DNA from: Gemmatimonadota bacterium
GTDB lineage: Bacteria > Gemmatimonadota > Gemmatimonadetes > Gemmatimonadales > GWC2-71-9
Assembly: GCA_036679645.1 (NCBI GenBank)
Contig: JAZDCY010000014.1
Coordinates: 128,001 to 192,000 of the forward strand
Reading direction: 5' to 3'
Length of the DNA: 64,000 bases
The position numbers and the translations under genes are program-made. Position 1 is the first letter of the stretch. Each line of letters opens with the position of its first letter. Shown here one piece after another: positions 1-64,000 of this stretch. The notes below the pieces were generated by a model. The model made no database searches. It was given only the letters and a program-made list of their open reading frames with translations, and had not been told where the DNA came from.

Positions 1-1386
1 AGGCCGGCCCTGACGCATCGGTGCTCCGGCGGAAACCGGACTCAGACCCCAGCCGCGCACCATGACCGCGGCAACGACCGCATGGGAGAAGAGACCAACC
101 GCGATCAGGGATTCGAAGGGAAAACCAGCGATGGCTCCCACCGCGATGACCAACATACGCAGATCGCGATGCTTGAGACGGTCGATAACGTCGTGAGGAT
201 AGGCTCCCTTATACTGTAAAGAGAATTCCTTGGTGACGTAGCTGACGAGAATGAAACCGGTCGCAGCAACCACTCCGGCAATCCACGGAAGTGATCCTGG
301 GACATGCCGGGCATAGGCGGCGACGATTGCCACCGTGACGGCCACGTCCGCGTAGCGATCCAGCATCGTGTCTAGCCACGCACCTCGCGGCGTGGCGAGG
401 CCCTTGAGTCTCGCGATCTCCCCGTCACAACCGTCCATGACGGATGCTGCCTGTATCAGCACACCTCCAAAGGCTTGGGCCCCATAGCCACCGAGAGCGA
501 GAAACATCGCACCGATCACGGTGGTCAAGAACGAAACGACCGTGATCTGGTTGGGCGTCACATTGGTGCGCGCCAGGTAACCCGACAGGCGTGTTGACAG
601 CGGACGATTTATCCACGCCGACACGAAGCCGTCCTGGCGACCTTTGTCCAGCGACGCGCGCAGGAGCCGCTCGGCCTCGGCCAGCGCATCCGGCGTGTCT
701 ACATCCACCCAGCGGCAACCGGTGACGTCCACGGTGCGTACCAGACCATTACTTGCCAGGTCGGCGATTGCGTGCGACAGGGCATAGAGGCTGGAGTCGT
801 GGACCCTGTCCAGCACCGCAAAGATCGCCGGGCTGCACAGAAACGCCCCGGTGTCAATGGCATCCCACTCTCCGAGAGCCTTGCCGATGGCTCGGACGCG
901 GCCGTCGACGCTACTAATCTTCGTCGCGTCGTCCAGGTCAAAGACCTCCCCCCGATCGCGGTCGATTGCCACGCACACCTCGCCATCGGCGGGAGGATCT
1001 CCCAAGAGCTTCCGCAGGATCTCCGGGTCAAGGATGTGATCGGCCATAAGGAGGAGGAATTGCCTGTTGCCGATGCTGCCCGCTGCCGCAATGGTACTAG
1101 CACCATTACCCATAGCCCAGTTCTTGGCGTCTACGCAGCTGACGCCCACGCCGAGACGCTCGGCGACGGCTCCCACGTGGGTGCGGACCTCTTCTCCACG
1201 GTGCCCGACCACCACAACGAACCTTCGCACGCCAACTGTCACGCAGACACGCATGCATCGCTCGACGAGCGACTGGCCCCACACGGGAACCAGCGGCTTA
1301 GGCTCCCCATTCATCCGCGTACCGCGACCGGCTGCTAGGATAACGGCGGTCGGCACCTCTGTGCTGTCGAATTTGGGTTGGGTCAT
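1..1386 (-). CDS. Bifunctional NTP-transferase / CDP-alcohol phosphotransferase (IPCT/DIPPS-like), 3' end runs off the window
   Basis: Absent from the ORF track (no stop in window). Manual translation from ATG 1386 gives ILAAGRGTRM..PKPL, WVDVDTPD, DGFVSAWINRP..TPNQIT and the CDP-alcohol motif DGCDGEIARLK..GAWLDTMLDRYAD, all in one frame. ATGA overlap with the IMPase stop. Confidence 0.9.
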   Translation of the reverse strand, partial: MTQPKFDSTEVPTAVILAAGRGTRMNGEPKPLVPVWGQSLVERCMRVCVTVGVRRFVVVVGHRGEEVRTHVGAVAERLGVGVSCVDAKNWAMGNGASTIAAAGSIGNRQFLLLMADHILDPEILRKLLGDPPADGEVCVAIDRDRGEVFDLDDATKISSVDGRVRAIGKALGEWDAIDTGAFLCSPAIFAVLDRVHDSSLYALSHAIADLASNGLVRTVDVTGCRWVDVDTPDALAEAERLLRASLDKGRQDGFVSAWINRPLSTRLSGYLARTNVTPNQITVVSFLTTVIGAMFLALGGYGAQAFGGVLIQAASVMDGCDGEIARLKGLATPRGAWLDTMLDRYADVAVTVAIVAAYARHVPGSLPWIAGVVAATGFILVSYVTKEFSLQYKGAYPHDVIDRLKHRDLRMLVIAVGAIAGFPFESLIAVGLFSHAVVAAVMVRGWGLSPVSAGAPMRQGRP

Positions 1387-2198
1387 ACCAGTGCCTGGAC
1401 GATCTTGCCGGCCAGCTGCGGAGTGGACGCGGCGATGACCGAGCATCTGTCGGTCAGGCCCCGAACTGGCGGGAGGGTCTGGCCCTCCGGACCGACGACA
1501 CAGCCGCCAGCCTCCTCCACGACCAGGGCGGCCGCGAAGAAGCTCTCGGGTGTGAGTCGTTGTCGAATGTCGATATGGGCATCGAGGGCGCCGCTTGCCA
1601 CCAATGACAGGGCACGTGACGCACACCCAAAGGAGCGAACGCCTCGGGCCCGCTCCATCACGCAGCCCAGCTCAGACGAGGGCGCATAGTGATTCAGCTC
1701 TACCGAGATCATCGCTTCTCCAATCCGTGTTACGCCAGAAGTTCGAAGGCGTACATCTCCGCGGTAGGCTCCCCCGCCCCGGCGGCCGAGTACCGGCGTC
1801 GCGTTCTCCAGATCGCCGACCAAGGCCCACTCCACCCTGCCCGCCGCGAGTGGTCCTTCCGGGGGCAGCACGGCCACACACACTGCGGACGGACCAACAG
1901 CGCGCCCAAAGTTGTCGGACCCGTCTACTGGATCGAGGATGAATCGGTGCTTGGGTGGGTCTTGTCCAAGATCAATCGTGCCGGATTCTTCAGACAGCAG
2001 CAAGCTTCCCGGCGCTTCCCGCTGAAGCAATGAAACCGCACAACGCTCTGCCGTCAAATCGAACGGCCGCGACGGATCACCTTTCGGGTTGATCCCGGGC
2101 TGTCGGCCGGTTGCGCCATCGGGGGTGGCCAACGCCTCTCGCACCGCGGCGTGGAGAGCCATGAGGAGCTGACCCAGGGGTTCGGAGTGAAGCGGCAT
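1383..2198 (-). CDS. Inositol monophosphatase / FBPase-type (FIG family) phosphatase
   Basis: SEESG and ILDPVDGSDNF motifs, RSFGCAS..G.LD. Start trimmed to ATG 2198 (AAGGTGG upstream). Confidence 0.88.
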   Translation of the reverse strand: MPLHSEPLGQLLMALHAAVREALATPDGATGRQPGINPKGDPSRPFDLTAERCAVSLLQREAPGSLLLSEESGTIDLGQDPPKHRFILDPVDGSDNFGRAVGPSAVCVAVLPPEGPLAAGRVEWALVGDLENATPVLGRRGGGAYRGDVRLRTSGVTRIGEAMISVELNHYAPSSELGCVMERARGVRSFGCASRALSLVASGALDAHIDIRQRLTPESFFAAALVVEEAGGCVVGPEGQTLPPVRGLTDRCSVIAASTPQLAGKIVQALV

Positions 2199-2534
2199 GA
2201 GGCCCCACCTTGGTGCGCAGTGGTGATCCGTGTGTGCCCCACCGTTCACGCCGGCAACACGCCTCTTGCGGACGGGTGAGGGTCTGGCTTACGTCAGCGG
2301 TGTCCGGAGAGGTTCCCGCCATGGCACCTCGACGCAGTTCACGATCGTGCGGCGTCCCCTTGCCCGAGGTGAGGGTCGAACTCACACGGGGTTGCCCCCA
2401 CCGGACATCGGCCCGGCGCGTCTGCCATTTCGCCACTCGGGCAAGGAACAGGGAATATAGCTGCGGTGCGAAGAGGATCCCGACTAGCCCACGCGGGATG
2501 CCGGACGTCTCCCGAAGTACGAGGAGCTGTGAGT

Positions 2535-2951
2535 GTGTCCAGTCACCAGTCTGCCGCGGTCGAGGTCGCGCCTTTGGGGGATCGAGTCGTCTTGCGCCCC
2601 GAGGCGGCGGCGGAACGAATCCACCGTGGGTTGCAGCTTCCCAGCACGGTAAGGGACGAAATCCAGCGGGGCCAAGTCCTGGCCGTCGGACCGGGACGCT
2701 ACGAGAAAGGCAGGCGCGTTCCCATGGAGTTATCCGCCGGTCACTTCGTCCTGTACGACAAATACGGGGGCATTGTGGTAACCTTAAAGGACGGGGAACT
2801 CGTCATCATCGAGGAATCCGAGATACTTGCCATCTGGGGAGTGACGGACGTGAGAAAACAGGTACGCTGCACCAACATGACGTACGTTCGTCGTAGACGA
2901 GATGAGCTGCGGCGCGAACCGCGACAGCCTCACGCTTGGGTGGGACTATGA
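2535..2951 (+). CDS. groES: Co-chaperonin GroES homolog, divergent, with C-terminal extension; no adjacent groEL
   Basis: PLGDRVVL, VLAVGPG, YDKYGG, ESEILAI. GAGGAG RBS at 2521-2526 before GTG 2535. Confidence 0.8.
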   Translation: MSSHQSAAVEVAPLGDRVVLRPEAAAERIHRGLQLPSTVRDEIQRGQVLAVGPGRYEKGRRVPMELSAGHFVLYDKYGGIVVTLKDGELVIIEESEILAIWGVTDVRKQVRCTNMTYVRRRRDELRREPRQPHAWVGL

Positions 2952-3166
2952 CGAAACGTGATCGGCGGAGGAAGCTACTGGGCCACCTCGTCGAGGGGGG
3001 CGCCGAAATCATCAGTCGGGATGTGAACCGGACCCTGGAGTGCCAGCGGTGTGGCGGCCCCTTGGAGCTACGCACCGTATCCATGACTGGACAGACCATT
3101 GAGATCTGCCAAAAGTGCCGATCGAGCCAGCCGGTACAGCGGTTTGCGCCGGTAGCGGAGGAGTAG
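2948..3166 (+). CDS. Small zinc-ribbon protein (72 aa)
   Basis: CQRC...CQKC motif pair; ATG 2948 overlaps the groES TGA (ATGA). Confidence 0.6.
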   Translation: MTKRDRRRKLLGHLVEGGAEIISRDVNRTLECQRCGGPLELRTVSMTGQTIEICQKCRSSQPVQRFAPVAEE

Positions 3167-3383
3167 TAGCGAGTCACACCGCCCCAAGTCGCCCAGCGCA
3201 TGGAGCGGATCGCTCACACCAACGTTCGTCCCAAACGTATCATTGGAACAGCTGCCGTCCCGAGCGGGACCACGCGGGTTCCGTTCCGCCGCCGCGTGCC
3301 ACCCGCACGCGAGCGGCGGCGGTGTACATCGACTTCTTCCCTCGCCTCGAATTCAACGTCGATCTGACGACCGATCTTCTGGC

Positions 3384-3500
3384 CCGCGCGAGAAAGACGA
3401 TGCCCCTGCCGCCGCGCCCCAGCTCTCGCTCGAGCGAGAACCGTCCAGCTACGGCCTTTTGAAGAGCCAAGAACTCGGCAGATGCTTCCACGTCCTTCAC
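3384..3500 (-). pseudogene. Ser/Thr kinase N-terminal remnant
   Basis: EFLALQKAVAGRFSLERELGRGGRGIVFLAR, after which similarity is lost. Confidence 0.75.
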
Positions 3501-3541
3501 ACCGACGATCTCCGTGGGTGGAACGTCAATGATGCGTTCAG

Positions 3542-3685
3542 TTGGGCAGGATAGTAAATAGTTGCCATCTCAAACGCGAAGGTCGTTCACACTCCCTCTG
3601 GACGAATCCACTGACCGGTGCGGTCGAGGCGGTGCCTCGCCACGTCGAGATCCCTCACAAGCTCGCACTCAAGATCTGTCGTGGT
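3542..3685 (+). pseudogene. hicA: HicA-family toxin fragment
   Basis: CHLKREGRSHSLWTNPLTGAVEAVPRHVEIPHKLALKICR. N-terminus degraded (in-frame stop upstream); no hicB adjacent. Confidence 0.7.
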
Positions 3686-3861
3686 GGCATGGGGATCGTC
3701 GTGCGCGCGACCTCCGGCTTCGGCGAGACGTCGCCATCAAGCTGCTCGTCCCTGGCGAGAAAGACGATGCCCATTCCGCCCCGGCCCAGTTCGCTTTCCA
3801 GCGAGTAGCGACCGGCCAAGGCTTCCTGAAGGGCGAGAAACTCTACCGCCGGAGTGATCAT
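3680..3861. pseudogene. Two overlapping, opposite-strand kinase remnants
   Basis: Minus strand from ATG 3861: MITPAVEFLALQEALAGRYSLESELGRGGMGIVFLARD. Plus strand from 3680: RGGMGIV / RARDLRLRRDVAIKLL (frameshifted). Confidence 0.7.
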
Positions 3862-3994
3862 TACCCTAGAATGTGGCCCGACCGCCCGATCTGTCCAGAA
3901 TTCGATCCGTACACCGCACGGTGAGATGGTTGCTGAATCGGCGCAAACCCGAAAGATTCGCTGGACCCCTGAAGCCGGAGGCTGATACCGCACC

Positions 3995-4798
3995 ATGACC
4001 GGTTCGAGCGCAACGCTACCTGGCGGCGGTTTCGGCCGCACTTCGCGACCTGACGCCTGGTGGCTCCAACCCACCGCTGTGTTCCTCGGCCTGAGCGCGT
4101 TCATTGCCTATTCGACGTGGGCGGCTTTTCAGGGCGTGCACTACCATTTCGGTCCTTACCTCTCACCCTTCTACTCACCCGAACTGTTGGGCGAGTCGGG
4201 GCATAGCTGGTTCGGACCCAAACCCGATTGGTGGTTCAGCTGGCTGCCCTGGTCACCGGCCTTCCTCATTCTGTGGGCTCCCGGCGGGTTCCGTCTCACC
4301 TGCTACTACTATCGCGGCGCCTACTACAAGGCGTTTTGGGCCGACCCGCCCTCGTGCGCTGTCGGCGAGCCCCGCAAGACGTACCTCGGTGAACACTCGT
4401 TCCCGCTGATAATGCAGAACATCCATCGGTACTTTCTGTATCTCGCGCTCTTCTTCATTGGCTTTCTGGCCTTTGACGTGTGGAAAGCGCTCTGGTTCAT
4501 CGATCCCGCGACCGGCCAGGAGGCGTTTGGAATGGGCGTGGGCACGCTCGTGCTCGCGACCAACGTGACCCTGCTCGGCGGGTACACGCTCGGATGCCAC
4601 TCGTTGCGCCACCTGGTTGGCGGCAGGCTGGATCACTTTAGCGGCCGCCCCGTGCGCAGAGGCGCCTATCGCTGCGTAAGCTGTCTCAACCGGGGCCACA
4701 TGCGCTGGGCATGGCTCAGCCTCTTCTGGGTCGGATTTTCCGATCTCTACGTGCGGCTCTGCTCTATGGGTGTGTGGATCGATTGGAGACTCTTCTGA
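3995..4798 (+). CDS. Succinate dehydrogenase membrane anchor, mycobacterial Sdh1 (Rv0249c)-like
   Basis: Hydrophobic; YLSPFYSP, FRLTCYYYR, PPSCAV, NIHRYF, YTLGCHSLRH motifs. Stop overlaps the sdhA start. Confidence 0.85.
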   Translation: MTGSSATLPGGGFGRTSRPDAWWLQPTAVFLGLSAFIAYSTWAAFQGVHYHFGPYLSPFYSPELLGESGHSWFGPKPDWWFSWLPWSPAFLILWAPGGFRLTCYYYRGAYYKAFWADPPSCAVGEPRKTYLGEHSFPLIMQNIHRYFLYLALFFIGFLAFDVWKALWFIDPATGQEAFGMGVGTLVLATNVTLLGGYTLGCHSLRHLVGGRLDHFSGRPVRRGAYRCVSCLNRGHMRWAWLSLFWVGFSDLYVRLCSMGVWIDWRLF

Positions 4799-6621
4799 TG
4801 CGCGAGTACCCGACGTTCGAGTACGACGTGCTGGTGATCGGCGCCGGTGGTGCCGGGTTGCGTGCGGCTATCGCCGCCTCCGCCAAAGGCGTCACGGTCG
4901 GCGTGATCTCCAAGTCACTGTTGGGGAAAGCACATACCGTCATGGCGGAAGGCGGTGTCGCAGCCGCATTGTCCAACGTGGACGACCGCGACAACTGGCG
5001 GGTCCACTTTGCCGACACGATGCGCGGTGGGCAGTACCTCAACAACTGGCGCATGGCCGAGCTGCATGCCAAGGAAGCGCCGGACCGTGTCCGCGAGCTG
5101 GAGGCCTGGGGCGCGCTCTTCGACCGCACGAAAGACGGGCGGATCCTGCAACGGAACTTCGGTGGCCACGCCTATCCGCGTCTGGCACATGTGGGCGATC
5201 GAACCGGTCTCGAGATGATCCGCACCCTGCAGGACCACGGGATTCACCAGGGGATGGAGGTGCATCCGGAGTGCATTGTCATCGCCCTCCTGAAGGATGG
5301 CGACCGTGTGGTTGGGGCACTCACATGTGAGCGCGAACGAGGGACGTTCAAGCTGTTCCATGCCAAGGCCGTGATCGTGGCCACCGGGGGTATGGGTCGA
5401 TCGTACAAGATCACGAGCAACGACTGGGATTCGACGGGTGACGGACAAGCACTCGCATACGACGCCGGCGCCGACCTCATCGACATGGAGTTCGTCCAGT
5501 TCCACCCGACCGGCATGGTCTGGCCCATGAGTGTGCGGGGTACGCTAGTCACAGAAGGTGTGCGGGGAGAGGGTGGTGTGCTCCGGAACAAGGACGGGCG
5601 GCGGTTCATGTTCGACGACATTCCGCCGCTCTACGCCCAGCAAATGGCGTCCGACGAGGAAGAGGGCTGGCGTTACACCCAGGGTGATCGGGATGCGCGC
5701 CGGCCACCCGAGCTGCTCACCCGAGATCACGTCGCGCGTTGCATTGTACGTGAGATCAAGGAAGGCCGCGGGAGCCCGCACGGCGGCGTTTTCCTCGATA
5801 TTTCTTGGATCAAGGAAAGGCTTCCGCACGCCGCGCAGCACATCAAGAACAAGCTCCCGAGCATGTACCATCAGTTCAAGCTCCTGGCGGACATCGACAT
5901 CACCGCGGAGCCCATGGAGGTGGGACCCACGACGCACTACATGATGGGCGGGGTGCGCGTCGATGCAGATACCCAGATGTCGACCGTGCCCGGACTCTTC
6001 GCGGCGGGTGAATGTGCTGCCGGCCTCCACGGGGCAAACCGGCTAGGGGGCAACTCGCTCTCCGATCTTCTCGTCTTCGGGAACCGGGCCGGCCATCACG
6101 CGGCGACCTACGCCAAGGAACACGCTGCGGGTCAGATCAACATGAGTCAGGTCGAGGCGGCGGAGCGTGCAGCGCTGGCGCCGCTGGACCAGCCTGCAAC
6201 CGGGGAGAACGCGGACGGGCCGTTCCAACTCCAAGCGGAGCTACAGGAGATCATGCAACGTCAGGTGGGCATCGTGCGCAACGAACACGACATGACGGAC
6301 GCGCTCGACCATATCGTGCGCATCAGGGAGAAGACGACACGGATGATGGTACAGGGAAGCCGCGCATATAATCCGGGCTGGCACACCGCGTTGGCCATGA
6401 AAAACCTCCTGACCCTGAGCGAGACCATCGCTCGCTCGGCGCTGGGTCGCCGCGAGAGTCGGGGAGCACATTTCCGTGAAGATCATCAGGACAAGGATCA
6501 GGACGCGGGCGCACGCAACACGGTGGTCCGCAGAACCGCCGACGGAAGCATGCATGTTGCGTCGGAGCAAATACCAGATATGCCTGATGAACTCAGGGCG
6601 ATCATCGAGGAGATGCAATGA
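4798..6621 (+). CDS. sdhA: Succinate dehydrogenase/fumarate reductase flavoprotein subunit
   Basis: GAGGAG, KAHTVMAEGG, QFHPT, TEGVRGEGG, HYMMGG, HGANRLGGNSL, ESRGAH. Start trimmed to ATG 4798. Confidence 0.96.
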   Translation: MREYPTFEYDVLVIGAGGAGLRAAIAASAKGVTVGVISKSLLGKAHTVMAEGGVAAALSNVDDRDNWRVHFADTMRGGQYLNNWRMAELHAKEAPDRVRELEAWGALFDRTKDGRILQRNFGGHAYPRLAHVGDRTGLEMIRTLQDHGIHQGMEVHPECIVIALLKDGDRVVGALTCERERGTFKLFHAKAVIVATGGMGRSYKITSNDWDSTGDGQALAYDAGADLIDMEFVQFHPTGMVWPMSVRGTLVTEGVRGEGGVLRNKDGRRFMFDDIPPLYAQQMASDEEEGWRYTQGDRDARRPPELLTRDHVARCIVREIKEGRGSPHGGVFLDISWIKERLPHAAQHIKNKLPSMYHQFKLLADIDITAEPMEVGPTTHYMMGGVRVDADTQMSTVPGLFAAGECAAGLHGANRLGGNSLSDLLVFGNRAGHHAATYAKEHAAGQINMSQVEAAERAALAPLDQPATGENADGPFQLQAELQEIMQRQVGIVRNEHDMTDALDHIVRIREKTTRMMVQGSRAYNPGWHTALAMKNLLTLSETIARSALGRRESRGAHFREDHQDKDQDAGARNTVVRRTADGSMHVASEQIPDMPDELRAIIEEMQ

Positions 6622-7379
6622 CGTCGGCCACCTTCAAGATCTGGCGCGGTGACGACAACGGTGGCCAGTACCAGTACTACACGACCGACATCTCGGACGC
6701 GACCGTCGTGCTCGACGCCGTCACACAGATCCAACACGAGCACGCGAACGACCTCGCCGTCAGGTGGAACTGCAAAGCTGGGAAGTGCGGCTCGTGCTCG
6801 GCCGAGGTCAACGGTATGCCCCGCCTGATGTGCATGGCGCGTCTCGATTCTCTCCCGCTCGACAAGCCCATCGTCGTCGAGCCGCTCAAGTCGTTCCCAA
6901 TCATGAAAGATTTAGTCACAGACGTGTCGTGGAACTACGAGGTGAAGAAGCGGATCAAGCCGTTCAAACCGCGCGAGCCAGATCACCCCGATGGAACGTG
7001 GAGGATGAGCCAAACGGACGCGGACCGCGTGAAAGAGTTCCGCAAGTGCATCGAGTGTTTTCTATGTCAGGATGTCTGTCACGTCCTGCGCAACCACCAG
7101 AAGCACGACGAGTTCATCGGTCCACGGTTTTTGGTCTACACGGCGGCCCTCGAGATGCATCCGCTCGACATCGAAGACCGGACCTCGGAGCTGAAGGAGC
7201 TCCACGGAATTGGCTACTGCAATATCACGAAATGTTGCACCAAGGTCTGTCCGGAGGACATCACGATCACGGACAATGCTATCATTCCCCTGAAGGAACG
7301 AGTCGTGGATGAAGCGTACGACCCGCTACGAGCCCTCGCGCGTCTCGTAACGGGGAGTGGGAAACGCGAGGCGTCGTAG
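6618..7379 (+). CDS. sdhB: Succinate dehydrogenase iron-sulfur subunit
   Basis: CKAGKCGSC, CIECFLCQDVC and CNITKCCTKVCP cluster motifs. Confidence 0.96.
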   Translation: MTSATFKIWRGDDNGGQYQYYTTDISDATVVLDAVTQIQHEHANDLAVRWNCKAGKCGSCSAEVNGMPRLMCMARLDSLPLDKPIVVEPLKSFPIMKDLVTDVSWNYEVKKRIKPFKPREPDHPDGTWRMSQTDADRVKEFRKCIECFLCQDVCHVLRNHQKHDEFIGPRFLVYTAALEMHPLDIEDRTSELKELHGIGYCNITKCCTKVCPEDITITDNAIIPLKERVVDEAYDPLRALARLVTGSGKREAS

Positions 7380-7390
7380 GAGGCCCAGGC

Positions 7391-7891
7391 ATGTTCGAGC
7401 TCAAGAAGCTGTCCCCGGATGGCGTAGCAGCCGCCCTCGACAAGGCACACCGGTACCGGCTCCTGAACGAGCCGTGGGAGGCCTCGAGTATCTGCCGCGA
7501 TGTGCTGGGGGTCGACCCGAACAATCAGCGCGCTATCGTCATGTTGCTCCTCGCAACAACAGACCGCCTTGCCAACGCCAGCGGCGGCGAGGTAGCTGCC
7601 GCGCGCGAACTGCTGGAAAAACTCGAGACCGAGTACGACCGGCAGTACTATGGCGGCATCATCGCTGAGCGACGCGGGAAGGCTATCCTCAACCGGGCGG
7701 CCCCCGGTCACGGACCAATCGTCTACGATTGGCTACACGACGCCATGGAGCACTATGCCAAGGCGGAGGAACTCAGTCCGTCAGGCAACGACGACGCCAT
7801 CTTGCGCTGGAACACGTGCGCCCGCTTGATCGAACACCACCGTGACGTACGCCCGCTCCCCGACGAGCCGGTCGACACGATGCTCGAGTAG
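7391..7891 (+). CDS. Conserved helical/TPR-like hypothetical protein at the end of the sdh operon
   Basis: AGGAGG RBS; 11 nt after sdhB; helical repeat-like composition. Confidence 0.75.
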   Translation: MFELKKLSPDGVAAALDKAHRYRLLNEPWEASSICRDVLGVDPNNQRAIVMLLLATTDRLANASGGEVAAARELLEKLETEYDRQYYGGIIAERRGKAILNRAAPGHGPIVYDWLHDAMEHYAKAEELSPSGNDDAILRWNTCARLIEHHRDVRPLPDEPVDTMLE

Positions 7892-7912
7892 GCGGTGCGC
7901 CGAGCCGAAGCT

Positions 7913-8878
7913 TCAGCCCCCCGCCGGCAGCCCCGCGAGCCCGATCAGCCCAGGGTTCCGGTGTGTGATGACGTAGGTCGGGATCGCCGACAAATAATCG
8001 GAAAAGCGTCCCTTCGATTGAAATCGTCCGCGGAACGGCGACCGAGCGAACAACGGCCCCAACTTCGGGACGATCCCGCCGGCAATGTACAGGCCACCGC
8101 GGGCACCGAGCGTGAGCGCGAGATCGGCCGCAACGGTCCCCAGCATTGCGCAAAAGGTGTTCACCGTACTCCGGCATCGCGCACAAGTACCCGCAACCGC
8201 GCGACTCGTGATCGTTGATGCAGCCAGCGGGCGGACGCGCTCTCCCTCCACGGCGGCAACCGCCTCGTACAGCAGCGACAGACCTGGGCCGGACAGCAGT
8301 CGCTCGGCGGACACGTGCTGGCGCCGCCGCCAGACGTACTCGACGATCATCGCCTCGAGCCGGTCGAACGGCGCGAGCGTCACCTTGCCTCCCTCGGATG
8401 CGAGCGGCACGTAGCGACCACCGCACGGAACCAGCCCCGACACGCCGAGCCCCGTGCCCGGACCCACGACCCCAATCGCTTCGTTCGCTAGGGCACGCCC
8501 GCCACCCACCTTGCGACGCCCGTCGCGTCCGACGGCCGGAACACCGAGGGCAATCGCCGTGAAGTCGTTGATGATGTCGAGTCGAGTAAGAGCGAAGCGT
8601 CGCCGCAGCGCCGAAATCGAGAAACGCCAGGGGCCATTCGTCAGGCGCACGCGATCGCCCTCGATCGGTGCGGCGACGGCAAAAGCGCCGAGGACCGGCT
8701 GGGAGGGGATGGCCACGCGGTCGAGGTACGTCGCGATCGCACGCTCCAGCGACGTGAAATCGGCGACCCGCAGGTTACGCACGCGGGTCGGCGGACCTCC
8801 ACCTTGCTGCACGGCGAACCGCACGTTCGTACCGCCGATGTCGGCAAGCAAACGCGTGGGCCCTCGACCGGCAGTCAC
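7913..8878 (-). CDS. glk: Glucokinase (E. coli Glk family)
   Basis: ADIGGTN, INDF, GPGTGLG, SAERLLSGPGL, GGLYIAGGI. GTG 8878 overlaps the otsB stop. Confidence 0.92.
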   Translation of the reverse strand: MTAGRGPTRLLADIGGTNVRFAVQQGGGPPTRVRNLRVADFTSLERAIATYLDRVAIPSQPVLGAFAVAAPIEGDRVRLTNGPWRFSISALRRRFALTRLDIINDFTAIALGVPAVGRDGRRKVGGGRALANEAIGVVGPGTGLGVSGLVPCGGRYVPLASEGGKVTLAPFDRLEAMIVEYVWRRRQHVSAERLLSGPGLSLLYEAVAAVEGERVRPLAASTITSRAVAGTCARCRSTVNTFCAMLGTVAADLALTLGARGGLYIAGGIVPKLGPLFARSPFRGRFQSKGRFSDYLSAIPTYVITHRNPGLIGLAGLPAGG

Positions 8879-9642
8879 GTAGCCTCGAGAGCTACAACGA
8901 CCGCGTCGAGCCATCGATGCACCTCGGTCACGGACTCCAGACTGTATTTGGCGCAGGTCGCCGCCGTCGCGCCAACGCGAATCGATAACCCTTTCATGCG
9001 GTTTGCGGCTGCGAACGCGGTCTCGTCGGTGAGATCGTCCCCTACGTATACCGGCAGTCGGCGCTGAAACCGCTCCCGCGCGACGATGCGTTCCACGGCG
9101 GTGCCCTTGTTTGCCAGCGCCGGCTTGATCTCGACCACCATCTTCCCTTTCTGGATCTCGACCGCATCTCCGAGATCCTCGGCTAGCCCGCGCAGGAGCC
9201 GTACCACGGCCGGGCCGTGGTCGGGGGCCTGCCGGTAGTGCACCGCGAGGGTCGGCCCTTTGTCCTCGACGAACGTGCCCGGAGCCTGCTCGACGAACGC
9301 GCGGATCGCCACGCGAGCCGCCGAGAGATCGACTCCACCGCTGGACCGATGGACCGCCCCGTCTGCGTCACGGCTCTCGAGCCCGTGGATGCCGGCGATC
9401 GCGAACTGATAGGGAGCGAGCAGCGCATCTACCTCGCGGATGGGCCGACCCGAAACCAGCGCGAAGGCCCCGCCTAGCGCGTCGTCGAGTCGCCGGAGCA
9501 GCGCTGGGACGTGGGCGGCGACGACCACACTGGAAGGCGTCTCGGCAATCTCGAGGAGTGTGCCGTCGACGTCGAGCATGAGCCCCCAGTCGGCGGACGC
9601 CGGTGGGATACCTGGACCCGGCTGCTGGGAGCGATCAGCCAC
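8875..9642 (-). CDS. otsB: Trehalose-6-phosphate phosphatase
   Basis: HAD motifs LDVDGTL, VSGR, EDKG..HYR, NKG, GDDLTDE. Start uncertain (GTG 9642). Confidence 0.92.
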   Translation of the reverse strand: MADRSQQPGPGIPPASADWGLMLDVDGTLLEIAETPSSVVVAAHVPALLRRLDDALGGAFALVSGRPIREVDALLAPYQFAIAGIHGLESRDADGAVHRSSGGVDLSAARVAIRAFVEQAPGTFVEDKGPTLAVHYRQAPDHGPAVVRLLRGLAEDLGDAVEIQKGKMVVEIKPALANKGTAVERIVARERFQRRLPVYVGDDLTDETAFAAANRMKGLSIRVGATAATCAKYSLESVTEVHRWLDAVVVALEAT

Positions 9643-9751
9643 GTGGTCGTCCGGCGAACGGGGGAAAATGCGAAGGACGGATGCGGGTTGTATAGGGCAA
9701 AGGTCCACCTAATATAGCGGACGAGTGTACTACTCATAGTCACACAACCAC

Positions 9752-11233
9752 ATGGGAGGACGATTGGCATTTCGTGTCGAGATCCCTGACACCCCAAGTC
9801 TGAGCGACTATGCCTCGGTCGCGCACCTCGTAGCTCCGGTACGCGCGTTGCAGGAGGAGGCGGCGGCGGTCGTACCGAAGCTCGAGGGGCGGACGATCTG
9901 GATGGTGAACTCCACTGCCCAGGGCGGTGGAGTCGCCGAGATGCTGCCGACCATGGTCTCCCTGCTCCGGGACCTTGGCATCCCAACTGAATGGGCGGTC
10001 ATCGAGTCGGACAAGGCCGAGTTCTTTGCCCTCACGAAGCAGATCCACAACCTGATACACGGCGAGGGCACGCCGGAGTTGGGTCCAGAGCAGCGCGAGC
10101 TGTTCGACCACGTCAACGCCGAGAACGCCTCGTTCCTGCGGTCGCAGCTGAAACCGGGCGACATCCTGATCGTGCACGACCCGCAGCCGATGCCGCTCGC
10201 CTCCGTCCTCAAGGACGAGCTGGATCTCCGCACGATTTGGCGATGCCATATTGGGCTGGATCAGGCATCACCCGCAGGTAATGCCGCCTGGAAGTTCCTG
10301 ATGCCTTACGCCGCCGCCTACGAGTGCGCCATCTTCTCGGCGCCCGAGTACATCCCGGGGATGTTGTCGGACCGGGCACACGTCATCTTCCCCGGCATCA
10401 ACCCGATCACCGAGAAGAACCGAGAGCTGGGCCTCCACAAGACCGTCGGTGTGCTGGCGAACTCCGGCCTCGCCGTGGCGCCCGGCCCGCTGGTCACGCC
10501 GCCTTACGCGCAACGCGCGCAGCGACTTGGCGGAGACGGAGCGTTCCATCCGGCAAACGTCAACGGCGATTTCGGCCTGTTCACGCGGCCCATCGTAACC
10601 CAGGTCTCCCGCTGGGATCGGTTGAAGGGGTTCGAGCCCTTGCTGCGGGCCTTTGCGGCATTCAAGACCCGGATACTCGATGGCGGAGGGTCGAGCGATC
10701 CGTTGCACGGCGCGCGGCAGCAACTCGTGCGCATGGTGCTCGCCGGCCCCGACCCGTCCTCGATCCAGGACGATCCCGAAGGGCAGGACGTGTTGACGGA
10801 GCTGAAGAATGTCTATTGCGCTCTCGAGCCCAGTATTCAGGAGTGCATCGCGTTCGTCGCCCTGCCGATGGAATCGGCACAGGAGAACGCACTGATGGTC
10901 AACGCGCTCCAGCGGGCGTCTACGATCGTCGTGCAGAACTCCTTACGAGAGGGATTCGGCCTCACGGTTACGGAAGCAATGTGGAAACGGATCCCAATCC
11001 TCACCAACGATCAGGCATGCGGTCCCCGTCATCAGGTGCGTGACACGATTGACGGGCGGCTGGTCCACGATCCAACGGATACCGAGAGTCTCGCCGCGAC
11101 ACTCGACGCCATGCTCGCCGACGCGGATGAGCGCAACCGTTGGGGCCGCAACGCGCAGCGCCACGTCCACGAGCGCTTCTTGATCTTCAGTCAACTGCGA
11201 GAGTGGATGCGCATCTTCGCGCAGATGTTCTGA
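9752..11233 (+). CDS. treT: Trehalose glycosyltransferring synthase TreT-like (GT4)
   Basis: VNSTAQGGGVAEM, HDPQP, WRCHI, QVSRWDRLKG, NALQRAS..QNSLREGFGLTVTEAMWK. Confidence 0.88.
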   Translation: MGGRLAFRVEIPDTPSLSDYASVAHLVAPVRALQEEAAAVVPKLEGRTIWMVNSTAQGGGVAEMLPTMVSLLRDLGIPTEWAVIESDKAEFFALTKQIHNLIHGEGTPELGPEQRELFDHVNAENASFLRSQLKPGDILIVHDPQPMPLASVLKDELDLRTIWRCHIGLDQASPAGNAAWKFLMPYAAAYECAIFSAPEYIPGMLSDRAHVIFPGINPITEKNRELGLHKTVGVLANSGLAVAPGPLVTPPYAQRAQRLGGDGAFHPANVNGDFGLFTRPIVTQVSRWDRLKGFEPLLRAFAAFKTRILDGGGSSDPLHGARQQLVRMVLAGPDPSSIQDDPEGQDVLTELKNVYCALEPSIQECIAFVALPMESAQENALMVNALQRASTIVVQNSLREGFGLTVTEAMWKRIPILTNDQACGPRHQVRDTIDGRLVHDPTDTESLAATLDAMLADADERNRWGRNAQRHVHERFLIFSQLREWMRIFAQMF

Positions 11234-11327
11234 GCGGACGTCGCCGGAGACCAACGGGTTATCTTTCCTGGCGTTGCACGGGCGCGGCTCCCCGCTGCGC
11301 CAGATCTCCTGGAGAGATGACGGCTCG

Positions 11328-12680
11328 ATGAAGCGGCAACTCGCTCTGGTCATGGTCGCCAACACGCTGCCCGTGCGCCGGGTGAAACGGCGCGGGAAGG
11401 TCGTGTGGGACCAGAGCCCCGGCGGACTCGTGAGCGCGCTCGCCCCCATCACCCGCGAAGCAGGGGGCGGTTGGGTCGGATGGACCGGCGAGCGTGGTGG
11501 CGACACACCGCCGTTCGAGCTTGGCGGGATTCTGAACATCCCCGTGCCGATCTCGTCGGAGGACGTAGCCATGTTCTACGAAGGCGTGTGTAACCGCACG
11601 CTGTGGCCGCTTTATCACGACGCCGTCCGACAACCCGAGTATCACCGGCATTGGTGGCGGCGTTACGTCGAGGTCAATGAGCGGTTCGCCGAGCGCGCGG
11701 CGGGCATCGCGGCACCGGGCGCAACCGTCTGGGTGCACGACTATCACCTGCAACTCGTTCCCGCCATGCTGCGAGACCGGCGGCCGGATCTCCGGATCGG
11801 GTTTTTTCTCCACATCCCCTTCCCGCCAGAAGAGCTATTTGTCCGCCTCCCGTGGCGCCGGAGTATCGTCGAGGGCATACTCGGCGCCGACGTCGTTGGG
11901 CTGCAAACCAAATTGGGCGCGCGGAACTTCACCCGGCTTGCACAACGGTACTCCGATGGACGTGGCCGGGATGGGCACGTGCACGTTGCAGGACGAGCCG
12001 TGACCGTGGAGCGCTACAAGGATGCGGCCGCCGATCCCGCGACCGAACGGCGCGCCGCACAGCTGCGCTCTCGACTCGGTGGGGGCCGCAAGGTGCTCCT
12101 CGGTGTCGATCGGCTCGACTACACCAAAGGCATCGACCTGCGGCTCAAGGCCTTCGACCAGCTGCTTGCGGGAGACGCTGGTCCGCACAGCGCTGTGCTG
12201 GTGCAAGTTGCCGTGCCGAGTCGCGAGCGAATTGAGGAGTACAAGGAGCTGCGGCGTCACGTCGAGGAGCTGGTTGGGCAGATCAACGGGGAATACGGTG
12301 AGATTGGCGTGGCTGCGGTGCACTACCTGAGGCGGAACCTCCCGTTCGAGGAACTCGTGAGCATGTACCGCGCGGCGGACGTCATGATCGTGACCCCCTT
12401 CGCCGATGGCATGAACCTCGTCGCTAAGGAGTACGTGGCCTCTCGGGTCGAGAATACGGGCGTGCTGATCCTGAGCGAGTTCGCCGGCGCGGCCGCGGAA
12501 CTCAAGAAGGCCCTCCTCGTAAACCCGCACGACGTGGACGGGATGACCGAAGGGATGGCACGTGCGTTGGACATGCCTCTGGCCGAGCAATCCCAGCGGA
12601 TGCGCGCAATGCGGCTCGTGCTGGACCGGCACACGGTCCACGATTGGGCAGCCGATTTCATGCAGGCACTCGAGAAGTAG
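11328..12680 (+). CDS. otsA: Trehalose-6-phosphate synthase (GT20), with apparent short internal deletion
   Basis: GGLVSAL, LWPLYH, WVHDYHL, FFLHIPFP, GVDRLDYTKG, DGMNLVAKEY, LSEFAGAA. Start trimmed to ATG 11328. Confidence 0.93.
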   Translation: MKRQLALVMVANTLPVRRVKRRGKVVWDQSPGGLVSALAPITREAGGGWVGWTGERGGDTPPFELGGILNIPVPISSEDVAMFYEGVCNRTLWPLYHDAVRQPEYHRHWWRRYVEVNERFAERAAGIAAPGATVWVHDYHLQLVPAMLRDRRPDLRIGFFLHIPFPPEELFVRLPWRRSIVEGILGADVVGLQTKLGARNFTRLAQRYSDGRGRDGHVHVAGRAVTVERYKDAAADPATERRAAQLRSRLGGGRKVLLGVDRLDYTKGIDLRLKAFDQLLAGDAGPHSAVLVQVAVPSRERIEEYKELRRHVEELVGQINGEYGEIGVAAVHYLRRNLPFEELVSMYRAADVMIVTPFADGMNLVAKEYVASRVENTGVLILSEFAGAAAELKKALLVNPHDVDGMTEGMARALDMPLAEQSQRMRAMRLVLDRHTVHDWAADFMQALEK

Positions 12681-12703
12681 CTGTTCTGGCGGTCGCCTGG
12701 TGT

Positions 12704-13711
12704 TCAGTGCACGAAGATATTCTTCGGGATCATGGCGTGCACCCCTACATATCCATCGACCAGTTGGGTGATGCGGAGGTCGGCCGCCACACTGGCCAGC
12801 GCGTATGCGGTGGCCCGGTCGAGTTGGCGGTACTCCATGAGGAACTCGATCGTCTGTTCGACCGCAATACGAGTAGCGACCGTGAGATCCTCGTCCGTGC
12901 CCATCGTAATGAAATGCGTCGGCGTCTCGGCGCGAGGCCAGGTGAGGTGCATGTCCTTGCGGACTATCAACTGGAGTCGCCCGTTGAGAGAAGTCTCGAT
13001 AGCCGTTTGATCGACCTCGCCGTCACCCTGTGCCGCGTGCCCGTCGCCCACCAGGAACAGCGCACCCGGCACGTGCACCGGAATGAAGAGCGTTGTACCC
13101 GCCACCAGCTCCTGGTTGTCCAGATTGCCGGCGTGGATCCACGGCGGGTTGCTGCTCCAACGCCCGGCACTTGGTGGGGGAGCCACACCCATGCTCCCAA
13201 AGAACGGCGCAAGCGGTATCACGATACCCGGCACGAACTCCGCGGTCATCTGTTCGCGATCCAGGCGAATGATCCGCGTACCTGACTCTCCGCAATGCTC
13301 GGGCACGAAGCCGCGGCACCCATTGTAGCCGTAAGGAGTTGCGATATCGACCGAGAGCACGCGGACCTCCAGGACATCGCCGGGCTCAGCGCCCTCGACG
13401 TAGACGGGACCGGTGAGGATGTGCCCGCCGGGGCCCCGATCGGTGACCTGATCAACGATGTCCCGCAGTGACTGTTGCACTTCCTCCGGCGGGACGCCCG
13501 CTCGCTCCAAACGAGCCGGCCGGTTGGTGATCATCGTTTCCACCTCGACGATGTCGCCGGAGGCAATCCGCAAGACCGGCGGCGCTTCGGCCCAGTAGTA
13601 GCCCCACGCGACCGTCGCGGGCGTGGCGGGGAGCTGATGGACCTGTTGCGCGAAGGCAGGAACACCTGCCCAGCAGGTGGTGACTACAAGAGTTACAAGA
13701 AGTCTCTGCAC
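12704..13711 (-). CDS. Acetamidase/formamidase family protein with signal peptide
   Basis: HILTGPVYVEGAEPGD, GNLDN, GDGHAAQGDGEV; N-terminus ends ...PAFA-QQ. Confidence 0.9.
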   Translation of the reverse strand: MQRLLVTLVVTTCWAGVPAFAQQVHQLPATPATVAWGYYWAEAPPVLRIASGDIVEVETMITNRPARLERAGVPPEEVQQSLRDIVDQVTDRGPGGHILTGPVYVEGAEPGDVLEVRVLSVDIATPYGYNGCRGFVPEHCGESGTRIIRLDREQMTAEFVPGIVIPLAPFFGSMGVAPPPSAGRWSSNPPWIHAGNLDNQELVAGTTLFIPVHVPGALFLVGDGHAAQGDGEVDQTAIETSLNGRLQLIVRKDMHLTWPRAETPTHFITMGTDEDLTVATRIAVEQTIEFLMEYRQLDRATAYALASVAADLRITQLVDGYVGVHAMIPKNIFVH

Positions 13712-13787
13712 GTGTGGCTCCGCGGTGGATGGGGCGACCTAAGATGGGGCCTGTGGAGCAGTGTGGCCAGTTACTGCTCGGCACGAA

Positions 13788-13829
13788 CGATCGGCGATTG
13801 CCGATCGGCAATTTGCGATTTGCAAATGG
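13788..13829 (+). repeat. Six degenerate heptamer repeats
   Basis: cgatcgg cgattgc cgatcgg caatttg cgatttg caaatgg in a divergent intergenic region. Confidence 0.7.
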
Positions 13830-13925
13830 CCTAGCGTTCACTCACCCCAGGCTAGGCCTTGATCGCACTGTGCGCTATGTTCGGTGCTCTCACGTATCGC
13901 TAGAACCCTGACGGGCGGAGACCCC

Positions 13926-14912
13926 ATGAGTGGCAACGACGGACAATCCGAGCTCACTCTGACACGCGAAGATTTCGAGCGCGCGCGCGCAGTGGTAGCG
14001 CCGTCGGTGTATCACACGCCTCTCCTGACTTCCCGCTCGCTGAGCGAGGCCACCGGTTTCGACGTGCGTCTGAAGGCCGAGCTATTCCAGCGTGGCGGGT
14101 CGTACAAGGTCCGTGGACCTACGAACAAGATCTCGAAACTCAGCGATGACGAACGTGCACGGGGCGTTATCTGTTCGTCCGCCGGCAACCACTCACAGGG
14201 TGTCGCCATCGCGGCGCGACAATACGGCGTCAAGGCAGTCGTCGTCATGGCGGAGAACGCGACGCCGTCAAAGATCGCCGCGACCAAGGGATACGGCGCA
14301 GAAGTCATCTTGCACGGGAGCATATGGGATGAAGCCAATGAGAAGGCGCTCGAGTTGGTGGAAGAGCGTGGCCTCACCTACATCCACCCGTTTGACGATC
14401 CCGATCTCATTGCGGGCCAGGGCACCGTGGGGCTGGAGATTCTCGACGACTTTCCCGATGTCGAACTCATCGTGGTCCCGATCGGCGGTGGCGGACTGAT
14501 ATCCGGGATCTCCATGGCGGCCAAGAGTATCCGGCCCGACATTCGCATCGTCGGGGTGGAGTCGTCCGGTGCGCCCGCTATGAAACGCAGCGTTGAGGCT
14601 GGGGAACGGATCACGTTGGACCGAGTGGATTGTGTGATCGACGGACTACGAGTTCAGCGTGTCGGCGTGCACACACACTCCGTGGTCTCGCGTTTCGTCG
14701 ACGAGATCGTCACCCTTCCTGATGAGCAGATCTTCGACGCCGTGCTATGGCTCATGACGCGCGCCAAGCTGGTCCCCGAAGGCGCGGCGGCCGCTCCCGT
14801 CGGCGCGCTGCTCCAGGGTCTTATCGACGCGCCGCCCGGTACCAAAGTCGTGAGCGTCGTGAGCGGCGGGAACCTGGATGTCGAACAGCTCCGGGGTCTG
14901 AGCTGGAACTGA
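13926..14912 (+). CDS. PLP-dependent threonine/serine dehydratase (no ACT domain)
   Basis: KAELFQRGGSYKVRG, SAGNH, HPFDD, GQGT, GGGGL, SGGN. Confidence 0.92.
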   Translation: MSGNDGQSELTLTREDFERARAVVAPSVYHTPLLTSRSLSEATGFDVRLKAELFQRGGSYKVRGPTNKISKLSDDERARGVICSSAGNHSQGVAIAARQYGVKAVVVMAENATPSKIAATKGYGAEVILHGSIWDEANEKALELVEERGLTYIHPFDDPDLIAGQGTVGLEILDDFPDVELIVVPIGGGGLISGISMAAKSIRPDIRIVGVESSGAPAMKRSVEAGERITLDRVDCVIDGLRVQRVGVHTHSVVSRFVDEIVTLPDEQIFDAVLWLMTRAKLVPEGAAAAPVGALLQGLIDAPPGTKVVSVVSGGNLDVEQLRGLSWN

Positions 14913-14952
14913 ACGGGTGGGAACTATCGCAGCTTCTTCACCGACCGGCGGA

Positions 14953-15393
14953 TCAATAGGTCTCCCACGTGCCTGGGGTCACGAGCTCGAGCAAATGTCC
15001 GTCCGGGTCCCGGAAATAGAGGCTCCGGCCTCCCCTCTCCCAGTCGACCTTGCTCTCGACCGCCACGCCCTGCTCACTCAACCACCGCTCCCATCGCCCC
15101 ACGTCACCCTCCAAAATAGCAAAGGCGACATGGGATGTGCCTTCACCATCGTGCGGCGGTAGCACGCCTCCCGACATGCTCATGGGCTCGCTCGACGCCC
15201 CGAGCTTGAAGAGCAGCAGCACCTGCTTCCCTTCCACGTCGAGCGCGGCAATTCGTTCTTTGGAAACCATGACGGGAAAGCCAAAGAGCTGGCGATAGAA
15301 ATCGGCGGATCGCGAAACGTCCTTCACGTACAGGCCGAACTCCAACATCCCTTGCACAGGTGGTCTGGCCACATTCCCCCCATTTCCACTCAT
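14953..15393 (-). CDS. VOC/glyoxalase family protein
   Basis: LYVKD..FY, HVAF, RSLYFRDPDGHLLEL. Start trimmed to ATG 15393. Confidence 0.88.
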   Translation of the reverse strand: MSGNGGNVARPPVQGMLEFGLYVKDVSRSADFYRQLFGFPVMVSKERIAALDVEGKQVLLLFKLGASSEPMSMSGGVLPPHDGEGTSHVAFAILEGDVGRWERWLSEQGVAVESKVDWERGGRSLYFRDPDGHLLELVTPGTWETY

Positions 15394-15394
15394 T

Positions 15395-15427
15395 CTCTGC
15401 ACTCTCCGCGATCTCTGCGGTGAAACG
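15395..15427. repeat. REP-like element half copy (CTCTGC..CTCCGCGATCTCTGCGGTGA family)
   Basis: Near-identical to 32477-32508 and 37834-37863. Confidence 0.8.
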
Positions 15428-15473
15428 TCCGGGTGAAATGGCTCCGTCCGTTGCACCACCATAGGATCGACTG

Positions 15474-16187
15474 CTACGGCACGTCCATGCGGCGCAGTCG
15501 CCGAATCGACAACAGCAAGAACCCGGCGAACACAACGACCGCCGCGCCGATCGCAAATCCGAAGCTCAGGGTGTTGTCCGTCGCAAAACGGCGTGCGTCC
15601 AGCCCGTGCATCCAAGCAATCGTATGATAGCGGATGCTCAGTGACCTCACCCCCGTTACGAACCCCGCGAAGTACCCTTCCCACAGGACGATGTACACCA
15701 GACCGATCGCCATTGCCCGGGAGCTCATGAGGCCGGCCCAGACAAAGGCCGAGGAATACAACAAGACGCCAACCAATGCGGAAATCGTGACCGCGGCCGT
15801 TGCGGTCACATCACCGTCGTATGCGATGTGGCTCGTCACGATCGCGCTGCCCGCGATGAACGACCCGGAGACCGTGACGGCCGCTAGCAGTTTTGGCACC
15901 ACGATCTGCCATCGGGGGAGCGGTGAGAGTGTCAGATTCGCGAGCGTCCGGTCCTCGATCTCATTCGCGAACGCGATGCTTGCGACGGCGAGGACGACCA
16001 GCGGCCCGATGGTGCCTGCCAGCATACCGCTGAGCACGATTAGATCGAATTCCTCGACGGATGGGGCGCGCTCCGACCGCATGGCGACGAGAGACATGAA
16101 TACGGGCATCGCGGCCAGCACGAGCATGATCAGCAGGCGCCATTTGCCCGAGAGCTGGCGCAGCGTGAGCAGATAGATGGACTTCAT
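15474..16187 (-). CDS. ABC-2 type permease
   Basis: About six hydrophobic segments, EIEDRTL..L..P..R....KL motif; lies within the ABC operon. Confidence 0.88.
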   Translation of the reverse strand: MKSIYLLTLRQLSGKWRLLIMLVLAAMPVFMSLVAMRSERAPSVEEFDLIVLSGMLAGTIGPLVVLAVASIAFANEIEDRTLANLTLSPLPRWQIVVPKLLAAVTVSGSFIAGSAIVTSHIAYDGDVTATAAVTISALVGVLLYSSAFVWAGLMSSRAMAIGLVYIVLWEGYFAGFVTGVRSLSIRYHTIAWMHGLDARRFATDNTLSFGFAIGAAVVVFAGFLLLSIRRLRRMDVP

Positions 16188-16189
16188 CG

Positions 16190-17122
16190 CTAACGCTCCA
16201 CCAGGTAACCGAATACGCTTTCCAGCGAATCGTCCAGCGGCTCTACCCGGCGCAGGCCGATGGAAGCCGACTGCGCGAGACGGGGCAGCTCGATCTGCAA
16301 CGCACGCACGTTCCTGCTCAGCACGACGACCTTTCCGTCGGGATCGATGTTCACGGCTTCCACGGAGTCGAGCCGTACGAGGGCGGACGCCAGTTCTCGA
16401 GGCGAGTCGGACACCACGAGTACGTGGTACGGCCTCTCGTCCAACGCCGCCCGAATGGCGCGGAAATCCCCGGACGCCGCGAGCTTACCGTTGACGATGA
16501 GGAGGACGGTGTCGGCGAGCTGCTCGACCTCCTCGAGGATGTGCGAGGAGATGATGATCGTCCGTCCCTCCGCAGCCAATTGCCGCAGCAGGGCCTGGAA
16601 ATGCACCCGTTGCCTGGGGTCGGCGCCATTCAACGGTTCATCGAGAATCAGGATCTCCGGGTCGTGCACGAGCGTCGCCGCCAGACGCATCCGCTGGCGC
16701 ATGCCCCGAGAGTAGGTCCCCATCGGACGATCTGCCGCGGCGGCGAGATCCACGGAGCCGATGGCCTTCTCGACTGCGGCGTCGAGATTGGACATACCTC
16801 TGAGTCGGCCCATCATTGCGACGAACTCACGGCCCTTCATGAACCCGTAGACCGTCTCGTGCTCCGACATCACGCCCATGCGCCCGTACAGCATGGGGTT
16901 GTTGCGCACCGGCTCCCCGAACACGGTGACGGTTCCGTCGGACACGTCGGCGAGCCCCGTCATCATGCGGAGCAAGGTCGTCTTGCCGGCACCGTTGGGG
17001 CCCAGCAGACCGGTGATGCCGGGCGTGATGTCGAACGTCACATCGCTGACGGCGACGACACTCCCGAACCAGCGGGACACGCCATCGACCCGGATGACCG
17101 GTGCTACGCCGTTGGCGGTCAT
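16190..17122 (-). CDS. ABC transporter ATP-binding protein
   Basis: GPNGAGKT, YSRGMRQR, LDEP, SSH. ATG 17122 overlaps the upstream stop. Confidence 0.93.
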   Translation of the reverse strand: MTANGVAPVIRVDGVSRWFGSVVAVSDVTFDITPGITGLLGPNGAGKTTLLRMMTGLADVSDGTVTVFGEPVRNNPMLYGRMGVMSEHETVYGFMKGREFVAMMGRLRGMSNLDAAVEKAIGSVDLAAAADRPMGTYSRGMRQRMRLAATLVHDPEILILDEPLNGADPRQRVHFQALLRQLAAEGRTIIISSHILEEVEQLADTVLLIVNGKLAASGDFRAIRAALDERPYHVLVVSDSPRELASALVRLDSVEAVNIDPDGKVVVLSRNVRALQIELPRLAQSASIGLRRVEPLDDSLESVFGYLVER

Positions 17123-18039
17123 GGGGTCAACCGCCGGTAACGTGTCCACAGGATTCCGGCGGGCAGCAGTGTCCACAGGAAATACCAACCCACCAGGATC
17201 CCCGCCGAAAGCTCGCCGGCGGGCGCTTCACTAGTGATCGCACTGACCTCGCCGAAGATGAGGTCGTTCACGTGCACGGGGATGTTGCTCAGGTTGAACA
17301 TGGAGATCCACTGACCCGCCGTGGGCGCGGTCTGGCCGATCTCCATCGCGAGGCCCGTGGTGAAGGGTGTCGTGATCACGAACAGGCCCACGAGGAACAC
17401 GGAGGCGTACGCCCGCCGGGTCGTGAACGCGGCGGTGAGCAACGCCAACGTCGTGGTGTACACAGCGAACGCGACTCCCGACGCCAGGAACTTCGGAATA
17501 TCGAGCCAGTGGGCGGCGAAGTAAGCAGCCGGCTCGGGATCACCCGCCGACAGCCCGACGAAGAGGATGACCTGGGGGAGCCACGCGGCCGCGAGCATCA
17601 CCGTGAAGAACGCAAGCCACCGGGCGGCGACGTAATCCGAACCCGTTAGCGGTCGCACCAGGTACAGGTTGATGGTGCCCTCACGACGGTCCGGACACAG
17701 CAACTCCGGCGCGCCTACCGCAGCGAAGACGAACAGGAAGATCGACGCAATGCCGTAGTAGTCGGAATGCGAAGGGAGGTTGAGCTGCTCAGCGGATCCC
17801 GGGCCTCCCAGCCTGTCGGCCGCGCCGGCGATCAATGCCATGATCAGGGCGATCGCCGCCAGCAGACCGATGAAGAACCAGGGCAATATCTTCGCTCGAG
17901 CGCCGCGCCCCAGACCCAGCGCAGTTCTTACGCCGTCCTTGAAGACCGCAAACCGCGCGCGGTTCCTCCCCTCGCGCGAGCCGGTGTATTTCTGATACCC
18001 AATGTCAAAAACGGTGCCTTCGGCGGTGTTCGCGGTCAT
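17119..18039 (-). CDS. ABC-2 type permease
   Basis: Multi-TM; DRREGTINLYLVRPL motif. Confidence 0.88.
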   Translation of the reverse strand: MTANTAEGTVFDIGYQKYTGSREGRNRARFAVFKDGVRTALGLGRGARAKILPWFFIGLLAAIALIMALIAGAADRLGGPGSAEQLNLPSHSDYYGIASIFLFVFAAVGAPELLCPDRREGTINLYLVRPLTGSDYVAARWLAFFTVMLAAAWLPQVILFVGLSAGDPEPAAYFAAHWLDIPKFLASGVAFAVYTTTLALLTAAFTTRRAYASVFLVGLFVITTPFTTGLAMEIGQTAPTAGQWISMFNLSNIPVHVNDLIFGEVSAITSEAPAGELSAGILVGWYFLWTLLPAGILWTRYRRLTP

Positions 18040-18962
18040 GGGGCCACACCGTGTTCGAAGTCGTCGCCTTCTCGTTGAAACAGCTCGGTCAGCGCGCGTC
18101 GGCGTGGTGCCATCCGGCGCAGCGGCGCCTCGGCCTCGACCAGTGCATCGCGAACCTGGTCGTAGACCGACTCGTCGGGGCCCTCGACAGAGAGTCCGCT
18201 TCCGTCCGCGGCTACGACGACACCACGTTTCTCCAACGCGACGACAAGACGCTCACGGTTGGTGTCGACCTCGATGAACACGTGCTCGGTCTCCTGCGTG
18301 AAGTGCTCGACGTCCCCAGTCTGCACTACTCGACCACCCTGCAGCACAATAATCCGATCACAGGTTCGCTCGACATCCGCCATCAGGTGCGACGATAGGA
18401 GAATGCTGATGCCGAACTCGCGATGTGTCTTGCGAACGAGCTCGAGCATCTCCTCACGTCCTCCCGGGTCGAGCCCCGCCGTGGGCTCGTCCAGAAAGAC
18501 GATCGCAGGGTCGTGCACCAACGCCTGCGCCAGTTTCACCCGCTGCTTCATGCCGGTCGAGTAGCCTCCCATCGCCCGGTAGCGCTCCTCGAACAGGCCC
18601 GCATGCCGCAACGTGTCGGCCGCGCGCGTGCGCGCGTTCGACGGCGGCAGGCCGCTTACCTCTGCCATGTGCGTAAGGAACTCGGCAGCCGACACGCTCG
18701 TTGGCAGACAATCGTGCTCCGGCATGTAGCCTAGCTTCGATCGCACGACGACGCTCTCGGAGGCGTTCTCTCCGAGAATCGTGGCCGAGCCGGACGTCGG
18801 CCGAAGCAGCCCGAGGAAGATCTTGATCGCGGTGCTCTTCCCCGCACCATTCTCGCCGAGCAGACCGGTAATCCCGTCGGAGATGCCGAGGCTCACGCCG
18901 TCGAGCGCCACGACGTTGCCATAGTGCTTGGTCAGGTTTTCGGCTGTGAGTAGTGTTTCCAC
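18036..18962 (-). CDS. ABC transporter ATP-binding protein
   Basis: GENGAGKS, YSTGMKQR, LDEPTAGLDP. Start GTG 18962. Confidence 0.93.
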   Translation of the reverse strand: METLLTAENLTKHYGNVVALDGVSLGISDGITGLLGENGAGKSTAIKIFLGLLRPTSGSATILGENASESVVVRSKLGYMPEHDCLPTSVSAAEFLTHMAEVSGLPPSNARTRAADTLRHAGLFEERYRAMGGYSTGMKQRVKLAQALVHDPAIVFLDEPTAGLDPGGREEMLELVRKTHREFGISILLSSHLMADVERTCDRIIVLQGGRVVQTGDVEHFTQETEHVFIEVDTNRERLVVALEKRGVVVAADGSGLSVEGPDESVYDQVRDALVEAEAPLRRMAPRRRALTELFQREGDDFEHGVAP

Positions 18963-18970
18963 GGAGCCCC

Positions 18971-19879
18971 TCAGTCGTCCCTGCAAGCCGCTTCATACCC
19001 CAGGCGGCACGCGCGCCGCAACCGCCAGCTGGCTTGGCCCAGGTTTCGCGACACGCCGGTCCCGGTCGCGTACATGTTGCCGAGCGTGAAGCAGCTCTCC
19101 GCATGCTGAAGGTCGCAGCCTTTGTCAAACAGGTTCGCGGCCTCGGTAGAATCCTGGGTGACGCCCGCGCCGTTCGCGTGCGCACCACCGAGCTTGAAAC
19201 ACCCTGCGCCCGCATCTGCGTCACAGGCTTCCCGGTAGAGCGCAACGGCTTGGTCGAGGTCCTGCGTGACGCCGTCGCCGGAGGCAACCAGGTCGCCCAG
19301 GCGAATGCAACCTGCCATCACGTCGCCATCACAGGCGTGCTCGAAGAGACCAGCAGCCCGGGCGAGGTCCTGTGCGACCCCCTCGCCAGCAACATATGCG
19401 CTCCCGAGGTGCGAGCAGCCGAGCGCATCGTCGCCGTCGCACGCCTGTTGGAACAGGCCGGCGGCGCGAGTGAGGTTTTGCGGGACACCCACGCTATCCC
19501 GGTACAGCACTCCCAGACCTGTACAGCCTCTCATTTCAGCGCCATCACAGGCCCGTCGGTACATGCTGATCGCGACGGCGGAATCTCCAACGATGCCCGT
19601 GCTCTCCTGATGCATCCGGCCGAGGCGATAACAGCCCTCCGCCACCCCCTCATCGCAGGCCTGTTCGAACAGGCCGGCGGCGCGGGGCTGGTCCTGGAGG
19701 ACGTGATCGCCGCTCGCGAGCCGGTACGCGAGAGTATTGCAGTCCGCCGCGTTCCCGTCCGCGCACGACAGCCGCAGCCGCTTGGCCTCCGAGCTACAGG
19801 CGGCCAGGGCAACAGCGGCCACGACGAGCAGCAGCTTGCCAGCAAGGGCAGTTGAGGGCCGGGTGGAGATCTCGATCAT
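18971..19879 (-). CDS. Cysteine-rich Sel1-like repeat lipoprotein (Hcp-like)
   Basis: Repeats of A..LF..ACD......GC..LG..Y..G.GV.QD; LAAC lipobox; N-terminus MIEISTRPSTALA resembles kinase starts. Confidence 0.9.
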   Translation of the reverse strand: MIEISTRPSTALAGKLLLVVAAVALAACSSEAKRLRLSCADGNAADCNTLAYRLASGDHVLQDQPRAAGLFEQACDEGVAEGCYRLGRMHQESTGIVGDSAVAISMYRRACDGAEMRGCTGLGVLYRDSVGVPQNLTRAAGLFQQACDGDDALGCSHLGSAYVAGEGVAQDLARAAGLFEHACDGDVMAGCIRLGDLVASGDGVTQDLDQAVALYREACDADAGAGCFKLGGAHANGAGVTQDSTEAANLFDKGCDLQHAESCFTLGNMYATGTGVSRNLGQASWRLRRACRLGYEAACRDD

Positions 19880-20019
19880 GGGCCACGAAGATGTAAGGTC
19901 GCGCGAGTATGCGCGAGGTAAGAGGTTTGGGGGCCCATTTGGGCCCCAACGTACGGACGGCCGCTCAACAGGACGGCCGTCGGCACAGGAAGTTTCGTTC
20001 ACTGCGTTCTCTGCGGTGA
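19838..20019 (-). promoter_or_regulatory. Kinase 5' cassette copy in front of the Sel1 gene
   Basis: gaagatgt..gcgcgagg..gtttggg(g)gccc.tttgggccccaa aligns with 59298-59386 and 32339-32432; REP half at 20002-20019. Confidence 0.75.
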
Positions 20020-20077
20020 CACGTCTCCGCGCTGCCCGTACGAGACGAGTTACCGCCGTCTCGCCACTGATCTATTT

Positions 20078-20173
20078 TACATAATATGATAGTTGATAAT
20101 TGCTACTATTGGCATTAATCGCCATTATATTAGTTGTAGATTGATTTCACTATAATAGCTATTATATTATGTA
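20078..20173. promoter_or_regulatory. AT-rich hipBA promoter with imperfect inverted repeat (putative operator)
   Basis: TACATAATATGATAG ... CTATTATATTATGTA. Confidence 0.6.
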
Positions 20174-20195
20174 TTAGCAGCAATCTGGGGGATTT

Positions 20196-20510
20196 TTGAC
20201 TACTATAACAGGTGACACGACAGATGGAGAGATTATCCGCGAACTCGGTCTGCGGCTACGCTCTTATCGCCTTCAGCAGAATCTCAGCGTCGCGGAGGTC
20301 GCGGCGCGGGCCGGACTGAACCCGAACACGGTCGTCAATGCCGAGGGTGGCAAGAACTCGCGCCTCACAACGATCATGCGCCTCCTCCGGGTATACGGAC
20401 GCATTGAGGCGGTGAACGCGTTCCTTCCTGCACCGCAAATATCCCCCCTGGAACTAGCGAGGCGAAAGGGCCACCCTCGCAAGCGCGCGCGGAAGCGCAA
20501 AGATGGCTGA
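20196..20510 (+). CDS. hipB: XRE-family HTH antitoxin (HipB-like)
   Basis: RLQQNLSVAEVAARAGL..NTV.NAE.G; overlaps hipA. Confidence 0.85.
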   Translation: MTTITGDTTDGEIIRELGLRLRSYRLQQNLSVAEVAARAGLNPNTVVNAEGGKNSRLTTIMRLLRVYGRIEAVNAFLPAPQISPLELARRKGHPRKRARKRKDG

Positions 20511-21780
20511 GACCGCAGTCTGGGCTGAGATCTGGCTGTGGGACACGTGGGTTGGAGCCGTCGCAGAGGCGGAGGATGGCCAGGTCACGTTCGAATACAA
20601 CCCCGAGTTTCGGAAACAAGGGCTCGAGATATCCCCGTTGATGTTACCGCTGTCGAGAGAAGGCGCCGTCACCTTCCCAGAGCTTCATCGAGTAGAGGCC
20701 TTTCAGGGACTGCCCGGCGTCTTGGCAGACGCCCTGCCCGATCGATTTGGCAACGCGGTGATCAGGAAGTACTTCTCGGACCGCGGAACACCCGAGGCAG
20801 CCATGCGTCCGGTGCAGAAACTTCTGTACATCGGGGAGCGCGCAATGGGCGCTTTAGAGTTCCGCCCTGCCATCAAGATCCGACGCACTGCCGAGCGTGA
20901 ATCCCTCGAGATCGCTGAACTGGTCGAGCAAGCTCGGGTCGTCATCGAAGGGCGACCGGACGTGAGCATTCCGGAGATGATGCGCGTCGGCGCGTCTGCT
21001 GGAGGGGCGCGAGCGAAAGCACTGATTCTGTGGAATCGTGCAGCAGACGAGGTGCGCTCGGCGTTCGCCACGCCACGGCAGGGGGATGAGCACTGGATGG
21101 TCAAATTCGACGGCGTGGGTGAGCTGGGCGAGCCTGACGCGACTCCAAAGCCCTTCAATCGGATCGAATTCGTCTACTCACGCCTTGCGCGAGACGCAGG
21201 GATCACCATGCCAGAGACCAGACTGTTTCAAGAGCGAGAGCACGGGCATCTGATGGTCAAGCGGTTCGACAGATCGGAAACGCAGAGACTGCACTTACAC
21301 AGTCTTGGTGGTATCCACCACATCGACTTCAACACCCCCGGTCTATTCTCGTACGAACAGTTCTTGCGGACGATCCTGTCCCTCGGGCTCGACTACCGCA
21401 CAATGGAGGAGGCGTATCGCCGCTCCGTGTTCAACATCGTGGCCGTAAACCAAGATGACCACGTCAAGAACATCGGCTTCCTGATGGACAGACAGGGGAC
21501 CTGGCAACTCTCACCTGCCTATGACCTCACCTACGCTCGAGGAACCGGTTACACCCGGCGTCATCAAATGTCGCTCAATCGTAAGCGTGACGACTTCATC
21601 AGAGACGATCTGCTCGTTCTCGGGAAGAAAATGGGAATCAAACGTGGTGGAGAGTATGTAATTGACGAAGTGATCGAATCCATGAGCAATTGGAAGGAAT
21701 ATGCCAGGGAGGCCATGGTCCCGAGCGGCACAATAGAGTCGATACAGAAGCAGTTTCGTCTGCTGCGCGCGCGCGCTTGA
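20503..21780 (+). CDS. hipA: HipA-family kinase toxin
   Basis: LADALPDRFG, GALEF, GASAGGARAK, NQDDHVKN, LSPAYDL. Confidence 0.93.
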   Translation: MAETAVWAEIWLWDTWVGAVAEAEDGQVTFEYNPEFRKQGLEISPLMLPLSREGAVTFPELHRVEAFQGLPGVLADALPDRFGNAVIRKYFSDRGTPEAAMRPVQKLLYIGERAMGALEFRPAIKIRRTAERESLEIAELVEQARVVIEGRPDVSIPEMMRVGASAGGARAKALILWNRAADEVRSAFATPRQGDEHWMVKFDGVGELGEPDATPKPFNRIEFVYSRLARDAGITMPETRLFQEREHGHLMVKRFDRSETQRLHLHSLGGIHHIDFNTPGLFSYEQFLRTILSLGLDYRTMEEAYRRSVFNIVAVNQDDHVKNIGFLMDRQGTWQLSPAYDLTYARGTGYTRRHQMSLNRKRDDFIRDDLLVLGKKMGIKRGGEYVIDEVIESMSNWKEYAREAMVPSGTIESIQKQFRLLRARA

Positions 21781-21784
21781 TGCG

Positions 21785-22450
21785 CTACTCGGGCTGCGGT
21801 ACGATCCGGATGTAAGGCAACGGTTCCTGCCAGCCGTCAGGGTACTTCGCCTTGGCGTCCTCGTTTGACACTGACGGAAGGATGATCACGTCGCCACCCC
21901 GCTCCCAATTCGCCGGTGTGGCAACCTGGTGCTGCGCCGTCAATTGGCAGGAGTCGAGTAATCTCAAGATCTCCGCGAAGTTGCGCCCGGTGCTCATCGG
22001 ATATGTCAGCATCGCCTTGATCTTCTTATCTGGCCCAATCACGAAGACCGACCTGGCCGTGGCATTTTCGGCCGGCGTTCTTCCCTCGGACGTATCGCCT
22101 GCGTCCGCCGGCAACATGTCGTAGAGCTTGACCACTTTCAGCTCGGGATCCCCTATCAACGGATAGTTGAGGGAGTTCCCCTGCGATGCCTCGATGTCCT
22201 TTGACCAAGACTTGTGATCGCTCACACCATCGACGCTGATTCCCAGAACCTTACAGTTGCGTTGGTCGAACTCCTTCTTGAGACCGGCAACGGCACCCAG
22301 CTCGGTAGTACAGACCGGCGTGAAGTCCTTCGGATGCGAGAACAGCAATGCCCATCCGTCGCCGATCCACTCGTGGAAATTGATGGTTCCTTCCGTCGTG
22401 TCGGCGGTGAAATCGGGAGCGGTGTTGTTGATTCGCAATGTCATTGTCAT
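21785..22450 (-). CDS. 1-Cys peroxiredoxin (Prx6)
   Basis: FSHPKDFTPVCTTE, YPMSTGRNF, VATPANW. Confidence 0.95.
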   Translation of the reverse strand: MTMTLRINNTAPDFTADTTEGTINFHEWIGDGWALLFSHPKDFTPVCTTELGAVAGLKKEFDQRNCKVLGISVDGVSDHKSWSKDIEASQGNSLNYPLIGDPELKVVKLYDMLPADAGDTSEGRTPAENATARSVFVIGPDKKIKAMLTYPMSTGRNFAEILRLLDSCQLTAQHQVATPANWERGGDVIILPSVSNEDAKAKYPDGWQEPLPYIRIVPQPE

Positions 22451-22796
22451 GCTCCATTGGTGTAGTGGGTTACGCCGTTTGTGAGGCGCGCAATCGGCGG
22501 TCGAGCTCCTCTTCGGCCCGAAGGACCCTCACCGCCACGTTGAGCTCACCTCCCAGACTGGATCTAATGGTCCGCACAGCAGCTCGCTAGACGCCAACCC
22601 TTTTCTCTGTCCATAGGTGTCTCCCGACGAATCATGGCTGAGGGTCAATGCGCCATGCCCACGTCCCGCGCTCCACGACCGTCGCGCAAACACCACATTC
22701 CCCAGCCAGCCGCCAAGCGGGGGTGTCGCACGCCCCCCTGGGTTGCCGAGGCCCGCCCGAGGAACCACTCTTGCTGTCCTCCTTGTCCGGGGCTTC

Positions 22797-25700
22797 ATGT
22801 ACCGACCGTGTAACCGCGTTCTGCTGGGGATCCTACTCGCCGCCATGGCAGCGCTTCTCGTGGGGAGTTGTACCGACGAGACCGCGCCGGGGCCGATCCT
22901 GCACGGCCGGTTCGCAATTCAGCCTTTCTTCTCGACGGCCGCGGCGGGCATCGTCCCGCTGTCCCAAGCGCGCTTTCTCGTCGTTCGCATAGGCGACAAC
23001 AGCGTCGCCGCGGACACCGTCTTGGCACTGGCCCCTGACCAGGACAGCGTGGATCTCGCGCTCACCGTCCCCCTGCTCCAGGACGGCGAGACGGTCGAAG
23101 TCACGATCACTCTGATCACGCCGGCGGGCGATACGGCCTTCCGCGCGGGGCCTCTTCTCGTGTCCCCCTCGACGAGCGGACCGCCGGTTCTGATCGATGC
23201 CGAGTTCACTTATGAGGGCCCCGGCGCATCCGCCGTTTCGGTTGACATCGCCGACCCACCGGCTGGCATTCTGTTTATCGGCGAGACGATACGGCTCACG
23301 GCAACCGCGTTCGACGATGGTGACAATCCGATCCCAAATACGCCTTTCCGATGGGAGACGCTCAACCCGCTCATCGCCTCGGTAGCCAATATCGACGCGG
23401 CGTTCGTCGCGACCGTGCTCGCGGAATCCATGCGGGGCGATGCGCAGATCGTGGTGACCTCACCGACCGACCTCACCGACACCGTGACCGTGAGCGTTCA
23501 ACCCCTGCCGAACGGGATCGCTGTGGAGTCAGGCAACGGCCAGTCGGGAACGGTCGGCACCGCGCTCCCGCAGCCCCTGACCGCACGCGTCACCGCCACC
23601 GACGGCCTGGGAGTGAGCGGGGTGTGGGTGCTGTTCTCCGTAGCCGGTGGCGGCGGCACGTTGTCCGTCGATTCCGCGCTCGCCGACACGAGTGGGTTCG
23701 CCTCAGCGAGCCTGACCCTGGGCCTCGTTGCCGGCGTCCACACGGTGGTGGCCTCGACCGCCATGTTGCCGGCCACGACAGCCACGTTCACGGCGGATGC
23801 GCTCGCCGGACCCCCGCAAAACATCACTCTGTCGGCGGGCGACGCGCAAACCGCCGCGGCCGGGACGGCCGTCGCCACCGCGCCCGCCGTGCTCGTCACG
23901 GACGCAAACGGGAACCCGATCTCAGGCGTGTCAGTCACGTTCGAGGTCGTCTCCGGCGGCGGCTCGATTACCGGCGCCCTGCCCAACACGGACGCGTCCG
24001 GCACCGCGACGCTCAGCAGCTGGACGCTCGGCACCGTGCCCGGCTCGAATGTGCTGCGGGCGTTTCTCACCGGGTTCGGTCTCGGCGCCGACCCCGGTCC
24101 CAAAGCCCGGGGGCGAACCCCCGCCCAGACGGCGGCGCCCACCGATACCGTCACCCTAGCCGGTCCTAAGGGCCGCGGGCGAACCCCCAACCAGACGGCG
24201 GCGCCCACCGATACCGTCACCTTCACCGCCAACGGCGTCACGACCCCGCCGGCAACGGTCGTGCTCGTGTCCGGTGACACGCAAATCGGAACCGTAGGTG
24301 CGGTTCTGACGGCTTCGCTCGTGGCCCGGGTGGAAGACGCGCTCGGCAACCCGCTGCCAGCGGTGACGGTCAATTGGGTGGTGACGCTCGGGACCGGCAG
24401 CGTCGACGCAGTGGCGGTCGTTACCGATGCCGCTGGTCTTGCGGCGGTCGCTTGGACGCTCGGGACCGCCGCCGGAACCGGTCACTCCGTGACGGCGTCC
24501 GTGAGCGGGGTCGTGCCCACGGCGGTGTACACAGCAACCGCCCTTCCGGGCCCGCCAGCGGCCCTGGCGTTCGTCACGCAGCCCTCGGACACGCTCCGAA
24601 GCGCGATCATTGCACCGCCCGTCGAAGTGGAGATCCTCGACCAGTTCGCAAATCGAGTAACCGCCGACTCGGTCACGGGTGTCGACATCACCATCACAGC
24701 CGGCACTGGAACGGTCGGCGCTGTACTCTCGGGAACTACCACCCAGACGGCCGTCGGCGGACTCGTGACGTTCGCGGACCTCAGCATCAATCTCGCCGGA
24801 ACCGCGTACACGCTGGATGCGACGATCCCCAGCCTGGCGCTCGCGACCAGCGCGCCGTTCGACATCAACGCCCCGCCGTCTCCGCCCGCCGTGCTGATCA
24901 GCCATTGGGCCGCCGACGGCAACCCCGTCGATTCAGCCGATGGTAACGACGGCACCCTCGTGGGCGGCACCGCGTTCGCGCCCGGCCTGATCAATCAGGC
25001 ATTCGCCTTCGACGGCGTAGACGACCTCGTGAACATCGGCAACCCGGCGAACCTCCAGCTCTCCGCCGGCACGTTCTCCGTCAGCGTCTGGGCATTCGCC
25101 AACGTGGCGAACGTCGACATGTCGTTCGTGGACCGGATGAGTGGAATCAACGAAGACGGCTGGCGGATGGCGCAGCAGTTCCAGAACAACGAAGTCTGGT
25201 TCTGTCTGGGCGGGGGCACGGGCGTAAACGGTTGCCAGACCGGCGCCGCCACAACCGTCCAGACCGGTTCGATCAATGTTGGCGCGTGGTCTCACTTGGT
25301 CACCGTCAAGTCGGGCGACAGCATCGCGATCTACCTGAACGGACAGCTGGCGCAGCAGAAAGCGCTGCCGCCGTTCACTGACAATCAGGCAAACAACCTG
25401 CTGATCGGCAGCAGTGCCACGACTGGCGCCAGCGCGTTCATGAACGGCCTGCTGGACGACGTGCGGATCTATTCGGGCGTGCTCACCGCGACGCAGGTCG
25501 ACTCGATATTCGTAGCCGTAGTGTCCGCCGCGCCGTCGAAGCTCGACTTCACGGGCGAGCCGGTGAACACCTCGGTCAACGGCACGATGCCGACCGTCGA
25601 GGTGACCGCCCGTGATCCACTGGGCAACGTCGATGCGAGCTTCACCGGAAACGTCACCGTCACGATCCTCGACGACCCCAGCGCGGGCGCCGCCATCTTG

Positions 25701-26201
25701 GGCGGAACGACCACGGTGCCGGCGGTGGGCGGCGTGGCGCAGTTCACGGATCTCACGATCGACGTTATCGGGACGGGGTACACGTTCGAGGCCACGGCCA
25801 CCGGCTTCGATCCCAACACCAGCGTCACCTTCGACATCACGATTCCCCCCGTCACTGCTACGATTAGTTGGGCCAATCCCGTTAGCGGTAACTGGAACGA
25901 TCCGACGATGTGGAACACTGGAGTCGTACCGGTAGCTTCGGACGTTGTCACCATTGACGTTCCAGGAGCGCCATTCTCTGTCACCCTCGGCGCATCAGCG
26001 ACCGTAGACGGGCTCCTACTGGGTGGAGGGACCTCTGATCCGACTCTTCGAATAGCTACCAGCGTCAATGTCGCTGTCACGCTCACCGTGGCCAACGGCA
26101 TGACCAATGCCGGTACGATAGAACTAACCACGCTGGGCGGTGCCGGTGGCAGCACTCAGGCGCTGAATATCACCACCGGGTACCATCGAGGTGGTGGATA
26201 A
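22797..26201 (+). CDS. Large surface lipoprotein with Ig-like repeats and LamG-like domain (N-terminal part, frameshifted near 26180)
   Basis: LLVGSC lipobox; SG(N/D).Q.G.VG repeats; HW.ADGN..FDGVDD..W.H..IYLNG..G.LDDVRIY. Start trimmed to ATG 22797. Confidence 0.85.
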   Translation: MYRPCNRVLLGILLAAMAALLVGSCTDETAPGPILHGRFAIQPFFSTAAAGIVPLSQARFLVVRIGDNSVAADTVLALAPDQDSVDLALTVPLLQDGETVEVTITLITPAGDTAFRAGPLLVSPSTSGPPVLIDAEFTYEGPGASAVSVDIADPPAGILFIGETIRLTATAFDDGDNPIPNTPFRWETLNPLIASVANIDAAFVATVLAESMRGDAQIVVTSPTDLTDTVTVSVQPLPNGIAVESGNGQSGTVGTALPQPLTARVTATDGLGVSGVWVLFSVAGGGGTLSVDSALADTSGFASASLTLGLVAGVHTVVASTAMLPATTATFTADALAGPPQNITLSAGDAQTAAAGTAVATAPAVLVTDANGNPISGVSVTFEVVSGGGSITGALPNTDASGTATLSSWTLGTVPGSNVLRAFLTGFGLGADPGPKARGRTPAQTAAPTDTVTLAGPKGRGRTPNQTAAPTDTVTFTANGVTTPPATVVLVSGDTQIGTVGAVLTASLVARVEDALGNPLPAVTVNWVVTLGTGSVDAVAVVTDAAGLAAVAWTLGTAAGTGHSVTASVSGVVPTAVYTATALPGPPAALAFVTQPSDTLRSAIIAPPVEVEILDQFANRVTADSVTGVDITITAGTGTVGAVLSGTTTQTAVGGLVTFADLSINLAGTAYTLDATIPSLALATSAPFDINAPPSPPAVLISHWAADGNPVDSADGNDGTLVGGTAFAPGLINQAFAFDGVDDLVNIGNPANLQLSAGTFSVSVWAFANVANVDMSFVDRMSGINEDGWRMAQQFQNNEVWFCLGGGTGVNGCQTGAATTVQTGSINVGAWSHLVTVKSGDSIAIYLNGQLAQQKALPPFTDNQANNLLIGSSATTGASAFMNGLLDDVRIYSGVLTATQVDSIFVAVVSAAPSKLDFTGEPVNTSVNGTMPTVEVTARDPLGNVDASFTGNVTVTILDDPSAGAAILGGTTTVPAVGGVAQFTDLTIDVIGTGYTFEATATGFDPNTSVTFDITIPPVTATISWANPVSGNWNDPTMWNTGVVPVASDVVTIDVPGAPFSVTLGASATVDGLLLGGGTSDPTLRIATSVNVAVTLTVANGMTNAGTIELTTLGGAGGSTQALNITTGYHRGGG
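24094..24221 (+). repeat. In-frame 66-bp tandem duplication
   Basis: GPKARGRTPAQTAAPTDTVT / GPKGRGRTPNQTAAPTDTVT. Confidence 0.9.
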
Positions 26202-26716
26202 CGACCTGACGATCACGACCGCTGGTGCCATCACGACAACCAGTGGTACGCTCACTGCCCCGTCGGGACGTATCCTGCGCCTCGATGGGCTGGTGGAGAT
26301 CGGTACGGGCACGGTCTTTACCGGCACCGGGACGCTCCGGCTTGCCAACACGGTCACAGTATCCACTCCGGCGATTTTCCCCAGCGGCGGGCCCACGATC
26401 GACCTGAACACCGCCACTGCGGTTACCGTGAACGGTCCCGCACTGTTGACCAATCGGGGATTGATGTTACTGAGCGCCGATGTGATCGACGCTCCGTTTA
26501 TCAACGAGGGTAGAGTTATCGTGCAGGGAAGCTCCACGATCAACGGAGCGTTTACCAACGCCGGTACACCCACGGTGGGATTGCTACAGGTAGCTACCAG
26601 CATCAATGTCGCTGTCACGCTCACCGTGGCCAACGGCATGACCAATGCCGGTACGATAGAACTAACCACGCTGGGCGGTGCCGGTGGCAGCACTCAGGCG
26701 CTGAATATCACCACCG
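26053..26716 (+). repeat. 126-bp direct repeat (26053-26178 and 26591-26716)
   Basis: One mismatch seen; copies are 538 bp apart. Confidence 0.9.
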
Positions 26717-27228
26717 CTGCCATAGTGAATCAGGGGACAATGGATGCCGAGAGTGGCACACTGACGCTAGCCGCAACCGCCACGCTGGATCATCAGGCCG
26801 GCGCGTTCGTGCAAGGAAACGGCACGTTCGATATCTCTTCAGCCGCATCCGTGACGTTCAACGGGTTCGTGGTTCCGGGTACTAACGGCACGGCGGGAAC
26901 CCTTAGGATACAGGGGAACTTGTCGATGGGCGCAACCGCCGGTTTCATAATCGACATTGCCGGCACGACCCAGGGTACTCAGTATGACCACCTGATAGTG
27001 AACGGCGTGATGACGGTTAACGGCACCATGCAGATTGTTTGGGACAATACGGCGTTCCCCAGTCCGACTATCGGTGACTCGTTCCAGGTGGCAACATACA
27101 ACACCGGCAGCAGCGGAAGCTTCCCGTCCGGAGTTACAGGACGAACGATCGACGGCTCCACGAGACAGTTCAGCCTTCCCAGTATCAACGCCACCAATAT
27201 GGTCGTTAGTGTAGTCGCCTTCCCATGA
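26179..27228 (+). CDS. C-terminal part of the surface protein (beta-helix/autotransporter-passenger-like)
   Basis: Same Thr/Gly/Asn-rich repeat as the upstream ORF; PG..AGTL.IQG..IDIAG...QYDHL.V.G tail; no own RBS evident. Confidence 0.75.
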   Translation, partial: GTIEVVDNDLTITTAGAITTTSGTLTAPSGRILRLDGLVEIGTGTVFTGTGTLRLANTVTVSTPAIFPSGGPTIDLNTATAVTVNGPALLTNRGLMLLSADVIDAPFINEGRVIVQGSSTINGAFTNAGTPTVGLLQVATSINVAVTLTVANGMTNAGTIELTTLGGAGGSTQALNITTAAIVNQGTMDAESGTLTLAATATLDHQAGAFVQGNGTFDISSAASVTFNGFVVPGTNGTAGTLRIQGNLSMGATAGFIIDIAGTTQGTQYDHLIVNGVMTVNGTMQIVWDNTAFPSPTIGDSFQVATYNTGSSGSFPSGVTGRTIDGSTRQFSLPSINATNMVVSVVAFP

Positions 27229-27296
27229 GGCTCGGCCCGACGGAGGGATGGAAGCAGAAGTAACGCGGCCGAGTCGGAGCGCCCCGGCTCACTGAT

Positions 27297-28298
27297 TCAC
27301 TGCTTAGGTGGTAGCCTCTCCAACGCAGCCTTCGGCGGGCCGTACTCTGGGTCGAGTCGCAGTGACGCCTCGTACGCCTCGCGGGCGCGATCTACGTCGC
27401 CGCGATGCTCGTGGATCATGCCAAGCCGCCACTGCGCAGCAGCGTGGGGTAGACCTTCGGCCGGCGGGTGGCGCAAGTACTCCTCCAGCGACGCGCGTGC
27501 CAAATCGAGCTCCTGCCCCGTGAGTGCTCCGATCCTTCCGATCTGGTAGAGCGCATCGAGGTTGGCCGCGTCGATCTCGACGATGCGCCGTAACTGCTCG
27601 AGTACCGCGAGGCGACCGGCGACAGTGGTATCTGAGTTGACCGCGATACCGGCCACTTCAACCGCAGTATCGAACTCGCGGGCGCCAATGAGATTGTCGA
27701 AGGCGGGGCGCACGAGTTCCGGTCGGCCGGCCCTCGCAGCAACACCCAAGAGCGCGTAGGCGAGACACTCGCGTACGAGCGGACGCTCGGACCGGTTTCG
27801 CTCAAGAACAACCACGGCATCAGCGATCAAGACGTCCAGCGTGTCAGGAATCTCAATTCTACGAAATTCGCCGGGCTCCAGGCCGCAGAGCCGCCTGATA
27901 CCACCGTGCGCGCCAGCCACTGCTCCGGCCTTGTCGGGCTTGCCCGTCAGCAGGTACACCTGCGTCGCCCACACCGCGCTGGGGAAGTTAAACGGCATCC
28001 TGGCGAGGAGCGAGCGAAAGTACCCAGCGTCAAGGAGCGAGTCCGCGATCACGACCGCCGCGTCGAATCTGCCAAGCTTGGCCAACAGCGCCACCCGTCT
28101 GCCGGCCCGATTCTCCATGTCGCTCTCCACACCGAGTGATTCTGCCGTATCGAGATAGTCGAGGGCGGCACCGTCTTCGCCGGCGAGTTCGTATACTCGT
28201 GATGCCATCAGGTATGCTTCGGCCTCGTTGGGGCCGGCAGCGACCCACTGGTCCACCCATGCTTGTGCGATCTCCACCGCTCTGCGCTGCGACCGCAC
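27297..28298 (-). pseudogene. TPR-repeat protein, probably an N-terminally truncated remnant
   Basis: ALYQIG, AQWRLGMIHE..G....A..YEASLRLDP; begins mid-repeat with no clear start signal. Confidence 0.6.
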
Positions 28299-28383
28299 GA
28301 ACGATCCAGATGGGAGGCAGATTGAGCCAGCGGTGCGGCGGCGATTCCCCTCATCGAACGCAGGTCTTTCTCACTGGGTGCAC

Positions 28384-29604
28384 GTGAAATCGCTAAAACA
28401 CACCAGGCCGCAATGGCTCCCGGTGGCACTACTGATCTTGGCGCTCCTGACAATTGCGATGATCGTCGTGGCAGTCGGGGTCATGCTCGACGTCCTGCCG
28501 GCTTGGGCGCCGCGTTTGGGCACCGCTGGCGCAGGTGATTGGGCAACGGTGAACACGGTGCTCCCGATCGGCTCGTCGCTCGTGGGAGCTGTCTTCGTCA
28601 CGTCGATCTTTCGTCGCTACGCCGCGAGAGGGGGCACCCATCTCCTGGCGTGGGGCATCGGGTTGGTGTTCTTTGCCACCGGAAGCGTTACAGAATCGAT
28701 TCACGGGCTTTTCGGGTGGCATGATCTCGTCTTCCGCTTCTGGTACCTCTTCGGGGCTGTGCTCATTGCTGCCTGGATGGGACAGGGAACGGTTCACCTG
28801 CTGGCGCCGGCAAAGCCCGCTCGCATGCTGTCGGTTCTTCTGTTGGTGTTTTCCGCGTACGCGACGTTCAAGGTGATGGGTGCCGACCTCGAACCCCGAC
28901 TCCTCGCGAGCGGCGTGCAGCTTGTCGACGTGGCTCCCGGCCAGAACGAGCACGACCTCCTCGGCTACGCAGCTGCGTTGGCCGATCAAACAGCCGTGGA
29001 CGAGCAGGGGCAACCCGACCGACGTCGCCTCACACCGTTCGCTCGCTCGCTCGCCGAGGCGGCGCTCGCTGCGGGGACGCCTCCCGGTACAGCTCGCCTC
29101 TCTCAACCCGCTCAGGGCATCAACCTCGCGGGAGACCTAGACGGGCACGTGCTGCTGATCGGGGACGTTGACTGGCTGGTAGGTCACGGGGTGCCGGGTG
29201 CCCGTCAGGATCTGGCGGACGCTGCATGGACCGTCTTCGTGGCGGTCGACGGTCGCGTTGCGGGTCGCCTGGAACTGGCCGAGCCCGTCGTCTTCAGCGG
29301 CCACGTGATAAGGAGTCCCGGCGTCCGTACGCTAACGCCTTTCTTCAACATCTATGGCATCATCACTCTGATCGGCGGAGCGATCTACTCGGCGTGGGTG
29401 TTTTGGCGAAAGCAGATCATGGCGCATCGAGCCCTGGGCAACGTGCTAATCGCCGGAGCGGCGATCTTGGGCGGAGGGGGAAGCGCGTTCGCCCGGTTCG
29501 GGATGCTCACGTACTTGTATGTGCTGGAGCTGACGTCGCTAATCATGATGTACGTGGGGTTCCTGTTCGCGACCCGATCCCGGACGCCCGGGCAAGACGG
29601 TTAA
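28384..29604 (+). CDS. Multi-pass membrane protein with an inserted P1B-ATPase N-domain-like segment
   Basis: Hydrophobic helices (HLLAWGIGL, FRFWYLFG, GQGTVHLL; TPFFNIYG..GGAIYS) flank a soluble insert. Start uncertain (GTG 28384). Confidence 0.7.
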   Translation: MKSLKHTRPQWLPVALLILALLTIAMIVVAVGVMLDVLPAWAPRLGTAGAGDWATVNTVLPIGSSLVGAVFVTSIFRRYAARGGTHLLAWGIGLVFFATGSVTESIHGLFGWHDLVFRFWYLFGAVLIAAWMGQGTVHLLAPAKPARMLSVLLLVFSAYATFKVMGADLEPRLLASGVQLVDVAPGQNEHDLLGYAAALADQTAVDEQGQPDRRRLTPFARSLAEAALAAGTPPGTARLSQPAQGINLAGDLDGHVLLIGDVDWLVGHGVPGARQDLADAAWTVFVAVDGRVAGRLELAEPVVFSGHVIRSPGVRTLTPFFNIYGIITLIGGAIYSAWVFWRKQIMAHRALGNVLIAGAAILGGGGSAFARFGMLTYLYVLELTSLIMMYVGFLFATRSRTPGQDG

Positions 29605-29671
29605 CGATCATCCGTGCGATCCGCCTGCTACGCCTCGGTCACTACATGCCAAGTACTCGAGATCGGTCACG

Positions 29672-32338
29672 CTACTTCCCTACCTTCGCCTTCAACTCCT
29701 CGAAGAAGTTCTCGACCACGATCAACTCAGTCGCCTCCTGCTCCCCGACAAACTGAATCATCACGAACCGCTGATCGTCCGGCGTCACGTCGTAGACCTG
29801 ATGCACGTCGGCCGCGCCATAACCCTGAGTCGAAAACAGCACCCGGCGTTCGCCGGGCACAAACGTGGCTCCCGGTAAGACTTCCACCACCATCAAGTTC
29901 CCACTTTCCTTGTAGAACAACTCCCGCCCGCTGTGCGCCCATACGGGCTCACTGCCCCCATCGGTCGATACCAGCCAGCGGCCATCATTCGTGTTGGGAA
30001 ACGGGCGCACGTACACCTCGTACCGGCCCGTTTCGTTCGAGGTGTAGGCCAACCACCGGCCATTCGGTGACACCGCAGGCGAGGCCTCATCGTACTCCGT
30101 CACCACGAGGGCCGTGGCCGTATCAGACCCCATGGGCCGCCCATAGAGGTCACGCTCACCGGCCTGCCCGCCAACGCGGTACACGAGCCACTCCCCATCG
30201 GGGGAGTACGTCACCTCTTCCACTGTCCGCTCCTCATCCCGCAGCAACTCCGCCTGTCCAGTCCCGTCCGCCCGTCGCACGTATAGGTCGGGATTGTCGC
30301 CGCGCTCCGACACGAATGCCACCGCTCGCCCATCCGGCGTCCACGCGGGCCGGTAGTTCAAGGTGCCCGCGAACGTGAGTTTCGGCAGCGGTCCCTGATC
30401 CAACTGCTTAATCCAGATCTGTTCCTCGCCGTTCGCGCGGATGGTCACGGCCAATTGCGTCCCGTCCGGCGAGAGCTTCGGCGAGTTGAAGTTCCCCACC
30501 CAACCGGGGTGGATCTCCTCCGCCGTCCCGTCCCGCGTCACCCACACGACCTCCGCAAGTCCGCCTCCTCCCGCACCCCCGGTCGCGTAGAACAGCGTAC
30601 CAGTGGCGGAGACGGTAAGGTCCATAATGCCAAAGACCCCGACCCGCAGACCTTCCAGCAGCGACACCGCGTCACCCGTGAGTGCCAGTGTCGTCTCATC
30701 AAACGGCACCGCCATCAGCGTCCCGTCCGCCGTCACGTACAGGAGATGGCCCGATACGGCATACTGCGCCCGCACCCCGCGCAGCAACACGGTGTGCGCG
30801 CCGGTGCTAAGGTCGGCCACAGCGATGTCCCACTCGGTGAGGTTCACATCCCCCCCACGTCGCACCGAGAACACGACGCCCCGACCACCGGGGAGCGCGT
30901 CGGGCCAGAAATGTGCTTCTTCCCCCTGCGTGGTGTCGATCATCGTCACGGTCTCCGGCGCACTACCACTCTCCGCGACACGCACCAGCCCGTTGCCATG
31001 AAGGTTGCCGTCAAGGTAGATGTAGCCGTCCGACCCCCATGACCCGCCCCAAGGTCCAATACCGGAATCGGCGATCGTGATCGGGGGGCCGCCGCCGAGC
31101 GACGCCACCCGCCATCCGCCCTGAGCCCGAAACCCCACTCGCGATCCATCGGGCGAGAAAAATGGGGACTCCGCGCCCTCCGTCCCCGCCAGCGGGGTGG
31201 CGTGGAGTTGATCCAAGTCACGCACCCACAGCCGGGAGTTCTGTTCCCCCTCTCCCATATACACCAATCGTGATCCGTCCGGCGAGACCGCCATTCGTGA
31301 TACGTTGCCAGTGGAAAGCGCCTCCTCCTCCGGCAATGCGACGCTGTAACGCGAGACGGACTTGGGTGGTTCCGGTCGAGTGAGTGCCCACAGCGTGGTG
31401 ATCAGGAACAGCGCCATGCCAATTGCGAGCCCGACACTCAAGCGGTTCCACGGACGCGCTGCTACACCTGCCACCGTTGCTGCCTGTGTCGTCGGCAGCG
31501 TGAACGCGGGATTTGCCAGCGCCTCGGCGAACTTCGCAGCAGTGTCGAACCGATCCGCTGCCAACCTCTCCAATGACTTCGCCGTAGCCGCCGCAACATG
31601 GGGCGGCACCGACTTGCGCAACTCCGTGACCGGGCGCGCGTCATCGGTCACGATCTTCATGATGATCGCTTGCGCCGACCCACCCACATGTGGCGGTTCG
31701 CCCGTCAACATCTCGTATAGCACACTACCCAACGAGTAGATGTCGGAACGGTTCGTGAGGTCCTTCTCGGCGGTCGCCTGTTCGGGACTCATGTAATGCG
31801 GTGTGCCGAGCGACAGGCCCGTTTCGGTCATCCGCCCGCCCGCAGCCGCGCTGACGGCGAGTGCAATCCCAAAATCCGCCACCATTGGACGGCCATCGTG
31901 CAGCAGGATGTTCTCGGGTTTGATATCGCGGTGGATCACGTTGTTGCGATGCGCGTAGTCGAGGGCGTCCGCAATGGCGGTGGTGATGGCGACTGCTTCT
32001 TCGATGCCTAGCTGTGTTTCGCGGTTCAGCTTGTCCCGCAGCGTCTCACCGTCGATGAACGGCATGACGTAATACAGGAATCCGGCCGCGGTCCCCGAAT
32101 CGAACAACGGCAGGATGTGGGGGTGTTGAAGATTGGCGGTGGTCGTGATCTCCTGCACGAATCGTTCGGCGCCGAGCACCGCTGCGAGTTCGGGGCGCAG
32201 CACCTTGACCGCGACCTTGCGTTTGTGTTTCAGATCCTGGGCGAGGTAGACGGTGGCCATACCGCCTTCACCGAGGCGGCGCTCGAGCTGGTAGCGGTCG
32301 GCGAGGGCGGTGGAGAGCTTGGACGTGATCTCGGACAT
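29672..32338 (-). CDS. Membrane Ser/Thr kinase with TolB-like (PD40) beta-propeller
   Basis: GEGGMA, VAVK, HRDIKPEN, DFG, YMSPEQ; TM; SPDG repeats. Confidence 0.95.
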   Translation of the reverse strand: MSEITSKLSTALADRYQLERRLGEGGMATVYLAQDLKHKRKVAVKVLRPELAAVLGAERFVQEITTTANLQHPHILPLFDSGTAAGFLYYVMPFIDGETLRDKLNRETQLGIEEAVAITTAIADALDYAHRNNVIHRDIKPENILLHDGRPMVADFGIALAVSAAAGGRMTETGLSLGTPHYMSPEQATAEKDLTNRSDIYSLGSVLYEMLTGEPPHVGGSAQAIIMKIVTDDARPVTELRKSVPPHVAAATAKSLERLAADRFDTAAKFAEALANPAFTLPTTQAATVAGVAARPWNRLSVGLAIGMALFLITTLWALTRPEPPKSVSRYSVALPEEEALSTGNVSRMAVSPDGSRLVYMGEGEQNSRLWVRDLDQLHATPLAGTEGAESPFFSPDGSRVGFRAQGGWRVASLGGGPPITIADSGIGPWGGSWGSDGYIYLDGNLHGNGLVRVAESGSAPETVTMIDTTQGEEAHFWPDALPGGRGVVFSVRRGGDVNLTEWDIAVADLSTGAHTVLLRGVRAQYAVSGHLLYVTADGTLMAVPFDETTLALTGDAVSLLEGLRVGVFGIMDLTVSATGTLFYATGGAGGGGLAEVVWVTRDGTAEEIHPGWVGNFNSPKLSPDGTQLAVTIRANGEEQIWIKQLDQGPLPKLTFAGTLNYRPAWTPDGRAVAFVSERGDNPDLYVRRADGTGQAELLRDEERTVEEVTYSPDGEWLVYRVGGQAGERDLYGRPMGSDTATALVVTEYDEASPAVSPNGRWLAYTSNETGRYEVYVRPFPNTNDGRWLVSTDGGSEPVWAHSGRELFYKESGNLMVVEVLPGATFVPGERRVLFSTQGYGAADVHQVYDVTPDDQRFVMIQFVGEQEATELIVVENFFEELKAKVGK

Positions 32339-32508
32339 GGGCCTAGAAGATGTGTGTTCCTGCGAGGAAGCGCGAGATGCAAGGGATTTGGGGCCCTAAA
32401 GTACAAACGGCCGTTGCATAGCACGACCGCCGGGAACTTTACTCACGGCGGAGTACGCAGCGGTTTCGGGGGTGTTTCTGCGCTCTCCGCGATCTCTGCG
32501 GTGAAACG
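32339..32508 (-). promoter_or_regulatory. Kinase 5' cassette plus REP-like hairpin
   Basis: Minus strand reads GGGCCCCAAA..TTGCATCTCGCGCTTCCTCGCAGGAACACACATCTTCTAGGCCC-ATG; no Shine-Dalgarno. Confidence 0.75.
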
Positions 32509-32539
32509 CGGTCGGACATGGACCTACGAAGCGGCGCAA

Positions 32540-35146
32540 CTACCGCTCGTCGAGCAACTTGGTCCAGTTTTCTATGAGCCTGAGCGGGGTCGTTGCCACA
32601 CCCGGATCGTAAATAACGAGCAACCGCCCGTCAGGGGCCGTATCAAAACCATAAACGCCAGCCGGCGAGCCGGGCACTTGTTGCGGACTGCCGACCGCCG
32701 GAACCTCCTGGGAAGTGTCGATCTCGGACGACATCAATTGACCTGATGCGTCGATGAAGTAAAGTGTACTACCTCCCCTGCTCCATATCGCAATAGTGCC
32801 GCCGCCGCGGGAAACCTGCCAATGGGCCGTAGCGTCGGGGAGACGCGTGATATAGATCTCCCGTCGACCGGTTCTGTTTGAGTAATACGAAAGCCAATTG
32901 CCATCCGCCGAAACACTCGAACCCCACTCGTCGGCGGAGGTCGCATACAAGACTTCCGTCACAACACTGTCACCATCGAACCTGGCGCGAAGCAAATCAA
33001 GCCCGGTGGCAACGACCTGCCGCGCCCCCACAGCGAACGTCCGTCCCTTGGGCCAGACCGTCGGCAAGAAATCGCGCTCAGACAACCGAACGGTTCGTTC
33101 CTCGGACCGATCTGCCGCCATCACCCGCGCGACGGAGGCCTCAATGTCCTGAAACGCCACGTGAGTGCCGCCGAATGCCCACGTAATGACCCAGGTTACA
33201 GCCGAGCTCGATGAGAGCCGGGTCTGTTGACCGGAAGCGACGTGGTACAACCAGACGTCATAGCGTTGACCGGGGCCCGTGTATCGCTCCGACAGAATAG
33301 TCTGCCCGTCAGGCGAGACACTTACCTGGCTGGTGCCGGACTGGTCCAACGGTTCAAGTGCGGCGTTCTCCGGATCGAGCCAGGCCAGCCGGTTGTACTG
33401 CTCCACGAGTTCACGATAGATGAGTACGGATCCGTCCCCGGAAACGGAATAATCCCCGAGTGCCCTCGACTCCCAGACCTCCAAACCGGACAGCAACGAT
33501 ATAGCGTTCCCCTGGAACTCCCCTTTCTCAGGTGAAAACGGCCTTGCTACCAGTGAGCCCTCGTTCACGTATAGCAGGTACTCTCCGCTCACCATGACGT
33601 TTGAAGCGATTTCCAGAAGTTGGCGCGGCTCTACGACCCGCAACTCGCCCCACATCATCTTCCCTGCGCCAACGTAGATATAGTGTCTGCCGTCGGGCAT
33701 GAACTGTGGGACGCGGTGTGAGTTCCGGGTTGAGTCGCCCTCGACTCCCGTCTCCTGAACCGCTTCCCCTCCCTCGGCGGGAACCAGGTGAAGCGGCCCA
33801 AGAATGTCAGGTGCAAAAAGGATCTGCCCGTGCTGGTTCCATGTGCCACCCCGCCCGAACGGCGCGGCAGCGAGGTCGCGCACCGCACCACTTTCGATGT
33901 CGGCGCGTTTCAAACGAGCGTCAGCGAAAAACCCGAGGCTTAGACCATCCGGCGACCAGAACGGATAGCTTGCGCCGGCGGTCCCGGGCAGTGATCGAGC
34001 CTCGTTCGTTTCGAGCGATCTGACCCAGAGCGATTGCACCCCATCGCACGTGGCGATGTAAGCCAGGTTTCGGCCCACCGGAGAGAGTTGCACCAGGTTA
34101 CTTTCGCGCACCGGTGTGTAACGGCACCCCTGCGGCGGCAGCAAGCTTGCGCGCAAGATCGGTTCGCTGCGCGCCTGTCCCCCCGGCCAGAGATAGACCC
34201 AGGAAGCAACCAACAGCAATGCCAGGAACGCGGTCACCGTCCAGGCACGGGCATTCCCCCCCGTTACGGCTGCTACCCCCGGAGCCGCCTGGGTTGTCGG
34301 CGTAACGAACGCCGGATTCGTCAACGCCTCGGCGAACTTGGCCGCGCTCTCGAAGCGATCCGCCGCCAACTTCTCCAACGACTTCGCAGTCGCGGCAGCT
34401 ACATGGGGCGGCACCGACTTCCGCAACTCCGTGACCGGGCGTGCTTCATCGGTCACGATCTTCATCACGATCGCCTGGGCCGACGCCCCGGTGTGTGGCG
34501 GCTCGCCCGTCAACATCTCGTACAGCACGCAGCCCAACGAGTAAACGTCCGAGCGATTGGTGAGATCCTTCTCCGCTGTCGCCTGCTCGGGACTCATGTA
34601 GTGCGGCGTGCCGAGCGACAGCCCCGTCTCCGTTATCCGCCCACCCGCCGCAGCACTGACCGCAAGTGCGATCCCAAAGTCGGCCACCATGGGACGCCCG
34701 TCGTGGAGCAGGATGTTCTCGGGCTTGATGTCCCGGTGGATTACGCCCTGTTGGTGCGCGGAGTCCAGCGCGTCCGCGATGGCGGTGGTGATGCTGACTG
34801 CTTCTTCGATGCCGAGTTGGGTTTCGCGGTCGAGTTTCTGCCGCAGGGTTTCACCGTCGATGAACGGCATGACGTAATACAGGAATCCGTCTGCGGTTCC
34901 CGAATCGAACAACGGCAGGATGTTCGGGTGTTGGAGATTAGCGGTGGTGGTGATCTCCTGCACGAAACGCTCGGCGCCGAGCACGGCGGCGAGTTCCGGG
35001 CGCAGCACTTTGACCGCGACCTTGCGCTTGTGCTTGAGGTCCTCGGCGAGGTAGACAGTCGCCATGCCGCCGCTGCCCAGCTCCCGCTCGATCTTGTAGC
35101 GGTCCGCGAGGGCGGTCGTGAGGCGGGCAAGGAGGTCGGCGCTCAC
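32540..35146 (-). CDS. Membrane Ser/Thr kinase with TolB-like beta-propeller
   Basis: Complete Hanks motifs, TM, PFWSPDG and other propeller repeats. Confidence 0.95.
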   Translation of the reverse strand: MSADLLARLTTALADRYKIERELGSGGMATVYLAEDLKHKRKVAVKVLRPELAAVLGAERFVQEITTTANLQHPNILPLFDSGTADGFLYYVMPFIDGETLRQKLDRETQLGIEEAVSITTAIADALDSAHQQGVIHRDIKPENILLHDGRPMVADFGIALAVSAAAGGRITETGLSLGTPHYMSPEQATAEKDLTNRSDVYSLGCVLYEMLTGEPPHTGASAQAIVMKIVTDEARPVTELRKSVPPHVAAATAKSLEKLAADRFESAAKFAEALTNPAFVTPTTQAAPGVAAVTGGNARAWTVTAFLALLLVASWVYLWPGGQARSEPILRASLLPPQGCRYTPVRESNLVQLSPVGRNLAYIATCDGVQSLWVRSLETNEARSLPGTAGASYPFWSPDGLSLGFFADARLKRADIESGAVRDLAAAPFGRGGTWNQHGQILFAPDILGPLHLVPAEGGEAVQETGVEGDSTRNSHRVPQFMPDGRHYIYVGAGKMMWGELRVVEPRQLLEIASNVMVSGEYLLYVNEGSLVARPFSPEKGEFQGNAISLLSGLEVWESRALGDYSVSGDGSVLIYRELVEQYNRLAWLDPENAALEPLDQSGTSQVSVSPDGQTILSERYTGPGQRYDVWLYHVASGQQTRLSSSSAVTWVITWAFGGTHVAFQDIEASVARVMAADRSEERTVRLSERDFLPTVWPKGRTFAVGARQVVATGLDLLRARFDGDSVVTEVLYATSADEWGSSVSADGNWLSYYSNRTGRREIYITRLPDATAHWQVSRGGGTIAIWSRGGSTLYFIDASGQLMSSEIDTSQEVPAVGSPQQVPGSPAGVYGFDTAPDGRLLVIYDPGVATTPLRLIENWTKLLDER

Positions 35147-35162
35147 GTGGGACTTCCGCTCC

Positions 35163-37715
35163 TCACTCCCGCGGCGTCATGATCGCCCGCCAGGACGGAT
35201 CGTCGCGGATCGCGGCGAACTCGGGCATGGAGTGGAGAAACTCCGGAAAGTACCGCCCGCCCGCGTCGAGCGCGCGCCGTAGCGCGTCTGCCGCGCCCCG
35301 CCCGTCGCCCGCTGCGGCGGCAATCGCGGCCGGCCATCGGGACGTGGCGTTGATCTGCCAGATGCGCTCGACCAGCTGCTCGGCGTCGACCGTGCGACCG
35401 AGTTTGACGAGGCCAGCGGCCAGGTGACCGAGGGCATAAGTGCTATTCGGGAAGGAATCGGCCGCGGCCTGGAGCACGGGTAATGCGTCGGCGACGGGGA
35501 GAGCGCGCAGCGCGGCGCGCGCTCGCGCGACGGAGCCTTCGGGGGTCCGCTCGAGGGCCATCTCGTAGGCCCGCAGATACACCCGGTTCGCGGCGTTAGC
35601 GTGCCCGTGCACCTCGAGTTCGTTACCCACGTGCACGAGCGTGTTTACCACCGCTCGGGCATCAGCGGGGATCACCACCAGCGCTTCGATCGCCGAGTCG
35701 GCGACTGCGGGACTGCCGGCGGCGGCGGCAGCCGAAGCCAGCCATCCGAAGGCCGCAGCCAGATCGGGAAAGCGGCGCACGGCATCGCGCGCGTGTTCCA
35801 GCTCCCGATCGTGATCGCCCGCCAAGTGATTGACCCTCGTACCGAGAGCCCAAAGCGGCGACCACTGCCGGTTGCAGGGATCATCGAAGGGGAAGCGCTC
35901 CACGACACCCGCCGCGATCTCGATCCGGTTCAGGGCGAGCGCCGAGGAAGCGACGTTGTACGGAGCAATGATCCAGACGTCACCCGCGATACGATCGGCC
36001 TCCAGGGTCACGCGCAGCCGCTCGCTCCGATCGCGTTGACCGACGGTCAGGTATGCATAGTAGAGACGCTCGAGCTGGGTCATCCGCGGGACGGCCTCGC
36101 GAGCCAGGGCCTGGAGTGAATCCCGCGATAGTCGCCCCCGGCCCCCGTTTGCGTACGTCGCGAGCGCGTGGATCCGCGGATAGGTGAACGCGGGGTCCCG
36201 TTGGAAGATCCGTTCGAACGCTCGTATCGTGTTCGAAAACTGAGCGCGGCAGAACGCGTCATGTCCGACGTCCCACAGATCGAGGGTCTCGAACGAGTTT
36301 GGCGGATGGAACCCTCGCAGCGTCCCCACGCCCTGATTGGGTCGGGCGTACGCAACGGTGGCAACCGCGGCGCGCTCGGCGACGATGTCGAGCACGCTCT
36401 GATCCGATCCCACGTCCCCCGTGACCGGATCGATCGTCACGGCCTGTTGGCCGGTCGCGACGTCGAGAAGCTCGGCGTCGAAGCGGATGTCGCCACCGAT
36501 CGTCGCGTAGCGACCTCGCAGCACGTACCGCGCGGCCAGCCGCACCGCCACCGCCGTCGGGTCCGTCAGGGTCGCCGGATCCGCACCCCGCACGACGGTT
36601 TGCACCGGCACGTCGAGATAGTTGGCGTTCTGCGTGAGCAGGCGCGTGGTGGCGTCCGCGACCAGCTCGCCCCACACGTCAGCCACCGGGTCACCTGTGC
36701 GGTTCTCGAACGGCAGCACGACGACGCGCAGCGAATCGAGAGCCGCACCACCGGCATCGCCCGACCCCGCACGCGTCGCGACCACCGCAGCGTACGCTCC
36801 AAACACCGCGAGAACCGCAACAGCAGCATACACGGCCCGGCGGCCCCACCTCGCCATCGCAGGGCGACTCGCGGTTTCAGGCCTATCCGACGCGATGGCC
36901 TCGCTGAACTGCCGGACAGTGGTAAAGCGGTCGGCAGGCGTCTTCGCCAACGCTCGCGCGAGTGCGGCAACCACCGCTTCCGGCACCGCGGGGCGAATGT
37001 TGGTGATCGCCGGCGCGTCCACGGCGAGATGCTGATGCACGATGCTCTCAACGGTGGGACCCGTGAACGGCGGTTGCCCCGCCAACATCTCGTACAACAC
37101 GCAGCCGAGGCTGTAGAGATCGCTCCTGCCATCAAGCTCACCGCTTCCCGCGGCCTGCTCGGGACTCATGTAGGTGGGTGTGCCAATCGCGAGCCCGGTA
37201 TCCGTCAGCCGATCCCCACCTGCCGCGCTGATCGCCCGCGCAATTCCAAAGTCGGCGACCACTGCGTGCCCGCTTTCCAACAGTATATTCTCCGGCTTGA
37301 TGTCGCGGTGCAGCACGTCATGACTGTGGGCATACGAGAGCGCGTCAGCGACCTCGCGAGCGATTTGCCCTGCGTCGTCGATGGGCAGTTGTTTCTCACG
37401 GTCGAGCCGGTCGCGTAGTGACTCGCCTTCCACAAACGGCATGACGTAATAAAGGAAGGTGTCGGCTTCACCCGAGTCGAGCAGCGGCAGGATATGCGGA
37501 TGTGTGAGGCGCGCCGTGATCTTGATCTCGCGCAGGAACCGCTCGGGGCCGAGCGCGTGGGCGAGATCGGGCTTCAGCACCTTGAGCGCGACCTGGCGCT
37601 CGTGGCGGATGTCCTCGGCGAGGTAGACGGTGGCCATGCCGCCCGCACCGAGTTCGCGTTCGATCTTGTAGCGATCCGCGAGGGCGGTCGAGAGTCGGGA
37701 GGTGATCTCGGACAT
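35163..37715 (-). CDS. Membrane Ser/Thr kinase with TolB-N/FlgO-like and TPR-like domains
   Basis: Hanks motifs; VVVLPFENRTGD after the TM; helical C-terminus ending R.DP. Start trimmed to ATG 37715. Confidence 0.93.
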   Translation of the reverse strand: MSEITSRLSTALADRYKIERELGAGGMATVYLAEDIRHERQVALKVLKPDLAHALGPERFLREIKITARLTHPHILPLLDSGEADTFLYYVMPFVEGESLRDRLDREKQLPIDDAGQIAREVADALSYAHSHDVLHRDIKPENILLESGHAVVADFGIARAISAAGGDRLTDTGLAIGTPTYMSPEQAAGSGELDGRSDLYSLGCVLYEMLAGQPPFTGPTVESIVHQHLAVDAPAITNIRPAVPEAVVAALARALAKTPADRFTTVRQFSEAIASDRPETASRPAMARWGRRAVYAAVAVLAVFGAYAAVVATRAGSGDAGGAALDSLRVVVLPFENRTGDPVADVWGELVADATTRLLTQNANYLDVPVQTVVRGADPATLTDPTAVAVRLAARYVLRGRYATIGGDIRFDAELLDVATGQQAVTIDPVTGDVGSDQSVLDIVAERAAVATVAYARPNQGVGTLRGFHPPNSFETLDLWDVGHDAFCRAQFSNTIRAFERIFQRDPAFTYPRIHALATYANGGRGRLSRDSLQALAREAVPRMTQLERLYYAYLTVGQRDRSERLRVTLEADRIAGDVWIIAPYNVASSALALNRIEIAAGVVERFPFDDPCNRQWSPLWALGTRVNHLAGDHDRELEHARDAVRRFPDLAAAFGWLASAAAAAGSPAVADSAIEALVVIPADARAVVNTLVHVGNELEVHGHANAANRVYLRAYEMALERTPEGSVARARAALRALPVADALPVLQAAADSFPNSTYALGHLAAGLVKLGRTVDAEQLVERIWQINATSRWPAAIAAAAGDGRGAADALRRALDAGGRYFPEFLHSMPEFAAIRDDPSWRAIMTPRE

Positions 37716-37863
37716 GGGGCTAGAAGATGCGCGTTCCTGCGAGGAAGCGCGAGATGCCCGGAGTTTTGGGGCCCTCAAGACTGGTCTTTACTCACCGCAG
37801 AGTGCGCGGAGCACACAGAGCTTCCGGTGACATCTCTGCGCTCTCCGCGATCTCTGCGGTAAA
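37716..37863 (-). promoter_or_regulatory. Kinase 5' cassette plus complete REP-like palindrome
   Basis: Matches 32339-32397; CACCGCAGAG..CAGAG (37793-37820) pairs with CTCTG..CTCTGCGGT (37834-37860). Confidence 0.78.
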
Positions 37864-37934
37864 TCGTCCGGCGCGACGGGTCGAGGTTACCTGGGGTCGG
37901 CGACATCGCCGCTGAAGCTTCGGGCGTGGTTGGA

Positions 37935-38390
37935 CTAACTAGGGCCGATCTGCGCTCGCTGTTTGGTGATCAACCGCTCCGCGAACTCGATGCGCTCCTC
38001 GAGGTCGGTCATCTGTTCCAGATGCCGCTGTTCCATCTGAGCCATCCGATCTTCGAGACCATCGACTAGCGTACTGGGCCAAGCGGCCCTCAATCGTTCC
38101 ATCTTATGACGGTACCAGGTCGGGATAGCCGAGCCGGCAACGAGTAGTCCAACCAGCCCAGTGCCCGCCCCCAACTCCTGCTCCACCCTCGCTAGAAGCA
38201 ACAGGATCCCTCCGACCGCGATCCTCCCAATGATTGAGACGGCGGGCCACCAGGCGCGTTCTGTGGGCTCAGGCACCGCTCGGGACGGTACCGGCGTGCT
38301 ACCCTTCGCGACGGGGTAGCCGCAATCGGGGCACGCCGCGGCGCTGTCTGAAACCTCCCGCCCGCAATCGGGACACTCGATCAATGCCAT
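37935..38390 (-). CDS. Zinc-ribbon membrane protein with C-terminal coiled coil
   Basis: MALIECPDCG..VSDSAAACPDCGYP, two TMs, LEERIEFAERL. Confidence 0.82.
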   Translation of the reverse strand: MALIECPDCGREVSDSAAACPDCGYPVAKGSTPVPSRAVPEPTERAWWPAVSIIGRIAVGGILLLLARVEQELGAGTGLVGLLVAGSAIPTWYRHKMERLRAAWPSTLVDGLEDRMAQMEQRHLEQMTDLEERIEFAERLITKQRAQIGPS

Positions 38391-38475
38391 CTCAGCGCGC
38401 TCCCATAGCCATCGTAAGAGGACAGTACACTATGCGACGCATTGGTGCAGGTGTGAGTCGATGATCCGCGGCAGC

Positions 38476-38509
38476 GGGGCGGTCGCGAGTCGGGAGTGAT
38501 TTCGGTCAT
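38476..38509 (-). pseudogene. Degenerate kinase start remnant
   Basis: gggcggtcgcgagtcgggagtgatttcggtcat versus gggcggtcgagagccgggaggtgatttcggtcat at 59264-59297. Confidence 0.7.
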
Positions 38510-38519
38510 GTAGCACTCC

Positions 38520-38613
38520 GAACATCGAACTCTGAACTTCGAACGAGTCAATGTCGATAGTAACGCGCTTCAACCAATCACGTTCGATCTTGGACGTTGG
38601 ACGTTGGACGTTC
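38520..38613. repeat. Heptamer-built inverted repeat
   Basis: gaacatc gaactct gaacttc gaac ... gttc gatcttg gacgttg gacgttg gacgttc, abutting a kinase stop. Confidence 0.75.
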
Positions 38614-41305
38614 ATCTCCCCACCCTCGACTCCAACTCATTCGAGAATCCACGCACGAGCTGCCACTTCAGCTCTCCACCAGAGACGGGCTCGATGAACA
38701 GAAACCGTTGGTCGTCGGGCGCGACGTCGTAGAGCGTCGCGTTGCGGTCGTTGAGAAACCGCGTGGCGGAGAAGAGCACGCGGCGGTCGCCGATGGAGAC
38801 GCCCGCCCCCGTGCGGACCTCCGCTGCAACGAGGTTGCCGGCGCGGTCACGATAAAACAATTCGCGCCCGGAATGCGCCCACCGTGGCTCGAAGCCGCCG
38901 TCGAGGGACACACGTGTCCGCGGCCCCGGGCCCGGAAACGGCTGCACCATGATCTCCTCGCGTCCCTCCTCGCCCGATACGTACGCCAGCCAGCGTCCGT
39001 CCGGCGAGAGCGTGGGCGCGAACTCGTCCGCGTCGGTCACAGCCAACGGATACGCCGCGCTGTCGGGATCGGGCCGCGCATAGAGAATATCGCGCTGCCG
39101 CGGTCCCACTGGACCCTGACGGAACACGAACCACTGGCCGTCGGGCGAATACTCGCCGTCCTGAACGGGAATCGACGTGACGCGCCGCAGCTCTCGCGCA
39201 GGCGTCTGACCGTGCGCCGGAACGCTCCACGCGGTGAGCAGGCCGTTCGCTCCCGGCGCAATGTACGAGATCATCTCCCCGCTGGGGTCCCAGGCCGGGC
39301 GGCTACCGCGCGGATCGACATCGGAGGCCCCACCGAATAGACGGGTCCACGGACCAAGCGGAAGCGTGTACACCCAGAGTGCAGGCACCCCATCCCGGCT
39401 TACTTGCGCGACGATTCGATTGCCATCCTGTGAGAGGGCGAAAGTGGCGAACTCCTGGGCCCGGCTCTCGCCAATGCCGGTGGCAACGCCCGCCCGATCC
39501 ACCCATGCCAGCCGGCTCAGCCGCGGTTCCATCTCGACATACAGCAGCGTACCCGCCCGGGAGAGCGCAAACGACGTGAAATCGTCGTTCCGAAATACGT
39601 TGGCGGCGAGGCTGACCGGCGGGCCGGCGAGCGTCAGCGTCTTCTCGTCGAACGGGGCTGCCGTCAACGTACGGTCGAGCGTGACGTAGACGAGCTGGCC
39701 GGTGGAGGCGACGCGGCCGAACGGGGCTCGCAGCAGGGCTTCACTCTGGCCTGTCGCGAATGCGTAGGTCATCAGCTCCCCAGCGTCCAGGCCTCCCGCA
39801 AGCGCGTTCAGATACAAGAGCCCGCGCCCCCCCGACAACGCCTGCTGGCAGATGTGCGCGTACTCACCTCGAGTGGAATCGATGGTCGTGATCACGGTGG
39901 GTTGCCCGCCCCGCTCCGGAACCCGCGAGATCCCGGCCGGCAGGCTATTCGTTGCGGGCCGAGGGAAGTAGATGTAGCCATCGTCGCCCCAGCACAGACC
40001 CCACTGCCCCGCCTCCGCAAGCGTCTGCGGCGTGCCGCCCTCGACGCTCGCCCATTTGACCACCCCCGGCGGGGCCAGAAACGCGACGCGCCCTCCGTCG
40101 GGGGAGAACCGGGGAAAACGGGCGCTGGCCGTTCCGGGCAGCGGGGTTCCGGCCGGCCGGTTTAATGCGCGCACCTCCAGTACCTGCCGTCCCGCGGAAT
40201 CGGCAGCAACGTACACGAGCTGCGCGCCGTCCGGCGAAATGTCCAGCACCTGACTGATCGGTATCGTGTCGACGTACGGCAGGGAAGCGATCGTCCAACG
40301 CTCGACCCGCTCCGGCGTCGCACGATTCACGATCAGGAATACTGCTGTTGCCAAGAGGGCACCCACAACCGCACCGCCGGCCGCGATGGGGAACACCGAA
40401 CGACGCTGCACCGTCGGCGCGGAACGGGCAAGGTCCGTCGAGGCAACGATCTGAAGTCGGCCTGCGAGAACTTCGCTGAACTCCTTCGCCGTCGCGAACC
40501 GGTCCGCCGCCAGTTTCTCCAACGACTTGGCCACGGCCGCCGCCACATGCGGCGGCACCGACTTTCGTAACTCCGTCACCGGCTGCACATCTTCCGCGAC
40601 AATCTTCATGATGATTTGCTGGGCGGACGAACCAACGTGCGGTGGGCTTCCCGTCAGCATCTCGTAGAGCACACTGCCCAACGAGTAGATGTCCGAACGG
40701 TTCGTGAGGTCCTTCTCCGCCGTCGCCTGTTCGGGGCTCATGTAGTGCGGCGTGCCGAGCGAGAGGCCCGTCTCGGTCATTCTTCCGCCGGCGGCTGCAC
40801 TCACCGCAAGAGCGATCCCAAAATCAGCCACCATGGGACGCCCGTCGTGGAGCAGAATGTTCTCCGGCTTGATGTCCCGGTGGATTACGCCCTGTTGGTG
40901 CGCGGAGTCCAGCGCGTCCGCGATGGCGGTGGTGATGCTGACTGCTTCGTCGATGCCGAGTTGGGTTTCGCGGTCGAGTTTCTGCCGCAGGGTCTCCCCG
41001 TCGATATACGGCATCACATAGTAGAGGAATTCCGTCCCGCCATCCCGCCCTCCCGCCGTCCCGCTGTCAAACAGCGGCAGGATGTTCGGGTGTTGAAGAT
41101 TCGCGGTGGTCGTGATCTCCTGCACGAAACGTTCGGCGCCCAGCACAGCCGCGAGTTCGGGTCGCAGCACCTTGACCGCGACCTTGCGCTGGTGCTTGAG
41201 GTCTTCGGCGAGATAGACGGTGGCCATGCCACCCGAACCGAGTTCGCGTTCGATTCGGTAGCGATTGGCGAGGGCGGTCGAGAGTCGGGAGGTGATTTTG
41301 GTCAT
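38612..41305 (-). CDS. Membrane Ser/Thr kinase with TolB-like beta-propeller
   Basis: Hanks motifs, TM, SPDG repeats; 6-aa insertion encoded by octamer repeats. Confidence 0.95.
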   Translation of the reverse strand: MTKITSRLSTALANRYRIERELGSGGMATVYLAEDLKHQRKVAVKVLRPELAAVLGAERFVQEITTTANLQHPNILPLFDSGTAGGRDGGTEFLYYVMPYIDGETLRQKLDRETQLGIDEAVSITTAIADALDSAHQQGVIHRDIKPENILLHDGRPMVADFGIALAVSAAAGGRMTETGLSLGTPHYMSPEQATAEKDLTNRSDIYSLGSVLYEMLTGSPPHVGSSAQQIIMKIVAEDVQPVTELRKSVPPHVAAAVAKSLEKLAADRFATAKEFSEVLAGRLQIVASTDLARSAPTVQRRSVFPIAAGGAVVGALLATAVFLIVNRATPERVERWTIASLPYVDTIPISQVLDISPDGAQLVYVAADSAGRQVLEVRALNRPAGTPLPGTASARFPRFSPDGGRVAFLAPPGVVKWASVEGGTPQTLAEAGQWGLCWGDDGYIYFPRPATNSLPAGISRVPERGGQPTVITTIDSTRGEYAHICQQALSGGRGLLYLNALAGGLDAGELMTYAFATGQSEALLRAPFGRVASTGQLVYVTLDRTLTAAPFDEKTLTLAGPPVSLAANVFRNDDFTSFALSRAGTLLYVEMEPRLSRLAWVDRAGVATGIGESRAQEFATFALSQDGNRIVAQVSRDGVPALWVYTLPLGPWTRLFGGASDVDPRGSRPAWDPSGEMISYIAPGANGLLTAWSVPAHGQTPARELRRVTSIPVQDGEYSPDGQWFVFRQGPVGPRQRDILYARPDPDSAAYPLAVTDADEFAPTLSPDGRWLAYVSGEEGREEIMVQPFPGPGPRTRVSLDGGFEPRWAHSGRELFYRDRAGNLVAAEVRTGAGVSIGDRRVLFSATRFLNDRNATLYDVAPDDQRFLFIEPVSGGELKWQLVRGFSNELESRVGR

Positions 41306-41321
41306 TATCTGATGTACTGCC

Positions 41322-41399
41322 GCGGATGATCACACGGACGCGGATCCGTGCCTCGGCCACGGAGTGCGGCGCAAATCCGTGTCCGAGTCAATGATCCGC
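41322..41399. repeat. Imperfect intergenic palindrome (second REP-like family)
   Basis: gcggatgatcacacggacgcggat ... atccgtgtccgagtcaatgatccgc; half copy at 38451-38474. Confidence 0.65.
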
Positions 41400-41410
41400 A
41401 ACCTGAACGT

Positions 41411-44086
41411 TCACCGCAACGCATTCACGACGACTACGAAACGGCTTTGCGCTTCACTGGCCGGATTGGCTGGAGCCACGATTCTCGATCCATCTGGATG
41501 GACGTCGAGTCCGTAATTGTTTCCCGGGCCTTTCCCTGCATGTACCCACGCCTCGCCGAAGTAGAAACGGTCGATCACGCGCACTTGTGCTCCAAATTCG
41601 ACGGTGACCTTCGAAAACCCGGAGCTCGTTGGTGAGCCGAAGAGGGCGCTCCCGTCAGGGCTCCAGCGCGTAAGCCCTGCGGGCCCCAGGAGAGTCCGAT
41701 TGGTACCGTCTGGGAAGGCACGCAGGTAGGATCGGGCCGCCCCCCCACCTTCATCGGAGCCAACCAGGGCCCACCGCGCATCGGGTGACAATGCGATGTC
41801 TAATTCGTCCACACCTCTGGTTTGGAGAAAGGGCCGGGAAACAAGCGACGAATCCCTGGACGAGTAGAGTATGTCGCTATTAAACGGGTCATCGGGCTCT
41901 GCTTCTGGCCAGGCAAGCCAACGGCCGTCGCGGGAGACGTCGATCGGTCCTGTGATCGTGCCTTCGTAGATTGTCTCGGCGGTGCCGGCACCGTCGGCGG
42001 ATATCTTCTTGATGCTGTGATACAGTTCCGCAGCCCGGCCCAGCTCGTCACCCTCGAGGAAAAGGATAGAATCGCCACTGGGAGTCCACGCGGGGTAGGC
42101 GCCATTGGCCACGAGGCGGATCCGGCTATGCCGCTCGAGATCGTAGATCCAGATACTTGCATCGATGGAGCCCGACTGGTACGCAATTCGAGCACCGTCC
42201 GGTGAGAACCGTGGTGCACGGGTGTCTCCGGTGATGGGCAGCTGTTCCACCTGGCCGTCGGTGGAGGCGATGATCAGGGTGGCGTGCGACACGCTCTGTG
42301 CCGTCACTAGCGTTCCCGTTGCCGAGATCGCGTACTCGATCACCTGATCGGGTCGGGTAATCACCGATTCGGCAATACGAGCTTCTCTTCCCACCGTCAT
42401 GCGATCGACGTCGATTGGCTGGGCAATGACGGAGCCGTCGCCATGGCCGGTCAGAAGGTGGCCGTCGGCGTACCGGGGCTGCCAGCCGAGCGCAAGCGTT
42501 GTGCGTTCCGTTGTTGTGAGTGAGAGTGCGTCGACACGATCTTCCCAATCGCCCTCCTCGGAGGCAACCACGGAAAAAATGATGGTCTTCCCGTCGGGTA
42601 ACACGTCCGGCCATATCAACCCACGCTCGCCCGCGGCCGCATCGACCTCGAGGATCGTGGCCAACGATCCGCCAGCAGCCGATACTCGTGACAGCCCTCC
42701 TGCTCTGGTCGCGACGACGATCGTGTTGTCCGGCAACCAGACCGCCCCCTGCGGAAAGTCAAACGTTGGGTCCCTAACCACCGTGCGAGGTGCTCCCCCC
42801 GCGACTGGGACGACCCACATGGACCGATCGGTATCGCCGAAATAGCCGATCTGATTGCCGTCTGGAGAGAAGAAGAGAGTTCTCGCGCCCAAGGTCTGTG
42901 GCAACTGCCTGGCCTCGAGCTCACCAACCGGGCGCACGTAGATGTGCCGACCGCCACCGCGGGGCCCTCCCGTGTAGGCGATCATTCGACCGTCTCGTGA
43001 GATGATCGCCGCCGGGCCGCAGCACCTGAATTCAATAACGTGCGTGGAGTCCGGGCCAAACGAAAAACGTGCCGGCACCGCAGTCGGTGTCGGGGTGGTC
43101 GCGATGCGCCCGATGACGATGCCGATTAGGAGCGCCGGTATCGCGCCGGCGGTGACTAGGAGCCCCGGGGTCCGCCACCATTCCCGCTCGTGGCCGTCAC
43201 CCCGACGTACCGTGCCAGTCTCCCGGCCTCCTCTCAGCGTCGCGCGAGTAAACGACGGGTCGTTGAGCGCGCTCCCGAAGGCCGCCGCACTGTCAAACCG
43301 GTCTGCGGGAAGTTTTTCGAGCGCCTTTGCCAACGCGGCAGCGACATGTGGTGGCACCGTCTTGCGAAGCTCGGTGACCGAACGCGCCTCTTCGGTCACG
43401 ATTTTCATGATGATGGCCTGCGCGGTCGGGCCGGCGTGCGGTGGATCGCCCGCCAACATTTCGTACAGCACGCACGCGAGGGAGTAGACGTCCGATCGAT
43501 GCGTGAGATCTTTCTCCGCCGTCGCCTGCTCGGGCGACATGTAATGCGGCGTGCCGAGCGAGAGCCCGGTCTCCGTCAACCGCCCGCCCGCCGCGGCACT
43601 CACCGCCAGCGCAATGCCGAAATCCGCCACCATCGGACGGCCATTGTGCAGTAGGATGTTCTCCGGTTTGATGTCCCGGTGGATCACTCCCTGCTGGTGC
43701 GCGTAGTCCAGCGCGTCGGCGACCTCCGTCGTGATCCGCACCGCTTCTTCGATGCCCAACTGCGTTTCGCGATCCAGTTTTGCGCGCAGTGTCTCGCCGT
43801 CGATAAACGGCATGACGTAATAGAGGAAACCGTCCGCCTCGCCCGAATCGAACAGCGGTAGGACGTGCGGGTGCTGAAGATTGGCGGTGGTCGTGATCTC
43901 CTGCACGAACCGCTCGGCCCCGAGCACAGCCGCTAGTTCAGGGCGCAGCACCTTGACCGCGACCTTGCGCTGGTGCTTGAGGTCTTCGGCGAGATAGACG
44001 GTGGCCATGCCGCCACTGCCCAGCTCACGCTCGATCGTGTAGCGATCGGCGAGGGCGCTGGTGAGGCGGTCAGGAGTCGTCGTCAG
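41411..44086 (-). CDS. Membrane Ser/Thr kinase with TolB-like beta-propeller; start codon uncertain
   Basis: Hanks motifs, TM, SPDG repeats. Homology to paralogs begins at CTG 44086, overlapping the upstream TGA. Confidence 0.9.
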   Translation of the reverse strand: MTTTPDRLTSALADRYTIERELGSGGMATVYLAEDLKHQRKVAVKVLRPELAAVLGAERFVQEITTTANLQHPHVLPLFDSGEADGFLYYVMPFIDGETLRAKLDRETQLGIEEAVRITTEVADALDYAHQQGVIHRDIKPENILLHNGRPMVADFGIALAVSAAAGGRLTETGLSLGTPHYMSPEQATAEKDLTHRSDVYSLACVLYEMLAGDPPHAGPTAQAIIMKIVTEEARSVTELRKTVPPHVAAALAKALEKLPADRFDSAAAFGSALNDPSFTRATLRGGRETGTVRRGDGHEREWWRTPGLLVTAGAIPALLIGIVIGRIATTPTPTAVPARFSFGPDSTHVIEFRCCGPAAIISRDGRMIAYTGGPRGGGRHIYVRPVGELEARQLPQTLGARTLFFSPDGNQIGYFGDTDRSMWVVPVAGGAPRTVVRDPTFDFPQGAVWLPDNTIVVATRAGGLSRVSAAGGSLATILEVDAAAGERGLIWPDVLPDGKTIIFSVVASEEGDWEDRVDALSLTTTERTTLALGWQPRYADGHLLTGHGDGSVIAQPIDVDRMTVGREARIAESVITRPDQVIEYAISATGTLVTAQSVSHATLIIASTDGQVEQLPITGDTRAPRFSPDGARIAYQSGSIDASIWIYDLERHSRIRLVANGAYPAWTPSGDSILFLEGDELGRAAELYHSIKKISADGAGTAETIYEGTITGPIDVSRDGRWLAWPEAEPDDPFNSDILYSSRDSSLVSRPFLQTRGVDELDIALSPDARWALVGSDEGGGAARSYLRAFPDGTNRTLLGPAGLTRWSPDGSALFGSPTSSGFSKVTVEFGAQVRVIDRFYFGEAWVHAGKGPGNNYGLDVHPDGSRIVAPANPASEAQSRFVVVVNALR

Positions 44087-45257
44087 GTCTCCGACAGCTG
44101 TTGTGATAGTCTCCGGAGCGAGATCGCCTTCACCGAATCCGCCATCGGCCACTCCTCGGTCCCACCATGTACCACGTACGCCTCGCTTGGCCGCAGGGTC
44201 GTGCACGCCAATCGGAAGCCCCGAGACACGCTCGGTGCGGTGGTACGTCTGATTTCGATCGCCAGTTCGACCTTCCCACCGCGCTCGAACACGAGATCTA
44301 TCTCGGCACCGTCCGCCGTTCGATAGAAGTACGGTGTGCGGCGCTCGCCCCCGGCAGCGATGAGGTTTTCGATGGCGAAGCCATCCCAGCTCGGCCCCAC
44401 AACTGGATGGCCGATCACGTCATTCCACGTCTCGAGATCGAGCAGGGCGTGCAGCAGCCCGCTGTCGCGCACGTACGTCTTGGCAGATCGCACCAACCGC
44501 TTCCCGACATTGCCACTCCACGGCCGCAACCGCCGCACCAGGAGCAGGTCCACCAAGAGGTCAACATACCGCGCAATCGCCAGCCCGGAGACCCCCAAGC
44601 TGGAAGCCAGTCGTGAGTGGTTGAGCAGCGTACCCTGCCCGTGTGCCAGCATGCCCCAGAGCCGCGCAATCGTTTCCGCCGGCAGCCGGGGCGCGAACAT
44701 CGGCACGTCGCGTTCCAGGTAGCTCCTGATGAAGTCGCTTCTCCAGGAAAAACTCCGTGAGTCATCCTTCGCCAGGTAACTGCGCGGAAACCCGCCCCGC
44801 ACCCACAGTGTATCCACGTCACCCGCCTCCCCGGTTATCTCGCCGACCTCCAGCGGGGCCAGTTCGACATAGGCCACTCGTCCGGCCAGCGATTCGGTCG
44901 TCTGTCGCATCAGATCCAGATCGGCCGATCAAGAAGCAGGAAATGCCCCGCCGCCTCACCGGCGGCGCGACGCATATCGATCACCCCGCGGAGGATCCCG
45001 AATAGTCCCGGAGCTCGATGTATCTCATCGATCACGACGAGCTTCCCGCTCTGGGCTCGGAGAAAGGCATCCGCATCATCCAGCCGGCGACGATCGGCGG
45101 GCCGCTCCAGGTCCAGATATACCGCGTTACCCACCGCATCGGCCACGATGCGTCGCGCGAGCGTCGTCCTACCAACCTGACGCGGGCCGAGGAGCACCAC
45201 GCTGGGTTCGGAGCGAAGTCGATCCTCGATCATCGCTTGCAGGCGACGGGGTATCAC
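44083..45257 (-). pseudogene. AAA_14 ATPase + DUF4143 protein, frameshifted
   Basis: GPRQVGRTT, VIDEIH, then ESLAGR, RGGFP, D.GLL, YFYRT..GAEIDL in another frame; 1-nt loss near 44930 (GGA->GA). Confidence 0.88.
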
Positions 45258-45259
45258 AA

Positions 45260-45298
45260 TGGCCGTAAATTGAACGTCACACGTTAATATTACGGCCA
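45260..45298. promoter_or_regulatory. Inverted repeat at the ATPase start (putative operator)
   Basis: TGGCCGTAA-N21-TTACGGCCA with inner AACGT/ACGTT. Confidence 0.55.
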
Positions 45299-45416
45299 AC
45301 GACGAGCCCATCAACCAGCGGACATCCGTCGCACCGCGGCGAGTTCGGTCATCTAGCCATCAGCGCTCCACACGTCACGCCCTATTTTGGTTGCCACTTG
45401 CAGCTGACGGTTCAAT

Positions 45417-45719
45417 TCAATTCCAAAGGGAGTTGCTGTAGACGCCCTCCCGAAACAGATCAAAACAATCGTTCACCTCCGGGTGTTCGATGCGTACTCC
45501 ACTGACGTCCGGTTCGAGATGCCGTTCAGCCACGTACGTTCGGTGCGATGCCCCATGGACGAGGACGTGATACCAAGGCTCTTCTTTGGGCGGACGGGAT
45601 CGAGCAACGTCATCGTACCACTCGTCCGAGCCTAGAAAGCATTCGTCCACTCCGATGATCACGCCTCGGTAGTCAAACTTCCGATGATGAACCGTTTGTC
45701 CAGTCGTGAAAGCGCTCAT
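45417..45719 (-). CDS. hspQ: Heat shock protein HspQ / YccV-like
   Basis: GQTVHHRKFDYRGVI.GVD, PPKEEPWYHVLV, TYVAE, IEHP. Confidence 0.9.
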   Translation of the reverse strand: MSAFTTGQTVHHRKFDYRGVIIGVDECFLGSDEWYDDVARSRPPKEEPWYHVLVHGASHRTYVAERHLEPDVSGVRIEHPEVNDCFDLFREGVYSNSLWN

Positions 45720-45726
45720 CGGAGCC

Positions 45727-46212
45727 TCACGATCGGGCGACCGCCGAGAGATCGGTTGCAAGAAGATCCTCAACGATCGCGAGATGATGTCGAGTGTGGA
45801 TGTGAATCAGTTTGATGGCCGCGTTCCGACGCATCACACCGAACACAAAGTGCTCGTACCACGCCGCAGGGTCGGCCGCTTCCGCCGACGCCAACGATTC
45901 ACGCGCACCGGCCAACAGCTGCTCGAGTTCCTCACGTGACACACTCGTAGAGGGCCGCACACGCTTCGGAGCCTGAGCGCGCCCGCGCGGCATCTTCCCG
46001 GTCGTGAGGACGATCCACTTGATCGGGGACAGCGAAGGCCGACGCGCACCGGCGGTGGATTCCACGACTGAACGCGCGATCCCATCCGCGCTCAGCAGCG
46101 TGTGATGTAGTTGTTCGCGTACGCACCAGGCGGAAACATTGGGGTTTCTCCGATCAAGGTGCGGGAAGTATTGCTCGATTTCATCCAATGCGGACGACTC
46201 GGTTCCAGTCAA
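45727..46212 (-). CDS. DinB/DUF1569-like four-helix protein
   Basis: VSAW.V.EQLHH, HFVFG, IHTRHHL. Confidence 0.75.
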   Translation of the reverse strand: MTGTESSALDEIEQYFPHLDRRNPNVSAWCVREQLHHTLLSADGIARSVVESTAGARRPSLSPIKWIVLTTGKMPRGRAQAPKRVRPSTSVSREELEQLLAGARESLASAEAADPAAWYEHFVFGVMRRNAAIKLIHIHTRHHLAIVEDLLATDLSAVARS

Positions 46213-46227
46213 TTGCTTCCTCTCACT

Positions 46228-46473
46228 TCACTTGCTAGAAAAATCGTTGAACCCAGACGCCATCTTCAAGACGTAGTATTCGTCGCCCGATACGAAACCG
46301 TACTTGATGTGGACGTCACCTGGTGGTTCCTCGAAATGCAAGAACCCCACCGGCGGGACTTCCACCTGACCTTCGGAATAGAGAACAAATCCGGTTTCGA
46401 TCTCCCGGATCACCTGCGGGATATCTACCAGGCGCTTGATCTCATCGAGTTCGAGTACGGTTGTCATGGGCAT
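46228..46473 (-). pseudogene. Ornithine cyclodeaminase/mu-crystallin N-terminal fragment
   Basis: IETGFVLYSEG.VEVPPVG.L....GDVHIKYG...YVLKMASGF, then stop at 81 aa; this family is normally ~320 aa. Confidence 0.75.
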
Positions 46474-46482
46474 GCCCCAAAC

Positions 46483-47121
46483 CTAGCAAACGCTCCCGAG
46501 CGCGACGCGAATGGCTTCGCCGCTGACGCCGCTCGACTCTTCCGACGCGAAGAAAGCGATCATCTCGGCGACCTCCTGAGGCGTGGCGACGCGGCCCGGT
46601 GGATACAGGGCAGCCCGGTCCTGCCAGTCCCGTGCGACCGATCGCATTAATCCGATTAATCCGTGCTTGGAGGCCGTGTAGGCGCTTCCCGCATACTCGG
46701 CGACCAGACCGGCCGTCGAACTGGTGTAGACGAGGCGTCCGTAGCCGCGTTCGACCATCCCGCGCACCACCAACCGCGAGAGGTGGAAGGGTCCGTCGAG
46801 GTTGATCCGCATCGTCTCGCTCCAGACGTTGGGATCCTGCTCCCAGATCACCCGCTCGTGGGCCGAGCCGATACCGTGATTGCAGACGAGGATGTCGATT
46901 GGTCCCAAGCGTCGCTCGGTTTCAGCGACGGCAAGCGCGCAACCCTCGCGCGTGCCGAGATCTGCGACCGTGTACTCGAGACCGAGCGCGGCCAACTCGT
47001 GTTCGCTGCGCGAGATACCCATGACCTGGGCACCACGCGCCGCCAGCAGCTCCGCGACCGCGCGCCCAATGCCTCTGCCTGCGCCCGTGACGAGCGCGAT
47101 CCGGCCCTCGACTCCTGCCAT
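46483..47121 (-). CDS. SDR oxidoreductase with probable internal deletion
   Basis: TGAGRGIG and YTASK present; the usual VNA.CPG.V.T segment after LMRSVA is missing. Confidence 0.8.
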   Translation of the reverse strand: MAGVEGRIALVTGAGRGIGRAVAELLAARGAQVMGISRSEHELAALGLEYTVADLGTREGCALAVAETERRLGPIDILVCNHGIGSAHERVIWEQDPNVWSETMRINLDGPFHLSRLVVRGMVERGYGRLVYTSSTAGLVAEYAGSAYTASKHGLIGLMRSVARDWQDRAALYPPGRVATPQEVAEMIAFFASEESSGVSGEAIRVALGSVC

Positions 47122-47311
47122 GCTCGGAACCTCCGTTGTGTCCTACGGCGTTCGCCCGGCCCGCGCCGGTGCACACTCCCTTAAGTGGGCTGCTCTGGCC
47201 TCATTGGTCAACTCCGCCGAATCCAAAGAACCGCTCGACTCGTAATTGTCTCGACCGGCATATCTCCGTATGCTCCCCAAGACGGTTCTCCTCGTACCAC
47301 AGGAGGGTCAC

Positions 47312-48433
47312 GTGACCCGTTTCTGGTTGGTGGCTTTGGCTTGCCCAGGCGTCCTCGCGGCGCAGGGGCGCTCCTTCAGGTGGACGAATCGCTACGTGCT
47401 CGGCGTAGAGCAGCAGCTGAGTGCGGGGCTGACGTTCGCGGACGTTGACGGTGATGGCGACATGGACGCGCTCGTCGCAAACGGTCGGCATTGGCCCCAG
47501 CGCAATGAGGTCTTTGTGAACAACGGAGCCGCACGCTTCACCGTGTCCTATGAGCTGGGATCGCGGAGCGCGACGACCTACGCCATCCCGGCGGGCGACT
47601 TGGACGGAGACGGCGACCCCGACGTCGTGGTTGCGAACGACATGGCAGAGAACTGGGTGTACCTGAACGACGGTGCGGGCCACTTCGAACCGGCTTGGCC
47701 GGTCGGGCCGGAGATCGAGCCCACTCGAAGCGCCCAACTCTACGACCTGGATGGCGATGGGGACTTGGACCTGCTCATCACCAACCGAGGGGCCAGCAAC
47801 GGACTTTTTCTGAACGACGGAAGCGGAAGGTTTGGACCGAAGCGCGAGTTTGGTGAGCCGCGCGGCTCGACCATTGCAGTAGCTGTAGGCGATGTCGACG
47901 GGGACGGCGACCCGGATTTGGTGCTCGCCAACCGCGACGGTCAGGCGAACCACGTGCTCCTGAACGATGGTCACCTGGGCTTCGAACAGAAGCGGGGCTA
48001 CGGCACGGGCAGCGACGAGACTCGCTCCGCGGCGTTGGCCGATCTGAATGGGGACGGCGTCCTCGACATCGTCAACGCGAACATCGGCGAGCCCAATGGC
48101 ATTTATCTGGGAGACGGAAGTGGCGGTTTCGATCGCGGCATTAGCGTGGGTGGGTCGGAGCAGTCTTACGCACTGGCCCTAGTCGATGTGGATCGCGACG
48201 GTGATATCGATGTCGTGGTAGCGAACGTTCGGGGACGAAACGAACTCTACCTGAATGATGGTTCGGGAGCGACTTGGACTCGCAGCCTGATCGGGGACGA
48301 ATCCTCCGTCACCTATGGCGTGGCCACCGCCGACCTCAACGCAGACGGGTTCGCCGATCTCGGGTTCGCCAATTCGGGCAGCGCCAACCTGATCTTCCTC
48401 AACGTCGAGGCCGAACGTAACCAGCCTGATTGA
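47312..48433 (+). CDS. Secreted FG-GAP/VCBS repeat beta-propeller protein
   Basis: Seven D(V/L)(D/N).DG..D....N repeats with LNDG; signal peptide; AGGAGG before GTG 47312. Confidence 0.9.
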   Translation: MTRFWLVALACPGVLAAQGRSFRWTNRYVLGVEQQLSAGLTFADVDGDGDMDALVANGRHWPQRNEVFVNNGAARFTVSYELGSRSATTYAIPAGDLDGDGDPDVVVANDMAENWVYLNDGAGHFEPAWPVGPEIEPTRSAQLYDLDGDGDLDLLITNRGASNGLFLNDGSGRFGPKREFGEPRGSTIAVAVGDVDGDGDPDLVLANRDGQANHVLLNDGHLGFEQKRGYGTGSDETRSAALADLNGDGVLDIVNANIGEPNGIYLGDGSGGFDRGISVGGSEQSYALALVDVDRDGDIDVVVANVRGRNELYLNDGSGATWTRSLIGDESSVTYGVATADLNADGFADLGFANSGSANLIFLNVEAERNQPD

Positions 48434-48527
48434 GTGGATCCCTTAGAAGCCGTATCCCTCAGTGTAGTGTCGAACCCGAGGCAGCCGTGTTACACGGCTA
48501 TCCCTTCTCCGACCCGCCGATTTTCAT

Positions 48528-48670
48528 TTTGTGGCGTGATTTCGGCTTTTATGGCGCGATAAGTTGTTTATTGGCGTGACATGGCTATTTGTGGCGCATT
48601 ATCGACTACACCAGATATATATGGCGCGATCTTCCATTTTATGGCGCGATGCTATATTATATGGCGCGAT
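48528..48670 (+). repeat. Seven phased direct repeats (consensus TWTATGGCGCGAT)
   Basis: TGGCG cores at 48532, 48552, 48572, 48592, 48622, 48642, 48662. Confidence 0.9.
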
Positions 48671-48693
48671 ATATACAGTAGGAGAGCCACCCA

Positions 48694-50076
48694 ATGCCGC
48701 GTTTATCAAAAGCCCAGATTGAGGCTGAACTTCAAGAAATCGCGGCGCTTCTCGCCGAAAACCCCGAAGGGATGAGCCGAAGGTTACTGGCGGAGGCCTA
48801 CACCAGGAGATTCGACAAAACCATAGCCAGCCGTACGCTTCAACGCCGCTTGGAAGAACTTGTCATCCGCGGTGACGCTACCTCACACGGAGCTGGCCCA
48901 GCCACCGCATATCGGCCGGCAACCGCAGACACCAAATCCGCGCCGTCTGAAGGATATCCACCCCTCTCCGTAGCAGCCACAAAGGTCCTCGCGCTCATCC
49001 GGCAACCTCTGTCGCGCAGGCCGCCGGTTGGCTATCACCGAGACTGGCTATTCGAATATGCGCCCGGAGCAACGTGGTATCTCCCAAAGAAAACCCGAGC
49101 ACACCTACACGAGACGGGAAAAACTGCCGACGACACCAGGCCGGCCGGTACGTTCGCGCGAGACATTCTCGGACGGCTCTTGATCGATCTCGCGTGGGCG
49201 TCGAGTCGACTAGAAGGAAACACCTACACGCGCTTAGACACGCAAAACCTGCTCGAATTTGGCCAACGCGCCGAGGGCAAGGACGCTCAGGAAACGCAGA
49301 TGATCCTGAACCACAAAGCCGCCATCGAGCACTTGGTGTCGGACGCCGAATACATTGGGTTCAATCGCCCGACAGTGCTGGCACTTCATGCGGCGCTGTC
49401 TGAGAACTTGCTGGCAGACCCCGCCGACGAGGGGCGCCTCCGCGAACGCCCCGTGAGCATCACGAGAACTAGCTACACGCCGATGGCCATCCCCCAGGTT
49501 GTCCGTGAGTGCTTCGATCGTATTCTGGAATCAGTGGCGCTCATTCCCGACCAGTTCGAGCAAGCATTCTTCATGATGGTTCACGTTCCATATTTGCAGC
49601 CCTTTGTGGACGTCAACAAACGGACTTCTCGGTTGGCAGCGAACATATCGCTGGTCAACTCGAATCTTTGCCCATTGTCGTTTGTCGATGTTCCTGAAGA
49701 CGCATATGTAGAGGGAACGCTCGCCGTGTACGAACGGAAACGTATCGAGTTACTACGCGACGTTTTTGTCTTTGCATATGAGCGCTCCTGTGCGCAATAC
49801 CAGGTGGTTCGCGACGCTCTGGGGCAGCCAGATCCAATCCGTCTGCGATATCGGAACGAAATTGCTGCAGCTGTGGGAGAAGCTGTTAGGGCAGGCGACG
49901 CACCCAACACCGGCAGTCTGACGCGTCGTGGTGAGGAGCTCCAAGTGCCGAGGTCCGATTTGGACGCGTTCGCTGAAGCTGCTTTCACGGTACTGCTGAG
50001 CCTTCACGAAGGTTCAGCCGGGCGGTATGGTCTTAGGCCAAGCGAGTTTAGTGAATGGAAGGAGCGTTTTCGCTGA
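48694..50076 (+). CDS. Fic-family protein with N-terminal winged-HTH-like region and non-canonical motif
   Basis: SSRLEGN, MILNHK, YLQPFVDVNKRTSR; N-terminal SRTLQRRLEELV..G...G.GPAT.Y; AGGAG RBS. Confidence 0.9.
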   Translation: MPRLSKAQIEAELQEIAALLAENPEGMSRRLLAEAYTRRFDKTIASRTLQRRLEELVIRGDATSHGAGPATAYRPATADTKSAPSEGYPPLSVAATKVLALIRQPLSRRPPVGYHRDWLFEYAPGATWYLPKKTRAHLHETGKTADDTRPAGTFARDILGRLLIDLAWASSRLEGNTYTRLDTQNLLEFGQRAEGKDAQETQMILNHKAAIEHLVSDAEYIGFNRPTVLALHAALSENLLADPADEGRLRERPVSITRTSYTPMAIPQVVRECFDRILESVALIPDQFEQAFFMMVHVPYLQPFVDVNKRTSRLAANISLVNSNLCPLSFVDVPEDAYVEGTLAVYERKRIELLRDVFVFAYERSCAQYQVVRDALGQPDPIRLRYRNEIAAAVGEAVRAGDAPNTGSLTRRGEELQVPRSDLDAFAEAAFTVLLSLHEGSAGRYGLRPSEFSEWKERFR

Positions 50077-50090
50077 AGACCCACCGCTGG

Positions 50091-51224
50091 CTAGCGCTTC
50101 ACGACAATCTGGATCTCCACGGTTGACCGCCCTATGAGGCGACTTCCCACAACCGTGGGCTCCGGCGCGTCAGCTCCCAGTGTCTCGTCCAGTACGGCGC
50201 GCACGGCATCCCAGTCTCGCACGTCGGCCAAATAGACCCACACACTCTCGACATCCCCGAAATCCACAGAGGCGGCCTCCAGGGTCGATCTGATCCTTGC
50301 CAACGCAACCCGGGCCTGGTCCGCAGCGTCGCTACCCCGCCCGGTCATCCCCGTGAGGTACACGCAATCACCCGTATCGATTCCGGGCGAGAACGGGATG
50401 GCCCGACGGGCTTGTCCCTCGGGCCGTACGACGCTCCTCTCGCTCGAGGACACCGCCACGCACTGAATCTCGGTGGAGAAGACGACGTTCATGAGCGCCG
50501 CACGCACGGTCGCCCTGCCCGGTGGATCCTCTTCAGGCACGAATTCCGCATAAGCCTCATTCATGAGACCGAAGCTTCGAGGGTCATCGAGGAAGACCCG
50601 GCAGGTGACCAGATCCGCGAAGCTCACCCCAGCCTCCTCCAGCACCAATCCGATGTTGCCAAATACCCGACGGGTCTGCGTCGCCACGTCACCCGTTACG
50701 GGTTGGTACGGCTGGGGATTCCTGCTGGTCGCTCCAGAGAGGAATAGCGTGTTGGCCACCTTGATTCCCCAAGAATAAGGCAGCTCCGGAGATCTCAAGC
50801 CTTCCGGTGTCACGATCTCCTTGGGGCCAGCGGCCGCGACGACTGATATCTGGATGAGAGCGTCGGGATCCAACAAGTCGGCTTGAACCGTGGCCCGAGT
50901 GGGAGGATTGGTCTGGAAATACGTACGATAGACTGCGTTCATCGCCTGGAAGTGGCGTGTGTCCCTCAGGAACACGTTGGAGACCACCACATCGGAGTAG
51001 CCGAGGCCGCGCTCCCGAAGCGCCTCACCCAGATTGTCGAGCATGAGAGCGGTCTGCCCTTCGACGCTGGCGACCGCCATCCCTCCCGATGCGGTGCCGA
51101 TCACATTCGAGATATAGACCAACTCCGCGCCTTGCGCCGAGATCCGTAGCGGCGACAGACACGCGAGAAGGAACAGGCACCCAATTACGCTGCGTCGGAA
51201 GCACGGTGCTTGCTTCATACTCAT
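50091..51224 (-). CDS. Secreted triple-domain RidA (YjgF/YER057c/UK114) protein
   Basis: Three RidA-like units (MNAVY..YF..PPTRATV; MNEAY..PPGRATV; VEIQ); signal peptide. Confidence 0.88.
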   Translation of the reverse strand: MSMKQAPCFRRSVIGCLFLLACLSPLRISAQGAELVYISNVIGTASGGMAVASVEGQTALMLDNLGEALRERGLGYSDVVVSNVFLRDTRHFQAMNAVYRTYFQTNPPTRATVQADLLDPDALIQISVVAAAGPKEIVTPEGLRSPELPYSWGIKVANTLFLSGATSRNPQPYQPVTGDVATQTRRVFGNIGLVLEEAGVSFADLVTCRVFLDDPRSFGLMNEAYAEFVPEEDPPGRATVRAALMNVVFSTEIQCVAVSSSERSVVRPEGQARRAIPFSPGIDTGDCVYLTGMTGRGSDAADQARVALARIRSTLEAASVDFGDVESVWVYLADVRDWDAVRAVLDETLGADAPEPTVVGSRLIGRSTVEIQIVVKR

Positions 51225-51230
51225 GCCAAG

Positions 51231-52175
51231 CTAATCAATGACAATCGTTGCCAAATGGGTCGGCGTTATCACCCTGGAATTGGGTGAAATGGCCGCGACC
51301 GCACTGATAAAAGGAACAATGTTTCTGGCAATGGCGGCCTCTTGAGAAAACCCATAAGGCAATCGAAAATTATCCCAATGGGTGGGTAGAATGACGGGTG
51401 GATTGCCGGTGACTTGCAGTAAACGCTCGTCATAATCATAGAGGCCCAATCTGGAGCCATTGACCCCGGCCAAGAGTATGTCCGGGCGAATCCCTTCCAA
51501 TTCCCGCTCAATGAAATTCATTGAGCCCATTGTCAGCACATCGTGATGATCGAACCGGGCCAAGAACATCAACGAGCCACCTTCAATAAACTGGTTTATT
51601 CTGAGTGGCGCTTCAATGTCACTGTTGCGGTCGAATCGCCTGGAATCGAAATAGTGTTTTTCGTTCAAGGCCGAATGAATGGAGGGCACAACCCGAACCG
51701 AGAAGTTTTCAAACTGATAATCTTCGCCGCCGCGGACAGCATACAGCTGATCTTCAGGAACGCCGTAGGCGCGCAATATGGTCATGGTTGTTTCGGTACC
51801 AATCACTTTGGCACCGGTTTTTTCGGCGATATAGGGCACATCTCCCAAATGATCAAAATGCCCATGATGCACCAGGATGAAATCAGCTCGAGTAATAATG
51901 CTATCGACTAAACTAGTATCCGATTGTGCCACGTCATCGCGCGCAAAACTGGGACGATGATCGTCAGGATGGCCGCCGCCGTATTTCAGACGCGAGACAT
52001 ACGGATCGATGAGCACAACGACGTTGCCATCAGATATTTCCCAACCCGCAGCGCCCAGATACTTCAATTGCAGGGGTGTGCTGTGCTCTTCGCTCTGTGC
52101 GCCAGCTCGCGACGTCAGAAGCACCACAGAAAACATGGCGCCAAATCCCAGGACGAATGTCCTAAAACGTTTCAT
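51231..52175 (-). CDS. Secreted MBL-fold metallo-hydrolase
   Basis: LIDPY, HHGHFDHLGD, PTHWD; visibly more AT-rich than neighbours. Confidence 0.9.
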   Translation of the reverse strand: MKRFRTFVLGFGAMFSVVLLTSRAGAQSEEHSTPLQLKYLGAAGWEISDGNVVVLIDPYVSRLKYGGGHPDDHRPSFARDDVAQSDTSLVDSIITRADFILVHHGHFDHLGDVPYIAEKTGAKVIGTETTMTILRAYGVPEDQLYAVRGGEDYQFENFSVRVVPSIHSALNEKHYFDSRRFDRNSDIEAPLRINQFIEGGSLMFLARFDHHDVLTMGSMNFIERELEGIRPDILLAGVNGSRLGLYDYDERLLQVTGNPPVILPTHWDNFRLPYGFSQEAAIARNIVPFISAVAAISPNSRVITPTHLATIVID

Positions 52176-52192
52176 GATATTCCCCTAGTCGA

Positions 52193-52314
52193 AGCCATGC
52201 CGCCTTCGCCGAGGTGGCGCGCGAATATGTGTGTTCCTGCGAGTAAGCGCGAGATGCACGGAGTTGGGGGACGACTGGTCTTTGCTCACCGCAGAGAGCG
52301 CCGAGCACGCAGAG
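52193..52314 (-). promoter_or_regulatory. Kinase 5' cassette with RHLGEGGMA remnant upstream of the MBL gene
   Basis: agccatgccgccttcgccgaggtggcg + gaatatgtgtgttcctgcgagtaagcgcgagatgc + gactggtcttt.ctcaccgcagag, matching 37722-37802. Confidence 0.8.
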
Positions 52315-52382
52315 GTTGCGCTCGAAGACCGCCCGGGCCAACGCTTGGCGTATGCAGGTCAGGAGCGTGACATACGCGTGGT

Positions 52383-52937
52383 TCATATGGGGAGGTTCTC
52401 GAACAGGCTCGCAAGCGGCAGCGCGAGTTCCTCAGCGTCCGGCGCCACCCGCCACCGGAGCATGTCGGTGATGATCTCGGGACGTTTGTCATCCGGGTGC
52501 CAAACCTCTACCAGTGCTGCGTCGGGATCGACGATCCAATAGGTGGCGACGCCCTGGCGCTGGTAGAGCTGGCGCTTGACAAGGCGGTCTCCCCGGGCAG
52601 ATGAGGGCGAGAGGATCTCGGCGGCGAGCAGCAGCGTGCGTACGGTCTTCCAGGTGGCCGACATCTCGCGCGCGGGAATGACGAACAGATCGGGCTGCAC
52701 GAGCTTCTCCCGATCCCAACTGATGTCCGCGGGTGAGAAAAGCACAGCGACGTCGGGGTACTCCTCCAGGTGGTTGGCCAGCTCGCGGTACAATCGACCG
52801 AGCACCACCTGGTGCCGCGTCCCGGGCACGGGTGTCACGAGCAGCTCGCCGTCGACCAACTCGTAGCGGTTCCCGTCGTCGGGGAAGGCGAGCACTTCGT
52901 CCACGGTGTAGCGGCGGGCCGTATCTGGCATACCCAT
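52383..52937 (-). CDS. Uma2-family putative endonuclease
   Basis: PDDGNRYELVDGEL, QPDL, EILSPSS..D..KR.LY..GV..YWIVDP. Confidence 0.9.
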   Translation of the reverse strand: MGMPDTARRYTVDEVLAFPDDGNRYELVDGELLVTPVPGTRHQVVLGRLYRELANHLEEYPDVAVLFSPADISWDREKLVQPDLFVIPAREMSATWKTVRTLLLAAEILSPSSARGDRLVKRQLYQRQGVATYWIVDPDAALVEVWHPDDKRPEIITDMLRWRVAPDAEELALPLASLFENLPI

Positions 52938-53031
52938 AGGATGGCATCTCCTCGGCCGAGGGGGCAAGACATGGCCGATGATCTGAGATCTGCATTCAAC
53001 AATCTCCGATCGTTGTTTTGTCGACGTGTGT

Positions 53032-53796
53032 CTACTCGTCGCTGTGCGCTCCGGGCTCATACACCGCGAAAGCCGCCCCCTGCGGATCCGTTGCTTGGAC
53101 GATGCGACCCCCGGCGGGGACTTCCATTGGGCCGTTCACGACCTTGCCGCCATGTTCCGTGACCGTCTTGGCGAACGCATCCGCGTCCTTGATGTGTGCG
53201 TACGGGAGCCAATGCGGCGGCGCGGGCATGTCGGGCGGCTTGTTGTACATGCCCCCCATGCTCTTGCCGTCCAACCCGTACATGCGGTAGGTGCCGGCGG
53301 GCCCCATGTCCATGGTGTCGGTCTCTTCCCAGCCAAATAACGCCTGGTAGAACGGCCACGCGGCTTTCCAGTCGGTAGTCGCGAGTTCATGCCAACCGAA
53401 TTCGAGTTCGGGTTTCGCGTCTGGAGGGGGGGCGTCGCCGTGCGTGTGAATACCGAACGTCGCTCCCTGCGGATCCGCCAGGACGGCGTACTTGCCTCCG
53501 CCCGGAATGTCGCTGGGCCCGACGTAGGCCTTGGCACCCATGGACTTTGCTTTCGCTGCCGTCGCATCGACATCGTCAACGTTGAGGTACGAGATCCAAT
53601 GGGGTGGTGCGCCCATGGCCTCGGCCGGCAGCTTCATGACGCCCCCGATCGGCACGCCACCTGCGGTCCACATCTGGTAGTCGGCGTCAAAGGGCGCCGT
53701 GCCCAGACCGAGGACCTTGCCGTAGTAGTCGATCGCGGCGTCGACGTCTGTGGTCATGCAGTCGTGCCACGCGAAACTCCCATGTTTCTCTCCCAT
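53032..53796 (-). CDS. Two-domain VOC protein (CFP32-like)
   Basis: WHD/WHE..T.D and DPQGA duplicated. Start trimmed to ATG 53796. Confidence 0.9.
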   Translation of the reverse strand: MGEKHGSFAWHDCMTTDVDAAIDYYGKVLGLGTAPFDADYQMWTAGGVPIGGVMKLPAEAMGAPPHWISYLNVDDVDATAAKAKSMGAKAYVGPSDIPGGGKYAVLADPQGATFGIHTHGDAPPPDAKPELEFGWHELATTDWKAAWPFYQALFGWEETDTMDMGPAGTYRMYGLDGKSMGGMYNKPPDMPAPPHWLPYAHIKDADAFAKTVTEHGGKVVNGPMEVPAGGRIVQATDPQGAAFAVYEPGAHSDE

Positions 53797-53958
53797 ATCC
53801 GTCTCCCTTGGCATTCTCCTTGTGTGGCTAGTCCACGATGGGCGTCGGCCCCCACGTTCGCTTATCGGTGTGGACGAATAAGAAAATGGCGCCCGACGAT
53901 TGCTCCTCGGCCCGACCCAATCGCAGATATGGAATCGCAAAGCCGCCGCTTCCCCTGC

Positions 53959-55122
53959 TCAGTACTCCCGAGCGTCGTGGGCCGCAGTTTCGGCAAGTCC
54001 TTCCGCTAGTTCGGCAATATCCCGTGATTGATTGTACGCGGCAATGGAAACCCTGACGCCCCTGGTTCGGGCGCCACAGACGATCTGGCGGCGTCGCAAC
54101 GCATCGGTAGCGGTTTGTGCATCGACCGCGGGGTGAGTCAGGGATATAATGTGCGGGGACTGTGCGGGGTCTCCTAGCCCACGAAACGGCAGCCAGCCAT
54201 ATTTTCCCACCGCCTCGATCAATGCGCCCGCCAGTTGTCGTGCATGTTCCTCGATAACCGTCTCACCGACCGCAAGTAGGTCGTCGAGCGCAGCGGTCAG
54301 ACCAGCAATCGACACGTAGGACATCGTCGACTGCGTGTACCGGCGGGCACCGTGAGCGAACCGGACGTGGGTCGCGTCGAACCCGAAGGGCTCCGGTGCG
54401 CCCATCCAGCCCGGTAACGGTGGCGCTCGCTCGAGCAGGTCCGGCGCAATCGCGGCCAGGGCCACCCCGCCATGTCCTCCCAACCACTTGTAACCGCTGG
54501 TCACGACGATATCGGCCTGCCACGTTGCAGCATCCACGCGAACGGCACCCGCCGCCTGCGTAGCGTCAACGATCAGACGGCCCCCGACATCGGTCGTCGC
54601 ATGCCGTAGGCGGGGTATGTCGATCTTCGTTCCCGTCCCGTACTGGACGCTGCTGACCGCAACCACGGCGGTTCGCTCGTCGACTTCCTCGATCAACGCG
54701 CTCGTGAGATCGACACCCGCCTCGTCCTCGACGAAGCGGACCTCGACATCATGCGTCGCGGCGTGAAGCAGCCATGGCCGAGTAACTGCTGGGAAGTCCG
54801 ACGCCACGGCCAGGACGCTGCTGCCGGCGCCAGGGTGGAGGAGCATTGGCAACTGCCCAAGCAGTTCGCTTGCACTCGCCAGGATGGCGATCCCGACCGG
54901 GTCCGCGTGTAACAGCTTCGCCGCACGTTCGCGCAACGACTCGGAGTAGGCAGCTTCCTCGGTATCGGACATGCGCACGTTGCCGTGCCTGCCCACGTCG
55001 TCCATGAACGCATGCATGGCCGACACCGCGGACCTCCCAATGAGTCCGAGTGACGCCTGGTTCAGATACACGGTGTCATCGAGCGTGGCGTACCGGGACC
55101 GGTCAACGGCCGATGGGATCAT
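53959..55122 (-). CDS. Aminotransferase class V PLP enzyme
   Basis: YLNQAS, VDATQAAG, SGYKWL. Start trimmed to ATG 55122. Confidence 0.9.
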   Translation of the reverse strand: MIPSAVDRSRYATLDDTVYLNQASLGLIGRSAVSAMHAFMDDVGRHGNVRMSDTEEAAYSESLRERAAKLLHADPVGIAILASASELLGQLPMLLHPGAGSSVLAVASDFPAVTRPWLLHAATHDVEVRFVEDEAGVDLTSALIEEVDERTAVVAVSSVQYGTGTKIDIPRLRHATTDVGGRLIVDATQAAGAVRVDAATWQADIVVTSGYKWLGGHGGVALAAIAPDLLERAPPLPGWMGAPEPFGFDATHVRFAHGARRYTQSTMSYVSIAGLTAALDDLLAVGETVIEEHARQLAGALIEAVGKYGWLPFRGLGDPAQSPHIISLTHPAVDAQTATDALRRRQIVCGARTRGVRVSIAAYNQSRDIAELAEGLAETAAHDAREY

Positions 55123-55213
55123 CGCAGAGACCAAGGGTCCGGAGCACATGTGAGGGGCGGGAGGAGGTGCTCGGCGACAGATAGACCGTCGCCCTGCGAG
55201 AGGATCCTGCCGT

Positions 55214-55765
55214 CTAGCCGTGTCCGTCGCGTCTTTCCCCCCAACGTGCGGTGCCGGCGATGACTGCGGAGGCAACCAACCCGCTTATCCACGCGACCGG
55301 GTGCAGAAAGCTCGCTCGAAAGTGGAACCAGTAGTTGTCGTAGCCGGGCGAGCCCTCCGTGCCCGGCAGCACGAACACTTCCGGGGTCCACGTTACAAAA
55401 ACCAGCCAATCGATGATCACGACGTCCCACAGGTTGACGAACTGAAGCAGCAAGAACGCATGCCCCATGGCTAGTACGAACCTGTTCGCGGGTGGCGCGC
55501 CACGAAGAAAAGCCTTGGTTGAGCGTACCATCAGCCAAACGATCATTCCCAGACCAAGGAGAGCGAGTACCAACCGCTGCACAAACGGGGGTGTTGGCGG
55601 ATTCTCGACCAGCGCCTGAATCTCGGGTGGGTAATCCCCGAACCAGAGCCAGATGTTGATGAACGCCGTCCCCATTACAAAGACACTGAACGCCAGGCAA
55701 AGGAGCAGGCCGTCGACCAAGAGCCGACGGCTGAACAACCGTTTCAGGATCGAGCCTGGCGCCAT
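55214..55765 (-). CDS. Hypothetical membrane protein
   Basis: About four TMs; DYPPEIQ, NLWDVVIIDWL, LPGTEG..GY. Confidence 0.75.
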   Translation of the reverse strand: MAPGSILKRLFSRRLLVDGLLLCLAFSVFVMGTAFINIWLWFGDYPPEIQALVENPPTPPFVQRLVLALLGLGMIVWLMVRSTKAFLRGAPPANRFVLAMGHAFLLLQFVNLWDVVIIDWLVFVTWTPEVFVLPGTEGSPGYDNYWFHFRASFLHPVAWISGLVASAVIAGTARWGERRDGHG

Positions 55766-55793
55766 GGCACCCGCAGTCTGAAGAGCGGGAACC

Positions 55794-56096
55794 TTAGGCG
55801 ACTCTTGCACGCCGCTTCGTGGTGACACTCACCTGCACATCGGCCGCCCCGAGCATCGCGATGAGTGTGTCGACACTGAAGCGTTCGATCTTGCCACGGA
55901 CGAGATCACTCACTCGGGGCTGGGACACGCCAAAGAGCTTGGCCGCCTGGACCTGGGTCAGGCCCCGATCCTCGATGAGCTTGCTGATCGCGATCATCAG
56001 ATCGGCGCGCACGCGGAGGTTTGCCGCCTCCTCGGGCCCGAACCCGAGATCGCGAAAGACGTTGTTGCTTGCGCGTCGACTCTTTTTTTTCGCCAT
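55794..56096 (-). CDS. XRE/HTH_37 antitoxin (HigA-like)
   Basis: NVFRDLG, LTQVQAAKLFGVSQPRVSDL.RGK; AGGAGG RBS. Confidence 0.9.
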   Translation of the reverse strand: MAKKKSRRASNNVFRDLGFGPEEAANLRVRADLMIAISKLIEDRGLTQVQAAKLFGVSQPRVSDLVRGKIERFSVDTLIAMLGAADVQVSVTTKRRARVA

Positions 56097-56105
56097 CCTG
56101 TCCTC

Positions 56106-56440
56106 CTACAGGTGCTTTCGGAGCGTCTGGACATCAGCCAGCCGCCTGTTGCCGAGCTCGATGTCTGCCTTCCGGGTGCGCCGCGTTCGCTTCTCGAACG
56201 CATGCAGGACATACACCGCCTCCGCGAACTTCGCGATGTAGAACACCCGATGCGCGGTGCCGCCGTGGAGTCGGATCTCGTAGACGCCGGACCCGACCGC
56301 ACTCATGGGCTTCCAGTCGTCAGGCATGAGTCCACTCTGGACGCGCCGCAGCTGTACCCGGCTTGGCTCCGCGCGTTGGCGGGGAAAGCCCGCAGATCAT
56401 CGAGCGCCGACCCAACCCAGTGGAGCGGTTTGTCGGGCAT
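56106..56440 (-). pseudogene. RelE/ParE (Gp49/HigB-like) toxin, frameshifted
   Basis: MPDKPLHWVGSALDDLRAFP..AGY / QL.RVQSGLMPDDWKPM..GVYEIR..LHAFEK; 1-nt loss near 56354 (TAC CAG->TAC AG). Confidence 0.88.
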
Positions 56441-56445
56441 GGAGG

Positions 56446-56467
56446 AATATATAAGTAAATATATATT
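56446..56467. promoter_or_regulatory. AT-rich palindrome, putative TA operator
   Basis: AATATATA-N6-TATATATT just upstream of the toxin ATG. Confidence 0.6.
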
Positions 56468-56706
56468 TGGTCAAGGGTCTTGGCGAACACAGCCCCCCAA
56501 ATCCTCGCGGCACTCACCGCAGTCAAGAATCATCGCCAAGAAAATGCCGGCGATACGTTTCGTACCGCCGGCCCATGCACCGCCAGGGAATCGACGCGCT
56601 GCGAGCCGAGATCGCGACAGCGATTCGTCGGTCATCGTCCCTCGCCAATTCTTCCAACGCTGCCTGCGCCTCGGTCACCATGTGCGCATACTCGGCATCG
56701 ATCACG

Positions 56707-59297
56707 TCAGTTCCCCACCTTCGCCTTCAACTCCTCGAACCAGTTCAAGACGACATGAATCTCGCGAGCCGGTGCGTCCGGATTCTGTGCCGCGACGAGG
56801 AACCGCTGCCCGTCTGCCGTTACGTCGTACGCTCCCCCACGCGCCGACGTAACGAAAAGTCGCCGGGGTACCCCTTCCCGAACGAACGCATCCCCGGTCG
56901 ACACCTTCGCCACCATGATCGTGTCCCCTTGGCGGAAGAACAGTTCGCCACTCTGAGCGGACCATCGCGGCCAGGTTCCACCGTCCACCGACACTTGTTG
57001 GCGCCCTTGTAGGCCGGGGAAGGACGCAACGTACACCTCGGCGTTCCCTGTCTCAGAAGACGTATACGCAAGCCACCGCCCGTCTGGGGAAAACTGTCCG
57101 TCCCGAACCTGTGGGATCGTGATGACTTCATGGTTCTCGAGATTGAGCACGATGCTTGTATCGCGGCCATGCGCGAACAACCAGACTCCATCGGGCGACC
57201 AGGATTTTGGATAGAAGTATTCCCTGTCGGAAAACACCGACGCTGGATCCGCCTGACCCGCCACGTCCAAGATCATGATCCGATACTCACCGGGTCCGTA
57301 TTTGCAGTAGGCAATGCGCCGGCCATCTGGCGACCAGATGGGATTGTCTTCGGTCGTTGGATCGAAGGTCAGGCGAACCTCGTCCCCGGTTATCGCATCG
57401 AACCTGGAAATGTCAGCATTGGCGGAAGCCACGAACGTCACGACATGCCGATCATCCGGAGAGAGGTCTAGCCATTCAACGGTCACTGGTTGTCCGATCT
57501 GCTCGATCAGTTCACCCCGTCGGTCAACCCACGTCAGAAGGTGATTACGCCAACTCGAGCCACGGACGAACGCAAAGGTGCCCACCTCGGCAACAGCAAA
57601 TGAGGCTCCTCCCGACCAATAGGCCGTGCGCACTCCCGACTCCACCACGACGGGGTCTGCGGTGACGCGCTGTTCGGTCAGATCGAAGGGTATAGCCTCG
57701 AGCGTCCCATCTTCGTCGGTATAGACGACGTGGCCGCTCGCCGTATATCGCCCGAACGTCGCGCCCTCGGCAATCGTGGTACGATTTCCGGTCGCGAGAT
57801 CCTCAACGACCACCTTGGCGTCGTGCCACATCTTGCTCGGCCCGAGTGCAGTGTAAAGGACGAGCTCACCGCCAGACAGCAGCTGCGGCCATCGATGGGA
57901 GCTCTCTCCGCGAGCGCTGTCGGGCATCGTGATCATGACCCAACCGTCGTCGGCTGCGCGCATGATGCCCTCCTCCGCACCTCCGATGTTGGTTCTCATG
58001 AACCCTTCCGCACTCAGAAAGCTCATGGGCACATCGACCACCGGTCCACCATCCACCCCTACACGCTTCAACGTAGTCCTGTCTTCGCTGAAAACGATCC
58101 ATTCCCCGTCACGCGAGAAAAACGGTAATCCCAAACCCTCGACGTGGTCGAATCGCTCGGTTTCGCCTCGTTCCAGCTCTCGTTTGTGAAGTACACCGTC
58201 AGCGAAATAGGCCAGCGTGCGCCCATCTGGCGAGATCGCGAAGTTGGGCCCCCACGACGCCATCATGAGCCCCCGAGGCACGGGGATCGTAAACCGCGTC
58301 ACGGGACGCGCCTCTGGAGCCGGCACGGGCCGGATCAGCCAACCGATGCTGCCGCTCACAGCCATCAAGACCAGGATTGGCACCCAACCGGCTGTTTGCC
58401 ACGTTCGGAATAACGAGCGCGATCGCTCCGCTGCGTGCGGTGCAACTTGGGCTCGGGGCATGACCCTCGCGTCCGTGAGGGCCTCTGCAAACTTCGCCGC
58501 ACTCTCGAAGCGATCCGCCGCCAGTTTCTCCAACGACTTGGCCGTGGCGGCGGCGACATGCGGCGGCACCGACTTCCGTAACTCCGTCACCGGCCGCACG
58601 TCGTCTGTTACGATCTTCATCACGATCGCCTGCGCCGAGGAGCCCGTATGCGGTGGCTCACCCGCCAACATCTCGTACAGCACCGCGCCCAACGAGTAGA
58701 CGTCGGAGCGGTTACTCAGGTTCCTCTCGGCGGTCGCTTGCTCGGGCGACATGTAGTGCGGTGTGCCGAGTGACATACCCGTCTCGGTCATGCGCCCACC
58801 CGCGGCCGCACTCACGGCCAGCGCGATTCCGAAATCCGCCACCATGGGCCGGCCGTTGTGCAGCAGGATGTTTTCCGGCTTGATGTCGCGGTGGATCACG
58901 CCCTGCTGGTGGGCGTACTCTAGCGCGTCGGCGACGTCACAGGTGATGCGAACCGCGTCGTCAATGCCCAACTGCGTTTCGCGATCCAGTTTTGCACGCA
59001 GTGTTTCCCCCTCGATGAACGGCATAACGTAGTACAGGAACCCGTCGGCCTCACCGGAATCAAACAGGGGCAAGATATGGGGGTGTTGGAGATTGGCGGT
59101 GGTCTTGATCTCCTGCACGAACCGCTCGGCACCGAGCACCGCCGCAGCTCGGGCCGCAGCACTTTCACGGCGACCTGCCGCTCGTGCTTCAGGTCCTCGG
59201 CGAGATAGACGGTCGCCATGCCGCCTTCGCCGAGGCGGCGTTCGATCTTGTATCGATCGGCGAGGGCGGTCGAGAGCCGGGAGGTGATTTCGGTCAT
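56707..59297 (-). pseudogene. Membrane Ser/Thr kinase with TolB-like propeller, frameshifted near 59145
   Basis: MTEITSRLS..VAVKVLRPEL in one frame and (AAV)LGAERF onward in another; 1-nt loss. Confidence 0.9.
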
Positions 59298-59425
59298 GGG
59301 TCTAGAAGATGTGACTTCGTGACAGAGAGCGCGAGGTTCGCGGAGTTTGGGCCCTATTGGGCCCCAATGCGAAAACGACCACTCAAGCGAGCGGACGGAG
59401 CGTGCGCGGGAGCGGACGCTCCGTC
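59298..59425 (-). promoter_or_regulatory. Kinase 5' cassette with GGGCCC-AA repeats and hairpin next to the tRNA fragment
   Basis: ctagaagatgtg..agcgcgagg..gtttgggccctattgggccccaa; GACGGAGCG..CGCTCCGTC stem. Confidence 0.7.
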
Positions 59426-59478
<53 letters not shown>

Positions 59479-59486
59479 AATCGACT

Positions 59487-62400
59487 CTACGCCGCATCCC
59501 CAGTCTCGTATGTCAACCGAAACACGGTGTCCGCCACCCACCGCCTAAAACCTTCATTATCACTGAACTGCTTGAAGAGCTCAGTGTCATCTTTGAGCAG
59601 TCCCGTCACGACTCGCAGTAAAGCCCTATCGTGCTCGATACGAGCATTCTGTTTGTCGGAGTGCTCTCGTGCGTTCCGGTACGCCGTGTCTGCCAAGACC
59701 CCTGCCGGAATCTCCTCCGTGATGAGTCGGTGAATGCGATCCTTGTCGGTCCACGGAATGTTGCCAAAGTGATCGTTGAAGGCCTTGAGAATACTCGACA
59801 GGCGGTCGAGTTCCGGCTCGGGCTTGCGCCCCCCGCCGGTGGTCGGGACCGGCTCGATCTCCGCGTCCGCGTCGCGAAGCTGAATCTTCGCCGCCTCCTG
59901 TTTCTCGACGCGGTAGCTGTCCATGTCGATCGCTTCAAGGATCCCCCTGGCTGGATCCGGGTCGATGGGCGCCGGTAGCTTCGGAACAAGGAAGTTCAGA
60001 AAGATCGAAAGCCTCTCCCAATCGGCGTTGTTGTAGGGCAGGATGGACGCCAGGAATCCGTAGGTGCGTAAGAACGCCTTTGCCTTGCCCTTGAAGTCCA
60101 CCTGCCCGTCTTCGTCGAGCTGATCCTTGTAGACTGCGACACAGGCATCGAGAATTGGGTCGAGCTTGTCCCGGTCAGCGCCGCCCAGGTACAGCTCGAC
60201 GAGCCGGTCGATCTGTTCGGCCGCATAGACCTGATAACCGTCGAGAGTTGCTCTCAGGTCGTGGAGCTTGTTCGGGTCGGTCTCCTCGGCGAGGATCGTC
60301 GTGCGGTAGTAATCGGCGAACGCCGTCTCCATCGTATCCGCGTCGTTCATGAAGTCGAGCACGAACACGTCGTGCTTCCGAGGGCGCGCGCGGTTGAGCC
60401 GTGAGAGCGTTTGCACTGCCTTGATACCCGACAGAATCTTGTCCACGTACATCGTGTGCAGGAGCGGCTCGTCGTAGCCGGTCTGGAACTTGTCCGCGCA
60501 GACGAGAAACCGGTACGGGTGCGCCTGGATCTTGTCGGTGATCTTGCTGGATGGAAAACCGTTCAACGACACTTCGGTCACCTTCGTCCCGCCGAAGTCG
60601 TGCTCGCCGGAGAAGGCCACTATGGCCCTGTGAGGGCTCTTGCGCTCCACGAGATAGTCACGGATGGCATGGAAGTACTTGATGGCCCGTTCGATGCCGC
60701 TCGTCACCACCATCGCACGGGCATCTCCGCCGATCTTCCTGAGCGCAAGCACCTGTTCGTGGAAATGATCCACCATGATCTCGGCCTTGAGCCGGATCGC
60801 GTGGTCATGACTCTCGACGTAGCGCCGCAGCTTCTTCCTGGCGCGCTTGGTGTCGAACTCCGGATCCTCCTCGACGGTCTTGACCAGCCGGTAGTAGCTG
60901 TTGACCGGCGTATAGTGCTTGAGGACGTCCAGAATGAAACCCTCCTGGACGGCCTGCTTCATGGTGTAGCTGTGGAAGGGATGGTGCTTGACCGTTGCGT
61001 CTGGCTGGGGATTTGGCTCGCCGAAGATCTCGAGCGTCTTGTTCTTGGGCGTGGCGGTGAAGGCGAAGTAACTCGCGTTGGGCAGGAGCTTCTTGGCCTC
61101 GATCAGCCGGTTGATCCGGTCCTCCATTGTCTCGTCATCTTCCTCGGCCCCCGCCTCCGAGAGCGCCACGGACAGCGCGGCAGATGTGCGTCCGCCCTGG
61201 CTCGAGTGCGCCTCGTCGATGACGATGGCAAAGCGCCGCCCGCGGTGCTCGCTCCCGATCTCATCAATGATGAACGGAAACTTCTGCACCGTGGAGATGA
61301 TGATCTTCTTGCCCTCGGCGATGAACTTGCGCAAGTCGCCGGCACGCTCGGCGTGGCCCACGGTCGCCGCGACCTGCGCGAACTGCTTTATGGTGTTCTT
61401 GATCTGCTGGTCGAGGATCCTCCGGTCGGTAACCACGATGATCGAGTCGAACACCGCCGCATCGTGCTTCTCGAGACCGATCAGCTGGTGCGCGAGCCAG
61501 GCGATGGAGTTCGACTTGCCGCTGCCCGCCGAGTGCTGGATCGGGTAGCGCTTGCCCGCCCCGCGCCGGGCGGTGTCCGCCAGAAGCTCCCGCACAACAT
61601 CGAGCTGATGGTACCGCGGCCAGATCTGCGACTTCTTCTTCCGGCCGGTTTTCTCGTCCTTGATCTCGACTATCTGTGCGTAGTTCTCCAGGATGTCGGT
61701 CAGGCCCTCGCGCGTGAGGACACGCTTCCACAGGTAGTCCGTCTTGAGGCCGTTCGGGTTGGGCGGATTGCCGGCACCGTCGTTCCATCCCTGGTTGAAG
61801 GGCAGAAACCACGAGGCCTTGCCTTTGAGATGCGCGCAGAAGCGCACCTCGTGGTCGTCGACGGCAAAGTGAACAACGCAGCGGCCGAACTCGAACAGCT
61901 TCTCGCGCGGGTCGCGGTCGCGCTTGTACTGCTGCACGGCGTCGTCGACCGTCTGCTTGGTGAGGCTGTTCTTCAGTTCGAAGGTGGCGATGGGCAACCC
62001 GTTGATGAACAGGCCGAGGTCGAGCGCGAGCTGCGTCTCGTCGCGGCTGTAGCGGAACTGGCGAGTCACGCTGAACCGATTCGCGGCGAACCGCTCCTCT
62101 GCTTTGACGTTTCCGGGTGATGGCGTTGCGCAGAAGAGATCGACGTGGTGCGGGCCATGCTTGATGCCGTGCCGCAGCACATCGATCACGCCGCGCTTGC
62201 TGATCTCTCCCTGGAGTCGAGCCATGAACTGCCGGCGCGCGGGTCCGTCCGTGCCGAGCGACAGCGCTTCCTCGAGCGGTGGCTGCGTCGCCATGACGAA
62301 GCCGCGAAGCTGCACCAGGTCAACCGTGTACTCACGGTCGTAGTGCGTGGCGTCGCCTAGTAGCCACCCGGTCCCGCCCGCAACCGGCACCGACGTCTCC

Positions 62401-62507
62401 GTCGCCACATGCGCCGGGGACAGCACATCGGTGCGCCCCGTCATGGCCCGGACGATCAACTCCTCGAGGCCGCGTTCGGTTGTGTCTGTGGTTCGCCGGG
62501 TTGTCAT
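59487..62507 (-). CDS. hsdR: Type I restriction endonuclease subunit R
   Basis: NGLP..ELKN, QHSAGSGKS, DEAH, FTATP, KFQTGYDEP, QTLSRLNR. Confidence 0.95.
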   Translation of the reverse strand: MTTRRTTDTTERGLEELIVRAMTGRTDVLSPAHVATETSVPVAGGTGWLLGDATHYDREYTVDLVQLRGFVMATQPPLEEALSLGTDGPARRQFMARLQGEISKRGVIDVLRHGIKHGPHHVDLFCATPSPGNVKAEERFAANRFSVTRQFRYSRDETQLALDLGLFINGLPIATFELKNSLTKQTVDDAVQQYKRDRDPREKLFEFGRCVVHFAVDDHEVRFCAHLKGKASWFLPFNQGWNDGAGNPPNPNGLKTDYLWKRVLTREGLTDILENYAQIVEIKDEKTGRKKKSQIWPRYHQLDVVRELLADTARRGAGKRYPIQHSAGSGKSNSIAWLAHQLIGLEKHDAAVFDSIIVVTDRRILDQQIKNTIKQFAQVAATVGHAERAGDLRKFIAEGKKIIISTVQKFPFIIDEIGSEHRGRRFAIVIDEAHSSQGGRTSAALSVALSEAGAEEDDETMEDRINRLIEAKKLLPNASYFAFTATPKNKTLEIFGEPNPQPDATVKHHPFHSYTMKQAVQEGFILDVLKHYTPVNSYYRLVKTVEEDPEFDTKRARKKLRRYVESHDHAIRLKAEIMVDHFHEQVLALRKIGGDARAMVVTSGIERAIKYFHAIRDYLVERKSPHRAIVAFSGEHDFGGTKVTEVSLNGFPSSKITDKIQAHPYRFLVCADKFQTGYDEPLLHTMYVDKILSGIKAVQTLSRLNRARPRKHDVFVLDFMNDADTMETAFADYYRTTILAEETDPNKLHDLRATLDGYQVYAAEQIDRLVELYLGGADRDKLDPILDACVAVYKDQLDEDGQVDFKGKAKAFLRTYGFLASILPYNNADWERLSIFLNFLVPKLPAPIDPDPARGILEAIDMDSYRVEKQEAAKIQLRDADAEIEPVPTTGGGRKPEPELDRLSSILKAFNDHFGNIPWTDKDRIHRLITEEIPAGVLADTAYRNAREHSDKQNARIEHDRALLRVVTGLLKDDTELFKQFSDNEGFRRWVADTVFRLTYETGDAA

Positions 62508-62601
62508 CGTTCAGGTGGACCGGCGGTCCGCAGCGCATCGCGCACCGCTATAGCCGCTTCGATGAGATCGGCGACGAGCCGTTCGTCGAGATCGAGTTCA
62601 T
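62504..62601 (-). pseudogene. Remnant of the MNT partner gene (probable HEPN-type toxin): start codon joined to its last 31 codons
   Basis: ATG 62601 overlaps the MNT stop; out-of-frame ELDLDERLVADLIEAAIAVRDAL..ER* has its TGA overlapping the hsdR ATG. Confidence 0.65.
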
Positions 62602-63197
62602 GCGAGGTCATCCTCGGAACCGATGACGAGCAGGTGTGGGCCCGCGGCGACCCGCGCCGCGAAGGAGCCGGCCGTTTGGCGTTTGGCGCGCCACTCGTCG
62701 GGGGTGAGCAGGGTGGGGTTCACGGAGCGCGCAAGTTCCGGCTCCACGGCCTGCAACGACTCGTACAGATCGGCGTGGCGCAGCCGGTCGGACAGGACCA
62801 TCAGGTCGATGTCGCTGTCGGCGCGGTCCGTTCCGCTCGCCACCGATCCATAGACAAAGGCCGCCCGAATGGCGGGCGCACGGGGAGCCAGTGCCCGGCG
62901 CAGCGGCTCCACGACGGCCACCGTCTTGATCACTAGGCCGTGCAGCTCGGCGAACACCGGGGAGTCGCGGCGCGCCTGGTAGTGCTTCTGGTTTCCGCTC
63001 CGCGTTACGGTCACGAGCCCGGCGTCGGCGAGCCGTCCGATCTGGCGGTGGACGGCTCCGGTGCCGCTCTTCGCGAGCCGGATCAGCTCCGCACTCTGGA
63101 ACGACCGATTGGGCTGCCCGAAAAGCAGGGCCAGGACCCGCTGTTGGACGCGGGTGAACAGTGCGTCGGCGATGCCGGACCGGCGATTCGTTCCCAT
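62598..63197 (-). CDS. wHTH + minimal nucleotidyltransferase (MNT) antitoxin-like protein
   Basis: AFVYGSVASG...DSDIDL; N-terminal HTH. Start trimmed to ATG 63197. Confidence 0.88.
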   Translation of the reverse strand: MGTNRRSGIADALFTRVQQRVLALLFGQPNRSFQSAELIRLAKSGTGAVHRQIGRLADAGLVTVTRSGNQKHYQARRDSPVFAELHGLVIKTVAVVEPLRRALAPRAPAIRAAFVYGSVASGTDRADSDIDLMVLSDRLRHADLYESLQAVEPELARSVNPTLLTPDEWRAKRQTAGSFAARVAAGPHLLVIGSEDDLA

Positions 63198-63226
63198 ATT
63201 GGGAATAATAATACCCAATTTGGGAA
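63191..63226. promoter_or_regulatory. Two palindromic boxes over the MNT start (putative operators)
   Basis: TTCCCATATTGGGAA and TACCCAATTTGGGAA, 21 bp apart. Confidence 0.7.
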
Positions 63227-63248
63227 TTCTCGCAAGCATGAGGTGTTG

Positions 63249-64000
63249 TCACGCCTCAGCTTCCTCGAGTTCACTGCCGATATCGCTGGCCAGCTCGTCG
63301 TCGACATCCTCACCTACCTCGTCTTCCAGCTCTTGTTCCTCAGGTTCGCCCGTCAGCCGAGCAGCCGGCTCGCGCACGTCGAGCTTACCGGTGACCACGT
63401 CGGCGATAATGCGGGTGCGGTATTCGCGGAGAAGCCCGATCTCGCGCCGAGTTCGATCGATGGTGCGGTCGGCATCTTCCGTCGCATCGTCGTAGTAGTG
63501 CACGATCGCCCGCTGTTCATCAGCCGGGGGGACAGGGACGGGAATCTGCCCCAACTGATCGAAATACAGCCGGAGCCTCATATCCATGATGCCCCTGGAT
63601 CGCTGCTTAAACTGCTGCAGGTAGAGCTTCGTCCTGAAGAGATGGTGGTAGTAGTCGGACGCGAGGTCCACTACGGGCATCAATATGTCGTACGCAGGAC
63701 TTGTAACTCCGTCATAGTGAGAGACTCCAATGGCACCCATCCACGCCAGTAGTTTGTTGGCGATTAGATCCCCATGTTTCACGATCCAATAGTCATCGGT
63801 CGTGGAAGCCTTGTTGCCTTTCTGCTCAAGGTCTTTTCGTGGACGCACACCGATGTGTGTGTAGATAGACAGGAGTTCACGTCCATGCCTGACTCCTGAT
63901 TTCTCTGTCCGCAGACGAAACACGGTTTTTGTACGCCGCACCTCCCAATGCTCCGGCACGTCCCCCAGCCACTCCACGCCGGAGGGCTTGAGCGGAACGT
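63249..64000 (-). CDS. hsdS: Type I RM specificity subunit S, 5' part outside the window
   Basis: LKPSGVEWLGDVPEHWEV, PP.DEQ.AI, LLREYRTRIIADVVTGKLDVR. Confidence 0.92.
   Translation of the reverse strand, partial: VPLKPSGVEWLGDVPEHWEVRRTKTVFRLRTEKSGVRHGRELLSIYTHIGVRPRKDLEQKGNKASTTDDYWIVKHGDLIANKLLAWMGAIGVSHYDGVTSPAYDILMPVVDLASDYYHHLFRTKLYLQQFKQRSRGIMDMRLRLYFDQLGQIPVPVPPADEQRAIVHYYDDATEDADRTIDRTRREIGLLREYRTRIIADVVTGKLDVREPAARLTGEPEEQELEDEVGEDVDDELASDIGSELEEAEA

Follow-up and report, generated by a model that had tools for sequence, protein, structure and literature searches.

A wHTH-Fic gene with a non-canonical Fic motif and a probable autoregulatory operator array of phased repeats in a Gemmatimonadota bacterium

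A gene encoding a stand-alone 460-amino-acid protein, P0001, with an N-terminal winged helix-turn-helix (wHTH) and a Fic domain was identified directly downstream of seven phased direct repeats. The reading that we consider probable as a whole is that of a self-repressing wHTH-Fic gene with its own operator array and a Fic domain that likely does not AMPylate. According to this account, the winged-helix domain of the downstream-encoded protein would bind the seven repeats in series, the bound protein would cover its own promoter and repress its own gene, and this autorepression would limit the amount of a Fic domain for which nucleotide binding is predicted. The window, which is the whole stretch of 64,000 nucleotides that was analysed, contained the following features at this locus.

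48483-48499, no strand: 8-1-8 palindrome, real, outside the conserved unit (sequence)
48528-48671, + strand: array of seven sites in direct repeat with the consensus WWDTGGCGYRAW, inferred to be operators of the gene downstream
48532, 48552, 48572, 48592, 48622, 48642 and 48662, + strand: seven TGGCG cores (sequence)
48650-48658, + strand: putative extended -10 element (TGn plus five of the six bases of a -10 hexamer) lying between the sixth and seventh sites and lacking a good -35; the region's best promoter-like match
48680-48684, + strand: Shine-Dalgarno-like AGGAG (sequence)
48694-50076, + strand: gene for the 460-aa wHTH-Fic protein P0001, stand-alone (Pfam Fic, E 3.9e-8; model pLDDT 91.8)
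48694-48933, + strand: N-terminal wHTH, aa 1-80 (structure model)
48829-48870, + strand: recognition helix, aa 46-59, with Q50 and R51 the best predictors of the repeat sequence (covariation)
49201-49221, + strand: class II inhibitory-helix motif S-x-x-x-E-G-N, S170-N176, including E174 (alignment to the FICD inhibitory helix)
49597-49632, + strand: non-canonical Fic motif, aa 302-313, QPFVDVNKRTSR (sequence)
49819-50073, + strand: helical domain at the C-terminus, aa 376-460, without a clear structural relative (best Z 5.7)

The repeat array at the locus

All seven sites were located in the 260 nt that separate the ATG at 48694 from the preceding FG-GAP-repeat gene (47246-48433). As the preliminary description had reported, the TGGCG cores were spaced by 20, 20, 20, 30, 20 and 20 bp, the spacers were non-repeating, and the last 13-mer ended at 48670, 23 nt upstream of the ATG. 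Four of the seven units carried the exact 11-mer and the other three contained one to three differences. The GC content of the array was 42%, compared with 63% for the window. Scanning the 4.05-Mb genome with the family position weight matrix (PWM) gave 409 single matches, four clusters of two sites and one cluster of seven sites, which was the query array; no second cluster of three or more sites was found in the genome. The period of the array was exactly 10.0 bp, and at 10.5 bp per turn the sites would drift by 223 degrees across the array. The earlier proposal of cooperative binding on a single helix face thus fails on straight B-DNA and would need bent or wrapped DNA; otherwise the sites would trace a left-handed path. 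The exact 10.0-bp spacing and the A/T-rich flanks point to DNA that is bent or wrapped on the protein, and we put the chances of this at about even.

The match of a contig of another run, X2, to the locus was confined to 48526-50081 (array plus gene), at about 95% identity and with different flanks. It contained 78 substitutions and 23 gap letters, and its array carried a net insertion of 20 nt. Because this match, from one contig, covers just the array and the gene, the two apparently travel as one unit. In a minor contig of run X1 (depth 15.3), the array end was joined to 48930, skipping nearly exactly the wHTH-coding part (48691-48930); this contig is either a variant in which the wHTH was swapped or deleted, or an assembly artefact.

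A palindrome had also been described as preceding the repeats. It does exist, at 48483-48499, but the genome contained 159 perfect 8-1-8 palindromes and the core heptamer was present upstream of the gene in 8 of 194 loci, close to the chance rate, so the palindrome was left out of the element. The same counts ruled it out as an att site, a terminator or a second operator. One further copy of its 11-bp core was found on the contig (G000:C7:104026), and its central heptamer was also present in the different flank of the X2 contig upstream of 48526.

Arrays in homologs and covariation with the recognition helix

Arrays were present upstream of homologs, which the preliminary description had named as a check. 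For the PWM enrichment, 172 fetched loci were reduced to 84 non-redundant loci below 75% identity, and two or more PWM sites were found in the 260 nt upstream of 67 of the 84. Among 255 control windows there were 2 such cases, and among 75 windows taken downstream there were 0. The PWM had been trained on the same loci that were scored. In a motif-blind search, 66 of 86 upstream regions exceeded the 95th percentile of 128 controls. For the covariation analysis, 199 loci were reduced to 102, of which 70 had a significant de novo array; from both sets, loci without upstream DNA or wHTH and redundant loci above 75% identity were dropped. Orientations were mixed in 58 of these 70 arrays and all direct in 12, the all-direct 20-bp layout being typical of the query's own clade. 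Same-strand spacings peaked at 20-21, 29-32, 40-41 and 60-61 bp, with a best period of 10.0 over the 70 loci. The homolog arrays comprised 3-13 phased sites and stopped 8-60 nt upstream of the start codon. Perfect 10-bp tandem operator-like repeats were observed upstream of L089 (13 copies), L109, L056 and L211. No clear array was found in the divergent, genus-level clade L189-L197, with the helix STVWR[A/S]L, which may be a subfamily that is inherited vertically and regulated in a different way.

The repeat was found to covary with the wHTH helix, the second relationship that had been proposed for checking. Among 102 non-redundant loci, the consensus site was present in 59 of the 62 with Q50-R51 and absent from 31 of the 40 with other helices. 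The exceptions were nine non-QR loci that kept the consensus (9/40) and three QR loci that lacked it (3/62), and another significant repeat was present in 22 of the 31 non-QR loci without the consensus. The helix PRTLRRRL was paired with TTTGACCAC, repeated every 20 bp, ERTMRRRL with 13 tandem copies of TGGCCGAATG, RRTLTRRL with TTGTCTCGA, PYAVxYR with TATCGATAA, and RRTLQYxL with TTGCGCA. After identity over residues 100-460 was regressed out, Q50 ranked first (r 0.38) and R51 third among 387 variable columns as predictors of repeat similarity, in 70 of the 102 loci. Eight-residue windows starting at positions 43-47 gave r values of 0.34-0.41, whereas elsewhere the mean was 0.014 (sd 0.085) and the maximum, at the wing, was 0.25.

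Residue 50 was related to site base 5, with Q paired with G (215/339), R with C (27/37), N with A (12/21), and L with A or T (17/17). Residue 51 was related to the site start, where R51 was found with TG[GT]C and TTGC in 272 and 54 cases, respectively, and Y51 in 2 and 21 cases, respectively. These residue-base pairings agree with the contacts that Arg and Asn usually make, to G and A, respectively. Ten later loci were compared, with L218 left out; three were 85-100% identical to earlier ones and seven were new, at 41-73% identity. In the seven new loci, read by eye, the repeat fitted the helix type or a new repeat accompanied a new helix. Two paralogs in genome G483 differed both in helix and in repeat. 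Tests on phylogenetically independent pairs were underpowered (four pairs, p 0.25; five pairs, p 0.5, with 3-4 of the five not differing), and the Y/D51 change was represented by a single pair.

A strict promoter scan at the query locus found no promoter, and at the best promoter-like match, the putative extended -10, the X2 copy differed at the free n position, 48652. Sigma-70-like promoter scores in the array spans were higher on the gene strand in 54 of 70 loci and lower in 15 of 70. A promoter is expected in any upstream region. The overlap of the arrays with promoter-like sites makes a role as autoregulatory operators, rather than as centromeres or RNAs, the most likely one, and the module appears to be autoregulated, as had been suggested. 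Judged from the covariation, the wHTH very likely binds its own array, reading it through residues 46-53 and the wing. By analogy with CccR, this binding would, with good probability, repress the gene's own transcription.

A further use of the array, which is compatible with autorepression, is as a scaffold or switch: an oligomer on the phased sites would hold the Fic domain off (or on), loss of the DNA, e.g., by phage-driven degradation, would flip its state, and repression would be a by-product. The number of sites exceeds the need of simple repression, with one inverted pair described for CccR and 13 tandem 10-mers at L089; the preferred spacings are multiples of about 10 bp, and DNA binding is described as switching CbFic2 between AMPylation and deAMPylation (PMC10628234). 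However, site number, spacing and orientation vary so widely among the loci, with orientations mixed in 58 of 70, as to argue against one fixed assembly, and CccR's regulatory activity and its toxicity are described as independent of each other (PMC9755527). We consider the scaffold or switch unlikely, and autorepression is retained as the preferred reading.

The Fic domain and its genomic setting

P0001 matched Pfam PF02661 with 34.5 bits, which assigns it to the Fic fold. Its wHTH was modelled with the elements H6-22, H29-40, H46-59, E62-65 and E72-75, and resembled winged-helix domain structures with Z about 10 and rmsd 1.2-2.5 over 62-80 aa. The Fic core aligned over 270 aa with FICD (Z 23.9, rmsd 5.6) and over 253 aa with SoFic (Z 22.2, rmsd 3.4); it also aligned with CbFic2 (Z 19.3). 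The PADLOC match to the SoFic model was weak (37 bits), no NCBIfam naming model matched P0001, and two unnamed PHROGs families covered the Fic core. In the ESM Atlas, P0001 matched 'putative Fic family' clusters only, and the C-terminal part matched sub-0.9 hypothetical clusters only. The C-terminal domain had no clear fold match (best Z 5.7), which does not amount to a new fold. The homodimer prediction gave a score of 0.00, which is no answer and weighs neither way.

In the Fic motif, Gln302 replaces the catalytic His, Val the first Gly, and a Doc-like Lys the second Gly; Asp, Asn and both Arg, the final one being R313, are retained. The GNG anion hole of canonical AMPylating Fic proteins (HxFx[D/E]GNGRxxR) is absent, with V-N-K at 307-309. 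Among 150 representatives at 50% identity, Q302, K309, D306, N308, R313 and E174 were present in 145, 132, 136, 145, 148 and 143, respectively, and His at position 302 was present in 0 of the 150, distant members included. A set assembled without motif patterns also had Q302 in all of its 78 full-length rows, the query among them. The replacement of the catalytic His, seen earlier in this one protein, is thus a fixed feature of the family. An N-terminal inhibitory (S/T)xxxE(G/N) helix in the same chain, S170-E174-G175-N176 (E in 143/150), assigns P0001 to the class II Fic proteins. The mean column conservation was 0.73 in the Fic core versus 0.37 in the wHTH. Eight distant representatives (P0142, P0153, P0187, P0212, P0225, P0257, P0262 and P0270) kept the Gln and had lost K and/or R of NKR, which suggests further degenerate subfamilies. 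The family comprised at least 8000 clusters at 90% identity (8000 of the 8000 scored candidates) and 1240 representatives at E<=1e-30. Named loci were distributed over Gemmatimonadota, Chloroflexota, Pseudomonadota, Thermodesulfobacteriota, Bacteroidota, Planctomycetota, Myxococcota, Verrucomicrobiota and Chlamydiota.

Because the pocket is conserved, the Fic domain is likely to bind nucleotide. The absence of the catalytic His and the GNG hole makes canonical AMPylation unlikely, so that, judged from the motif, the domain is quite probably not a canonical AMPylase. The Lys at motif position 8 (NKR) inverts ATP in Doc (review PMC4177925), which makes Doc-like inverted-ATP phosphotransfer without a His base our best single guess, a tentative one by analogy; loss of the general-base His is a point against any efficient transfer reaction. 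A non-catalytic nucleotide-binding effector is about equally likely, and some other chemistry only slightly less so.

The gene was patchily distributed, being found in 28 of 401 genomes for the phylum, 21 of 401 for the order and 2 of 186 others in the family. No syntenic match to the 5.7-kb region was found in 30 relatives, two of the same genus, and there was no recurring partner gene among the 146 nearest ORFs of at least 90 aa. Classified by hand, 15 of the 146 nearest genes were of defence or toxin-antitoxin (TA) type compared with 4 of 119 control ORFs (p 0.03); defence/TA and mobile-element genes together amounted to 23 of 146 (8 mobile) compared with 4 of 119 (0 mobile; p 0.0008), the controls being taken from 15 blocks of six genomes. 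Among neighbours with a Pfam hit, 44 of 67 were ordinary housekeeping genes, and 6 of 116 second neighbours matched PADLOC defence models. The gene neighbourhood thus gives a toxin or defence role modest support at most. A tRNA was located within 1.5 kb at 3 of 101 loci, and tRNA-linked integration was rejected on this count. One homolog, L182:1777-2818, sat directly before seven clustered tRNA genes. The gene occurred on 33 of 72,556 plasmid records, 7 of the 33 being conjugative or mobilizable; phage records gave partial matches only (2 of 50,697), and 11 loci were on viral contigs.

Within 30 kb of the gene in the window, HipBA, a HigBA-like pair, Uma2, AAA_14/DUF4143 and HsdR were found. 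HipBA (20196-21777), Uma2 (52383-53060) and the HigBA-like pair (55794-56327) lay amid six Ser/Thr kinase genes, an accessory region. AAA_14 and DUF4143 were encoded in two abutting ORFs (44083-45314, - strand) and formed a single chain in the neighbour of L132; the two ORFs are probably a frameshifted gene. A tRNA-like fragment, presumably of a tRNA-Lys (59420-59475, - strand), adjoined a type I HsdR gene (59490-62507); its D and anticodon arms were recognised by eye, ARAGORN made no call, and the fragment is possibly an island border. A short-chain dehydrogenase fragment (46500-47141) had a 91%-identical copy at G000:C6:103955-104615. The ARAGORN call 'tRNA-???' at 2360-2443 (- strand), with a two-base anticodon, is probably spurious.

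The distribution of sites and neighbours bears on what the protein does. A transcription factor that lacks catalysis, senses nucleotide and controls a regulon would suit the family-wide loss of the general-base His together with the retained pocket residues, and the wHTH-sensor-helical layout resembles that of one-component regulators. Such a factor is nevertheless improbable, as the genome contained one cluster of three or more sites, there was no conserved neighbour to regulate, and the gene is patchy and mobile. With the cluster at this promoter only, regulation would serve to keep the protein low, and a harmful output fits better than a regulon. A one-gene effector, of the toxin/stress or the anti-phage kind, with its own inhibitor helix and its own repressor is a plausible role, at a little under an even chance.

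The preliminary description had also compared the array with iterons and centromeres. Direct 20-bp repeats with a wHTH partner, 33 plasmid records and 11 viral-contig loci would suit an iteron or a centromere of a mobile element, of the ParR-parC or TubR-tubC type. However, no partition NTPase or replicase was found among the 146 nearest neighbours, the plasmid records were 33 of 72,556 with seven conjugative or mobilizable, and the arrays stop 8-60 nt before the start codon with orientations mostly mixed (58/70), so this role is very improbable. Least likely of all, and scarcely credible, is an RNA function of the repeats, of the type III antitoxin or CRISPR kind, as repeats with unique spacers 5' of a toxin-like gene might suggest, given no Rfam match at E<=5, a fold z of -1.31 that was matched by 21 of 200 shuffles, spacers of about 8 nt, sites on both strands and covariation with a DNA-recognition helix.

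Relation to known Fic proteins and significance

The module had been called possibly uncharacterised. The motif itself was already listed as clade D2 by Khater and Mohanty in 2015 (PMC4454073), with the consensus Qx[F/Y]x[D/E][G/V]NKR in 45 bacterial sequences that are usually single-domain; the term still applies to function, which is given there as unknown, with the clade suspected to be non-AMPylating. P0001 has a motif in full agreement with the D2 consensus. Where D2 proteins are described as usually single-domain, P0001 consists of a wHTH, a Fic and a C-terminal domain, and profiles for such flanking domains may be lacking in the D2 paper. Its clade section, on 45 sequences, contains no wHTH or upstream DNA, compared with at least 8000 clusters, three domains and an operator array here. 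The 45 sequences may include members of the wHTH-Fic family.

CccR of Yersinia pseudotuberculosis is described as a T6SS-secreted protein that AMPylates FtsZ and whose HTH represses its own promoter (PMC9755527). It resembles P0001 as a class II Fic protein with an HTH in one chain. However, CccR has a C-terminal HTH, the canonical His and one inverted pair of sites 26 bp apart, whereas the P0001 family has an N-terminal wHTH, the Q/K motif and 3-13 phased sites. SoFic is described as binding its own promoter and AMPylating EF-Tu (bioRxiv 10.64898/2026.07.09.737422) and as an anti-phage family (PMC12249575; bioRxiv 10.64898/2026.07.09.737422); PMC5651007 is among the works set beside CccR, SoFic and CbFic2. 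Both SoFic and CbFic2 are class II Fic proteins with a wHTH and the same core fold as P0001, but in their published descriptions the wHTH is C-terminal, the motif is canonical and AMPylation is shown, in contrast to the wHTH at aa 1-80 and the Q/K motif of P0001. By analogy, P0001 would work like CccR and SoFic in its regulation; it is outside that group.

P1 Doc shares the Lys at motif position 8, which as K309 was present in 132 of the 150 representatives. However, P1 Doc keeps the His and has a small six-helix core, whereas P0001 lacks the His and has an FICD-like core (Z 23.9) and an internal inhibitory helix. Doc is a TA toxin whose antitoxin, Phd, is a separate protein. No recurring partner that would correspond to an adjacent Doc-type antitoxin gene was present among the 146 nearest ORFs of at least 90 aa. 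P0001 is by definition no Doc kinase. In ParR-parC and TubR-tubC, small DNA-binding domains occupy phased repeats over their own promoter, and AbiEi autoregulates; unlike these systems and AbiE, the present one is without a partition motor and without a second toxin gene.

In a literature search with subscription journals mostly outside its coverage, no paper on the N-terminal wHTH, arrays, covariation or function of this family was found, and no study of the Gln-motif Fic clade later than 2015. The Q motif (clade D2, 2015) and Fic-HTH autoregulation (CccR and SoFic) are already known; novelty lies in the wHTH at the N-terminus, in the phased operators of several sites and in the covariation of helix and site. 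On a more far-reaching view, which is rather unlikely, the family would be a very large set of one-gene defence or stress effectors in which a His-less Fic domain of new chemistry assembles on the phased array and is silenced by it, array and helix are re-coded in each lineage so that incoming copies avoid cross-repression, and the enzyme becomes active once the array DNA has been lost or outcompeted.

The Gln-motif Fic clade, functionally unexplained since 2015, gains a DNA-binding domain, likely binding sites and predicted specificity residues, Q50 and R51. With these supplied, a defined DNA ligand is at hand for direct tests of binding, repression and activity, and the presence of this ligand may be a requirement for observing any activity. 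Should the domain prove catalytic, this would be Fic chemistry that dispenses with the general-base His. The dozens of natural helix-operator pairs would allow the re-coding of wHTH specificity to be studied, and would possibly provide an orthogonal set of repressors.
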